A DNA stretch of 63,219 bases, filler included, from Basidioascus undulatus (lineage: Eukaryota): NCBI GenBank assembly GCA_000826855.1. It is 7 parts of 7 records of this genome, joined end to end, with 100 filler letters (N's around TTAATTAATTAA, not from the genome) between each part and the next. Parts side by side here need not be neighbours in the genome. Positions count along the whole stretch, not along the records: positions 18,328 to 24,319 come from JTLS01001827.1; 6 more parts are not named here. One strand, given 5' to 3'. How positions within the stretch are numbered: position 1 is the stretch's first letter; each line of letters begins with the position of its first letter. The translations under genes were made by a program, and so were the position numbers. The notes beneath the pieces were generated by a model. It was given only the letters and a program-made list of their open reading frames with translations, was not told the origin of the DNA and made no database searches. Of the stretch, positions 1 to 63,219 are shown piece by piece.

Positions 1-43
1 TGAGCGCCGAGGGCTAAGGCGCCCGGGCACACAGGATCCCGCA

Positions 44-2020
44 ATGGCGCCCTCTTACAACCCGGGCAACGCGAACACCGCGCCTCTGGGCCCGCGCGCC
101 GTGCGCCCAGGCCTCGGCGCCGCCGGCGGGCACTACCCGACCCAGGGTCCCCCGCCCGGCTACGGCTCGCCCGCCGCGTTGGCGTCGCCGATGCAGAGCC
201 CCCCGCCTGGGGGCGGACCGGGCGGGGAGAAGTTGACGGTGTTTGTAGGGGGCATTAGTGCAGGGCTGAGCGACGAGTGGTTGGAGAAGCTGCTGAATGT
301 GCGTCGCTCCCGCTGCTGGCCGCTTGGGTCCGGCCTGATTTGAATGGGGTTGTCGGTTGGATGGTTGTGGGGTGTAGGCGGCAGGGAAGCTGCGCTCTTT
401 GAAGCGCGTCAAGGGCGTGACGGGCAAGCCGCAGCCGTTCGGGTTCGCCGAGTTTGCCGAGCCCGACTCGGTCCTGCGCGCGATCAAGACGCTCAACGGC
501 GTCGCCGTGCCGACGCACGAGCCGGGCGCGCAGCCCAAGCAGCTCAGCCTCAAGGCGGACGAGAAGACGCGCGCGTTCTTGGACGAGTACGAGAAGCAGG
601 TGATAAAGACTGATGTGCGTCCTTCCCTCCTCCCCACTCCTCCCCTCTGCCTCTTCCCCGTCCTCTGCCTGTCCCCCGTCTTCTCTTCCTGGGCTGGGGT
701 ATGGGATCCTGATGTTCGAGTTTCGCTATGACAGGCCGACGACGAAGCCGAGAAGAAAGCGCGCGCCGAAATCGCCGCTGTAATTGAGCAACTGCGTGAC
801 CCCGCCCAGACCTCTGCGGGCCCGTCCTCCTCGCAGCAGCCCTCGGGGCCCGAGCTCGTCATCCCGCGCCATCTGCAAGATCTCCAGCCGGACGAGCTCC
901 CCGAGGAGCAGCGCGGGATGATCACCTCAGAGATCGCGATGTTCCGCGAGCGCGCAGCGCGCAAGGAGGCCGAGCGGAAGCGCGCGGAGCTCGCGCGCCA
1001 GACCGCCGCGGGGGGGCCGCCCACCGCCGGAGGGTGGGGACCTCGCGCACCGCAACAGCAACAGCAGGATTACGCGCCTCCGCAGCAGCAGCTGCAGAGC
1101 TTCGCGGGCACGCCTCAGGCGTATGATCGTCCCATGGGCTTTGTGGCTGCGAGCTCGGCCGCCGCGGGCAGCACGAGCACGATTGTGTCGGACGAGGCGG
1201 AGGCGCGCGCGCGGCGGGAGAAGAAGGCGAGGGATCAGGAGATCACGCTTCGGGAGGTACGTTTGCGACTCTTCTAACTCCCTTCTTCCCCTTTCTCTTT
1301 TCTATCTTCAGTTTGTTTTCGGCTGGGGATTCGTGACTGAAGGAGTGATTCGTGTTGTGCAGCGCGAACGACGACTCGAGCAGCGCGAGCGCGTGCGCTT
1401 CCAGGAGCTCGACCGCCAGGCGGCTCGCGAGCACGAGGAGCGCGTGACGGAGGAGCGCGCCCGGGCGGCGGCGCGCGAGCGCCTCGAGCACTGGGACGAG
1501 GAGCGCGTGCGCAGGGACGGGAAGGAGATGTTCTTCGAGGACCGGTGCGTGCTCCCTTCCTCCCCCTCCCTCGACTCGCCCTCTTCACCGCCCTACATTT
1601 GGCTGACTTGTGTGGGTCTGGTTTGACAGACCTCGCTGGCGCTCGGCCCGCCTGCAAGCGCGCAGGCGGGAGCAAGCCGCGGACGAAGCAGACCGTGCGG
1701 CGGAGGCGGAGGAAGCCGCCGCCGCCGCGCGGGACACGGAGGCGTTCCTCGCTCGGCAGGCGCAAGAGCTGGAGCAGCTTACGGCGGAGCAAAAAGCGCG
1801 CGGCGTGCTCGTCGACGACGGGATGCCCATCCGTCTCGCCGTGCACACCTCCGCGCCCACCGCCGCCCCCTCGGCATGGGAGACGCCCGCGCCGGCCCCG
1901 GCGCCGGTGTTTGCGGGTGCGGAGGAGGAGGAGGAGGAGGAGCAGAGGAGGAAGAGGCGCACGCTTGTGAAATTGGATTATTCGGAGAGCGATGGGTTGA
2001 CGCACGAGCAGAGGGAGGCC
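44..2020 (+). CDS. SNU71: U1 snRNP protein Snu71/RBM25-like (RRM plus charged helical region), 3'-truncated
   Basis: Spliced exons 44-298, 378-614, 735-1256, 1363-1544 and 1630-~2020 with GT..AG introns. RRM motifs LTVFVGGIS and GKPQPFGFAEFAEPDSVLRAI; also IPRHLQDL and MITSEIAMFRERAA. No PWI domain is seen. Confidence 0.85.
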
Positions 2021-3402
2021 GGGGAGGTGGTTGGCGGGTCGGCTCTGGGGGGTGGGTTCCCCTGCGGGAGCCGGGGGGGGAGCTTCGGCTTCCTGCGGCT
2101 CGCTCGACGCAGGCTGCTCCTCCCCGTCCGCCTCCTCCTGCTTCTTCTCCGCCTCCTCCAGCTCCTTCACCTCCTCCTTCAAGTCCTCCTTCACCTCCTC
2201 CTTCAGCTCCTCGACCTTCTCCTTCTCCTCCTCCTTCCCCTCCGTGGCCTTTACCTCCTCCAGCGTCTTCGCAAACTCCTCCGCGGCCTGCGCCAGCGCC
2301 TTCTCGTCCGGCCGGCCCAGCGCGACGTCGTCGAGCATGAACCGGATCATTGTGAGGACAATCTCCTCACTCACGAGCTCGCGCGCGAGCCGGTTGCTCA
2401 TCGCGCTGGCGGGCTCGCCCGCCCCGCCCGACGTCGCGGGCGAGGGCGCGGAAAGGGTGACGATGCCCTTGACGAGCTCGGCGATGGTCGTGTGCAGCTC
2501 GGGGGGACGCGTGGGTGCGAGGAGGTCGGTGAGGCGGGGGACTAAGCGTTGAGAGGATAGCCACTGTTTTGAGGAAAGATGAGCTGCTGGGGTTCACGGA
2601 CATTTGAGGAGGAGGGTAGAAGCGCACATCAATGGTGCCCGAGCCCTCCGGCGTGTCCTCGGCCTGGATGATGCGGTAGACGAGGTCGACGATCGCAGGC
2701 GTTTCGATGTGGGTCAGGAGCTTCTCGAGGACATCCGGCTGAGCTTTGATAAACTCGAGCATCTGGAGCGCTCGGCCTGCTCAGCGTCTTCCCCAGTGCC
2801 TCAGCCCGAGCCCGCCGCGGAGCACTCACATCGCCCGTCTTGCGCGCCAGGAAGACCGCAACGACCCGTCCCCAATATCCAACATGCGGTCCCATTGCGT
2901 CTAACTCTCCGGCAGGCTTGTCGAGCACCGCGGACCAGAAGGGCGCGAGGAGGATCGCGTGAGACGCGGGGTCCATCGCGGCGTCTACGATTGCCCAGAT
3001 CTCGGCGCACAGGATCTCGGTCGCCATGTACGGGTATCTGAGAGCTCATACGCGTTCAGCATCACTTGTATTCCCCTCCCGCACGCCCAGGTACTCGAGA
3101 ACGCACTTGAACCTCAGCCGGTCGTCCCCGTCGACCTCAATCGAGCCGCTGACATAGCCCAGGAGCCTGGCGAGCACGGCAGGGCTCTGGAGGAACTCTA
3201 TGAGGCGCGAGTTGTGGCTCTTGGCCTCCTGAAGCAGGTCGTCCTCGTCGAAGATCTCCTCGAGCGTGACATTGTCCTTGTCGAGCAGCCCATCGATCGC
3301 AGAAGTCGTGTGGAAGCCGAATCTGCCCCACGCCCGCCCCGGCCAAGTTGGTGACCCGGATTAGACGCTGGTGGGTGAGGAGTGGACGCACCGCCAGAAC
3401 AT
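2020..3402 (-). CDS. SIT4/PP6 phosphatase-associated protein (SAPS family, Sap185/190-like), N-terminal half only
   Basis: ATG at 3402. Spliced product MFWRFGFHTTSAIDGLLDKDNVTLEEIFDEDDLLQEAKSHNSRLIEFL...KYPYMATEILCAEIW...HIETPAIVDLVYRII...SNRLARELVSEE. Confidence 0.88.
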
Positions 3403-5064
3403 GGCGATATAATCGGTTAAGGGCTTCCTAGTGGTGTGTGGAAAATAGGGAAAATGCGGGTCGAGGAAGCAGGCAAGAGTAAGATGGAAGTAGGCCAGCC
3501 AGGAGCTGCACGAACGCGTGAGGCAGCCGGGGTGGCCGTTCGCGAAAAAGGTTGACGTGTGACGGTTGATTGACAACGACAACGGCCTCCGCTCCTCCGT
3601 GACAGCGGACTCCGCTCCCTCGCTGCGAAGGCATAATTTCAACTGGTCTTTTTCTGGATACTCCTTTCATGGCAAGCATGCCTTACTCTGAGATTCTGGC
3701 TGTGTGGACAAATCATGACTTGGTAGCGACAGCCGGCTTAGTTACAGGACTTGCAGCTCAAGCGCAACAGTTTGCATGCTGTCCATACTCCTCCGGTGCG
3801 TTTTCACACATTCCCACAAACTCATTCCCAGAGCTACACCAGTTGCTTTCCAAGCTAAACAGGACCACGCGTGTTGAGCTCTCCAAGCTGCACGCACGTT
3901 GAGCAACTCCAAAACAGGGCGCTTCAATTACCTATGCTCCGCAAGCCTGGCATGATCCGAAAGAATCATGTCAAAAGACTCCCTAAAATAATTCTGCGAC
4001 ATAATGGGGATGGTTCGAAGGACAGACGTGGACTCTGGTGGGCTGTGCGAAGTAAGCACTGCAACGACGGCCAGTCCTCAGCAACCAGTTTCGTCCTCCC
4101 GACCAGTAGAATAGTACGAAGGACCTATTGAGGCATTGTTTCTTTTTTCTCGACCCACGGTCAACTTCATGGGTATCATCGAATAACAGCTCGTGCTTGA
4201 AGCCGTCGTGGGCAGTGCGATCATTCTCCCGCAGACGCACTTAGCCCGTCTTCGGCGGTCGCCATCCAGTCTTGGGATACGATAAGGCTATAAATCTTAA
4301 CGAAACCGAGCAAATCGAACGAACAGGTTGCAGCGACCTGCACTCCAACCCTCTCGTTTCTTTTATATTTCTCTAAAAGAATCAGAAAGGTATGCTAGCA
4401 ATGCTTTTGAAGAGAAGTCGGAGACGCAAACATTTGGCGGTGCAGCTGCATGGCCGAAACTCCCTCGGTGGCGAATGACAGACGAGCGGACTCGGTCCAA
4501 ATCGCCTCTTTCCTTTCTTCCCTCATCCCGCCCGATCTTCGTCTGCATTTGCTGTCCATATACGAATCCAACCCACTAACAATGCGCTCCATCCATTCTT
4601 TTTGACTCACGAGAGCGCGCACAGCCTCACATCTGGGGGTAATCGTCTCGCGCCTTCGTCTCGGGTTGAACTGACTCTGCTGCTTCTCATCCGCGACCCG
4701 ACGCGTCTCAACCCCTCGCCCACCTCGCGCTTCAAACTGGCGCTCCACACCTAAGTCTCAGCGCTCATGGACCTTGATGGACTGACCATCCGCCCCCTCG
4801 TTCTCACCGGGACTGGCACCAGTCCAATTGTGCAGTCGTTCCTCACGTTCCTGCTCGCGCACACCCGCCATGATGGCGGTGCGAATCCCGGTTGTCGACC
4901 GACCCAGCCACAACATCCCCCTGGCCGCTTCCGCTGCCTTTATAAGGGGTGCTTGTCCTCGCTCGATCCATCCTACCCATCTCGCTTTCGTTCTGCCTCT
5001 ATCGATTTGTCGTTCGCTTCCGCTCGCTCGCTCGTCACTCACGCTCGTTATCGCTCACGCCGCC

Positions 5065-6020
5065 ATGCCCATCACGTACCACCTCACCCCTGCCTCGGCG
5101 CTCTTTCACACGCCCAGCCGCCACGGCGTCGGCCGCCTCCTCCCCGCTTCGCTCCTGCCGCGCGAGATGCACGATCCGCGGCTCCTCGCGCTCTGCAGCA
5201 TCCGCTCCAGCTCCCCCGGTTTCCAAAGTGCGTCCCATCCTCGCGCCCCCCTCCTCGTTGCGATGCTGAACCGTCCCCCTTCTCCCCCCCTGCACCCAGT
5301 GTACCTTACCCAGCGCCTGTGTCACTCCATCGGCGTGCAAGAGCCCGGCGAGTCGCCCGACACACCGCCCACGACGCCGGGCAACGACGAGTTCAAGCAC
5401 CCCGAGCCCTGCTGCGCGGCGCCCTCGCTCGAGAGCTTCATCGCGCACGTCATTTACAAGAGCCGCTGCCACACGCCGACCCTCCTCGGCATGCTCGTGC
5501 TCCTCGAGCGGCTGCGCCTGAGGATGCCGGAGCAGGCGCGTGGTGAGTCGGTGACTTTCCCTTTCGTGGGCGCCGGGATGGAAGGGGTCATTGAGGCTGA
5601 TGATCGGCGGGCTCGGTCGGCAGCGGGTATCCCCTCGACGAGGCATCGCGTCTTTCTCGCTCTGCTGATCCTCGCCGCTAAGGCCTTCAACGACGCATCG
5701 CCGGCCATCCAGGTACGTCGGACCACGTCATCCACGGCCGCAACTCTTAGCTGTCAATTGACCAAACTACCACCATTCAGTTCTGGCACCATTACGCCGA
5801 GGAAATCATGCCGCTCTCGATGAACGACGTCGCAGCGTGCGAGCGCCAAGCTTTGCAGCTCCTGGAGTGTGCGTTTCCTCTTCTCCACCCGACCACCCCA
5901 CACTCCCACACATCTTGACCCGACTCTTCCCTCCCGCCACAGACGACGTGAGCATCACCGACGCCGAGCTGCACGCGGTCGCCTCCCCGCTCTACGCGCA
6001 CGTCCGCATTGTCCCCTCCA
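5065..6020 (+). CDS. Pho85-type (PCL-like) cyclin, 3' end lost at contig break
   Basis: PASLLPREMHDP, SLESFIAHVIYKSRCHTPTLLGMLVLLERL, TRHRVFLALLILAAK..ND.SP and ERQALQLLE match the cyclin-N box. Several GT-AG introns. TATA-like TTTATAAG at about 4939-4946. Confidence 0.82.
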
Positions 6021-6120
6021 NNNNNNNNNNNNNNNNNNNNNNNNNNNNNNNNNNNNNNNNNNNNTTAATTAATTAANNNNNNNNNNNNNNNNNNNNNNNN
6101 NNNNNNNNNNNNNNNNNNNN
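6021..6120. other. Artificial contig spacer
   Basis: 44 N, TTAATTAATTAA (stops in six frames), 44 N. Confidence 0.98.
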
Positions 6121-7576
6121 CCCGCCCCTCATCCTACCCGCCCTCGTCCTACCCGCCCTCGAAGCCCTCTCATACCTCACCACCTCCCCGCGCCTCAGCA
6201 CGCGCCTCGTTTCCTCCCCTCTGCTCCCCTCCCTGCTCGCCATCCCCACCTCTACCACCACCACCTCCTCCTCCATTGCCCGCGCAACCGCACAGCTAAA
6301 GTCCCTCTCCCTCTCCTCCGACCCCGAAGCGCCCCAACGCCCAGACGACACCGCCCTCCAATACGCACTCGCGAGCGTCCTCGCCCACGCGGCCGCGTAC
6401 CCGCCCATCCTCACCGAGGAGCAAAAGCAGATGGCGCGGCTGCGGGAAGTCGCACGCGCCAAGAACGCGGGTGCGAAGTCTACGGAACCGGCAGAGGACC
6501 CAGAAGCCACCCCCACCGCCGCGCGCTCGCGGAACAGCGTGCTCATCAAAGCCGGCGCCGCCAACTCCCTCGTCTCTCTCTCCAGGTCGCCCTCATTGTC
6601 CGTCCGGCGCGCCGTCGGCGCCGCGCTCCTGGGCCTGACAACGGAGCCCTCGACGCGGGGGACGCTCCTGGCGCAAGGTGTCCCTCGCGCGCTTCTGCAC
6701 CTCGCCTCTGCGGGCCCGACCCCGCCCGAGCAGCCGGACCTCCCTGCCCTGCAGGCACTTGCAAAGCTCACGATCACCACGCCTCCCGCGGGACTGTACC
6801 CGCCCCCAGTTCTCTCCTCCGCGCAGGCGCACATCCGGCCCCTCGCGGCCCTCTTTCTCAGCCCGCAGGCGACGCAGCTGCAGATGTTCGAGGCGCTGCT
6901 GGGGCTCACGAATGTTGCGTCACTGGGTCCACAGCTCGCTGGGCGTATTGTCGCTTTCTCTCCCTCCCCTCCACCTTCCACCAGCACCTCCTCGGAAGGA
7001 GGGATAGGCACCCTGGTGGAATCGACCGAGTCCCACCTCCTCTCCTCGCACGAGCAGCTCCAGCGCGGCGCAACCGAGCTCCTCTGCAACCTCCTCTCCT
7101 TCTCCTCTCTCCTCTTTTCCCGCTATACGTCCGCCCCCGGCGCTCAGAACAGGCTGCACCTCCTCCTAGCCCTCTCCGACGCCGAGCTCCTCCCCACGCG
7201 GCTCGCAGCGTCCGGCGCGCTCGCCCAGCTCGTCAACGACCCGCAGGCGTGTGCTCGGCTGGTCGACCGCAAGGAGGGAGACGGGGTGCGGAAGCTTGTG
7301 CGCGTCTTGGTGGAGCTGTTGAGCGAGGGAGACCCCCCGCACCTTGGGCTCGCGCACAGGGGGCTGGCGATATTGGCGGCGGCGCTGGGAAATCTGGAGA
7401 GGGAGGGGGAGGTGGTGGAGAAGTTGAGGGAGGCTGCGGGGGAGGAGGGGCTGGTCCAGACGGTCGTGGGCGTGCTTGCTAGGTGGGGGACCAAGGAGGA
7501 GGGCGAAGTCGTACTGCAATTGGGGAGGAACGTTCTGCTTGGGCTGAAGGAGAGTGGGGTGAGGATCGAGCTGTGA
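6121..7576 (+). CDS. SHE4: UCS-domain myosin chaperone She4/UNC-45/CRO1, C-terminal part
   Basis: ALQALAKLTITT, LQMFEALLGLTNVAS, LQRGATELLCNL, LLALSDAELLPTRLAASGALA and LAHRG. The frame runs from the contig edge to a stop at 7576. Confidence 0.9.
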
Positions 7577-8599
7577 GGTCGGGTTGGCGCTGCATGCATG
7601 AATGCGTGCTGGGACGGCGAACGTGCGCGGCCTGGCATGGCTTTGGCGTGGCAGGCGAGGCGGGCGACGAGAATGACTGCTGCTCGGGGTGGGACCAGCC
7701 GCTGGCTTAATGACATTACCTTCGTCAAAGATCAGCTTTCGCACGGTCAAGGGCTGCCGTATCTTCACTCAACTGGGTATGATGGGACTGAGAATGCAAT
7801 CTCACGTCGGGATCTAAAACCAGTCCCTTTGGGTGTTCAGATGGTCCCGATGACCCTGGGCTATGGACGTTCAAAATTTATCGACTCGACAGATGGAAGG
7901 CACTCAAGGTTAATGGTAAAGGGAAAGCACTGGCAGGCCAGATACCCTCGGTCGTTCTTGAGGTTCTGGGTGCGCTGACGACGCAAACCGGAAATGGGCA
8001 CAGGCGCTGAGAACCTTTAAAACAGTTGCACGATTCGTTTTCTGGTACACTCGTTCATTTTCCGACAGTCAACAACAGCAATGGCATCGACCCGCTGCCC
8101 CTCATAAAAACGGAGTGCATCAACCCGCTAAGCCCGGGTCCCCTGAGCTCCCCGCATGCCACCAACCACTCCTCCGCAATGCTCTCTACGGACAAGCAAA
8201 CCTCAACCCATGCAATCCCGCAGCCCATCGAGGGATACGGCGTCGACTTGGAAGCGTCAAGCTCGAGCTCGCTCTTCAGCGATGCACATGCCGATAGGGG
8301 CAAGACCTTAGAAAGATATGCTGAGCGCTCCGGCAGAGGGGTGCCATGGAGTTCCGCTTCCGAAAAAGCAGACGAAGGAGGAGGCGGTCCGGGCGGAGGC
8401 GACGTGATTGCGGCTAGCTTAGAAGGCAGAGCGAAACGAATCGGGGCGGCTGAAGAGCGTGGAGGAAGCATGGAAGTAGGAGGACCGAGGCACGTGTCGG
8501 GTGTCGCAGCTCGAGGAGGATGTGGAGACTGCCGGAACTGAGGAGAAAGTGGAGACTTCGAGAGCGGAGCGGGATATGGAGACCGCGAGAGTGGAGGAG

Positions 8600-9230
8600 G
8601 CGCCGTGGGGCGAACGATGGACGATAGCAAGTGACAGGGACCCCCAATGGTAGGCGGTGCTGGGCGCAGCACAAGCGTCTGCAGGTCGTGGCGTACGTCC
8701 TGCGCCCATTGAACCCGCAGAGCGTGGGCGGACCGTTTGAAGCCCGGCCCGAAATCGATATCATTGTCCTTCAAAGTGTACTGCCAGCCGTCAGGGAGCT
8801 CGACCGAGCTGAGCCCCGAGTAAAGCTCGAGCGTCCTGGACGCCTGCTCGCGCTGAAACTCACGCCTCGCCTCTCTGAACGCCACCCAGTGCTCCTCAAA
8901 CTTCCAGATATGTCCGAAGAGATTTTAGGACACGCTATGCGTACGAGTAGGGTCTCGCCGAGTCCGACGCGCTTCTCGCAGGCGAGATGAGCCTCGCTCG
9001 CAGTCGCGAACTCGACGATCGCGCGCCGCTTGTTCGCGGAGTGCCGGCAGCGGATGTCAAAGAGGATATGAGATCTGTACGACATGGCAGAGTCAGAAGG
9101 CGGTAATGGTCAGTGTGCACCTTTGAGACTGACATGACACCAAAGCGCGAACATGCCTGCATGCAGGATGGTGTCCTGCTATAGATTGTCTGGAAAGCGA
9201 GAGACAATGATGGTCCGCATGCGATGGGCC
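8600..9230 (-). pseudogene. Degenerate RRM-like gene
   Basis: Minus strand reads MRTIIVSRFPDNL*QDTIL (RNP2-like, with an in-frame TAG), then RRAIVEFATASEAHLA (RNP1-like), then SRTLELYSGL. Confidence 0.35.
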
Positions 9231-12124
9231 TAGAGGTCGGAGGAGTTTTGAAAACTCTCATGAAAAGCGTTTAGTCTCGGGAGTGGGTATAACGATGAAA
9301 CTGGGTCACATCCCCTGTGAAGCCGCTCAATGCCCACATGAGAGGTCCGCAACCTTAGATTGCCGGATTCCGGAATCCCAACGTTCAATGGTCGCTTTCT
9401 TTGAAGCCCAGCTTTCTTTGGGCTTTTCTATTCTTTCTATTCGGAAGGTCCATCAGTGACCCGTAGCCAACCAGCGAGGAGCTGCGACTGCGGTAATGCG
9501 CGAGTGGATCGTCCTGTCGCCATCCACACAGTTAGACCAATTTTCCAAGCATTATGAGAGACGGCAGTGTATGAATCCCAACGGGTCACTCGACCCAGTA
9601 AAACCATCGAAGCAGCCAACTTTCCAGCTTGTAAGCATCAACAGCCAGCATTCCCAAACTACATTAACAACGGAAAGCAGAGCACCTCCAGGCAGTTACA
9701 TTCCGAGCGGCATTCCTTAAATTACCCAGTTCCGCGCAATATCATCAACCGCCAAAAGACCTCAGCGCACGAGGACTCCCCATCAGTTGCAATCGTCTCG
9801 GGGCATCCCGTCGCAACAGACAGCTCAGTCGCAGGCCGAAATTTTAGTTCGACAGGCTCGAGAATTGCGGCGTGCTGAGGGAGAGCGAGAGATTCTGAAG
9901 CCTCCAGTTGGGACTCGTGCCCTGAGTTGCTCGACATGCTCGAAGGTCGAAGGGGACGGAGAGAAGGAGGGCGCCAGCGGAGAGGGCTGGAACTACGGGC
10001 TCAATGGCTGCGCTGTCGACGGTGCCCCACTCAGACTAGTCGGAGGGGATGGCACACGAGAGTGCGGGGACGAGCGAGGAGCTTCAAACCAGGTGATGGG
10101 AGGGAGAGAAGACTGTTCAGCCGACTCAGAGACGGGCGCGAAGCGGTACTTAGTCCCATATGGAGCAGTCATGCAGAAGGGGCTCGGTAGGGGGCTGGCC
10201 AGCAAAAGCGGAGGGGCGCCGGATCGATCGCAGTCTGAGTGCTCGGCGAAAGCAGAAGCCCAATACGCGATGGAGGCGGAGACGCTTCGAGGGGGTTGGC
10301 GGTCGCCGGGATCACCGGCAGGGTGGAGGGCATGCCGAAGCGAATGGGCTGCAGAGGACGAGGAGGGAGTTGAGGAGGAGGAAGGGGGGGAGATTCCGCA
10401 GTCTTATCTGTCGCAGGCCTGGCCAAATGCGGGGAAGTGGACGTGAGCGAAAGGCAAGCGGTGGGCGAAGCGGCGGAAGGCAGGACTGAGGGCGGTTCGG
10501 CAAGCGACGTAGCCGGTGCTTCGCCATGCAGGACCGATTCCCAGGCCGACTTCGAGCTATGAGCGGCAAAGAAGACAAAGATGCAGGAGTAGAGACAGAC
10601 ATGGAAATCGAAAGTGACTCGAGGCTTCAGGTAGAAGACGCATGGTCATTTCAGACGCTCTCAACACCAGCGGGCTCCGAGAGTGGACATAGCCTTACTG
10701 CGGGTGAGCGCGCCGTGTCCAGCAGAGAGCTCAGTAACCTGAAATCAGCTAAAGCAGTCAGCAAAGGCGATCAACGGAACATGAATGCCCACGGTAACAT
10801 GACAGTCCAGCGAGGCTGTGAGCATGCAGCGCCGGACCGTCCTTGTTCCACCCAACTGCAATCGAAGACCAATTTCAACTTCAGGGAATCCGAGCGGGCT
10901 CGCATGCATGTACCGTTGACAGTAATACCCAATTCACCGCTCCGGTGAGCCGGTGCGCATTTCTAAGTCGGAAAATCGGAGGCCGTTCTATGTCCGCAAG
11001 CCAGCCGGTGCGCTTGTCGCAACGCGACCTGCTTCTCGACCTGTGTGCGTCTCATCTCTGCACGCAAGGCCCACGTGTATAACAAGGGGCACAGCCGATC
11101 GCAATTGATTAGCAGTGGATAAGCTATGGACGTCTCTGCTGGAGACCGCGGGCGCCTCCGTCGCGCTCGGGAGGAAGGACCGACGCGCGCGACGAGCTCG
11201 AGCAAGCGAGCTTGCGAGTGGTGAGATGCGCGAATGCAAGAGCGACCGATCTAGCGAGCAGGCGTGTGAACCTTTGCAGGGTGCGAGCAGGGCGAGCGAG
11301 CGGCGAAAGGGTGAGGATTCGAAGGCCGGTCATGACGTCCGCTCCTCTCGTCTGGGAAGACCACGAGGACGAGTCACGTCCGACGTCCAGCACCCAACCA
11401 CGCCCGATCCCATCCGTCCCCCCACCCCAACAGTCAACCACCCCCGCAAACAGCCGACCAAAATCCGGCTATTGCGAATGCTGCGAAAACGACAGAACAG
11501 CGCCGCTGCCGGTTTCCAGTCGGTCCCGCGTGCGCCGGTCTCGCGCTCGACTTTGAAGGAAAGGAATCGACTGGCTGGAAACGGGCATGAGACCTGAGTG
11601 AGGTGCGCGAGTGAGTGAATTGGGTGAGTGAATGGGGTAGGAGGGTGAGCAAGGTGGGCGAATGCGAATGCTGCGTGAATGAGCAGGCAAGTGAGAGCGT
11701 ATGGACGACTACACGGGTCGGCGCAGCGCAAGCGAATCGAGCGAGTAAAGATCGAATGCGCGTCAGCGTCAGCGTACGACACCCCTCCCTTCTCTCCTTT
11801 CGAAAGAACGACCGAAAGCGAAGGGATGAGCCAAGCCAATCCGACGGCCGACGACCAACCGGCACCCCCAACCAAGCCCACGCCCACGCCCACGCCCAAC
11901 CTTCTCCCCCAAAGCGGCACCGGCAGATGAATCCGTGAGTGTGTGCAGGAGGCAGTAACGAGGAACCCAGAAGCGAGGGAAAATGAACAGGGAGAAGAGG
12001 AAGGAAAGTCCGCCCTACCGCAACAACAGAAGCATCAACAGCCCAGAACCGAGGAAAGAAGATGGGGAAGGTGGGAAGGAAGAACAAGAAGAAGAAAAAC
12101 GAACAACGCACCACCCCCGGCTCC

Positions 12125-12224
12125 NNNNNNNNNNNNNNNNNNNNNNNNNNNNNNNNNNNNNNNNNNNNTTAATTAATTAANNNNNNNNNNNNNNNNNNNN
12201 NNNNNNNNNNNNNNNNNNNNNNNN
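12125..12224. other. Artificial contig spacer
   Basis: N-TTAATTAATTAA-N, 100 nt. Confidence 0.98.
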
Positions 12225-13210
12225 AGTTCTGCGATACCCAACCGCCTCGGCCTCGCAAAGTCCGAATGTGCGCTGCTTGCCACTCGTCGACCCTCACAAT
12301 ATAGACTATCTCTCAACTGGGCCCGACAGCAGAGCAGTAAACTTTCGGAACGCGGGATAGCTCTCTGTGGTTCAGCTTGGAAGTCCGTCGAGCTTCTCCA
12401 TCGGCGCGATACCCGACCCTGCCGACGCCGAGGCGACCAGTGACAATTGATGCGCGTGAAGGATACGATGAAAGAAGTCTCATGCACCAGAGCATGCAAA
12501 AACTGCTCGGTTCAGTAGGGCGGGGAAGTTCATTCACAGGTTTAACTTCATGTCTTTATCTGAATACAGACAACTCGAGGAGTTGATGTTATCAGACGAG
12601 AAGGCAGCTTGGAGCAGACGCGCATGAGGCGAGGAAGAGAAGCAAAACAATTAGACAAAGACATTCTGCTTCTCGCCCTGTGACTTGCTCTACTTTTTAT
12701 TTTAAAAATCTTCATTCTTTGAATTTGGTGAGCCCGATGTGTGACATGATGCTTGGGTTAGGAATGCATGAAGCCCCCTATGGAGATACTAAACCCCCTG
12801 AATGACAGACAAGTTTCATCTGTGAATACCCTCCGGCTCAGAACAAGAGGGCGGAGGCCGTGAAACGTTCGGTCAGAACACGATTCTTCCAGCAACAAAC
12901 CGATCATACGGCAAAGCCGACCCCGAAAGACAGGGCCGACCGTAGGAAACAGGAATGAAGAGATTCATCTCGCGGAAGTCCGGGGACGAAAAGAGGCGTA
13001 AGCATAGAGAGAGCGACAAAGGGAGTACCAACAAAAAAAAAGTGGTCGACAACCTTGTTTATGGCGTTGTTGTGCGTTCCCTTTCAGGCCGTCATGCTTT
13101 GCGGACATCTGGCGCACGGACAAATGCATGTAACGGGTAGAAACGCCCTCGTTCTCCTCTCTGGATCTTCCCGGCGTCCTTCCCCAACCCGTCTTTCCCG
13201 TTTTGCCACG

Positions 13211-13540
13211 ATGATGACCGCCTACAAAGGTCACCGGTACAACGAACTGAGACAGCTCGGCGAAGGCGGTTTCGGTCAAGTTTACCACATCGACCGTGTT
13301 TCAGACGCCAAGGTACGGGTCGGCAGGCTTGAGGAAGGCTGAAAAAGATAAGAACTGCTATCTAACTGCAAGTGCACGACGACTATACATACACGCCCTG
13401 ATTATGCTGCAGTGGTGTGGCATAGCATTGAAGCTAACAGAAACGCAGTCCACCCATCGCAGCGCAGAACTTTCTACACTCACTGATACAGCCCTAAAAA
13501 AGTATGGGCGTTGTCACTCCGAGGATGTCCAGGACCAAGG
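13211..13540 (+). pseudogene. Protein kinase N-lobe fragment
   Basis: Exon 13211-13312 encodes MMTAYKGHRYNELRQLGEGGFGQVYHIDRVSDAK (GxGxxG loop), followed by a GTACGG donor. IALK and AEL follow downstream. No HRD or DFG motifs found. Confidence 0.55.
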
Positions 13541-16500
13541 TAAGCGCATCGAGCAGTCACGTAGCGTGCACGGTACGCCATGCTTCCACCACCAAACAGT
13601 GCCTGTCGGGCGGAGGGATGAAAGAACCTGGGGCAGTAGTAGAGCGACTCACGACGGACTGTAGTGATGGTTCACATCAACCAGGCTTCTCTTCGCCTTG
13701 GTCAGCATAAAATGTCTCAATCGTTCGGCCGTCCCAGCCAGGCGAGGTCCGAGAGGTCGAGACGGGTTGCATCGAGCGAGCTTGAGCGGGACGTCTCTGG
13801 CTTTGTCCTTCCTGCCCTCAACTTTGCTCGAGCGTCCTCCGCAGCCTGCAACGCCTCACGCACTCGCTTCAGACGGTCCGCCGCCTCAGCGCCCAGCTCA
13901 GGCCTGTCCGGGTCGGCGTGCCAGTAAGCTTGCGAGGCGCGGCCAAGGCTCGACAGCGCTTGCGGAAGCCGAACCAGAGCTGCGGGCACACTTGGGCAAA
14001 TCTTGCTGACCTCGGCATCGGTCGAGAGCAACGGCGAAGGTCCTTGGATTCTGCACCACCACAGGCTCGTACACGTCCGTGACGATGAAGCCGACGCTTT
14101 TGACAGTGCAGATCGCTGGCTGCTCTTGTCCGTCCCGCAGACCGACGACGATGCGCGAGTACGCTTGCTGGTCGCGCTTGCTGGTAACCTTGGCAGCTCT
14201 CCGCGTAGTCGAGACCCCCATACAACGGGCTCATGCGGGCCCACGTCAGCCATCGTCTTCTGTATGACGCAACAATGAATCGGAGATTGCGTGAAGAAGC
14301 CCAATTCATTGCATCCGCCGGCGTAAACGCTGAAATGCCGAAGCGCGTGTGTGCAGGTACATCGCGTCAAGCACACCCTCCCAGGTATTAAACTGCTCTG
14401 GTCCGCGCTCGAAGATAGGCGCGGCCGGGTGGCCTTGCCTTGGCAGTACGCGGGATGTCTCAGCGAAGACCGGTTGACGGGCTTCACGGGAGCTTCATGC
14501 TGACTGCGTCAGCATTAAAGGTAGGCTCAAAACATGATCAAGACCACGCACCCTCGACATCCAGGAACCTCATGAGCATATCTCCCTTCAGCCCAGCGGA
14601 CCACGAGCGTCAGGTTCGCTGTGACCGAAATAACGACCCGCCTGCGTTCCATCAACTTAACTATGCAATATCCCATCCCAGCCTTCCGGAAACGACTTCG
14701 AGAGCAGTTATCCAAGCCTTTAACGGTAGAGCTCGCTCTCGCCATCGAAATGGTGCAAATGGTGCGTTCAGCAATCCGACCCATCGCTCCTGGAAGGGTG
14801 AACCGACAAGTGAGGAGCATAAAACGTTCTTAGCACCGTACGACTGTCGATTCCAGTCCAGGTTCTCGCCTCTCAATTCGGCGCGCATACTGGCCTTCAT
14901 GACATTGGCGGCAGTCAGCGAGCACGGCTGGCAATTGAATGGGAACTGAGCGGGCCACGGCTCTGATGGAAGCACTATTGCGTGCCCGCACGACCTTTGC
15001 ACTCACTTTTTCTTTATCTTTTCTCTTGCTCAGTGTAATCCAAAATCACTACGAACGCACGGCGGACTGTTGTCGCCAGATGTGGGCGGCAGGCCAGAGC
15101 GTCACCCCAAAGGGAAGAGGTGAAGGCAGAATCAAGGGAGAGTCTCTTCATGCCCAGCCAGTCAAATACAGACCAAGAAGGTTCAACCCGACCCATTTTC
15201 TGCAGTTCCTCGACCGGCAGCTCGATCGTGTTATGATAGGATCCTCAGCCTTTTGACGGCTACTATGCGTGACGCAACATCTCCGAGGAGCCTCGCTTAT
15301 GGTCTCACGGTACGACCCGCGGCCGCACAGGCTCCAGCAACTGTTGGGCTATCTTGAAGGCTTCAGCGCTGGAGGCGTGCCTCGAGCACACAATTTCATT
15401 ACCAAACGGCTAGCGCGAAGCAGCGTTGAGATTTCGCGCGCTTTCCTTTCGCCCTCCTTGTCCCGCCCGCTGTCTATAACTCAACAGCGGCTCGCAGCTA
15501 TGATCGACTTTCATGTCTGACGCAGTCTGCACAAATTTGGCATTCCACACTTGTTTACCACGACTGCACTCGTTCAGATGGACGTTAAGTAGGAAGCAGA
15601 AGTGCGTGCGCAAGAATATGGCAACAAGCCTGACTCGATCGAGGTCAGTCAGAATGATAGTCAGGCCTGGACCGTCCAGAGGCCGTGGGTTTCGGTGCGT
15701 AACCAGCACCTTGACGATGCTGAGACACACCATCAAGCGATGTGCAGACCGGAAAGGATCACCGAGACCACATTGCGATTCGTATTGCCAGGGTTGGCAA
15801 CGTCGAAAGCTCTCATACTCCAGTCTGTAGGGGTGCCAAAAATTGGCTTGCCTCATGAGCCTCCAATGGTTGGGGGAGGTGCATGGAGGACGGACGGGTA
15901 TGCGGAGGGAGGTTGAGCGACTGAGGGTTGGCAGGAAAGAGAGATGAGGAAGGGAGACAGGACCTTTGGAGGTCTCTTCATGCTTGATGCAAGCCAGCGT
16001 GTAGTTCGAGGTGGCCATATTGTTGTCCCCACTAGTGCCTTAAGCAGGCCTGACAGGACCCTTCACTTTGACTCCATCCTGAGCTGAGAGCACAGGAGCG
16101 AGCGCATGAATAAACAATACCAGTCGCTTGCAATGGGGGGACTTGCTGATGCAGGTATCTGAATCGCGGAACAGCGCAAGACGCTCCCAGGCTAAGCACT
16201 ATGTGACTGGCTTTTCATTTCTTCATTCAATCCTAGAGTTCACCTTCTATCCTCGCCTGCTTAGTGAGAGGCTCACGCGTGCTATCGAGTTGTTAACGAG
16301 ACCAGGCAAAGGGGTGCATGGAAGCCAGCCTTGCATGTGAACTCTACATCTGAACCCCTACTCGCGCTCTTTCTTTCGCAGTGTCTTCAAGGGTTCCAGA
16401 AGAGCGGTGCTCAAAGAGGAAGATGATCTTGCGAAGGGAATGGGTGTCCTTACAATGTGTTGAACGTCATCGAGGTAGCTTTCAGTCAGCATATCCTCCA

Positions 16501-17299
16501 AGGATTGAGCTTTGTATCAACGCAAATAGAAAGGTGATTAAGAGAGTGCGTTTCCGTACCTTCGGACTGTGAAAGGAGCTGAATCTGTGCAATGCAAACT
16601 TTGCAATAAATCCCTGCAAGCAGGACTGAGGGGGATTGTGTATGTCCACAGTAATAGGGGACGACTGACAGGAGTCAATGAAACTGCAAGCTGCATGTTG
16701 CGATGTCCGTGTGTAGGAGTGGCTCTCCTGTGCTCAGCTTCGTTGGCTATGATAGCGTCATCATGTGCTACTTGAACCCAATTCTCCACCAGTTTGTCTA
16801 TGTGCTCATAGAGGAGTTGCAAGCGACATTTGAGGACAACAGAGCCTTCAGCAACCAGTTCAAAACTCCCGGCTGGCGGGACTAAAGCTCCACCACGTGG
16901 GTGAGGTTGGAGATAGGGCCTGGTCCATACCACTTCGCTTCGGCTTCCATCGTGTCGATACCTAATGGGTGGGAGTGAGAGCCAATTGAATGCGTGCGCC
17001 ATGGTAGTGGTAATAAGTCAATATGAAGACAGCATGTCGGAAACGGTCATAGGTCGTAAGACATAGAGGTTGGCCTTTTCGCGTCGGTGCCACGACGGGG
17101 TTTTAACCGCCAGCCCTGAGCAAATGGTCCATAGCGCAGGGTTTGTGCGGCACCGCGTCCGGCGCACGACAGTCTAGGCCACCACGCCAGATGGAAGCGT
17201 CCCGCAGCGTGCTGCATAAGACGAGCCTTTCAACAACGTTGCTGTGACGCTTCCCGCACCCGGGTGGGTGTGGGCAGAACCCCGTTGCCTGGGGCGTGT

Positions 17300-18065
17300 A
17301 GGGGCCACCGGACGGTCTTCGCCGTGTAATGCGCGACTGCGGTGATGGCGTTGGGGTGGGAGAGGATGGAGTGAGAGCGGAAGGGGATACGAAGCCTTTT
17401 CACCTTTCGACGCAGCTCCGCACGTGCCTCCCTGAATCTGGCGCACGAAGGGAGAAAGTAGTAAATGGACTCGGGGGCCTGGCATATCACCCAATTGAGG
17501 GATTGGACATGATTTAAAGCGGTGAAGGTATTTTTTGTTAAAGGCGATATGCCTCGTGCGAAGCTGGAAATGAGAGACGCACGAGCGCGCAAGAGGGAGG
17601 CCAGAGCTTTGAGCGTCTTCTCCCCGACAAAAGTTTGCGGGGTGTGGTCATTGAACGAAAGCTTCGACGGTTGCAGGATCTTCAGCAGCGATGTGATCAG
17701 TGCGGATTTGTTTGTGGGCTGCGTGAGCGTGAGTACCCTTCCTCCCTCATTCGCGGCCGCCTTCTTCGTAGCCTCATCCGGCTGTCCATTCCGGTCTACA
17801 TCGTATACACGTGACAGTTAGTCGTAGTGCGGGGCGCTCTTTGAGCAAACGCTGAGTCGCCCGGTGAATCCAGATCTGTAGCTGTTGCCCGGGTGACCCG
17901 GAGGGTCTGCGCCGGAGCGCTGTTCTTCCATTATCAAGGTGGATAAACGCCTGTGCGATCTCAAGGTGGGATCGGAGGCGGGTAGTGAGTATGTCGAGGC
18001 CAAGGGATATGCCGACTAGCTCGCCTTCGTAGACTGCGTGATTGTCAACGTCGCCGATGTGAGCG
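17300..18065 (-). mobile_element. Degenerate non-LTR retrotransposon (Tad1-like LINE) ORF2 3' end: RNase H plus CCHC-type tail
   Basis: Manual translation across frameshifts gives AHIGDVDNHAVYEGELVGISLGL, FIHLDN..ALRR..SPGQQL and RNGQPDEATKKAA (RNase H). It continues RARASLI.QLRTRHIAFNK.YLHRF and ICQAPESIYYFLPSCARFREARAELRRK...YTAKTVRW. Confidence 0.8.
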
Positions 18066-18227
18066 AGGGAGGACCGTGATCGGGTGGTGTGGGTGAATTA
18101 AATATTAGGAAACGCTGTCAGAAAGTAGCGAGGGTGATCCATTCCCACCGATCACAACATCAGCGTCCAGTGTTCTCCGTTCCGCGGGACAAGCGGCGGG
18201 AAAAATCCATTCCGGGAGCTGATCAAG

Positions 18228-18327
18228 NNNNNNNNNNNNNNNNNNNNNNNNNNNNNNNNNNNNNNNNNNNNTTAATTAATTAANNNNNNNNNNNNNNNNN
18301 NNNNNNNNNNNNNNNNNNNNNNNNNNN
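18228..18327. other. Artificial contig spacer
   Basis: N-TTAATTAATTAA-N, 100 nt. Confidence 0.98.
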
Positions 18328-18906
18328 CATTCTCCGCACCTCATCCCCCCCCCGCGCCCGCCATTCCCTACTACCCGCTCCGTTTCCCTCTCACATACCA
18401 CCCTCCCACGCGGGACATCCGCGCGCCCAAATCGCACACAGTCCAGTGTCTCGTCTTCCTGCCTTGGGACCGCACCTCGAAACCGCACCGCCTGCAGCGA
18501 GGCCGCCTCCCGGCGCACCTCGTCATCCTCAGCAACGACCGTCCTCTCAGCGTCCCGCCCCTCTCTTAGCTCTACCGATCCCTCTGTGCCCTCCACACTT
18601 TCCAGCGCGCCACCTTCACCGCCGCACTCAGCCCACCACCACATTCGGACCATCTCGCTCGACCTACCGCCGCGGGGCGGCAAGCGACCGTTCGCCCGCA
18701 CGGGCTCGACCGAGTTCGGCTCGCCCCTGCCCACCGTTCCCCGCACCTCGACGGTACCCCCCACCCCGGCCGTTGGGCGCGAGCTCCAGGACCGCATGCG
18801 CGGTATGGAAGAGCGGCATCGGGCCCTCGAACGCGCTCTGGATGAGACCCAGGACAAGTACAAGCGCCTTCTGACGCTGGCGACGCTGGCTGCGCAATCA
18901 CCATAG
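18328..18906 (+). CDS. C-terminal fragment of an unknown S/P-rich protein ending in a coiled coil
   Basis: Frame ends RELQDRMRGMEERHRALERALDETQDKYKRLLTLATLAAQSP*, with coding-like composition. Confidence 0.55.
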   Translation, partial: HSPHLIPPPRPPFPTTRSVSLSHTTLPRGTSARPNRTQSSVSSSCLGTAPRNRTACSEAASRRTSSSSATTVLSASRPSLSSTDPSVPSTLSSAPPSPPHSAHHHIRTISLDLPPRGGKRPFARTGSTEFGSPLPTVPRTSTVPPTPAVGRELQDRMRGMEERHRALERALDETQDKYKRLLTLATLAAQSP

Positions 18907-19109
18907 TGCTTTGGCGGCCCGGCCCTTCCATTCTTGCATAGGATCGTCATTATTCCACATTGCATCGAATCCGTAGTATTGCAAGCACACGACGCAAACG
19001 CGGACTTTGTCGGACAATCGCGATTGCGCGAAAGAGCCAGCAAGTCAAGTACAACAACATCGATGAATCACGAGGATTGTCCCCCGCCCGCCATGCGCTG
19101 CCGCCTTGT

Positions 19110-21762
19110 CTACCCGCCTCCAGCCCTGCTCTTCTTCGCGGGCGACGGCGTCTTGCTCGTCGAAGGCAAGTCGCGCTTAATCTCGCTCGACCATTTCTGG
19201 AATGCCAGGAGCAAGCAAAGCGTGATTAGTTGTGTTTGAGAACGTAAACGCAAGTCGAAAGACGCACGAAGAAGTTGCAGCGGTATGTCGGGTCGACGTC
19301 TTCACGCTTGCGCTTGCCTGCTCCCGCATCATAGCCCGGCCCGACAGGTCTGGAATCGAGGAAAGAGAAGGAGGAGGGTAGAAGCCGTTCAGTATATCGA
19401 TCGGACTGAGGCGGGAACCTCCGTGGTGCGTACCGAGAGCAAAGCCAGAAGCGCTTGCCCCTGTTCGGGCCGGGCTTGTTGACGGTGAACTCCTTGCACC
19501 TGCGCCCGCGTCCAGCAACGTTAGAATCAGCCAATTTGGAAACCCACCGCAGAACCAGCGAACACGCACGTCTCGCCATGCACCTCGCACTTGGGCGCGA
19601 CCTTGGGTGCCAAGATCGCCGCCCACGCGGACTTGGTCTCCTCCTTGTTCTTGACCGGCGCCGCCTCGGCGAGCGAGAGCGCGAAGAGCGCGTCTGCGTC
19701 CTCCCCGTCCTGCTCCTGCTCTGGCGGGCGCGGGCGCTTCTTCGAGGATGAAGAGGAGGAGCTGGATGGGGAGGGCGCGGGCGCGGCTGGCTTCGGCTTC
19801 GCCGGCGGGGCGAAAAAGGACGCGAGGGTGGCTTGTTGTTGTTTCGATTTGGCTGAGGTGGTGGCGGCGGTGGAGGAGGAGGTAGACTTGCGGAGGGGCT
19901 TGGTGGTTTGTTGAGAGGAAGAGGTTGATGTCGAGGCGATGGCTTTGCCTTTTTCCTTGCCTGCGGGCGGGGACGACGCCGAGAGGAGGGGCGCGGAGGA
20001 GGAAGGAGCTGGAAGGGGGGCGGAGGACGACGAGACGCTCGGAGACGGCGCGGATGCGGAGGGCGACTCGGAGGTAGACGCTGCGATCGACGGAGCGGGG
20101 CTCAGGCTACGGCTGACCTTGGGCGGCGTAGGGCCCGCGCTCGCCGCCGGGCCCTTCCCAAAGAAGCTGCTGAGCAGGCGCTGCTTGCCCGAGAATTCGT
20201 CCCACTGACCCGCGCAGATGCGGGGCGGGTCCGGGGCGTGGCTGAGCGCGTTGCGCAGGTGGAGCGTCTCGCCCGGCCGCGTCGGGTGCGGAATCGAGTC
20301 GTGCAGGTCGATGTAGACCGGGCAGTGATCTGAGCCGAGGACGTCGGGCTGGATGTCGGCGGAGGCAAGCCAGGGGAGGAGGGCAGGGGAGATGAGGATG
20401 TAGTCGATCCGCGTGCCGTAGTTGCCTGGCCTGTGGGTGACCAATGGACAGCATTGTCAGTTCGCATGTGACATATGAAGGGGAGGTAGAAGGAACGAGT
20501 CGCACCGAGCGTCGATAAGAGTGTTCCAGCCTTTAGAACAAGATCGGTCAGCGCGGCGTGCGTGGTTGAGTGCAGGTGAGCGGGACTCACAGGTGTACAT
20601 CCCCTTCCTATCAGGAAACTGTCTCCTATGGACATCGACGAGCGGGCCGCCCTCGCCCGTGAGCGCGTCGAACCACCTCCTCGTCGGCTTTTCCCTGAAC
20701 GCCCTCCGGCCCTCCTCGGTCTTGGTCATCTCCCACCCGTCGCAGTGGTCGATCGGGCGATGCGCGATGTTGATATCGCCGACGAGGATGACCTCCCTCC
20801 CCGCGTCGCGGAGCGCCCGTACGCGCGCAGCGAGGAGATAGTGGAAGCTCATCTTGAACGGCGTGCGCGCCTCGTCCGTCTCGGCGGGGCAGTACACGTT
20901 AATGAGCACGAAGAGGCCGCAGTCGAGGACGAGCGCGCGGCCCTCGCTATCGAGGAGCTCGAGGTCCGTAAACGCCGGGTCGACGACCTCGTACATGTCC
21001 GAGGAGAGCAGGAGCGGCTGCACGCGCTCCGAGCTCGAGTCGAGCGCCGGGCGCAGCTTCGGCTGCGAGGAGCGCGAGGGGAAGAGCCCCGTCAGGCCCT
21101 CTTCCGCCCGCGTCGGCGACAGGACGGAGCGCTTCGTGTGCACGCTCACGCCGCTGTAGGCTTTGGAGCCGCTGCAGAAGGACCAGAACGAGTCGTAGGA
21201 GGGCGGGACGGCCATGTCGCGCGTCACCTTCGACCGCTGGATCTTGGTTTCTGGACAGCATCTCCAGAGGGTGTCAGCATTGGGTGTGGCTGAAGGACGG
21301 AGACCTATGGCGTGCCTTGGAAACAGACGATGTCCGCCTTCAGCTCATCGAGCATCGCCTCGGTCGTTTTGAGGGTGAACCATCTGCATTGCGGAAGGGC
21401 GTGGGACGACGTCAGTGGCCAGGCGCGAACAAGTCGCTCAACTGTACACTCCCAAATCCCCGTGTAAAGCTCGCATTTCCGACATTTATATGGGTGCAGA
21501 CCGCATTGTAACACTTTCACTCTGCACTGTCCTCCTCGAGAGCACCACGGTCTTCAATGCCACCGAGCCGCTCCATCCGACTGCATACCGGAAGATTGGC
21601 TGTACGGAAGCCACGGCAATTGAACCACCACGCACGGATGATACCCAAATACCGTCCTGATGCCATTCTGTGCCCAATCCCAACGGAGGTCAGCGCTCCT
21701 CATCCACCGAGCGTGCGGCGAAGGACCAAGGGACGCACAATGTTCCAGGTGAGGATCCTCAT
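19110..21762 (-). CDS. APN2: AP endonuclease 2 (ExoIII/EEP domain plus C-terminal zf-GRF)
   Basis: Spliced: MRILTWNI/NGIRT, DIVCFQETKI, YSGV, DSEGR, INVYCP, VGDINIAH..IDH, MYTC/WNT..DAR, NYGTRIDYIL, GSDHCPV, ATLASFF (PIP-like), PKCEVHGE..KPGPNRGKRFWLCSRPVGPG..RCNFF. Last exon is KWSSEIKR...GGG*. Confidence 0.95.
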
Positions 21763-22156
21763 CGCCGATCTCAGCTTCGCTTCTGCACCAGGATTTGTAC
21801 GCAGATCATGAACTTTTGAAAATCTGAGACCTGTATGGGGCTGAGAATGCGTGAATTTGGACGAGGGCACGATATCAAGGGCAACGCGTCGCGGACGCGA
21901 CGACTGAGTGCTGGTTTCCGTCTCGCTTCCGCGGAATACCCGGCGAGGTGTTCGGAAGAAGACGTGGAGCACGCTTGGCCTTCTTTTTTTTTTCTGCACT
22001 CCACACTCTTGTCCCAGACGACAGCAGCTCACCAGAGATTGTCGGAATTCCAACTCATACGCTTCGAATCTCACTCTCCATTGCACGCCGCTTCGAGGCT
22101 TTCGTTCCTGTTCAAGTCCACCTCGTCGTTCGATCGTCTTCTGCTTTTCGCATCTC

Positions 22157-23902
22157 ATGCGGGACCACTACCGGGTTCTGGGCGTGGAGCCAACAGCGAC
22201 CTTCGTTGAAATAAAAGTACTTCAACACTTTTCATACGTGCTTCACCTTCTGACCCAGCCGTCCGAACCGCCACAGACGGCTTTCCGCCGCAAGGCGCTC
22301 TTCACGCATCCGGACAAGAACCCAGACCGCGAAGCCGCGGGGCACGAGTTTGCGCAGTGCAAGGAGGCTTTTGACGTCCTCGGGGACAACTATCTCAGGG
22401 CGCAGTACGACTTTGAGCGGAAATGGGCGGGCGTATTTGGAGGCGGCGAGGATGAGGATGAGCAGGCTCAAGGTATGTGCCGCATTGCAACCTGCCGGTT
22501 GCGAGAAGAACTTGCACTGAATAGTGGTTACATAGATGAGCAAGCAGACGACGTTGAAGAGGACTCCGACTCGGAAGGAGATGACGACCTTTTGGACGGG
22601 GATTACCCACCACGAACGGCGCCTGCCAACTCGGTCGAGACCGAAGACGTCCTCCTTTACGTGCACCTGATACGCTCTCACGTATTGCCATATACGAATG
22701 CACCACATGTGTGTATTCCCCTCATTTCCACCTCTTGCCCCGTCGTTTCTCATATGTTTCTCTAGGGATTCTTCACCGTCCTCCGCAACTTCTTCGGCCG
22801 CATTTGCCTCTGCGAGCCTAACACACCGCAGCATCCCTCACTCCCGGAATTCGGTACTCCCGCCTCATCCGAGGAGGAAACCGAGCGGTTCTATGCCGCC
22901 TGGGGCAAGTTCACGACTGCGCGGGAGTTCCGTGGGGCGGAGGAGCTGGATGCTTCGCGGGCGGGCAGCAGGAAGGAGAAGATGTGCGTGTGGAGCCGCA
23001 GAGGCTCGAGGCTCGAGATGCTGATAGCTGGCGGTGGGTGGGTAGCGCGATTGGAAAGGCGAACACCCAGGCGCGTAAGGAAGCGAAGAAGGCGTACGAG
23101 AATATCCTGCGGGTGAGTATGGCGCTCCTCTGCAACGATCTCTACTCTGGTAACCGCTGATCACTATCGGCGCTGCCTACAGGAACTCGTCTCGCTGGTA
23201 CAAGCGCGCGACCCGCGCGTTTCCCCTCAACCGTTCGCATCCACATCCTCCTCCGCACAGCCCGAACCCTCAGCGTCCGCGTCCACCTCCGCGTCCACCT
23301 CCGGCGGGCCCCGCCCCGACCACCTTTCCGGCGCGCGGCCTCGGCGTCCTCGACCCAAGCGCGCGCGCCCGCGCCCCGCGAGCAGCTCGCATCCTCCCTC
23401 GACCGTCCAGCAAAAGCTCCGCACCTTCCTGACCTTCCTCCATCTCATCTCTCCCCTGCTCATCCCGCTCCTCCTCATTCTCCTCTCCCTCTACTGGCTC
23501 TACCGCTCCCCGCGCACCTCTCCCCTGCCCTTCACCTTCCTCTACGCCCTCTACACGCTCGGAACATCGCCTCTCGCATCATCCACGCCCTTCTACCCGT
23601 TCTTCATTGCGCTCGAGTACACGCTCTACCCGTCGTACTGGGCCGCGCCGGCTTTCCTCGCCGCCGCGTGGTTCCTCGGGGGGATCGAGCTCGAGTGGAG
23701 CGTGTGGGGCCCTGTGTGGGTGTGGTTGACCATGGGCTGGGTCGGGTGGGTCGCGCCTGCGCTTGTGCTCGCTGCGTGGGCGGCCAGGGGACGCAAGATC
23801 GGGGAGTGGATGCTGGATGCTGGAACGCTGAGCGGGGCTGGGCTGCTGGCTTGGGAGGTGATCAAGCATGTGTGGAGAGCTGGGAGGTGGTTGTGGGGTT
23901 AA
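22157..23902 (+). CDS. DnaJ protein of JJJ1/DNAJC21 type with a hydrophobic multi-TM C-terminus
   Basis: J-domain MRDHYRVLGV..AFRRKALFTHPDKNP..EAFDVL. Zuotin-homology-like region GFFTVLRNFF..LPEFG..FYAAWGKFTTAREF..ARKEAKKAYENILRELVSLVQARDPRV. The last exon, 23183-23902, is one open frame. Confidence 0.82.
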
Positions 23903-24319
23903 GAAAGCATACAAGTGCATATCGCCACATGGGCGTTCAGACAATCAGTCCCAGACTTGACGGTGTGTACGGCGAAACGGTATGCTACATCACGCCGACA
24001 AATCTCCTTTCACATTCACCGATTTGACAATCTTGCAGACCTCCTTGTGCCGTACCCAATCCGCCCTTTGACAGTCCGACCTGTCGCCGTACGTCAGCGA
24101 ACATGCTTTAGCTGCTCTCCTCTAATATCCTCTCATCGTGAGACAATATGGTGGTTATCCTCTCTTCTCCTCCCCCGCAACTTCTGCTTTGCGAAGCCCT
24201 GCTTTATGCGGCATTCTTCTTGCCGACTGCGGCGTACCAGTGTAGTGAGCATCGTAAGACAATGGAAAGGGTCTGCTGGACTGACAGGCTTGCAAGTGCC
24301 CGTGTCAGTCAAGTATCGT

Positions 24320-24419
24320 NNNNNNNNNNNNNNNNNNNNNNNNNNNNNNNNNNNNNNNNNNNNTTAATTAATTAANNNNNNNNNNNNNNNNNNNNNNNNN
24401 NNNNNNNNNNNNNNNNNNN
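24320..24419. other. Artificial contig spacer
   Basis: N-TTAATTAATTAA-N, 100 nt. Confidence 0.98.
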
Positions 24420-27316
24420 AGGGAGCTGTTTACTGAAGTAGATATCAATTGATTACAAGAGCTAAAAGGGGCGCGAGTCTTGGGAGCAGCAGCAGATGCG
24501 TTGGCGGCGGCAGCCTGGACAGCGGCGGTGGAGGCGTTCGCAGCGGCAGTCGCTGCGCGAAGCGCTTCAGCGAGAGCTGCCTCTCGGATGGTGCCCTTCG
24601 GGAGCGCGCGTCCACCGCTGGCGAGCTTGACGACGTTGGTCGGGCCGGTGATGACGGACGCGGTCTGCGGGACCGGCTTGGGCTCGGCGCCCTTCCAGAA
24701 CTTGAGCCCGCGGATGCCGAGGCCGGTGTCATTGTTGAAGCTGCGCTGGCTCTCGGTCGACGCCTTGCGCTCCATCTCCGCCGAGATGCGGCCCGCGTCC
24801 GCCGGCATGGGCGGCGGCAGCGGGGTGAGGTCCTTGCTCGTCTTCCGGCTCTTGCCGGATCCGAACTTCAGGCTCGAGAACGACATGGTGCGTGCGCGGG
24901 TCGACGCACCGCTCGAGCTCGTCGTGGAAGAGGAGGGGCGGCTCGGCTGCTGCGGCTCGGGCACGAAGTTGGGGGTGGACGGGGAGATGGAAACAGAGGG
25001 GCGGCCGGTGGTGATGGAGAGGATCGGCTTGCCCTTGTCGGCGCTGGGGCGACGGAGCTGGATCGGTTCGACGGGCTTGGCCGGCGTCGGCGGGGCGGTG
25101 AAGACCTCGCTCTCCTGCGTCTCGTCGCTGCGCGTGCGTGCCCGGCTGCTCAGGCTACTGCCTGGCGACTCGGGAGGCGTCGAGCTCATGGATGGGCTGG
25201 GTTGCCGAGCCGGCGAGCGGTCGGGGACGGGCGGCGGACCGGGAAAGCGAAAAGGATCCAAGGGCGTGCGGGGAAGGGAGGCGGGCTCGTCTTGGAGAGA
25301 GTACCTGGGGGAAACTCCAAGGGAAGCACGTCAATACCGGAGATTAAACACCGAGAAAGGGCGAATCGCAGCTCACCCTTGCACCGAGCCAATCCGCTGA
25401 CTATCATCGCTACTTCGTCCTTCGTCTCTCCGCCGAGGCATGACCACCCCCGACGAGCTGTTCAGCGTGCTGATGCTCCTTGCCGCGCTGGAAGAACTCC
25501 CGCCGCGACCGTGGGATGACCAGGTCGGGCTCGGTATCGGCTTCATCGGCTGCGGGCTGAGGTCGGCAAGCGCGCGCTCGAGCTCGTTGAGCGTGTCGTG
25601 CATGACGTGCACGCTGCCGCGCATGCCTGCGCCGATTGGTCGATCGCGGTTGGTGCGCGAGCGGAGCTGACGCGCGGAAACGAGCTCGGTGACCTCGTCG
25701 ACATCGGACGGGCCGGAAGGAGGTGGCGAGGGGGTCGGGAGCGGCTCAAGCGCAGGGTCGCGGTACGACGCCGACGAGAGCGAGTCGTACTCGAAAGAGC
25801 GATAGGGTAGGGAGGAGGCGGAGTGGGGAGGGGAGTCGTCGCCGGACGCGGAGGGCGCTTCCCGCAGCTCGCGCCAGCTCTGCTCGTCCGAGGGGAAGAC
25901 AGTCGCGAGCGGATCTTGATCGCGCGGCGCGGGCGTGGACATGTCGTCGTCGTCAGCCAGCTGGGCGTACCCTCCAGCGCCGTTAGGCGGAGCGGGAAAC
26001 TGGCCGAGAGCCGCCCGCATGTCGTCTCGCTCGGCACTCGGTCGCAGTCGCAGCTGTCTCCTGCCGTCGGCGCCGAGCGCCGTGCTGGTCGTATCTCGTC
26101 GCGCGAGCCAGGCGTCGTACCAGGCGCCGCGGTCTGTCGTCCGGTCAATGTCGAACTCGATCTTGCCGACGATGGGGAGGAGAGCGGGAGAGAAAGAGGT
26201 GGATGTGGAGGAGACGCTCGAGAGGGAGGAGGACGGAGTGAGGCCGGGAGAACGGGAGCGGGTAAGGGGGATGAGTAGTCGGGGTATTCGCGCGCTCGTG
26301 CTCGCGCTCGTGCTCGCGCTCGTGCTCGCGCTCGACGTCGGAGAGTCGTCCAGCTCCTCCTGCGCGTCGCCGTCGGGGGACGTCGGGGAATCACTGCTCT
26401 TGACGGACGTTTTCCGGACGCGCTCGGCCCCTTCCCGAATCTCGGCGATGGGGCCCTCCCCGATGAATGTAGGCCGCCATAGCAGCTTCCACGCGGCGTT
26501 GCCTATCCGCGGTCCTGGCTCGCCCTCCTCCTTCTCCATCCCTTCTGCCGCGCCGCCGAGCAGGTAGACAATCATGCCGCCCGTGCTCGGCAAGCCGAAC
26601 TCGCGCGCGATCGCAGCGCATTGCGCAGGAAGAGTTGGGAAGAGGGGCATGAGGGTGCCTCGCCGGAAGGTCTCGGGCGGGCCGTATGCGGAGGCGCCGG
26701 CGCGGGAGGCGGCGGGATGTGGAGGATCGTGGGGGAGGTGTTGGGGCGGGATGACGGTGACGAGGAAGCGCGAGGCAGATTCGTTGAAGTGTCGTGATGA
26801 GGTGGGGGAGCGCGAGTAGACGGCGGAGGTCGGCGGTGTCGATGACGGGCCCGAAGAGAGTGGGGGAGCGATGGTGAGCGCTGGGCCGACGCCGAGCACG
26901 TTCGCGACATGGGCTAGTCGCGCGGGGCTGAGCGGCGTTCCCTTTAGCCGGGGCCGCCGCGCCTGCTCGTCCTGCGCCTGTTCCTGTTCCGGCGACTTTG
27001 CGACGATCTCCGCCAGCGAGATGCCGTTGAGCTTCGCCGGCGCGTCGAAGAGGCCGCGCTTGGCCACCGGCCGCGGCGCGAGCACAGGCGTGCTATCTGA
27101 GGATCCCGCCTCGTTGGGCGATGATGAGACCGCAGACGGCGAAGAAGCGGCGGAGAAACCGGTGCCCGTAGTCGGCGTGGGGGAAGGGAGTTCGATCCGC
27201 GGCGTCGAGGGAGATGACACGGGGGAGTGCAGCGAGGGAGAGAGCGTCGGCTTTGGTGGGAGGGACGGCGGCACCGGCGACGGCGATTTCCGCAACACGT
27301 ATGGTGATGAGATCAT
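24420..27316 (-). CDS. Large S/P-rich protein with a basidiomycete-type conserved domain of unknown function; 3'-partial
   Basis: A 647-aa ORF plus a next exon (donor GTGAGC at about 25376). Ordered core: FLVTVIPPQHLPHDPP..FRRGTLMPLFPTLPAQCAAIAREFGLPSTGGMIVYL..GPRIGNAAWKLLW..PIVGKIEFDID..AWYDAWL. Confidence 0.75.
26291..26334. repeat. 12-bp coding tandem repeat (GCGCTCGTGCTC)n
   Basis: About 3.5 copies; encodes SASTSASTSAST on the minus strand. Confidence 0.85.
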
Positions 27317-30199
27317 GGCTATGATGACCTAGAACGAGCAAAGGAACGCCGTCAGTCAGGACCTGACGGAAATAAGGGGCAAGAGCCGAACGAACCGGGA
27401 GACCAGCAAAAGATGCGTCAAGCACGCCGGGGCGTGAGACGAATGCGAATTAGAGCGACCAATAAGCAAGTAGGCAAGATTGACTGCTGTAAAAGAAGAA
27501 GGCGTCGGTGTCGGTCATGATTAAGATGGAGTCGCACTGGTTGATGTGCCTCGCTGCCTCGCGGGCCCTTCATCCCCCCCTCCCCCTTTCCGCTTCTCAC
27601 ATGCACCATCCTCCCTCCTCACGTACCGCCTGCTACGCAGAGCTTATGACAGACTACTCACGGGTAAAGCCCAGCCTAGCAAATTACAGCGCTGGTCCAG
27701 AGACCGAGCGTCCAAGGTCTGCCCAGTCGGTCGAGAAGCGAAGAAGGCTGTCAGTCTCGGGTGCACGGTCAGTTGAGATGGCAGGTGTGTAGTATCGAGT
27801 CGATGCCAATGCCACAAACGCGCTCGTTGATAGTCAATCCGATGCTGTCGGCGAAGGAGCAGGTGGGGAGGAAGGACCGCAGCCGGTCTAGGAGCACTGG
27901 TGCGGCCCAAGCTCGTCGTCCCCTGCGCTTCCGGCCTCGACCTCGAGGACACCTCCACACTCACCTGTACAATTACAACGCGCCCTCGGAGGTCGCGGAC
28001 ACGCCTCAAGCGTAGAATATCGCCCAAGATGTCGGCTGGGGCAGCGGGCAAGAGGGGAATCGTGATGGTCGTTCGGCAGGGTGAAACGGAATGCGAATGG
28101 CGCGAGCTACGCGCGCTGAATACGGTCGAGGCTGTTGACGACTGACAGAAAGCCACTGCTGGCCCTTTGTCGTCCTAGAAAGCTCGCTGTGACTGGCTTG
28201 CGACGGCGTTGTTACCGCAACCGGCGAGCGCTGGAGGAACGGCGAGGACGAGCGCAAGAACGACGAGAAGGACGGTCGCGGTGGGTGTGCAAGGGGCGAA
28301 AGAGGGGCCGATGGCGGCCAGGCGCGCGCTGCCTAGCGGAGGACCGGGCGCAGTCGCTGTTTCTTCGTTTCAGCGCGCGAGCGTCCGAGCGTTCATTTTG
28401 TTTTCTCTTTCCAACGACTACAGATCCAGACGAGAGAGTGAAAGCTTCTCAGCGTACAGTTCATCTACATTTTATGCTCTTGTATGCGAGCAAACGCTGA
28501 GAATTTTCGTGTTGTTGATGTTTGGGCGGCAGCCGCCCGCATGTTCCGCCGAGTCCGCAGCGCTTTAGGCCATTTAATGAACTATCCATCACATTCTTGC
28601 AGCTGTCGCTCATCAACGTGCGACGTCGACAATGAAATGTTTGCGAAATTGAATGGAACAACTGTTGTCTCCAAGAGGTCATTAGGTGTGCTCGATTGAT
28701 GTATCGTCGGGATAGGTGAGTCTTGCAGTGGGTCTTATCAAGATAGGCTTCTTGGGTCTTATGTCGTTGAGCAAGAGCGGCAGACTGGCTGCACTGTCGA
28801 AATTTTTCAGAGAACTAACGCGCTCAGGCACTCCCGTTTCCAAAGTCACCGACGGGCCTTGGCTGGCGAGAAGTCGAACAGAATACGAACGTCGCCAACC
28901 TCATGAAGATCCACGACCCGCGCATTGCCTTAATACGACCGCACCCCTTTTCACTTTTCAGGCGCTTCTCACAAGCACAAGTCAGTTTTTTTTTGCCATC
29001 TAGTAGCAGGAATACTAAACAAACGCAAGTACAATGGAAGACCAAGAGACGGCTAGGTATGTTGCAATCGAGGAGCTACAAGCTTCTTTCGAACGTCGTG
29101 CTTAATGCGAAGGTCTGTGGATGGCTGTTCTCAATCATGCGAAGCAGTATGCTCACTGGGCAGTATTACCTTTGGGCAATGTCACTCATTAATCAAGCAG
29201 ACATGTCTTGCCAATCTGTTAGCGTAAACAGTCGTAGGTGGGCAGCCAGTGCCTGCAGGCAGCCGTGCTTCACTTTCACGCACGCTGCATAGCCTCACAG
29301 TCTGAGTTCTATCCGAGACAGCAGTTGATGATAAGGGGCCATGATCACAGCTTCAAGTGATCCTCCAACCCCCGAAGGGCTAGTGCCTACGCATTTCCCG
29401 AGCTTTCACGGCCCAAGGCTGGAAGGGTGGCACTGGTCGCTTCGCAACTGCCGACCGCTCAATAGCAAATTGCCGTTGTGAAACTACATATGCTATTTCT
29501 TAAAGAAAACAGATTGGACCACCCTTTCTCATAGATCGTCAGAGCGGTGATCGAAAGGTGGTGTCTGGAAACTCATTACGACTCAATACGACCTTCAGGC
29601 ACTTGTGAACAAAACCGAGCGAATTCGCAAAGGCCGGAGGGTGCACCGACGTTGTGAATCCAAGGCTTTATAGCTGCGAGGAAGCGAAAGTGGGGCAGGC
29701 CACTGTGAACCTCCAGACTCCCAGACCATGCCCCAATTCGACACCAGGGCGACGCGAGGGCGCCGTGTGCTTCAACTTGCAGCAGCGTGCACAGCTAGGA
29801 CGGAACTGAAGGTCAGCTCTTGACCCCGACGTCGGCGTGCTTTGTGTGTTCGCATGAAAAAGATACGCTGTCAAGTCGTGGTACCGGTATAGCTTGCTGT
29901 CTGGAAGATACACATTCCTGCCGCGTTCGATTGATCCCAACACGATGCACACAGTAGGCGAAGCGCATTCAAAACACTCAGCTTAAGGAGAGATACGGAG
30001 ACAAGACGCTTAACGAGCACGCCGGACAAAGCACACCGTGAGCGTACAACCAAGCCGCATTCCAAGCCGCGCACTACACTATGCATTAAGGGGCTCTTGT
30101 AGGCCGCCCAGGCCAAGCGCAACTAACCGACCCGGCGTCCGACTCCGACTCCGCATCAACCCGATCTTCCAAATCCCCAAATCTTGTCCCACCCCCTCT

Positions 30200-30410
30200 C
30201 TAAGGCTTGTCCTTGGACCCGCCGCCGATGTTGACCTTGGCGAAGAGGTCCGCGAGCTTCTCGCCCGCCTTGCCGATGATCGACTGCCGCTTCTTCAGCT
30301 TGTCCTTCTTCGTGCCCGTCGCGGCCGCGGGCGCCTCTTTGGCGGGCGCGGCGGGCGCGGGCTCGGCGGCGGGTGCGGGGGCAGGCTCGGCAGCAGCCGC
30401 TGGAGCAGGA
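30200..30410 (-). CDS. C-terminal fragment of an Ala/Pro-rich protein
   Basis: PAPAAAAEPAPAPAAEP...KKDKLKKRQSIIGKAGEKLADLFAKVNIGGGSKDKP*, running from the contig edge. Confidence 0.6.
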
Positions 30411-30510
30411 NNNNNNNNNNNNNNNNNNNNNNNNNNNNNNNNNNNNNNNNNNNNTTAATTAATTAANNNNNNNNNNNNNNNNNNNNNNNNNNNNNNNNNN
30501 NNNNNNNNNN
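30411..30510. other. Artificial contig spacer
   Basis: N-TTAATTAATTAA-N, 100 nt. Confidence 0.98.
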
Positions 30511-33500
30511 TGGGAAGAGGGGGAGGGGGGAGGAGGCTGATTTTAGGGGTGGGGGAGGGGGTGGATCTTGGGACATGCTGGGCGGATGGGATGAACGGGG
30601 AGAAGGGAAAGGTGAGGGAGTGGAACAGGGGGCTGGGGAGAAGACGTACAGCGTCAGTGCAGAGTTCTTGGGATCTCATGCCTGAGGTCGTGCTCCTCCA
30701 GCAAGCTCCCTATAGACCGCCCATCTCCTCAAGGTGCCCACCGAGCGCCCCTTCTCCCCACAGTCCCACGCCCATTCCTCACAAGCCCGGTTCACACGGC
30801 AGCATAAGAATCCTGTCCGCACCTCTGCTGCACCAAAAATTCAGTCAATCTCTGATGCACGTAAAGGTGTCCGAGGCAAGTGCTGCCTGCGAGGTGGTCG
30901 AGTAGGAAGACGGCTGTAAGCTCGCACACCGCTCAGCTTATTTCACACATGGCACCAGTCCCCTTCACCCAGAACCCAAGCAGCTCTTCTGCTCCTCGAC
31001 AGCTTCCCAGCTTCAGCCTCCCCAAAGCCCATCCCAAGCGAAGCGAGCCCGCAACTACCTCCTGCCAGTGCAGACTGTCGATCCTCCACACGGCGCCTCT
31101 TCTCTCCTTTCTCCGCTTCCCTCACCCTTCCCTCCTCCCTCCAAGACTCATAGCCCCCGCTCACCTTTCGCACTTCAACCGAGACCTCGCGTAACAAGTG
31201 CTATCCCCGAGTAAGCGCGCGCGGGTGTTATGAGCGGGATCAGCAAGAATTGGCGAGGGGTGGGGGATAGACGAGAGCGAGAGCGAAAGGAGGACAAGCC
31301 GGCAAGGCAATTAGCAATGGTAGTGAGTTGGGAGAGGGAGAGACGGGAAGACGGAAAGCAGAGGTCGGATGAGAAACTGCAGCTGCATCTTCTGAAGGCT
31401 TGCCGCACTATTTGGAACCAGGTACTTAAGGCGCCTGAAGGATTCCCCCAGGCCTCGAAAACGCGTTCCGATGACAGTGTACACCGGGGTGAAGGTCCAA
31501 GGTCGGAATCGAAAACTCCCGCGCTCTATCCTAAACTTCTCGGAACAGGGAACAAAATGGGTATACAGATGCTACATCTTAACAGCCCGCCCCGTCCGTG
31601 AGTGAAGCCCGGTACCGAAAGGGACTGAAATGAGAAAAGGCTTGCAGTGCTCTTAGAAACTTATCCACGGCTCTCTGGGCTCGCTGAATCGACTCAGACA
31701 CGGATGGATAGTCCCAAGGAGCGTCCAGCCCAGTTCGAGGTAAGTATATTTACAGAGTATAAGTGTTCGGTCACTGGGCCCAGCGTCCCCTCACCTCACA
31801 GTGCCGGAGCGAGCATTGCCAACGCCCCACCCTGCCACGGTGGCCACCTCTGCAACTAATCTTCCCATGATACGTCCCCCAAACTTCTGCGTCCTGGTAC
31901 CCACACCCAGCCATGGAGCTTGAAGCAGTGGCTCCAAAAATTGCGCATGTAGAGGTCTGCAGCGTCCCCATTCAGGAGCTTGCAATCAGTGTTTGGAGAA
32001 GGCCATGGTCTTCGTTGGTTGTATCTATAGGTAATGGTAAGTCTGGAAAGATTTCGAATCCCAGTCAAGGTAAGGCCGCGAGAAGCAGGACGGAGCCTGA
32101 TTGTGATGAACCTTTGAAGACCCTCTAAAATGCACGAGGATATGGTAGCATGTACTCGCGCAAGGAAAAGCACAAGCAGAGCAGCGGGACATGAACTAAA
32201 CGCATCGGACGTCCACCCGGTGCCCAGCCCGACCCGCTCGCGTGCCTTTTTGGAACGGTCAGGGGAAAATTAATGTCTAAGGATGAGGTTGAATCTTTCT
32301 TAGTCGCGCTAGCTTGTGCTGCCGACTTCCGATCAGCCCTCCCAGCTCCCTGCTGCTGCCTGCCAGGTGGATCAGCTGCGCTGCTCCTCGCACTCCTGCT
32401 CCTCCTTCCAAGACGTACACCCCCTCCCAAATTCTCCCATTCCCTCAGCTCCAGCCTACGCGGTCAAAATATGGAGAAGATTTCCACCTTGTCCTCCTCG
32501 TTCTGGCCAAAGCGGTCAAGGCGCAGCAGAACACTGCAGTTGCTTTTGCTTTCTGAATCTAAGTTTACTTCTTTTAAAGTGAACTCGAGGCTTTGTACAG
32601 AATGATTTCGGGCGATGAGGGACTATTATGAACAGACGCCAGCGACTCCTCCTTCGCCAGAAAGAAGTGAACGAGTCAAGAGCGTCGGAGGTCGCTGCCG
32701 CTGCGGCTGGTCCCAGTTTGTGATTAGATTGCAAGAAATCCAAAGCGTCTATCAGAGCGAATAATCCTTCAAGCCCGCAATCGGGTGGTACCTGACAGTT
32801 CCTCAGCTGGTCTCTGTGGGACAATCTGCCCAGCTATACTGTCCCGCGCTTTGGCTTCAAGGCGCAACCCAGGCCGCAATACCCCTTCTGGGACACCCAG
32901 TTCCTCCGCCCTCCCTTCTTCCCTGCGTATAGTTAATTCAAAAAAATCCGAAGCACCATTCCCTACCGAAAATGTACCAGTCCTATGCTAAAGGGTAGTC
33001 TCGAGTCCCTTACTTAAGCTTAAGCTTACCGGCTTGCGTTCCGATTCAGCCCGTCTCTTTTTTTGCGCGGAGGAGAGGCTACATCTTGTGAAGATCCTTC
33101 AAGGACTTTAAGATGAGTCAGTTTTATCCCGCCTACTCACGCCCCAGTAGCCTTTCGTGCACGTCGTTCTTTCGCTGTGTCTGTCGACGACGTCCAGCGA
33201 AGGAATAGGCCCATGGTCCTTTTCGATCTGGCAGGCCTCGAGCTCCAGCCTGACGACACTCTGCAGAGCAGTTCGCTTGAAACAGAGACCCTCAAATTTT
33301 ATCGAGTGTCCATCCGCGATGGTCAGTCTTTCAGCTCCGCTAGGAGCGCTCTCCGTCTCAGCAGTGAGACGTCAGCGCTCTCGAGCTTATCCACCATGCT
33401 GTCGAGCAAATTATCCCGTGAGAGCATTTGCTCACCCACAAAAATATATACCTAGTGTTGTGGCCCATTACGAGAGTCAGGAAGGAGGCCGAGAGATTTT

Positions 33501-34519
33501 GGGCAGCCAAGCACAATCAGTCGAAAACGCCTGTGAGGCCTGCAGCCGCAACTCGTCTGATTGGGTCTACAATGTCCTCGTATGTATTCGCCAAGAGGAG
33601 TTTCACGTCTCCGTGCCTCCTGGGTACTTCACCCATACAACCTCGAGCGTTCCTTGGTCTTCTTGCGGGGTAAGACAAGGCCTCCCAGAAGCAGCCTGAC
33701 TGCAATCACTGCAGTTGCCGGGCGGGCATGTTTCCTGCCCAAACCAACGTGCATTAGGGGAGCGTAATTCATCAGCTTGGGGTAGAATTGGGGTAGTTAC
33801 GCGACGATAGAGGAAAAATGCATAGCTGAGTGGGTAACGTCCATGCAGAGTTCGCTGGCCCGAGACGACTACAAAAACAGATACCGATTTTACAGAAAGT
33901 CGTAGTTGGTGGCTGAATTCTCTCATTCCCCCGAATATCCCACCAACATTCCTTACGATGTGAAGCTTATGCAAGTTAAAGAAGCCCTCCCTTCTCCGCG
34001 AGCCGTTAATCTGCTCAGAGATGCCCCATATCCTCTTCCTATTCCGCATCGAGGGCGACCGCCTACACGCCCTCGCGTACGCAAGCCAAGGAAAAGTGCG
34101 ACCCTTCCCCCCGGCTTTCTCCACCTCGGCATCCCACCAATCGACTTCCTCGCGCCCGACCTTACCGTCCACCGCGTACGCAAGGAAATACGGCTGATGG
34201 CTGCCATGCTTGTGCGGGCGAGGCGATCGATGGAGGGGAGAAGGGCCGCGCGGATGGCGATGGACGTGCTCAGTAGGGAGAGGAGTGAGTGGAGCGGGAG
34301 GTGGGAGGCGAGGGAGAGGAGGACGTCCTCTGGGAGGGTGGAGAGTGTGTGTCGGTTGCATGCCAGTGCCGCGCGGCGAGGAGGGACAGACAGGAGGGTG
34401 AGGGGCGAGGAAAAGGCTTAGGCGATAGGGAAACTGCAAATTGAAATGAAGAAGTTAAGCTTTGGGCAGTAATGACCGCTGCTCAAATTTTGCTAAAGAA
34501 GACGCACCGATGCGGCCTC

Positions 34520-35237
34520 CTAAACACCCACAAATTCCTCTGACCCATCCAAGCCTCCTCCCAAATCTCCCCCACCGACCTGCTCTTCTCCCCGCCCGCA
34601 CTCAGAAGTAGCCCAACACTCCTCCACTTCCGCCCCCCCTTCCTCCTCCCGCTCCACAGTCGCCGCCCACAGCGGCCTAACAAACTGCCCATGCGCGCCC
34701 TCAATCTCCCCATAGTCCACAGCAGCGCAGGGGAGCCAAGAGCTTCCTGAGTGTTCTCCATGCTCGCCCAGCGACAGTGACAGTGACTGCCAGAGAACCA
34801 GCGGCGTGACGCGGGGGGCGGCGGCGCGGAGGATCCGCCAGCAGACGAGCTGGCAAATGTGCTTCCCGGGGTTGGCCATCATGTAGCTCCGCCCGCCGCG
34901 CCTGGTCTTGTAGAAGCCGTACTTGGCTGTACCGAAGACGGGCAGGACGTCGTATACGACCCGAATTGTGGATTGGTTGACGGTACGTAGGGCGTCTGCG
35001 AGCGGTGCGGTTGCGTGGGGTTGGAAGGCCGGGATGTGAGTATTGCTTGGATGATATTTCAGCAGGACGAGGGATTGCAAACATACTATGATCGTCGGTG
35101 CAGTCATCAATCACCTCCCCGTCATCCCCAATCGGCCCAACGACGACGAGGTCCCGCGCCGCATCGTGGTCCTCCTCGGCCGGCTTCAGCACCGCGACGA
35201 CGGCTGGGTTCCGGCCGCGCAGCACTGTTCGCAGCAT
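34520..35237 (-). CDS. Hypothetical protein, probably two exons
   Basis: High-GC3 frames MLRTVLRGRNPAVVAVLKPAEED.. and ..VVYDVLPVFGTAKYGFYKTRRGGRSYMMANPGKHICQLVCWRIL.. separated by a lower-GC intron-like stretch. Confidence 0.45.
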
Positions 35238-36137
35238 TGCTCCAAAAGTCTCCTACCAGAGCACTTAAAGGCTGATAGGTCAGCCTATGGCCCTGCATGG
35301 GTGTATAGGTGCGATGGCAGCGAGCCAATGGGGACTTGCACTGCGACAGGCCTCGTCTGATCCGCCGGAGAGCTGCTCATGAAAATTGTCAGCGTCAACA
35401 ACGCAGCGGGCGGATGAGAGGGAAAAACAGTGTGCACGACGCAGTATTCGTGTTTGGGCATGCCTGCTCCCAGTGTCCTCCTTCTCGTGGCGAAAAGCGA
35501 CAGGCGGTGACCAGATAATTTGGTATGAAGGGAAGTGATTTGAAGGAAGGAAAGGGACCAAAAGACGGAAAGGGAGGGAGAGCAAAGAGCACAATTTGAC
35601 CTGCCGGTCCCGCATGGACCTCCCCACATGGCAAAAATCAAATACAATAGGTAAAGTATGCCGAAAACGTACGGTAGTTTGTTGTGGTCTTGCAGACAGC
35701 AACAGGACACAGTTCAAGGTCGCGGTTCTGACGAAAATAGACAGACGAGGGCCCCTGAAAAACCGCAAGACCTGGGGACTCCATGGCACATGTGCGTCCT
35801 TTCGCCAGCAACCGGGGCACTGCGCCTCATGGGCTGTCCCCATCCTCACCGGTTCCCTTTCAAGCAACACATCAGACAGACCTCTGAACCGCTCGCCAGC
35901 CAGTCTCGCAAGTAAATTCAAAGGTCGTTCGTGATGCAGCGTGGCGTGTGCTACAGGGATGATTCGAAAGTGCAAGATGCAGCAAGTCAAATCGAATGTT
36001 GTCTGAACCAACAAAAGCAGAAGGGGGGAAAGGTAGGGGTAAAGAAAAGAAGCACGGTCTCAACCGCTGCCCACTCGAGCAGTCCCCTCCCTCCCACACG
36101 ACCCAAGCAGAACAGATCCAGGGTCGATACAAGTCAA

Positions 36138-36499
36138 TCATCGCAGCCTGGCGTACCCCTCGTCCTCCGCCCCAGAGTCAATCAGCCCGCGCCCCTCCTC
36201 CCCCCTCCCCGGCGCGTTCGGCAGCCCCCTCCCCGTGTTCCGCCTGAGCCACTCGTCCGCGCGCCCCTGGATCGCGCGCGTTAGGTCCGTGACGCTCTCG
36301 CTTGCGCTTGTATGCCCCTGCCCGTACAGTTGCCCGTGCAGCTGCTGTTGCGACTGGGACGCAGAGAGGGACTTCGAGCGGCCGAGGAGGGCGTGGGCCG
36401 GTGGGACGTCGGTGGTGGGGGTGGGGTTGGAATTGGCAGAGGTAGAAGAGTGGAAGATGGAAAGGTGGATGATCCCAGGCCAGTTTCAAGTCCACCTTG
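36138..36499 (-). CDS. C-terminal fragment of an unknown protein
   Basis: ..GRSKSLSASQSQQQLHGQ..LTRAIQGRADEWLRRNTG..AEDEGYARLR*. Confidence 0.5.
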
Positions 36500-36599
36500 N
36501 NNNNNNNNNNNNNNNNNNNNNNNNNNNNNNNNNNNNNNNNNNNTTAATTAATTAANNNNNNNNNNNNNNNNNNNNNNNNNNNNNNNNNNNNNNNNNNNN
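36500..36599. other. Artificial contig spacer
   Basis: N-TTAATTAATTAA-N, 100 nt. Confidence 0.98.
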
Positions 36600-38908
36600 C
36601 CTTCTCCGCGCCCTCCGCCGACGCCCCGCCGATGCCCTCCCTCGCCGTCGTCGGGGCGGGCCAAGCGTCCCCCTCCCCCGGGCCCGGGCTCCCGACCGTC
36701 GGGCCCGCCGCCGGCCTCCCGCAGCGCCCGTCCCTCGACGGACACGGCTCCCCCGCCGCCACTGCGGCGCCGCTGAGCGTCATCCCGCCGCAGGGGTTCG
36801 CAAGCCCCGAGGAGGCCAAGCAGGCGTTTGTCGGGCTGCTGAGACGCGTGGGCGTCACGAGCTCGTGGACTTGGGAGGCGACGATGCGGGAGATCATCAC
36901 TGATCCGTTGTGTGCGTCCCATCTCCCCCTCCTTCCCACCTCGCCCAGGAGCTCACCACCCCCCCTCCCCCAGCCCGCGCCCTCCCCACCCTCTCCGAGA
37001 AAAAAGCCGCCTGGTCCGAGTACACCTCCACGCTCGCCGCGTCCGAAGAAGCCGAGCGCAAGAAGCGGCTCGACAAGCTGCGCCCGCAGTGGAAGGACTT
37101 CCTGTCGCGCTCGGGCAAGGTCAAGAGCTACTCGCGCTGGGCGACCGTGCGCGCTGCGATCGAGGCGGATCCGGGGCTGCGGAAGGAGAGCGCGTGGAGG
37201 GGCGTGAAGGATGAACAGGAGAAGAGGGCGCTGTTTGAGGAGTTCGTGCAGGAACTGAAGAGCAAGGAGGCGGTGCGTGGTTCCCTTTTTTCCCTCCCTC
37301 CCTCCCTCCACTGCCCTTCATCTCTTTCCATCGTGTCTTCCTTCCTCTTGAGTTGAGGGCGAGATCTGACTGTGGTGAGTGACGTCCCAGGCCGAGTCCC
37401 GCGCCCTCCGCACGTCCAACCTGCAGAAGATCTCGACCTACCTGTCCTCCGTCCCGCTCGACATCGCCTCGCGCTGGGCCGAGTTCCGCGCGGACCTGAC
37501 GGCGAGTTCCTTCTGGCGCGCGGACGACGACCTCCGGCGCGTCGAGATGCTCGACGTGCTCATCGCGTTCGAGGACGCGATGCGCGACGTGGAGAAGACG
37601 TGGGAGGAGAAGCGCAAGCGCGAGCGGGTGGAGAAGAGACGGGAGGAGAGGAGGAGGAGGGAGGGGTTCGTGGTAAGTCTTGGTTGGCTTCTCTTCCATC
37701 TCGCTCTTCTTCTGCTTTCTTTCTTCCGTCTTTCTCTTTCGTTACCCACGTGCAAGGATGAAAATGGTTTGGCTGACGGTGTGGTGGCCAGGCCCTCCTC
37801 GACGAGCTCCTCGCCGCAGGTCACATCACCCCCTACACGACGTGGTCGACGCTCCTGCCGCTGCTCAAGCAAGACGCGCGGTACGACGCAGTGCTCGGCA
37901 ACCCGGGCTCCTCGCCGCTCGAGCTCTTCTGGGACGTCCTCGACGCGCTCCACGTCCGCGTCGAGCGCGTCGCGGCCGCCGTGGAGAAGAAGCTATCTGC
38001 TGCTGGGCAGGTAGTCGGGGAGGAGACGACGCTTGAGGCGTTTGAGGGGTGGGTTGCTGGCTGGGGTGAGAGTGGGGGGGAGGTGGATTGGGACGGATGG
38101 GAGAGGGGGTTGATCTTTGAGCATGTGAGTGGAGCGCCTCTAGCGGACTTTCTGCAGGGGTACTAACTCTGCGTCGGCGCGACAGCTGAGGGACAAGGCC
38201 CTCGCCAAGGCGAAGGAGGAGCGCCGGCGCGCGGAGAAGAAGCGCCGGTACGCGATCGACGACCTCCGCTCGGCGCTCAAGAAGGTCGACCCCCCCACGG
38301 ACATCAACGCGTCGTACGAGGAGGTGCGCGCCCGCTCCCCACTTCCCCTTCATCCCCATCCTTCGATTTCTTTCTTTCCTTCCTTCCTTCCGCCGGCGGC
38401 TAATCACGTCGGAATCGGGATTGTGGTACGCTAGATCGTGCCCGTCATCCAGGGCCTGGAGGAATACAAGGCGCTTGAGGGCGACGACGATGCGCGCAAG
38501 ACGGCCTGGGAGAAGTTCGTGCGGCGGCAGAAGGTTCCGTCCCCGTCCTTTTCTCTTCCCCTCCCTTCCCCTCCGTCTCTCGCCTCCGTTCAGTCCTAAC
38601 CTCCTCCATTCTCTCGCGGCACACAGGAAAAACTTGCCGAGCGCGTGCGCGACTATTCAGACACCGAGTCCGTCCACTCCTCGCGCCGCCGCGGGAGCGA
38701 CCGCGACCGCGACCGCGACCGCTACCGGGACGAGAGGGAGTATGAGCGCCGCCGTGGCTCGGGGAGGAGGTACGACGACGTAGAGCGCGAGAGGGAGAGG
38801 GAGAGGGAGAGGAGACCGAGGGAAAGGGAGGGCGAGGAGGAGGATGCTGGGAGGGGAGAGAGGAAGAGGAGGAGGGCGGAGAGTCCCGAGGAAGGGGAGG
38901 TGGTTTGA
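36600..38908 (+). CDS. PRP40: U1 snRNP protein Prp40 (FF domains), 5'-partial
   Basis: EEAKQAFVGLLRRVGVTSSWTWEATMREIITDPL, ALPTLSEKKAAW, VKSYSRW, LGNPGSSPLELFWD, RYAIDDLRSALKK, AWEKFVRRQK, an RD/RE tail and SPEEGEV. Multiple GT-AG introns. Confidence 0.93.
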
Positions 38909-39569
38909 TGTGAGGGGAGGGGCGGATGGATGGAGGAGAGGAGTAGGGGAAGGAGGCAATTTAGTGTGGTGCTTTGGTTGTATGGTGAATCCATCGTGGA
39001 TCTCTTCATTTCCTGCAGACCCCTTTGTTACTCTTGATACGTGTACATTTGTCTTTATCATCTGCTCTGCACACTTTCGAAAAGAAAAATGTTCACCTCG
39101 AGCAGCGCGGTGTATCGATATTATCGAGGCGGAACGCGGGGGAATGTCAATATCTCCCGCAGCAGTTCATTTGATGACTATTTCGTGCAACGCGCGATAC
39201 GTTCTGGCCACCTGATCTGCATTTATAACACATGCGACGCGAATTAATCCATTTGCACAATGCCCTTTCGCACAGAAAAGAGGGCAGCTGAAAGAGGGGA
39301 GGGAACAGCGACCGCCTGAGATGAAGGGGCGCTAGGGCCGCAGCGGGGCGTGGAGGGCACGCCGAGAACTGTCCACTTTCAGGGACGGTCCGCTCCGCTC
39401 CCACTGTGTATAAACTTACATGCTTATTATCAGCGCAATATCGAGAGGCTTGTAATCTTATGCAAGTCATCTCGGAATGATTGAAAGGTCGCCTGAACGA
39501 CGCGTGGAGCGCGCCCTCACCCTCAACCACCATCCCCCTCGCGCGCCCTGCCACGCTATATACCCCAGC

Positions 39570-40625
39570 ATGACGACCACTGTACTGGACCCAGCGCAGG
39601 GACGGAGGAGCGCGGATTGCGCCAGCGACTCGGAGGACGAGTACTTGGCGCAAGTGCGCTTGAGCAGAGCGCGTGAGCAGACTCACGGAGGTGAGTTCCC
39701 TCCCGACGCACAACCTCATTTGCCTCGAGAGACTCGTTCACGCTCACGCTTGATCATTGGCACTTGATCTGACAGATGAGATCAGGCGCGTACGCACGTG
39801 GCGTCGCGAGCTGCAGCGCTTCTTTCTGGGGAGGCATAGGCCCAAGGCCGGAGTGCGTCGGTCGTGCTTTGCGGGCGGGCGGGCGCTCATCGCGTCGAGG
39901 ATCGCTCATCTTTCTTGTGCTGCCCCATTCGATCAGGACATGCCTCGAGCCAACGAGCTGTTCGAGGCTGTGGAAAGCGCCGAGCACATGATCGACGCCG
40001 TTGTCGAGGTCCGCCCGAAGGTCCCTGGCCTTGACATATTGACAACGCTGACGAAAGCACGAGCCAAAGCAGTCTAGAATCTACATATGCATGCACAAGA
40101 TAGCAAAGATGCCGAATATCCCGCGCGAGGACGAGTTCCACTTACGGGATCGCGCGGCGAAGCTCGTCGCAGGCTGGCGGACCTTGCCGAAGCTGTATCG
40201 GACACTCGCCGAAGCCGAGGGAGGCCATGCGGGCGCGAAGTTGGAGGGGGCGGAGATGTCGGCGGTACCGCCGGAGGAAGAGGGGACTGGAACAGCTACG
40301 AAGGAGAACGATGCGGTGGGAGAGGTTGGCAAAGCGGTGGAGAACCTGCGCATCGAGGTGCGCCGTACAGCGTTTCCGCCCGCGCAGAAGCTGGCGCTTG
40401 ACGCTGATTCTCGATCGCAGGAGGGTGGGGAGCTGAAGGCGGAGGGAAGCAAGGCGCCGAACGGTGACGGGGCAGTCGAGAAGCAGACGCAGTCCGAAAC
40501 ACCCAAGGCGTGTCGCCTCACTTCGCTGTCGTCCAGCAAGAACTGACCGTCGCTTGTCCTTTCCGCAGGACGAATCTTCTAAGCCTGAGCCCGTATGTGA
40601 AAGCGTAGCGTACCGCCGCCGCTGA
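39570..40625 (+). CDS. Small protein with a TFIIS-N/IBD-like helical domain resembling the C-terminus of fungal PWWP proteins; no PWWP domain
   Basis: Spliced product DEIRRVRTWRRELQRFFLG..DMPRANELFEAVE..SRIYICMHKIAKMPNIPREDEFHLRDRAAKLVAGW. Exon 1 (39570-39690) is in phase with exon 2 at 39776. The 3' end is uncertain (40546 or 40625). Confidence 0.65.
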
Positions 40626-41765
40626 TACGCTCTGCTAACATTCCGCTCCGCGTGTCAAAGACTGCGATTGATGGAGTTACCGCGGGACTTCGGAAGAAGG
40701 TGAGCCCCTTCCAGATCAATGAAGCGAGATCAAGCGTAGAATGGCTATCGCACTTCGGTACAAAGCAGAACGGGGGCCCCGGTCGCGGATCGTTAGGCGG
40801 CAAGTCGCACTCTCCCCCTCGCTCCGGAACAAGGCTACCCGTCAATCTGAAGGTGGGGAGCTCGTCTAAACGGATTCCGATCCGCTGTGCAATGCTGACG
40901 CGGACCGCTGCGCAGTTCTCCTTGGACGTCAATATCGACTCGACGCAGCTGAGAGACGGGCATTACGACATTGCGATCGAGAGCAGGGACGATGGGCAGA
41001 TCCACGTCGCCCGTTGGTTTTTTGTAGGCAACTCTTCGTAACGAATCCATACGTACAGATTGACGTGATCGACTTGAATTGGTCATGTTGGCGAAGATTT
41101 CACGTAACGGATGTCCTTTTGTGGGGACTGGAAGCGTACCCATGCAGGCGTGTGCTAATGCGAATCTCGGCTACTGAAGTACTGTCCAACATTCGCAATC
41201 TGGAAGTTGATCCAGGTCGGAGTCTGCGCCGATGAACCGAAGCACGCAATATTCGCGGAGTTCGAAGTGTAGCCAGTGTACGCAGAGGCAGCCATGCGAG
41301 TCGACCGACAGAAGAAGGCGAGAATCAGATGCCCCCCAATACTAGTACTGCAATTTCGCCGTGCCCACCAACAGATCGTCCCACATCCCCTTGTTCTCCA
41401 GCAGCAGCCCCGCCTCGTGCACCTCGTCGGGAACGAAGCGGTGCTCGACCTGCACGACCGCAAGCTTCATCTTCTTGACCAGCGCGAACTGCTCATCACG
41501 CAGCAGCTCGGCTCCGCCCGTCTAATCGCCGCATCTCATGTCAGCTCATTTTAATCGCTGTAGTCAGAAGGAAAATGACCTGCCTGGACAAAGACCTTCG
41601 TCCCGCGCAGGTAAGCCATGCATTCAGCGGGGTTGGTCGCGAGCACAGGCGAGAAGTAGGGGACTCGGGGTACTGCCGCAGGAGGGAGTCGACGAAAGTG
41701 CGCCCGGAACTGGATATGATGTCCACGCCTGCGTTCTCGCGATGCGATGGGAAGGAGATGGTCAT
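40600..41765 (-). pseudogene. Disrupted hypothetical gene
   Basis: Coding-like frame ELLRDEQFALVKKMKLAVVQVEHRFVPDEVHEAGLLLENKGMWDDLLVGTAKLQY*YWG.. with in-frame stops. Confidence 0.35.
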
Positions 41766-42963
41766 GTCGGCGGTGGGCTGGCAGGAAGAAGGCAAAACGG
41801 GGAAGGGCGAAGAGGGGATTTTCAGCGGGTCGGACCAACAGATTAAGGGAAGATTTGACCGGGAGGGAACACGCACGGAAAAGAGTGCTACTCGTCCAGG
41901 AAGCTCGACAGAAGGGCCCTGGGCGTCGGCTTTGAGCTCCGCGAGGTAGCGAGTTCTGCGGGAAGTGTCACTAAGCCTATTACTTCTTCAAAAGAGGGAA
42001 AGAGGGGAACTAGACTTATAGCATATTGCACAAGTGACCGCCAGCCGAATCGCCCGTCAGCAGCACGATGGCCGGGTCGAGCCCGAGCCTGCCGGACTCG
42101 AAGGGAAAGACGAGGCGAAGGTAGCCTGCGAGTGCGTCAAGCAGCGCCGCGGGCTGCCGGAAGTGGGAGCAACAGAAAGAGGCAGCAGTCAGTATTAATT
42201 TCAGTCAAGGACGAAATAGCACGGGGAGACGTACAAATGCCGAGTCGTCTGTGAGGGCTTTCCGGTAGTTGACTGCGAAACAGCGAAGGCCGGTGACACG
42301 GGGAATATCCCATGCCGTCCTGATCAGGGGATGTCCGGAAGGTATCCCTGTAGAGAATCAACCGATGAGACCTTCTTCGTATGGATTCTAGAAGAGCATG
42401 CAGATGGACTTCACCGCCCACGAGGTAGTATAGGACCCCTCTCTCCTCGGTAACTCACATGAAAGACGTCGAACTTTCGCAGGCTCGACCAGGGGTCGGC
42501 GCAGGTTCCCGTTTTCGGTGCCCGAGAGGCCTGGCGTGCACATTGATCTTGAAGCGACGGCGCATTCGAGCTATCGGCGAGATCAGTATTCGTCGTGCGC
42601 CACGCGCTTCTGGGCGTGGTCGGTACCTTGGAAGCAGTGCCAGACCCCAGAAAACTTTCTCAGAGTCGTACCTCTCATCGCCGCTTCGATGCTTTGAGAA
42701 ATAGTGTGCAGCTTCTATAAGATATTGTCAAAATATGCAAGCACCGAAGAGAAATGCGTGGAGAAAAGAGTACAGCAACACAACCCTGAATGCTACGCGT
42801 TGGCTGGTTCGCGTTCTTTGCAGTCGGGCTACCGTTTCTTGAAGCTGAGACATGCCCTGATATAGCCGGACTGTGTGACATCAGGCGGCAAAAGAGAAGC
42901 TGGCCACGAAAGATAGGCCGCTGCAACATTTTTAGGGTCCTGATGTTACGGGTTAGTGGTAGG

Positions 42964-43250
42964 GTGATGGATATCTTTATTGAGTTGTTTGTTTGGAAAA
43001 CAATAACAAAACTTTTGAAGACAAACGAAACTCACTTTCGCGACCCTGGTGGTTGCGTTGTCCATTAGCAACCTACGCCAGGTGCGGCACCGTCGCACCC
43101 GAACTGTATTGCACTGGGTGAATGCACGAACATATGCCGGTGATAAAGGCAACCCCGAGGGTTGCAACAATGAGTGTCTGTTTTGTTAAAGTTTGTCCAA
43201 CAATTATTCAATAATTTCCAATCAAAAGAAAGAAAATAACATATCCTCAC
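42964..43250. mobile_element. AT-rich degenerate inverted repeat (MITE/foldback-like)
   Basis: Arm 42964-43056 (GTGATGGATATCTTTATT..TTGGAAA..AAACTTT..ACTCA..GCGACCCTGGTGGTTGC) aligns with the reverse complement of 43149-43250. Confidence 0.6.
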
Positions 43251-44298
43251 ACAGGCGTGTCTCCATACAGGCCTAACCTCGTACAGACACAACCTCATGC
43301 AGGCACATACCCTTGCACGTACATATCCTCACACAGAACACTTTACACGAGACACACACCATACACTAAACACGTACATACGACCCCTACGCAAGACGTG
43401 CCCCGACGTGACACAAATGTCTCAGACTCGAGACAGGTCGTACCTACCCGCACACTTACCGACATACGTAACGTAGTGCCGGCAGTGCACAGTGAGACTA
43501 AAGGAACAGTCAGGGATGTCAAGGGGACCTGTGGAGACCTGGCCTAACCTGGTCCTTCATTTCCCGAGGCACGCGCAGCAAGTGCGCGTGGGTAGGTACT
43601 GGAGGCTGCTGTGAGAGACTGGTTACTGTGGTCCCCGGGATGCGAGAAGGCCCGCTGGCGGGGCCCTAAGTTGGGTAATGAGGGGACCCGGTAGGAGCCG
43701 CGTCCTTCTCCTGGCTCAGCCCAGCCAGCGCACTACTACCAATTTTAGCCCTGTTCGCGGCCGATAATAATGCTTGGTAGAATGGTGTCTTAACGAGGGG
43801 GTTTATTCTACCGATCCATATCGGCGGCAGAGACGTTGATACCCCAGAGTAGTGATCTTCGCTTGCCCTGGGAATGCGCCACGACTTCCGCACTCTGTCA
43901 CAGCAATTAATCGAGAAGTTCGCCCAGGGAGGTGGGCCAGGCACCGAACCGACAATATCTGCCTCCAGATCTGCAAGAAGCACCCGCAGGTTCATCCTTA
44001 AGAACTTCGACCCATAGCCCACATCCCACTCTCCGCCGCCATTGTTAACTGGAACTCTCCGGAGACGCTTGCTAAATGCCAGAGTACGTAGGACCATAAC
44101 CACTTTGGGGTCTGTTCGAACGCTTATTCACGTCCTTGCTCACGCTTCTCCAGCTGCCTTGATCTCCTTGATCTTCGCTTTGCTGGGCTTCTGGCTGCGG
44201 GAGGCTATTGGAACCTTCGCCTTTGATTGGAGCATCATCACTGGGTGGGGATTCTTGCTTTAAGCTTGTGCAACTAACTCTTGGTCGCCGTCAATCAG

Positions 44299-45440
44299 GA
44301 AGCGACGATGGAGATGGCCTATGCTGCTCTACTTCCCGCCCGGCACGCTACTTCGGTGGTCTCATCGGACTCCTCGTGAACATCCCGCGGTCCTATTCCG
44401 TGTCACTGGGTAAAGTGGACTGCCATGGTCTCTACATATTGGTTGCCGTTTCTGCTCTTCTAAGCAGTGTATGCTCTTCCGGATTGCTTCTGCTCAGGTA
44501 CGCTGTTCTAGCGCTGATTCAGCCTCTTGAACATTACTCACCGCCATACGGCCTTTTCAATGTGGCTGTGTGGAGAGGTACTATGTGGCTCGCGATTCCC
44601 CTCGTGTTGGTCCACATGGGTCAAGCGGTTACGTTCGCGTACAGTGCTCCATTTTCTTCCCTCCCTCCCAAGTGGTTCACTAGCTCGAGTAACGAACCAG
44701 ATGCCTACGCTATCAATGCGCAATGGAGTGCTCGCGGTGGCTGTGTCATCATGGAAACCAAGTCCAGCAGTCTCGCGGCCGCACAGTGAGTGTTTGGACG
44801 TCAGAGTGTTTACCTGATACAGAGGCTGACCTCAATCGAATGCGGGACGCATATGGTACACAAGCCGAGGGAAGGTGGCGTCCGGTCTGTCAACACTCAT
44901 CTTCCAGGATGGTCTCGTGAGTTTTCGGTCGATCTTATCGGTGCGGTGCAACCTACTGACGATAAACTCCAGTCGTACTTCCTGGTTTCGAGTGTCGGTA
45001 CTGAGTACGTCCCAGAGCCATCGTTATGATTTGCGTCGCCGAGCTGACCCTCACTGCTGTTGCGGTGTTGCCAGATCTCAGTACGCAGCACAAACTCAGT
45101 ATTTCGTAGCGTTGGGCTAATATCAACATTGGTGTCGAACAGATGTGGTGAATCGCAGTCTTTCGCGGATACTGCACATTCCTTTGCTGACCCCATGAAA
45201 TGCAGCTCGATAATGGCGTGCCGCCTGTTCATGCGCCTGGCCGTCTACGGATCTCAAGATCAGTCAGTGTCGACCCATTCCAGTCCCAAAAGAAGCGCTC
45301 ATTCAAAGGCTGTACTTATTAGTGTTCGGAGCTCGGAAAACTCGCGGTCCTGGACGCGGAATCGCAGTCTCGCCCAAAACACCTTCCCTCAGGAAAACAT
45401 CCGAATATCGATTCACCGCTTTGTCGAGACGGACGACTAA
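44299..45440 (+). pseudogene. DUF6533-like multi-pass (GPCR-like) membrane protein, frameshifted and lacking its first exon(s)
   Basis: KRRWRWPMLLYF/ARYFG, C..LY..SS.LLLLR, AVWR, GGCV, LSTLIFQDGL/YFLVS and SSIMACRLFMRL. A CCCG duplication lies at 44335-44342. Confidence 0.6.
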
Positions 45441-45908
45441 GAAGATCAAGGGTCGTTCGCCATCTTGAACAGCCAGAAGAGCGAGGGCAGCCCGTCCATG
45501 AAGATGCTTCCGGATTCGGAGGAGCGGAATATGGCCACTGTCTAGCGACACGATGTATGAGTTGGTCTGGACGTTTGCGTGGCAGGTTCATATTTATTGC
45601 ATTCATTCCGCTTCCTGGAGCCGAGGTCTTCGGATGCACGGTTTCCATTGTAATATAGCATTGTGTCGATGCTTTGCCATCCTGACCTTGCAATCAGTTG
45701 GCGCTCCTGCCTTTCATAAACGTAGAGTTTCGTACGATGCTCTCAACGCTGAACGCAATACCGACTCTGTGGGCAGATTTTTCTTCGGTGATTTAACAGC
45801 GATGAGCAGCTTCAGCCCACGGCTGAATTGCTGCGTGACCCGCCAGACGCACAGGCATGCGCAGGCGGCACCGACTCGAGCTGTGAAAATCTATAACTGG
45901 ATCCGAAG

Positions 45909-47081
45909 TCATGCTGCCATATACTCCTCATCCTCATCACCACCAGTCTGCGGAACCCCGGGCAGCTTCGCAGCCTGCCATGCGAACGCGGCAGCCCCCG
46001 CAAGCTCCAACGCGGTGTGCAACGACAGGCCGGGTTGAGCGTCGTACCGGCCGATGACGAACGGCACTAGTAGCAGCGGGCCTCCGCGCGAGAGAAATTT
46101 ACGTGCCGTGAGCTTGTGGCTGCCGGCGAACGTGCGAATGCGGTGGTTGAAGAGTAGCTGGAGGATGCGCGTAGTGAGGAGGCCCGAGGGTGAGAGGACC
46201 CACATGGCGGGCCGAGCGCAAAGCTGTGGAGACCCGAGAAATGCCAATCAGCGTTTCGAACCCAAGAAAGATGAGGTTGATTCAAGTGTGGAGGAGATGA
46301 ATTCGCTCTTACGGCCAGGTGCGGCGCGGAAGGAGCTTGACCCCAGCACTGTCAGTGCCGTGAACGTTGCGTAGGAAAATAAGAATTTCGAGCCGGAGTC
46401 GGGACATCCGTAAAGTCGCGATTGAGAGAAAGAAACTCGGGTTTGGGAAGTTCGATCGATGGCAGTTCCTATGCGAGTTTTAGGGTCGTAGAACTGTTCG
46501 AAGCAAGGTGACGGAGTTGCTTGAAACGGTCGAGTGCAAAAACGACAAGTTCGGCCTTGTCCTGAGGTAAGTTGACGTGGAACTCAAGTCGGACTAGGCT
46601 GTTGGCGCAGGCACGATTCAGAGCATCCAATGTCTTGAAACCAACACGATAGCCCCAAGACGCATCGTCGAGCGAATGAGGTGAGACCGGTAAGATGAGA
46701 GACAAGCGACGGAATGTCGGTCGTGTCAATGGAGCTAGAGGATCCAGCGTCTATACAGACGTAGAGCTTTCGGACATGATGGCCAAAAGGTGAAGCGCGC
46801 TGCTCGGAACGCAGAAGCGCCTCGAAGAGAAACTCGATCGAAGACAGAGATCGCAAAACGATCGTTGTGACGGGGTGAATTCGAGCGAGAGGCTGCAATA
46901 CTGCAATCAGAATGGTCCTCTCAGCAAAGTATGATTTAGATTGAGACAGTGCGATTTCACATGGAGCTCTTGAGAGGAGAGCGCAACGAGTTGCCACAGC
47001 TTCGGGGGTACCGGCGGTCGCGAGAGCGAAAATGTGCGAAGCGATTTCGACAGAGACAGCTCGAAGAGGGCTTGCATCCAT
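45909..47081 (-). pseudogene. F-box/LRR-like family member A (disrupted)
   Basis: MDASPLRAVSVEIASHIFALATAGTPEAVATRCAL..GHHVRKLYV..LDALNRACANSLVRLEF..ALDRFKQLRHL. Frame change near 46700 and a stop at 46469. Confidence 0.65.
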
Positions 47082-47493
47082 TTTGATGTTCAATGCAAGG
47101 ATTGTTATGGAAGAGAACGGAGTCGGTGGTTGCTGAGAATAGGGAACGAAGGAGAATTGGGGCCTGTACGGGCCTGTACGAGGAAATGCGCTTTCGGCTC
47201 TTATGAATTCGGAGCGTCCGCTTGCATTGCCTGCAGTGGAAGGCTTGAACGCTGAACGAGTTTGAGTGTACACCGCGGCCTCACGCTTGCAGTCTTGCAA
47301 TAGTAAAAAGAAAAAAAGGCATTAAACAAAGACGCCGAGACGAGGCCTTTTCGTTCTCAAAGCTTCTGCCCGAAAGCCAACAGACGAGAGACTTGCTCGC
47401 TCTCTGCCGATGAAGTGCACATAATTCACGCGCCAACGTGTTCTCAGAGTGTTCCATCATATGCAAACCAACGACAATGAGAAGGGGTCAATC

Positions 47494-50400
47494 TCAAGCC
47501 GCCTCACCACCGCCCGGCCGCCCTTGCCGGAAAGCGTCGATGGCCTGCGCACGCTTCGCAGTGTCCGCAAAGAGCGCGCGGCATAGCGCGACGAGCTCTT
47601 CGGCCGAGAAGTCCATCAGCGCGCCTTCCTCGAAGAGATACTGCAGGTCGACGAGAGAAGCCTCCTGTTGATTGAGCAGATGAGTGAGCGGGATTCCAGA
47701 GGATAAGAAGCACGCTGCCGTGGTTACGTACGAGAATCTCGGACAGGTACGAGAACTTGAACCAGCTCTGTACGTAGACGTACGGGCGCGGTTCCTATGC
47801 GTGTGATGGAAAGCGTCAGCTTCATTTGCGAGCCAGGTTTGGAAGGCTGTTCAAGCGGACTCACGTCGCCCTCACGTTCGACGAAGAGCCCGCCCAGCTG
47901 GTCGTGCAGCTCCCGGAACATCCGACACAGCTGCGTGCTGTCATCCGCCGAGATGTCCTGCAACGCCTCGACGTCGTCCGTGACGCGCACGAGCACCGCG
48001 TCCACGAGCGAGCCCAGGAGAGGGAGCACCCGCGATGGCGGGATGACATCCTGCTCAGCGACGGAAGCGAAAATGTGAGTGAACACTTCTTCAAGTGCGA
48101 GAGTGCGGAGGCATGGGTCGGATGCGGGGGTGACACGCACTCGGATGGAAGAGGCGAGACGAGAGAGGGAAAGGGAGACTTGCGAGAGCGCGCGCTCGGT
48201 GGAGCGCAAGTTGGCCGCAGACGAGACGTCGCGGAAGCCAGCCGCGTCCGAGAGCGACTCGAACAGCAAGGCGCGCTGAGTTGCCTGTTGAAAGAAAGAG
48301 TTTTACGAGCCCGTTGCTGGGTCGCACTGTGGCAAACAGACGAACCTCGAACCCATCCAGCGTACGCTTTCCAAGCCACTCCAGTCTCTCGCGTGTCCTC
48401 GTCCACTCTTTGTCCCCTTCATCCGCGCCCACGTCCTTTCTCCTCCGCTCCACTTCCTTGGCGAGACACGCGCAGTCGTTGGCGAACTGCAATGCCAGAG
48501 CGGGAACAGCGAGCTCGTGCTCATGCGCCACAGGGAAGAGCGCGCGGTACAGGTCGAAGATGGCGTGGAAAGCGGAGAGGAGGCGAGCGGGAAGCGGGAA
48601 GGGCCCCGGCGACTGGGAGGATCTGAAAGGGGAATCAAGACCATGAGTTGTGAAATGGATATGAGAAGCGAAGCGGGCGGCGTACGAGGAGCGAAGATAA
48701 GCGACGTCTGACAAAAGTGAGTCGGCCAGCTCCAGCAGCGCGGACAAGCGCGTGGAGACGAGACGGCGCTCGATCGTCGGGCCTGCTGGAGCTGGAGGAG
48801 GCGGAAGCGGGGGCGGCGGGGTAGGCTCGCGTGGGGGTGGACGGGGAGAGCGGGCTGGCGTTGGGGAGGGGGAGCGGGTGGCAGGCGACGAGGAACGCGG
48901 GGCAGCGGCGGCAGCCGCGCCCTTCTTCGCCCCAAGCTTCGAAGCGACTTTGACGGGTTTCTTGGGCTCAGACGCTGGCTTGGGCGGCGGCAGGTCCTCG
49001 TCATCCCACCCCCACGCATCGTCCTCGTCGCCCTCGACAGGCTCCTTCGGCGGCGCAGCGGCAGGTGCGGGCGCGTCGTCCTCCAGTCCCCAGGGATCGT
49101 CGTCATCTTCTCCAGAGGCAGACACCGAGACCTTAAACCCCGAAGAAGGCGACGAGGTGTCGTCGTCGAAGCCCCAGCCCTCGGCGTCGTTCTCCGCATC
49201 GTCAGGCGCGGCAGGCGCAGTCCACGCCGACGCCGATCCAGACACTATGGGCCGCGGGGAGCGAGCGGACTCGGCGTCATTCACCACCGTCATATCCAAC
49301 TCGACCGCCTCCCAATCCTTCTTCAAAACCAGCTCCCGAGCGCGGAGGAGCGCGCCGTCGCGCCGACGGACGACCCATCTCGCGCCCCAGGATGCCTCGA
49401 AGTCACGCAGCGGCCGCTCGTGCGCCTCTCCTGCGATCTCCTTCTCAAACTCCGCGACTTCGCGGACTCTGGCGGGGAAAGCTTCGGCGTCTGGCGCGGA
49501 GAGAGATGTGGGTAGGGCGGAAAGGAGGTGGTTCGAGAGGATGAGGGAGAGCAGGGGCGTGACGAGAAGGGGGAGTAGTGGCGGAATGTGGGCGGAGAGG
49601 AAGGACGCAAGTGCGCGGAGAGACGGTGTCGGAGAGTGTGAGGAGGCGTCGGGCGACAGGGACAGGGAGGTCTCCGTGGACTGCAGAGTCGGGTAGGACG
49701 GCGGTGGTGAGGGAGGAAGGAGAGGTTGGACGAGGTGCTTGGTGATATCGGATTGGAGGGTGTGAAGACGAGGTTCGAGAGCGGATATGGTAGACAGAGC
49801 GGCGATGACGTCCGAGAAGGAGACCGGCTCGGCGGCAGCAGACACTGCGAGGCGGAAGGTCAGGGGCGCCGCACCGGATTGAAGCGACCGTACATACGCT
49901 TTGTGTTGGTTTCAATGGCCAAGACCGGACTCGACGAGTCCGACAGGTCAAAAGACACAGCGGATGTCCATGCGTCCGAAAGCTGCTCGGCGAGCTGGGA
50001 AGACAGCAACCGCAGCTCCGTCTCGATGTAGCCTCCTCGTCAGCCGCGCCCTCGAGAACCACACAAGGGGATGAGATCGTACCTTGATGGCATCAGTGCC
50101 CTTCCATTTAGCTAACCACCCCTCCAGCGCCCCAACCTTCCCCTCGGCCTCTTCCTTCAGCCACGCCGCCGCCTCCGCGACCTTCCCCGCCTCGACGAGC
50201 TTCTTGAGCTCCGCCAAAGCCTCGCGCGCCTCCCGGACCTTCCGCACCGCCTCCAGCTCAAGCCTGGCGCCCAGCGCTCGTTGCTCGAGCTCTGCATGCG
50301 CCTCCAATGCGCCCTTGAGCTCTGGCTCGAGCGCTGTGAGCGCCAAGCGGAGGGTGTCCGCTTCTTGGGAGAGCTCGGAGACTCGGAAGGAGAGGGAGAG

Positions 50401-50671
50401 GGACGTGGAGAGCTGGGACTGGAGGGTCGGTAGCTCGCGCTGGAGCGTTGCATGGAGCTCGGACTGAAAGATTGGAAGCGTCAGCACCATGCCGGCTGGT
50501 GAGCATGGACGAGGACCGCACCTTGGTCGCGTCAATGCCCTCGTCAAGCTCGTCCGCGACTTTACGGACTTCCTCGCTGGTCAGACCGCTCTTCGCCTGA
50601 GGTGCAGTGAGCGGTTGTAGATAATCCTCTAGACATTTGGCCCCAGCCGGGCGAGAAAGTAAGGGCGCCAT
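47494..50671 (-). CDS. ZW10: ZW10/Dsl1 family kinetochore/ER-tethering protein
   Basis: N-terminal coiled coil, acidic W-G-W/F lasso (DAEGWGFDDD, DDAWGWDDE), IFDLYRALFPV..ALQFANDC, DISADDSTQL, SWFKFSYLSEIL/EASLVDL..FSAEELVALCRALFADTAKR. Confidence 0.92.
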
Positions 50672-50847
50672 GGTTGGCGAGATGAACGTTGCCAGTCAAC
50701 TGACGTAGAACACTCGGTGAGCTGAACTCGCGCTTGACCGGCCTGCTCAGGTTGCCTCCCGACGTCCATCATCTCGCTCGCACTCATGATCGACTATAAT
50801 TGCTGACGGTAAAACTACCTCGTACACGCGCATCCTACTCACCAAAG

Positions 50848-52002
50848 ATGAACTCGAGCGTCTTCCTTCGCCTGCCGTCCGAGATCATTTCGTGAATCTT
50901 TGCGCTGGCCTCTACAGGCACCACCCCACAGGACGCAGCCACCCGTCATGCTCTTCCTCTGCTCTGCAAACAACTTTAAGTGAGCAATTCTCTAATACAT
51001 GGCACGCAGTCCTTTGACCACCTCCGCTTAGCCCTTTGGTCAACGCACTCTTGCCGAGACGATCACACTCCAGTCCCTTTCCTCTGTCGAGCGTCTTTAC
51101 GACGGGCTCCTTTGCTCATAGAAGCGTGGTTTCCCTTCGCGGGATACATTCGTACTCTTCAGATCTCGATCGAAAGCGCATCGGAGCTAGGGCCACGTAA
51201 TCAGCTGGAGGGCACCGCGCTGCTCTCTCATAGCGCCACTTCTCACCGGCCTGACTTGGTTTACTACCATTTCTGGGCCGCAAAACAACATGTGGGAACT
51301 TTCCATGGGCCTCGAGCTGCTGGATACACTCAGTCGAAGCTGCGGCGGTAGCCTGACTAGGCTGAGTCTGGAACTCGACATGCCGCTAGACGACGCCGGA
51401 CCTGTACTTTCCGCGTTGAATCGGTTCACATACGTGTGAAGGCTTTCCTTGAGGGCTGAAAATGTGCCTACGAACCGTCATAATACACTTCTGACGCTTC
51501 CTCGACTCGAAAAGCATCATCTTAGTTCAGACATGGTCGACACATCTCTTGACCCTGTCGTTGGGACAGAGACCAGCGGAAGGTCTCGTCGACTTCTTGA
51601 GGCGGCACGGCGAAGGCTTGCGTAGATTCAGATCCGCGTAGATCACGCGAGCGTCAATGCCACAGCCGTGCTGGAATGCTGCTCAAATGTTAAGGCTCTC
51701 CACCTTCGATCGGTCCCGCAACTTTCAGGAACATAATTTGTAGGTGTCCTTCCATCGACGCTCGCCTACATGACAATAAGCTTCCTGGACACGTCGGTTC
51801 GTTGTCGTAACATGCTCGAGGAGATTCTGATTCGCCTCGAGTCGTCACGTCTGAGGAGCTTGACGCTGTTGCCCTGGTTTCGGAGTTTGTCGGAATGCTT
51901 TACGTGGGATGGGATGGGGGATCGGTCTTTCGTGGGGCGGGCAGCGTCAAGTTGGAACGGCAGGGGATCCACTTGTGTGACGAAGGGAACTTCCACTTGT
52001 AG
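50848..52002 (+). pseudogene. F-box/LRR-like family member B (premature stops)
   Basis: MNSSVFLRLPSEIIS*IFALASTGTTPQDAATRHALPLLCKQL*..GLELLDTLSRSCGGSLTRLSLEL..SALNRFTYV*RLSL. Confidence 0.7.
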
Positions 52003-55000
52003 GACGCGGCGGCGTCGTGTAATTGATAGACGTGCTTCTGTTGGGGTAGAGCCAGACTATTGCTCCTCCAGTGTATCAGCAAAGCGGACGGTCATAATCA
52101 TGCGTGGGCACTTCCACCTCTTCGTTCTACAGGTCCGGACCTCTAAGGCAGTTGCAGGAAACAGCAGCACTTATAAAGCGCTTGCTTACCACGGACCGCG
52201 GTCATTTTTTGCTGCATGTACTTCGCACCAATCTCCCCGATCCTGCCGGTTGAAGATTGTGCGGTCTATCAGGTGCGGCGCTTCGGCCTCCGGGACATGG
52301 ACGAGGTTGTAAGATAACATAGTCGCGTTGCTCGCTAACGGAAGGGAAACTGCTTCAAGTGCGCATTCAGTTCCTCGATTATGCAGGCTTTCTATGTAAA
52401 TCCCACATAGCTAGCGAAAGTCGGATGGCGTGCAAGGTGAACCTCCTGCCTGGTCTCGACTCAAACCCACAGTAATGCTCCGCGTTGAGTTGTAGCCTGG
52501 TTCTACACGCAAGCTGGACAAATTGCCTCTTGATATCTACCGGATAAGGACCAATCCAGAAGCTGTGCATGGTTTATAGCCTAGCTACAAGGTCCGCATC
52601 GTCGCCGAATTCTTCGCTGAATGTCTTGATGCCTCCCACGAGAACAAGCGACTCGCTATGCCCGCTCAGACTGGCCTTCTCAAGCGCTTCGGCATACCAA
52701 CCCGCGCAGCGCGGACGGCGCCCGTTCGACGACGAGCAGTGGAAGACGTCCTTGGCGGATTGAGAGAGGACTCTGTGTTAAGGGCGGGCCGGGAATGGAG
52801 AACATTGTTGGGCAGAACGGGAACTCGTCTCAGGAAGTTGGCCCAAAATCGATGGAAAGAACGCATGATCGTACGGGATCAGGCCTGGGAGAGTCTGGTA
52901 AAAGGAATGCGCAGGGCGCATCGACCGCTCTGCCCACCAATTCCCCCCTTCTCCTTCCACTCCCATCACCGCCAGCTAACTAATATGCCCATTTGCGCGG
53001 AAAAGTGCGCCCTCCTCCGCCAGCCTCATCTCCCTCGGAGAAGGGGTCAGGCGACGGCGAAACATCCTCGTACCAACCTCGTACCCGCACCGGGCATAAC
53101 TCGAACGCCGCGCAGAAGCTTGTGACTGGTCCGTCGAGGGGAACGCCGGACGAGGGGTCGGACCTGCCAGACTGGTTGGTGTGGGTAGGTCATTATGACA
53201 GGAACCGTCTCCAGCACAGGCCACTCCAGCTTCAAGTAAACTCACACGTCGTTCCGTTTCGTATCTAGAATTTCAACTCTTTCGTTTCCGCAACCGTCAA
53301 TCCTCGACCTGCAGCCTCCCCGCCAGCCGTCGACGTGCTACACCGAAGAGACGTGGTGGGAAGTACTCATAGCCATCAACATGGGCGCGGGTTTTGATCG
53401 TAGGGCAGCAAGAAATGAGGTGATGGACACTCTCTGCCTGCGGTGACCGGAAACGGGAAGAAATCAGCGCGTCGTCTCGCATATACGATGCGTGCTGACG
53501 AGCCCGACGACAGGTCCCACCGGCAAAGCGCTGCATATACCAACATTTTTCTATACGTATGACCTGGGTTCTTTTCAGTTCATTGCTTGCGTAAGAGCGT
53601 TTTTTTACCAGTCTTTCTAATGCACAGTCTCCGGGATGGAATCGCGGTTCAAGTTCCCCGCAGCGCTCATCTTCAGCGCACTGGCTGTTCTTATGCAAGT
53701 CAAGCCCGACCCGGTCTCCCCCGCTTTGAGGAGATGAGCCAGCGTTCATTAAACATGTATGATCTTGCGTGGGGTGCGCTCGACGCGGCCTTCCAGGCGA
53801 GCGCGTTCAGCCTAGGCCTCGTCCACGGTGCAAGTGTGCGCCCGTTTTCAATCCCATCGAATGAGAGTGAGCTTGCTTGACGTTAGTTTAACAGTCTGTG
53901 TGTCGATTCAAGCTCTTTGGACATTCCAAACACTCTCCGCACAAGTCGCAGGCCGCGTGAGTGGCTCTCTCAATCAATTGGCCGAAAGTGCTCACAATGG
54001 AGTCAACCTATAGCTTACTCTAATCGTTTGCATGGGGTACAACCGACATTGGTTCGTGAGTGAAACTGTGTGCGGCGTATGTGAGGCACCAACAGTGCTA
54101 ATCGGCTCCGCGGCAGCGACTGTCAAATCTTCGACGACGACGGTATTGGTCTGGGAGCAGCGCCCACTCCGACGGATGATATCTCTTACGGCTGCATGTG
54201 CAAGAACACGGCGAGCGAAGCAGTCAAGGAGCCTTACTTGAGTGGCTTATCCATCTTCGGTTCTTAAGCGCCAGGATCGCGCTCACCCTTACCATATCAA
54301 CATTGAGTAGAATCGGCGGACTTTGCACGGAATTGGGAATTGCACGACATCTGGAAAGAGGAAGCTCGTCGGTACGTTGCAACTGCTTTGCAGCTCCAAC
54401 CTTGGCGAGACAAGCGCTGAAACTCTTGCGATCAGACTGGTTTGCGCTGCAGCAGGAAAAGCCGTCTGTGGCTCTAGTTCTCATAAATACTCATGTACAG
54501 GTAGCTGATCGGTTTGCGGTTTGCGCGGCTGCAGTCGTCTTTCAGCAGCTGTCCGCTTCTCTACTTGCAAAGTGCACCTCTGCAGATCGTCCAGCCCCGC
54601 AACTATGCGCTGCATTCGAAGGAGAAGCTCTGTTAGCGAGATCACCCAACCTTCGGGTAACTAGTGTAGACTTCTGCCGGTCAGAATTGAACGCTTACGC
54701 ATCTGGGCGCTCGAGCTCAGCATTTTCGTCGTGATAGCATCTGGGCGTTGGATGCCCGCGCGACGCTCCTCAGCAACGCAGCCCTCCGACTTCCCCCGGA
54801 CCAGCCGTGGGCTGACTTCGCCAGTCGTTCCGCTCGATCATAGCTGGTATTGCGGAAATCGAGCGCAGCCTGATCCTCGAACATTTGTGCCGCCACGACG
54901 GTGGTGCCGGAGGTCTCCAGGCCTGGTTTGATCCGTTTGCTTACTGCTTTGTGTGGGTGCATTTGTAGTCCCCCGAGATGTGAATGCTCAACCACATGTG

Positions 55001-55085
55001 TTTTATTCAGCACCCGCATCACCGTGACGGTGAAAGCGCGACAAGCGTCTGGCTCGTCTGACCTCACGTAAGTCGTCCGTATCGA

Positions 55086-56640
55086 TTGGCTGACTCCACA
55101 CTGACGACCCTTCTCAGACCGCCGAAAGACTTCACGCCGCAGCAGGCAAATGCCTGTCTGGACAGCATGCTCGCTGTTTTGAACAGATCAACTTTTGTAA
55201 CGTTTCCCCATGCCGTCCGGGCCTCGCTCATTCTCTTCTGCATCTTGTTGCAGAGCCTCGCCCACGTTGGATGGGAGACGCTGCCGTACCCGCACATCAG
55301 CTTGCTGAACTTTGATCGCAAGGACTGGCCATACAACCCACAGGACGAGCTGGCGGAGGGCTACGAAGTATGAAGAGGAGTATCAGGAGATCGAGTATTA
55401 CCCCGCTACTCGACGCCCTCGCGACACACCAGCCGCATCCCCAGCGTATCGACCTTGGCGGGTGCGTGCGGTTCTCGGTCGTGTCATTTTTGACTGAGAT
55501 TTTTTAACCAGCCGAGTCGACCCTTCGCGCCCGCTTCCGTTCCGAGCCTTCCCTTCCTTGAAGGACCTCACCGTCCGCGACTTTGTGCCACCAGGCGCAG
55601 ACCTCAGCTGCTTGCCGCCTCTACACACTTTGCGAGACTCTTTCTGTGACTTCTCGCACCTGCCGCCCTCGTTGTTCCCCGACTCTCCTCAAGCACCTCA
55701 CCACCGTGCTCGACATTGACGTTGCCCTCCGGGGACAGCACGACCTAGACATCGACCTGGACGACGACTACCCGCCGCCCCTGTCGCCCTCCGAGCCCTC
55801 CACTATTTCACATCATATCTCCCTTCTCTCCCTTCTCTCCTAAACGCTCACCACCCTCTGCCTCCGCGTCAACGTCATCTGGGACAACGCGGCGCTCTCG
55901 CCCTTCTTCTCCCTCACGGCACACCTCTCCCTCTCCTCCACCTGCCTCCCGCACATCGCTCGCTCTGAGTTCCACGATGCCCAGACGGCTTCTCGAGCTG
56001 GGCCGAGTTCCCCGACTCGCGCGGACACCCGTTCGAGATCGCCAATGCGCTCGTGAAGGGGCTGCTCAGTGCGCTTCCGGCGCTCAGGGCGATCATGCTA
56101 CCCGTCGAGCAGAGCCCGATCTCAAGAGGGCTACTCAAGACCCTCAAGTCCAATCCGGGAGGTCGATACGCTGGCCCTTCAGGGTAATGGGTCGGCGAAC
56201 GACGTGCTTGCCGCCCTGCCCTCCGCTGCCCCGGGCTTGCATCAGCTTGCCATGAAGTTTGCTGATGCTTCCGAAGTGAGGGTGTCTGGATTTCTCTCTT
56301 TATTTTTTCTCCATTTTTAGCTTTGTTCCTCCTATTCATCCGCGCACATAGCCCGACCTCCTTTCCCGCTCTCGCCCGCCTGCTCCACCTTCATTCATTC
56401 ATCCTCTCCTCCCGTGCGCCGCGTGTCCCCTATAGCGACTCGTACTCCCACAGCGCCGAAGTGCTTTTAAACTCTGAACCCGTACCCAACCTCCCCGTCG
56501 CCCGCACCTACTTCCGCGCCTGCCTGAGCCTCCATCGCCTCGGCCGCAACCGGTCCGGCACTTCGGACCCGCGACAGACGTTTTTCGCGCGCCAGCGGAG
56601 CAGAAGAGAGGACGGGCGGAGGGGATCTCATAGTGACTAG
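55086..56640 (+). pseudogene. Degenerate LRR/RNI-like gene
   Basis: Fragments AFPSLKDLTV, LKHLTTVLDI, TLTTLCLRV, APGLHQLAM, FPALARLLHLHSFIL and YFRACLSLHRL, broken by stops and frameshifts. Confidence 0.5.
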
Positions 56641-57408
56641 GGAGGGCCCCGCGTGCGCGGGTGGGATGGAGTGGCTGTTGCTGGACGATGAAGAGACCGG
56701 AAAATAGTCTCCTTTTTTCCTTCTCTGTTTCCATGTACGTTTTTGGGGCAGCTTCCGGGTATTAAGCTCTTGAACTGCTAGTGGTTAATCCTGAGCCTGG
56801 GCTTGGACTTGAGCAAGGCAAAGAAAGAAAACAGACAAGGGGGGGGAGGGCGTTCCGCATTCTGTTGCAATAACCTTCTGTAAGCGATTCTCGTGAGGCT
56901 GCGGTCGTGGTGGACAGCTAAATATGAATCCAGCTTTGATAAAATTCCCGCTCCTTGCGCATCCATACCTCAAACAACGCAAGGTGCGATTCCGGCCCAA
57001 GCTACACGGCGTCGTTGCCGTATCTGTCCTCGGAAGCCGCGGTGGCTCAGTGCTGTCCGCTGGTGTGCGGCAGGTGAGGCTCGACCTGCCCTTCCAGATA
57101 TAAATAATTCTTCCGATTGAAATAAGTAAGGTAAGTCTCGTTTCTGAAAACCCGCAGATTCCTAGAAATTTGGGCAGGTACAGCCACTCCGAAGACGAGC
57201 GTATGCCACAAGATATTTGCTCATACTTGGTCAGAGTCAGGCACCACTGCAAATTCCTATCTTAATAAAGCTGACAGCCGTTAAGAACTCCCATGGGCGT
57301 CGACACCCCGTCCCTTGCGTCCCCGTGCCGTCTTCCGCTCTTTTCCTTCTCCCTTCGACACCAGCACCACCCACTCAACCTCAGTATATCCTGCATCCAG
57401 CATTAATA

Positions 57409-58132
57409 TTGACTCGAGCTCTGTTCGCATTTCAACTTCCGAAATCACCTCTCGCATCATGGGCTTAGCAACAGCCGGCAACAGCCCAGAAGCCGCAACG
57501 ACCCGGTGTGCTCTCCCGCTCGTGTGCAAGGAGCTTCATGTAAGATCGCTCTGTCTCGGTGGAGCTTCTGGACTTCAACTACGTGTCCTCTGCCATTTGC
57601 ATATAAAGCTCTCGGACAAGGTGGCCAAAGGGCGAGGCGCTGTGCTCGGAAAGCCGAAGGGCCTCGTAAAGACGCTCGATCGAAGACAGAGAATGCAGTG
57701 CGGCGAGATAGGTTTGAGCGATAGCTGAATAGACGAAGTTCAGCATGGTATGATGTGTACCTGCCGTCGCTCATCTCGCACATCTGTGATCTCACCCTGT
57801 CCTTTGCCACTGGGCACAACTGTCCATCTTGGGGCTATCGTGCTGGCTTGAGGATCCTGGACACACTCGTACGTACCTGCACCACCAGCCTTGTTCATCT
57901 CATGCTCGACATCGACCTGCACCAGGACAAGCCTGAAATTGACATCATGGCTCTGAGCCGCTTCACTCAACTCCGTCGCCTCACGTTGAACACGACCACT
58001 CTAAAGCTCGAGGAAGAGATAGCCGTCCATCGAACTTCCCAATCTCGAGTTCCTTTCTCTAACTCGGGCTTTGCAGATGTCCCTGACTTGGGCTACATCT
58101 TCTGCTTCTCCCATGCGACATTTCAAATTTAG
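57409..58132 (+). pseudogene. F-box/LRR-like family member C (no start codon, 3'-truncated)
   Basis: SEITSRIMGLATAGNSPEAATTRCALPLVCKELH..SWGYRAGLRILDTLVRTCTTSLVHL..ALSRFTQLRRLTL. Nucleotide match to member A: ATCGAACTTCCCAA..CGAGTT.CTTTCTCT. Confidence 0.72.
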
Positions 58133-58156
58133 ATTTGAGGAAGAGGTAGATTAACT

Positions 58157-58228
58157 GGTTGAGTAGTATAATGGTTAGTACGCAGGATTCTGATTCCTTA
58201 GATCTGGGTTCGATTCCCAGCTCGACCT
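58157..58228 (+). tRNA. tRNA-Gln (anticodon CTG), intronless
   Basis: 72 nt: acceptor GGTTGAG/CTCGACC, D-arm TAGTATAATGGTTAGTAC, anticodon arm CAGGA-TTCTGAT-TCCTT, T-arm CTGGG-TTCGATT-CCCAG. Confidence 0.9.
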
Positions 58229-58315
58229 AGTTTGACAACGCTTGAGGCGTCTCCTTTTTGTTGGCTTGAGCTTAAGCAAGCAAGCAGCTTTTATTGTCCA
58301 GCATCCCTTTGCAAA

Positions 58316-60480
58316 TCACCCTCTCACGCCCATCATTGCCACTGATGATGGCTTACTCGAGCGGAATCTCGTGCTTGACGGTGGTGAGAATGCAGTGCTG
58401 TGTGGGCATAAGAGAATAGCGACAGTGAGCAAGGAGAGTGAGTGCAATGGGGAGCAGCCATTGAGGGGAACAAGAAGCAGCAAAACATACCTGGCTGACG
58501 GATCCAGCCTTGAGGACAAAGTACTAGTTGAGTGCAGTATTGTGCATGCGTGTTTGTCTCAGTGCTCTCCACCGGGGCCCAAACTGAGCTGACATGCCTT
58601 GCTATACCCCCACAAGTAGAGCAGGCCTTCATCCAAGACGGCAAGATTGTTGCACCCACTGGCACTTAGCACAACAACCATCTTCATCCTGCTGAAGCTG
58701 CCTGCATAGGGTGGCACCTCAGGCTCAGGCTCTTCCTTGGTTGGTGGGGGTGGGAACACGATGCATTGACTGGCTCAGGAATGTGCTGGTCAACCGCAAG
58801 CATGGGCATCTCAACCTTCAACATCAACACCCTGCTTGGCTGCCTTGGCTGCACGTGCATCCTCAGTCTCCTCTTAAGGTGCTCAGTGACATCCTCTGCA
58901 GCCAGGTGGTCCAGCATGAGCCCAAGCTCATTGCTGTCACAGTGGCCACACACCCACACCTCACCATTGTCAAAGAGGAAGAGTGAGTGGTGCTCACCAC
59001 TGGCGATGGACACAACATGTGCACCGGTGTGTCTCTCTGGGTGCAGCATGTCAACAAGTGTTGGTGTCTGGGATCATGTAGCCCAGCCACTGTGCATGTC
59101 TGTGACACTTGTCTGGCACATCTTGTTAAGCCCCCATGCGTACATGACACCATCCTTGTCAATGGCAAAACTGTGGTATGACCCACTGCTGATGAGGACA
59201 ATGTTCTTGAGGTGCAGCAGCTCAGGCTGTAGCCTGCTTGTCTTGTGCCGCTCAATAATCGTGTGCCCCAGCTGGTGCTGCTGCCCATTGCCCCATGCAT
59301 ACACCTGTCTATTATGCATGAGTGTGAGTGCATGGTCCACCCCACATGCCACTTGCATGATTGTCTTGCCTGCAAATGCAGGGAGTGTGACAGGCTCGAC
59401 CTGCTGCTGTTGGGTGCTGACACAGCTGTCAAAGCGGAGCTGACCATTGCTTGACTGCATGGAAAAGGAACAGTGTCAAAAGATGAAGACAGAAAAGGAG
59501 AAAAACAAAGAGAACACATGTGGAAGCTGCCCCATGTGCACAGCTCACCTGCACTTATCGTGAGCGAGATGTTATCACCTGGGATGACTGCGACAGCGCG
59601 GAAGCCCTCGAGACCTTGGACAAGCATCAGCACTGACTCGAGCTCCTCAAACTCCATGTCGAGCACCTTGGTTAGCTGACCAAGTGAAAGCTTGTCGTTG
59701 ACGTCCCATGATGAAACCTGGGAAAAGAGAAAAATGTGGTGAGCATCCTGACAGAACGAACGGAGCGAATCACTGAAAAACATGATCTGAAAGTTGGGGT
59801 GAAAAGGACCTCCCCTCCATTGTTCCTCAACCCGCCTCCATGTTCTTCGCAACCAACTTCCCAGCCATTTCACCATCCCTCACTACTGCACCTGTCCCAC
59901 CTCATACCCTTCACTCGCTCCTTGAACCAAAGATAGCTCACTTTTCCCTCCGAGTCGATGACCAAGTTGTGCATTCCGCCCGTCGCGACCTTCTCAACGC
60001 CACCCTGCTCAAGCTTGCCCTCTTTGATTGCGTCCTCAAACCACATGTGAAGGCGCGGCCGCTTAATCTCACCGATCGTGTTCGTGTCCGTGCCAAGCCC
60101 AAATTGGCCCATGTCGCCTGTGCCAAAAACGAGCAGCGTGCGCGGCGCGCCGCTCGCGTGCGCCGCTAGCGGGGTCGGCAGCGCGTTCACCCCCGGCGCG
60201 GCGGGCTTCTTGGGCTGCTCCGCCGCGGCGGGACACCCGCGCTTCTTAGGCGCCTCATCTGCGGGCGGGGACGCCGCACGTTTGCGCCCGCGCCCCGAGG
60301 GTGTGGGAGGCGCAGCGGCGGCGGCAGCAGCCTCGCCGTTCGTCGAGGCAGGCTCGGCGGCCTTGCGTACGCGACGGGGGGCGGTCGCTTAGGTTTTGGC
60401 TGTTGTTCGTATGAGGGTCAGCGATGCTCGGAGTACATAACAACATCCGAGTTAAAAACAACGCAACCCTTAGGCGGCAT
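58316..60480 (-). pseudogene. RCC1/Pim1/Srm1 (Ran GEF) homolog, CpG-eroded pseudogene
   Basis: MPPK/ATAPRR.., LLVFGTGDMGQFGLG, VATGGMH, QVACGVDH, VYAWGNGQQHQLG, SGSYHSFA, YAWGLN and SGEHHSL. In-frame TGA at 59074-59076, with frameshifts downstream. Confidence 0.88.
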
Positions 60481-61527
60481 TTAAAAATCTACAGGGCGTG
60501 GGGGAAGGGAGGCATTGAGGTGTGGAAGGGGTGTGGCGGGGTTTTCGCGGTCTGTATATCCCGCTCCGACGCGTTAGCAAGTTTGCGCCTGCAGAGCATT
60601 TAAGGGAGGGGGTCAACGAACAGGATAGACGCGTCACTGGGGGCAACAGGGCGCGTTTAAGGCGAAAGGAAAAATGGGACGGTGAGGGAAAGAGGGAGTG
60701 GGCGAAAGCGGCGTGGGCGAACACGCCTTAACTCGCGTCCCCCGCTTCTTGCTTTGCTTCTTTCTGACGACGACTTCAGCGCGCTGGATGCGTTTTTCGA
60801 TTGCCTCTGTCTGACGCGCCCGAGAAGCTTGAAACAGTGCGCCTGTGTTCGCGACTGTGGGAGTCTGACAGGTTTACTTGAGAAGGGACGTTCGACAATG
60901 AGGTGGTAGGTTGAGCGTTCAAGTTGAGCTTGAAGCTTTCACGCTGCGGGACCAAGATGTACGAGGATAATTTGACGGCCGCCCGTGTCACGTTCGTTCG
61001 ACAGCGGTTGCTAGAAGGAGGAGAGAGGCGCGCTTTGCTTGCGAAGTTGCGGGGTTCTGCATATATGTTGATGACATTTGAGGATGCACCTTTAAAAAGG
61101 AGTTTATAGTCTGTGGTGAAGAGTACGCATTAGGACTATCGACTCAAAAGGCATTGCGAAGTAGAGTCTACCATTGATGTCGCGATGTTCGGTCGCAGTC
61201 GGGCATTGTGACCCATGATCCCCGGCTTGTAAGCATCAAGTCAATGGCAAATTGGCCAAAAGAGAGCCCCGTTAATCTTGTTTCGTCAACGAGTTGCTCC
61301 CAAGAGATGCAACCGCGTCCTCCTCCTCCTGCGTCTCACGTTACAGCCAGTCGTGTTCCTGCTCGCTGGTAAGCGAGTAGACTGCACTCTTTCGGTCATA
61401 GCGGCTGCTTGTCTGCAACACCTCAAGGGATACTTTCTCCATATGCGGTGTGATAGCCGTCTTGGTCTCGCATCACAATGCAAGCGAGTTCCAAACGTTG
61501 CATGCAATATTACGCGGTCCGTAGAGT

Positions 61528-63219
61528 CTATGCGAGTGAATCCCAGAGTATGCAATGCGGCGGTGGGGTATGTGGGTAAGGTGGTGACGCGAGATGGGTA
61601 TGTGATACGTTTCCAATAAGTGAAGCAGGCAGTGGAGGGGACGAAAAGAAGAGATCCGAGTCGAGGAGCAGCACGCGGCCCGCGGCGGCCACCCGCCGCG
61701 CCTCGAGCAGGGCGATCAGGCCCGCGCTGCGCTCGCGCTGGGCGAAGATGAGCCCTGGTTTGGTCGGCGCGCGGGGACAGGAGGAGGAGGTGTGGGATGA
61801 GGACGATGGAGGTTGGGAGGAGGACCAGGGGACGGTCCAGCCTGAGCCGAGCAGGAGCGCGTCGAGCGAGTGGACGATGGTTAGAGGGGTGGAGGGGTCG
61901 ATGTTTCGGAGGCGGGAGGGTGAGGGCGGAGGGGAGGTGAAGTGTAAGAGGGCTTCAGAGAGTCGGGGGAGGGGCCGAGGGCGGATGGAACGAGGTTCCG
62001 AGGTGCGCGTGGGAGAGGGAGCAGGTCGCGCTGACAGCGGCGGTGGTGGAGGAGGCGCGCGGAGAAGAGCAACAGTAGGAGTGAGGCGCGTAGACGCGAC
62101 GCCGGGCGGACTCTTGCGATGTCGCACTGGACTGGGAGAAGATGGGGCGTGCTCCTGCCTCCGGCGAGCCCGTTTCCGGGATGGCGACGACGGCGCAGTG
62201 TCGTCGTCGTCTTCTGGGCCGAAGGCAATCCCTAAATCCTCCGGGTGCGAGCTAGCGCGTTTTCGCGGCGGTGGCGAGAATTGTGCTGCATGCGCGACGG
62301 CGGAAGGAGGGGGAGGAGGACTGGACGTCCGCGGCAGCTGGTGCTGTACGTTAGTGACCGACTTGAGGCGCTTCACCCTGGGCGAAGGCGAGGACGATGA
62401 GTAGGCCTGCTGCGCTTCAGGAGCAAGCTGTGCAGGTCGAGGAAGCTGAAGAGGCAGCGACGCCTGCTGGCTCTCCTCGGTCTCCCTCGCCGGGTCAAGG
62501 CGCAGCGGGCGCCCGCGCTGGCGCGCCTCCTCGCCGTCGACGAACTGGAGGCGCTCGACCCAGTACGCCCGGACGCGGTTCCACGCTGATGCGGACTCGG
62601 TCGCCTGCTGCGACGGCGTGCGGAAGAGCGCGGCGATCTCGTCGTCGATCGTGAGCGCTGAGGAGGAGACGGCGTCGTGCGCGAGGCGCTGCAGCTCGGA
62701 GAGGTCGATCGCTGATGAATGCAGCGGGACAGTCAATGTGGGCAAAGAAACGGCTCAGAATGCCGGGCACGCACCGCATGTCCAGCACCGCTCGGACGGC
62801 CGGTAGACTTTGGTGATGCGCGGGAAGCGGAGCTCGTAGTACTGTCAAAGGCGTTTCACTTGTCAGCAACGGTTCTCTCGGAGAAGGGCCAAGAAGCGAC
62901 AGACCTTGCACCCCAGCCTCTTCGTAAACGACGCGCCCATCAGCTCAAACACGAGCGGCTTCTCAAACACGATCTGCGGCGGCGTCAGGCCCTTGGCAAC
63001 CTTGAACGTATATGAGAGTCCCTGGATCCGCTGCTCAATGTTGCTCTTCAAGTATTCGCTCGCTGATCTTAGGGAAGACAGGTGTCCAACGCACCTGCTG
63101 GTCGTTCTGCCTGAAAGGATGGTACTTGATCGTGAAGTTCAGGTCGTCCAGCTCTTTCCGGCTGAGGCCGTACGAGACGTCGAAGAGGACGCGGAAGCGC
63201 GGGCGGGTTGCGCGCTGGC
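61528..63219 (-). CDS. Fungal ATP-dependent DNA ligase-like protein (OB-fold C-terminal part), 5'-partial
   Basis: RPRFRVLFDVSYGLSRKEL, PLVFELMGASFTK, YYELRFPRITKVYRPSERCW (ligase motif VI) and IDLSELQRLA, then a long P/S-rich tail. The exact 3' end is uncertain. Confidence 0.82.

Follow-up and report, generated by a model that had tools for sequence, protein, structure and literature searches.

Jjj1 and Zuotin are soluble J-proteins, and each is seated on the 60S ribosomal subunit by a zuotin homology domain (ZHD). Jjj1/DNAJC21 are cytosolic J-proteins of 60S biogenesis, where they bind Rei1 and act in the release of Arx1 from pre-60S particles. Zuotin is the J-protein of the ribosome-associated complex and binds Ssz1 through its N-terminal segment; its animal homologs (DNAJC2) carry SANT domains at the C-terminus. 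Other J-proteins are anchored in membranes. ERdj1/MTJ1 (DNAJC1) has a signal sequence and resides in the ER membrane, with a lumenal J-domain that acts on BiP and a cytosolic domain with SANT repeats that binds ribosomes near the tunnel exit. Yeast Hlj1 and human DNAJB12/DNAJB14 are also ER-anchored; they have a cytosolic J-domain, a single span, a DUF1977-type region and no ZHD.

In the available portions of the study by Albanese et al. 2010 (PMC2854368), the ZHD is called unique to Jjj1 and Zuotin homologs. The same portions describe yeast Jjj1 as having two C2H2 zinc fingers that flank a charged region; the long Lys/Arg-rich region confers stable ribosome association, and the zinc fingers bind Rei1. 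They also report that the J-domain and ZHD are needed for function while the C-terminal charged/zinc-finger domain is dispensable, and that Jjj1 without this domain is altered in its localization and works from the nucleus (PMC2854368). For Zuotin, the accessible parts of a further source state that the ZHD contacts the 60S subunit at H24/eL31, near the tunnel exit, and that Zuo1 residues R247 and R251, located where ZHD helix III begins, bind rRNA H24 and are needed for ribosome binding (PMC11014269). Zuotin additionally has a middle domain and a C-terminal four-helix bundle (PMC6519820).

We analyzed a gene of Basidioascus undulatus whose product begins like these ribosome-docking proteins and ends in an apparently membrane-spanning tail. 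Our main reading, to which we assign a probability of roughly 0.5, is that the gene encodes an Hsp70 co-chaperone of the Jjj1/Zuotin family in which a flexible linker and a tail of at least two spans take the place of the usual C-terminal module. The gene itself is genuine and transcribed, and its arrangement is unusual and so far seen once.

The gene occupies positions 22157-23902 of the window, i.e., the whole stretch of 63,219 nucleotides (filler included) that was analyzed; it lies on the + strand, as do all features given below. Six exons encode 477 residues, and the five introns, each GT..AG, are 57-70 bases long. Exon 1 (22157..22216, residues 1-20) encodes the start of the J-domain (helix I), and exon 2 (22277..22472, residues 21-85) the remaining J-domain and the start of an acidic linker. 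Exon 3 (22536..22708, residues 86-143), which matches no Pfam family, covers the Asp/Glu-rich acidic linker and the lead-in to the ZHD. The ZHD is encoded by exon 4 (22766..22983, residues 144-215), and a helix rich in Lys, Arg and Glu by exon 5 (23046..23112, residues 216-238). The last exon, exon 6 (23183-23902), has 240 codons, i.e., 239 amino acids from residue 239 onward and a TAA stop codon (23900..23902). An Rfam scan of the gene's contig gave no matches.

This model is supported by a 1567-base contig assembled from a public sequencing run (X3). The contig aligns to 22006..23884 and lacks exactly the five predicted introns, while the last exon contains no joint, leaving the tail unspliced; the final five codons and the stop lie beyond its end. 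Depth in this run is zero in the flanks, with cover limited to exons and untranslated region. The run is labelled 'DNA?', so that its RNA nature is our guess rather than a matter of record; nevertheless, five exact GT..AG joints together with cover of exons and untranslated region only are the pattern of a transcript assembly. The contig also gives the extent of the 5' untranslated region (22006..22156). Because these 151 bases contain no ATG, the ATG at 22157 is the first of the transcript. Two genomic contigs, one of 5910 bases from run X1 and one of 15825 bases from run X2, are colinear with the window over 21900-24232 without any differences. The spliced contig and the colinear genomic contigs together support the 23112/23183 splice and show no sign of misassembly. 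The preliminary description had singled out this splice for confirmation, and it is present in the X3 contig (again, of unrecorded RNA nature). That description had also named splicing that skips the hydrophobic stretch, and a misassembly near 23220, as grounds for abandoning its interpretation; the X3 contig instead runs unspliced through the tail, and X1 and X2 are colinear at that point.

In the N-terminal half, the Pfam DnaJ profile (PF00226) matches exon 2 with an E-value of 4.9e-11 (43 bits, cut-off 27.8) over profile positions 20-63 of 63, and exon 1 with an E-value of 0.005 over positions 1-18. The HPD tripeptide is found at residues 31-33 (22307-22315), and at E<=0.001 exon 2 matches 29 J-domain chains in the PDB. 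The J-domain begins at residue 3, leaving no N-terminal extension and no signal peptide. Throughout residues 1-316, no 19-residue Kyte-Doolittle window exceeds 1.4, and the N-terminus is not hydrophobic. Exon 4 matches ZUO1-like_ZHD (PF21884) with an E-value of 4e-8 (34.3 bits, cut-off 25.1), the match spanning only profile positions 18-68 of 105. Both the intact HPD J-domain and the zuotin-homology-like region put forward in the preliminary description are thus matched by Pfam families above their cut-offs, the latter over part of the profile. The ZHD may well continue into the helix of exon 5 and end with ELVSLVQARDPRV (residues 239-251), at the start of exon 6 (23183..23221); a Pfam search of three pieces that included exon 5 and this start of exon 6 found no family in any of the three, pieces of this length being too short to score.

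Comparison of exon 4 to the PDB points to Zuotin. Zuotin ZHD chains are the best 3 of the 6 matches listed, with E-values from 8.2e-4 (5dje_A) to 0.078. Among the matches listed, those with E<0.1 are only 5dje_A and 7x3k_A (Zuotin) and 7z3n_C ('putative ribosome associated protein'), and no Jjj1 or DNAJC21 chain is among them. At the ZHD end of exon 4 there is an R-x-x-x-R pair, formed by residues 208 and 212. These residues might be the equivalents of Zuo1 R247 and R251, a correspondence to be read with the consideration that the pair lies 5-9 residues beyond the phmmer alignment to Zuotin and is covered by no tool alignment.

The last exon runs from ELVSLVQARDPRV through a basic cluster, RPRRPRPKRARPRP, and into a series of hydrophobic segments with no stop between them. 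The intervening linker (23222..23425) is of low complexity, rich in Ser, Pro and Ala, and free of cysteine; it contains the basic cluster (23336-23377), in which 8 of the 14 residues are basic. The 35 residues that precede the first hydrophobic segment include 10 Lys/Arg and lack acidic residues. At the DNA level, the linker also holds a tandem 12-base unit (23276-23303). The whole product has cysteines at residues 48, 157 and 159 only. Since residues 239-477 contain none, a zinc finger there is impossible, and the protein is therefore not a canonical Jjj1/DNAJC21. The lack of zinc fingers had already been noted in the preliminary description, and it also agrees with a Pfam search of the last exon, which found no family.

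We judged potential transmembrane segments by hydropathy scales, using a 19-residue Kyte-Doolittle window and a threshold of 1.6. This threshold is exceeded in two stretches, residues 317-348, with a maximum of 2.44, and residues 416-436, with a maximum of 1.66, so that two of the five hydrophobic segments pass. The strongest transmembrane candidate is segment 1 (23426..23503, residues 320-345), and the second candidate is the Trp-rich segment 4 (23702..23785, residues 412-439), which is followed by RGRK. The other three are marginal: segment 2 (23531..23587, residues 355-373) reaches 0.77, segment 3 (23636..23692, residues 390-408) reaches 1.23 and segment 5 (23807..23863, residues 447-465), which is probably an amphipathic helix, reaches 1.04. 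By a simple sum on a biological hydrophobicity scale, segment 1 scores -0.18 and the other segments 2.35 to 7.47. The distribution of charges, with 10 Lys/Arg before span 1 and 3 after segment 4, fits the positive-inside rule and is compatible with an in-out-in topology. The final 177 residues include 15 Trp, and the Trp richness of segment 4 would suit the interface of a membrane no less than its core. An AlphaFold single-sequence model folds the tail into six helices, of which the first has a pLDDT of around 80; confidence is low outside this helix and overall (mean pLDDT 57.6, pTM 0.26). The several hydrophobic segments initially described are thus present, but of the five delimited here only two reach the classical threshold; these two nonetheless provide the transmembrane signal whose absence would have spoken against a membrane protein.

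Several statistics indicate that the tail is coding in the stated frame. Over its part at 23417-23899, the first, second and third codon positions have GC contents of 0.578, 0.534 and 0.845 (chi-square p 1.9e-9). The periodicity statistic is 0.289; the 95th percentile for the same contig, over 789 window/frame combinations, is 0.224. With two further ORFs of the window as the training set, synonymous codon use scores 0.472 bits per codon in the tail's frame, and the five remaining frames range from -0.235 to 0.153. Both GC3 (0.81 vs 0.71) and codon use (0.472 vs 0.091 bits per codon) are higher in the tail than in the J-ZHD exons. With no stop, a spliced contig and these codon statistics, the initial observation that one exon and frame continue through the basic cluster into the hydrophobic segments is upheld. 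Moreover, no ATG occurs in the tail's frame upstream of residue 422, so the first spans could be translated only within the J-protein. At the same time, the composition of the tail DNA is skewed, with 83-85% pyrimidine in segment 1 and then 72-75% G+T (72% in segment 4), and the DNA of segment 1 contains a degenerate 15-base tandem unit. Given this extreme base composition and the tandem unit, the hydrophobicity of the tail could be a by-product of simple sequence.

The order of domains in the N-terminal half, with an HPD J-domain at the extreme N-terminus followed by a linker and a ZHD, is that of Jjj1/DNAJC21. Unlike these proteins, the product lacks C2H2 zinc fingers and has a hydrophobic tail instead, and in place of their long Lys/Arg-rich domain it has a basic cluster of 14 residues. 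In the absence of zinc fingers, binding of Rei1 through such fingers is not expected. The 'JJJ1/DNAJC21-type' label of the preliminary description consequently suits the N-terminal half but not the C-terminal half, and the best PDB matches of the ZHD exon are to Zuotin chains. Zuotin (Zuo1/DNAJC2-MPP11) likewise combines a J-domain and a ZHD. However, the N-terminal extension that binds Ssz1 is absent here, as the J-domain starts at residue 3 with no upstream ATG, and there is no middle domain or four-helix bundle, the region beyond the ZHD being of low complexity and then hydrophobic, with no Pfam family.

The resemblance to ERdj1 is in concept only, as a membrane-anchored J-protein with ribosome contact, both of which are here predicted from sequence. 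In the inferred topology, unlike that of ERdj1, neither the J-domain nor the ribosome-type domain is lumenal, and both share one side of the membrane; there is also no SANT match in Pfam and no hydrophobic N-terminus, and homology is limited to the J-domain. As in Hlj1 and DNAJB12/DNAJB14, the J-domain is N-terminal and the (here predicted) membrane anchor C-terminal. Unlike those proteins, the product has a ZHD, and no Pfam family matches its tail.

We found no relatives that share the tail. The last exon (239 amino acids) had no match at E<=0.001 by phmmer against 1.84 billion protein representatives, nor among the 8000 candidates scored in a word-indexed search of longer proteins. It gave no usable match in the ESM Atlas, whether searched entire or as its residues 72-239, and none of its 593 pattern matches in JGI metagenome contigs was confirmed. 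A search for tail paralogs or repeats within the window returned only the self-match. For the ZHD exon, 38 word-sharing candidates among longer proteins included none at E<=0.001. A single locus from 598 metagenome pattern matches to this exon was rejected as a chance match: with the whole model as query, tblastn recovered only the 29 residues already matched, which were 55% identical, the FY..W core was unmatched and the J-domain was absent. A 184-residue read-through of exons 1-3 and two in-frame introns had one match among 1034 candidates, an ordinary type-I DnaJ that is uninformative. These blank results are weak evidence, because the queries were single exons, the E-value bar was high and the libraries evidently do not include the organism's own protein. 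Furthermore, hydrophobic tails diverge quickly. In a full-text literature search, a J-domain, ZHD and hydrophobic tail in combination were not described, which is absence of evidence only.

The skewed DNA prompts one to ask whether the tail has any function. It is possible, though we lean against it, that the gene is a young, lineage-restricted chimera, i.e., that a JJJ1-like gene, duplicated or truncated, lost its 3' part and reads into simple CT-/GT-rich sequence. The tail would then translate by chance as Leu/Ser/Pro/Phe and Trp/Val/Gly; the product would be expressed and may stick to membranes without a specific role for the tail, and the gene would be drifting or acting only via its J-ZHD core. 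Such an origin would account for the strong skew and weak tandem units of the tail DNA, and it is in line with the lack of codon periodicity in the linker (p 0.66) and of any tail homolog in our searches. The lack of a close relative of the ZHD exon among the 38 candidates suggests rapid evolution, or else sparse sampling of the lineage. However, codon bias is stronger in the tail than in the J-ZHD exons, which is unexpected for freshly recruited non-coding DNA; the 240-codon exon is open and transcribed, and the blank searches carry the little weight explained above.

A different doubt concerns the structure of the tail. Even if translated, it might not form a bundle of spans, and might instead provide a single anchor with interfacial or amphipathic helices (e.g., binding lipid droplets or the membrane surface), or an end that governs stability by being degron-like or prone to aggregation. 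We regard this as improbable. Three of the five segments fall below the Kyte-Doolittle threshold, only segment 1 is near zero on the biological scale, Trp, Pro and Ser contents are high, and model confidence is low outside the first helix; yet the hydrophobicity of segment 1, with its 26 residues, matches that of typical membrane spans, segment 4 likewise exceeds 1.6, and the charges fit the in-out-in topology. Finally, the arrangement could be an artefact, whether from a wrong gene model, from two genes wrongly joined in assembly or from a processed DNA copy. Contigs were joined artificially to form the window, a second frame over the same stretch (23161..24027) is likewise open, and none of the listed runs, including the uncertainly labelled X3, is on record as RNA. 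Against this, the whole gene lies inside one contig (18328-24319) that X1 and X2 reproduce across the gene, X3 comprises exons and untranslated region only, with exact joints, and the alternative frames are far lower in codon use. An artefact is accordingly very improbable, and this reading is already largely refuted.

Returning to the main reading of a Jjj1/Zuotin-family co-chaperone with a membrane tail, we can outline how such a protein might act. The lack of a signal peptide and the 10 Lys/Arg before span 1 would place the J-domain and ZHD on the cytosolic (or nucleoplasmic) face, with the tail in a membrane, most likely that of the ER or the nuclear envelope. The ZHD may dock on the 60S subunit by the tunnel exit, by analogy with Zuotin, and the HPD J-domain would trigger ATP hydrolysis by cytosolic Hsp70, which would thereby be loaded onto clients where ribosomes or 60S particles lie at the membrane. 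Since the core of yeast Jjj1 works without its C-terminus, exchange of the C-terminal part is a plausible relocation of a working module.

A more specific proposal, which we offer as speculative and on balance doubtful, is that this membrane-tethered ZHD J-protein is a cytosol-facing counterpart of ERdj1, one that would keep 60S subunits or translating ribosomes at the surface of the ER or nuclear envelope, held by the tunnel exit, and load cytosolic Hsp70 there. In a variant of this proposal, the NLS-like basic cluster and the flexible linker would direct the protein to the inner nuclear membrane, and pre-60S particles would be acted on there by the Jjj1-like core prior to their export.

With one organism and no relatives found, neither redeployment to a membrane nor an origin from simple sequence is established. 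If the tail arose recently from simple sequence, the gene would be a clean, transcribed case of an old chaperone core gaining a hydrophobic end from pyrimidine-rich DNA. If the membrane reading is true, the ribosome-docking, Hsp70-recruiting J-ZHD module would be one that can be redeployed to a membrane surface, and the gene would offer a ready-made construct for probing ribosome-local Hsp70 activity at a membrane. Should the counterpart of ERdj1 or its inner nuclear membrane version prove true, it would represent a new way to couple ribosome-bound Hsp70 cycles to a membrane.

The J-protein gene (22157-23902, + strand) can be read as six exons, at 22157-22216, 22277-22472, 22536-22708, 22766-22983, 23046-23112 and 23183-23902, the last of which ends in the stop codon TAA at 23900-23902; the spliced reading has 477 residues. 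All five introns have GT..AG ends and lengths of 57-70 bases, and such short introns, together with a G+C of 59%, look fungal. Contigs from three public sequencing runs (X1, X2 and X3) were aligned to positions 21900-24300. From X3, a single contig of 1567 bases spans 22006..23884 and omits 22217-22276, 22473-22535, 22709-22765, 22984-23045 and 23113-23182, i.e., each of the predicted introns with its GT..AG ends. The 23112/23183 splice proposed in the preliminary description is therefore supported, and, as the contig has no joint within the last exon, splicing out of the hydrophobic part is not seen. At 21900-21980 and 23925-24167, on either side of the gene, X3 has no coverage. Such a profile is typical of a transcript assembly; X3 carries a guessed label, 'DNA?', and no listed run is recorded as RNA. 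The contig ends 16 bases short of the stop codon. With no ATG in the 151 bases that it covers 5' of the gene's start, the earliest start codon is the one at 22157, and the N-terminal extension of Zuotin has no counterpart here. Introns 1 and 2 (22217-22276 and 22473-22535; 60 and 63 bases) lack an in-frame stop, and their retention would add 20 and 21 residues, respectively, to the J-domain region with the frame kept; X3 shows the spliced form only.

A misassembly near 23220 had been raised as a possibility. We saw no sign of one, given that contigs from X1 (5910 bases) and X2 (15825 bases) span 21900-24232 with zero differences from the window, an agreement that is not independent if these runs were the window's source, as is possible. 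The window itself consists of contigs of about 6.0 kb joined by falling size (6004, 6003, 5992, 5991 and 5989 bases). The six spacers, of a six-frame-stop type (44 N, TTAATTAATTAA, 44 N), lie at 6021-6120, 12125-12224, 18228-18327, 24320-24419, 30411-30510 and 36500-36599, with none beyond 36599. Because the contigs are concatenated, genes across a spacer are not true neighbours, and the true neighbourhood of the J-protein gene is 18328-24319 only. Upstream of the gene and divergent from it is a long ORF on the - strand (20457-21344), with the contig's strongest codon periodicity and a weak Endonuclease/Exonuclease/phosphatase match (E 1.2e-4, 22.4 bits; cut-off 24.5). On a different contig, a - strand ORF at 1274-2593 matches SAPS (SIT4 phosphatase-associated protein, PF04499; E 2.4e-12). 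At 24225-24300, genomic depth rises from 16 to 400-700 in X1 and from 42 to 1400-4660 in X2, and several short contigs stop or branch at 24225 and 24238, suggesting that the contig ends in a high-copy repeat; this candidate has one copy in the window and no Rfam match.

The J-domain was identified as the preliminary description had it. The Pfam DnaJ profile matches exon 2 (E 4.9e-11, 43 bits; cut-off 27.8) and, over profile positions 1-18, exon 1 (E 0.005); HPD occupies residues 31-33, and a Protein Data Bank search with the J-domain exon gave 29 chains of ordinary J-domains at E<=0.001. The zuotin homology domain (ZHD), claimed to end at ARDPRV, is supported in exon 4 by ZUO1-like_ZHD (PF21884; E 4e-8, 34.3 bits, cut-off 25.1) at profile positions 18-68 of 105. 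Six Protein Data Bank sequences match this exon at E<=10. Two Zuotin chains, 5dje_A (E 8.2e-4) and 7x3k_A (E 0.03), lead the list, followed by 7z3n_C (E 0.078), annotated as a 'putative ribosome associated protein'; the three others are evident noise. The last third of the domain, in exon 5 and the start of exon 6, is a reading by eye: Pfam found no family in any of three pieces drawn from exon 5 and from the opening 25 residues of exon 6, which end in ARDPRV; these pieces are too short for scoring. Residues 208 and 212, an R-x-x-x-R pair outside all tool alignments, are by their position candidates for the arginines of ZHD helix III.

The last exon runs in one open frame, as previously described, from the end of the ZHD through a Ser/Pro/Ala-rich stretch and a basic cluster (RPRRPRPKRARPRP, 23336-23377) into about 160 residues rich in Leu, Ala, Pro, Trp and Ser. 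Pfam assigns no family to its 239 residues. The absence of zinc fingers is borne out, since residues 239-477 contain no cysteine and a C2H2 finger is thus impossible. The final 177 residues include 15 Trp and just 6 acidic residues. Of the several hydrophobic segments reported in this tail, two exceed 1.6 in a 19-residue Kyte-Doolittle scan (residues 317-348, maximum 2.44; residues 416-436, maximum 1.66), whereas three reach just 0.77-1.23; every window in residues 1-316 is at or below 1.4. On a biological hydrophobicity scale, applied as a simple sum, the first and fourth segments score -0.18 and 2.35, against a minimum of 10.06 over residues 1-300. The 35 residues ahead of the first segment include 10 Lys/Arg and no acidic residue, and RGRK follows the fourth, a charge pattern that fits an in-out-in arrangement. 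Single-sequence AlphaFold2 predicts six tail helices, the first (exon residues 74-108) with pLDDT of about 80 (mean pLDDT 57.6, pTM 0.26).

Searches for relatives used single exons, not joined exons, as queries. The tail had no match among 8000 scored candidates from longer proteins, none at E<=0.001 among 1.84 billion representatives, and no usable match in the ESM Atlas (as whole exon or as residues 72-239); metagenome contigs gave 593 pattern matches, of which none was confirmed. None of 38 candidates matched the ZHD exon. One metagenome locus that this exon matched was rejected: tblastn of the whole model gave a 29-residue patch only, and the conserved aromatic core and the J-domain are missing. 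An N-terminal read-through query returned one match, an ordinary DnaJ, and the window holds no second copy or similar sequence besides the gene. These blank searches show that the libraries contain neither the product nor a close relative; uniqueness of the architecture does not follow.

It is important to consider whether the tail is coding. A second + frame is also open (23161..24027), so in DNA of such G+C openness alone proves little. Over 23417-23899, G+C at codon positions 1, 2 and 3 is 0.578, 0.534 and 0.845 (chi-square p 1.9e-9). Among 789 window/frame combinations from the same contig, the tail's periodicity statistic (0.289) falls between the 95th (0.224) and 99th (0.370) percentiles, the highest values coming from about 20550-20850, in the long ORF nearby. 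A synonymous-codon score was trained on 734 codons from two other stop-to-stop ORFs of the window, one with a clear SAPS match and the other with Exo_endo_phos at 22.4 bits, under the Pfam cut-off of 24.5. The tail scores 0.472 bits/codon in its frame versus -0.235 to 0.153 in the other five; the exons of the J-domain and ZHD (J-ZHD) score 0.091. The frame has no Met between residues 1 and 422, so the first hydrophobic segments could be produced only as part of the J-protein. Codon-position bias, synonymous codon use and the lack of internal Met point to this frame. Counting against a coding tail are a linker without codon periodicity (23183-23416, p 0.66), skewed DNA (83-85% pyrimidine over 23423-23542; 72-75% G+T from 23663 on) and weak tandem units (period 15 at 23444-23488, period 12 at 23276-23303).

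The orphan status and skewed composition of the tail would suit a young chimera with a tail that is a by-product of simple sequence; its codon bias exceeds that of the J-ZHD exons, however, and we regard this account as possible but rather unlikely. We give still less weight to the view that the tail, though translated, does not span a membrane several times but is interfacial, amphipathic or destabilising. A processed DNA copy could formally lie behind the X3 contig, but an artefact is highly improbable, being largely excluded by the skipping of five introns in X3 and the identity of X1 and X2.

Jjj1 differs from this J-protein in having zinc fingers and a long charged domain, and Zuotin in having an N-terminal extension and C-terminal domains. 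Among membrane-anchored J-proteins, ERdj1/DNAJC1 binds ribosomes and has a lumenal J-domain, while Hlj1 and DNAJB12/14 combine a cytosolic J-domain with a C-terminal anchor; to our knowledge, in contrast to the protein studied here, none has a ZHD. Among the papers listed by full-text searches of literature open without subscription, we found no description of a membrane-anchored ZHD J-protein. The domain combination is real, transcribed and unusual; it is known from just one organism and has an orphan low-complexity tail.

According to Albanese et al. 2010 (PMC2854368), the ZHD is unique to Jjj1 and Zuotin homologues, and growth, the 60S balance and the recycling of Arx1 all depend on the J-domain and ZHD of Jjj1. 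The C-terminal charged/zinc-finger domain is there described as dispensable for these functions; it provides Rei1 binding, stability of polysome association and an export signal, and Jjj1 lacking it goes to the nucleus. Portions of two other papers (PMC11014269, PMC6519820) place the Zuotin ZHD on the 60S subunit at rRNA H24 and eL31, by the tunnel exit, with contact through two arginines that open helix III.

Judged from its sequence, the J-protein retains the required Jjj1 core and has its localising C-terminus replaced, and for this reason we read it as a membrane-held J-ZHD module, a reading to which, as a whole, we give a probability of about 0.5. Of the membrane-anchored, possibly ribosome-binding Hsp70 co-chaperone proposed earlier, the domains, frame and hydropathy hold; we infer the insertion, the contact with the 60S subunit, the activation of Hsp70 and which membrane is involved. 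The tail would tether the module to a membrane. As the protein lacks a signal peptide and has the basic cluster ahead of its first span, the module would remain on the side of the cytosol or nucleoplasm. There, cytosolic Hsp70 would be recruited and activated on 60S subunits or ribosomes. The protein would work like the Jjj1/Zuotin core, yet belongs to neither subfamily.
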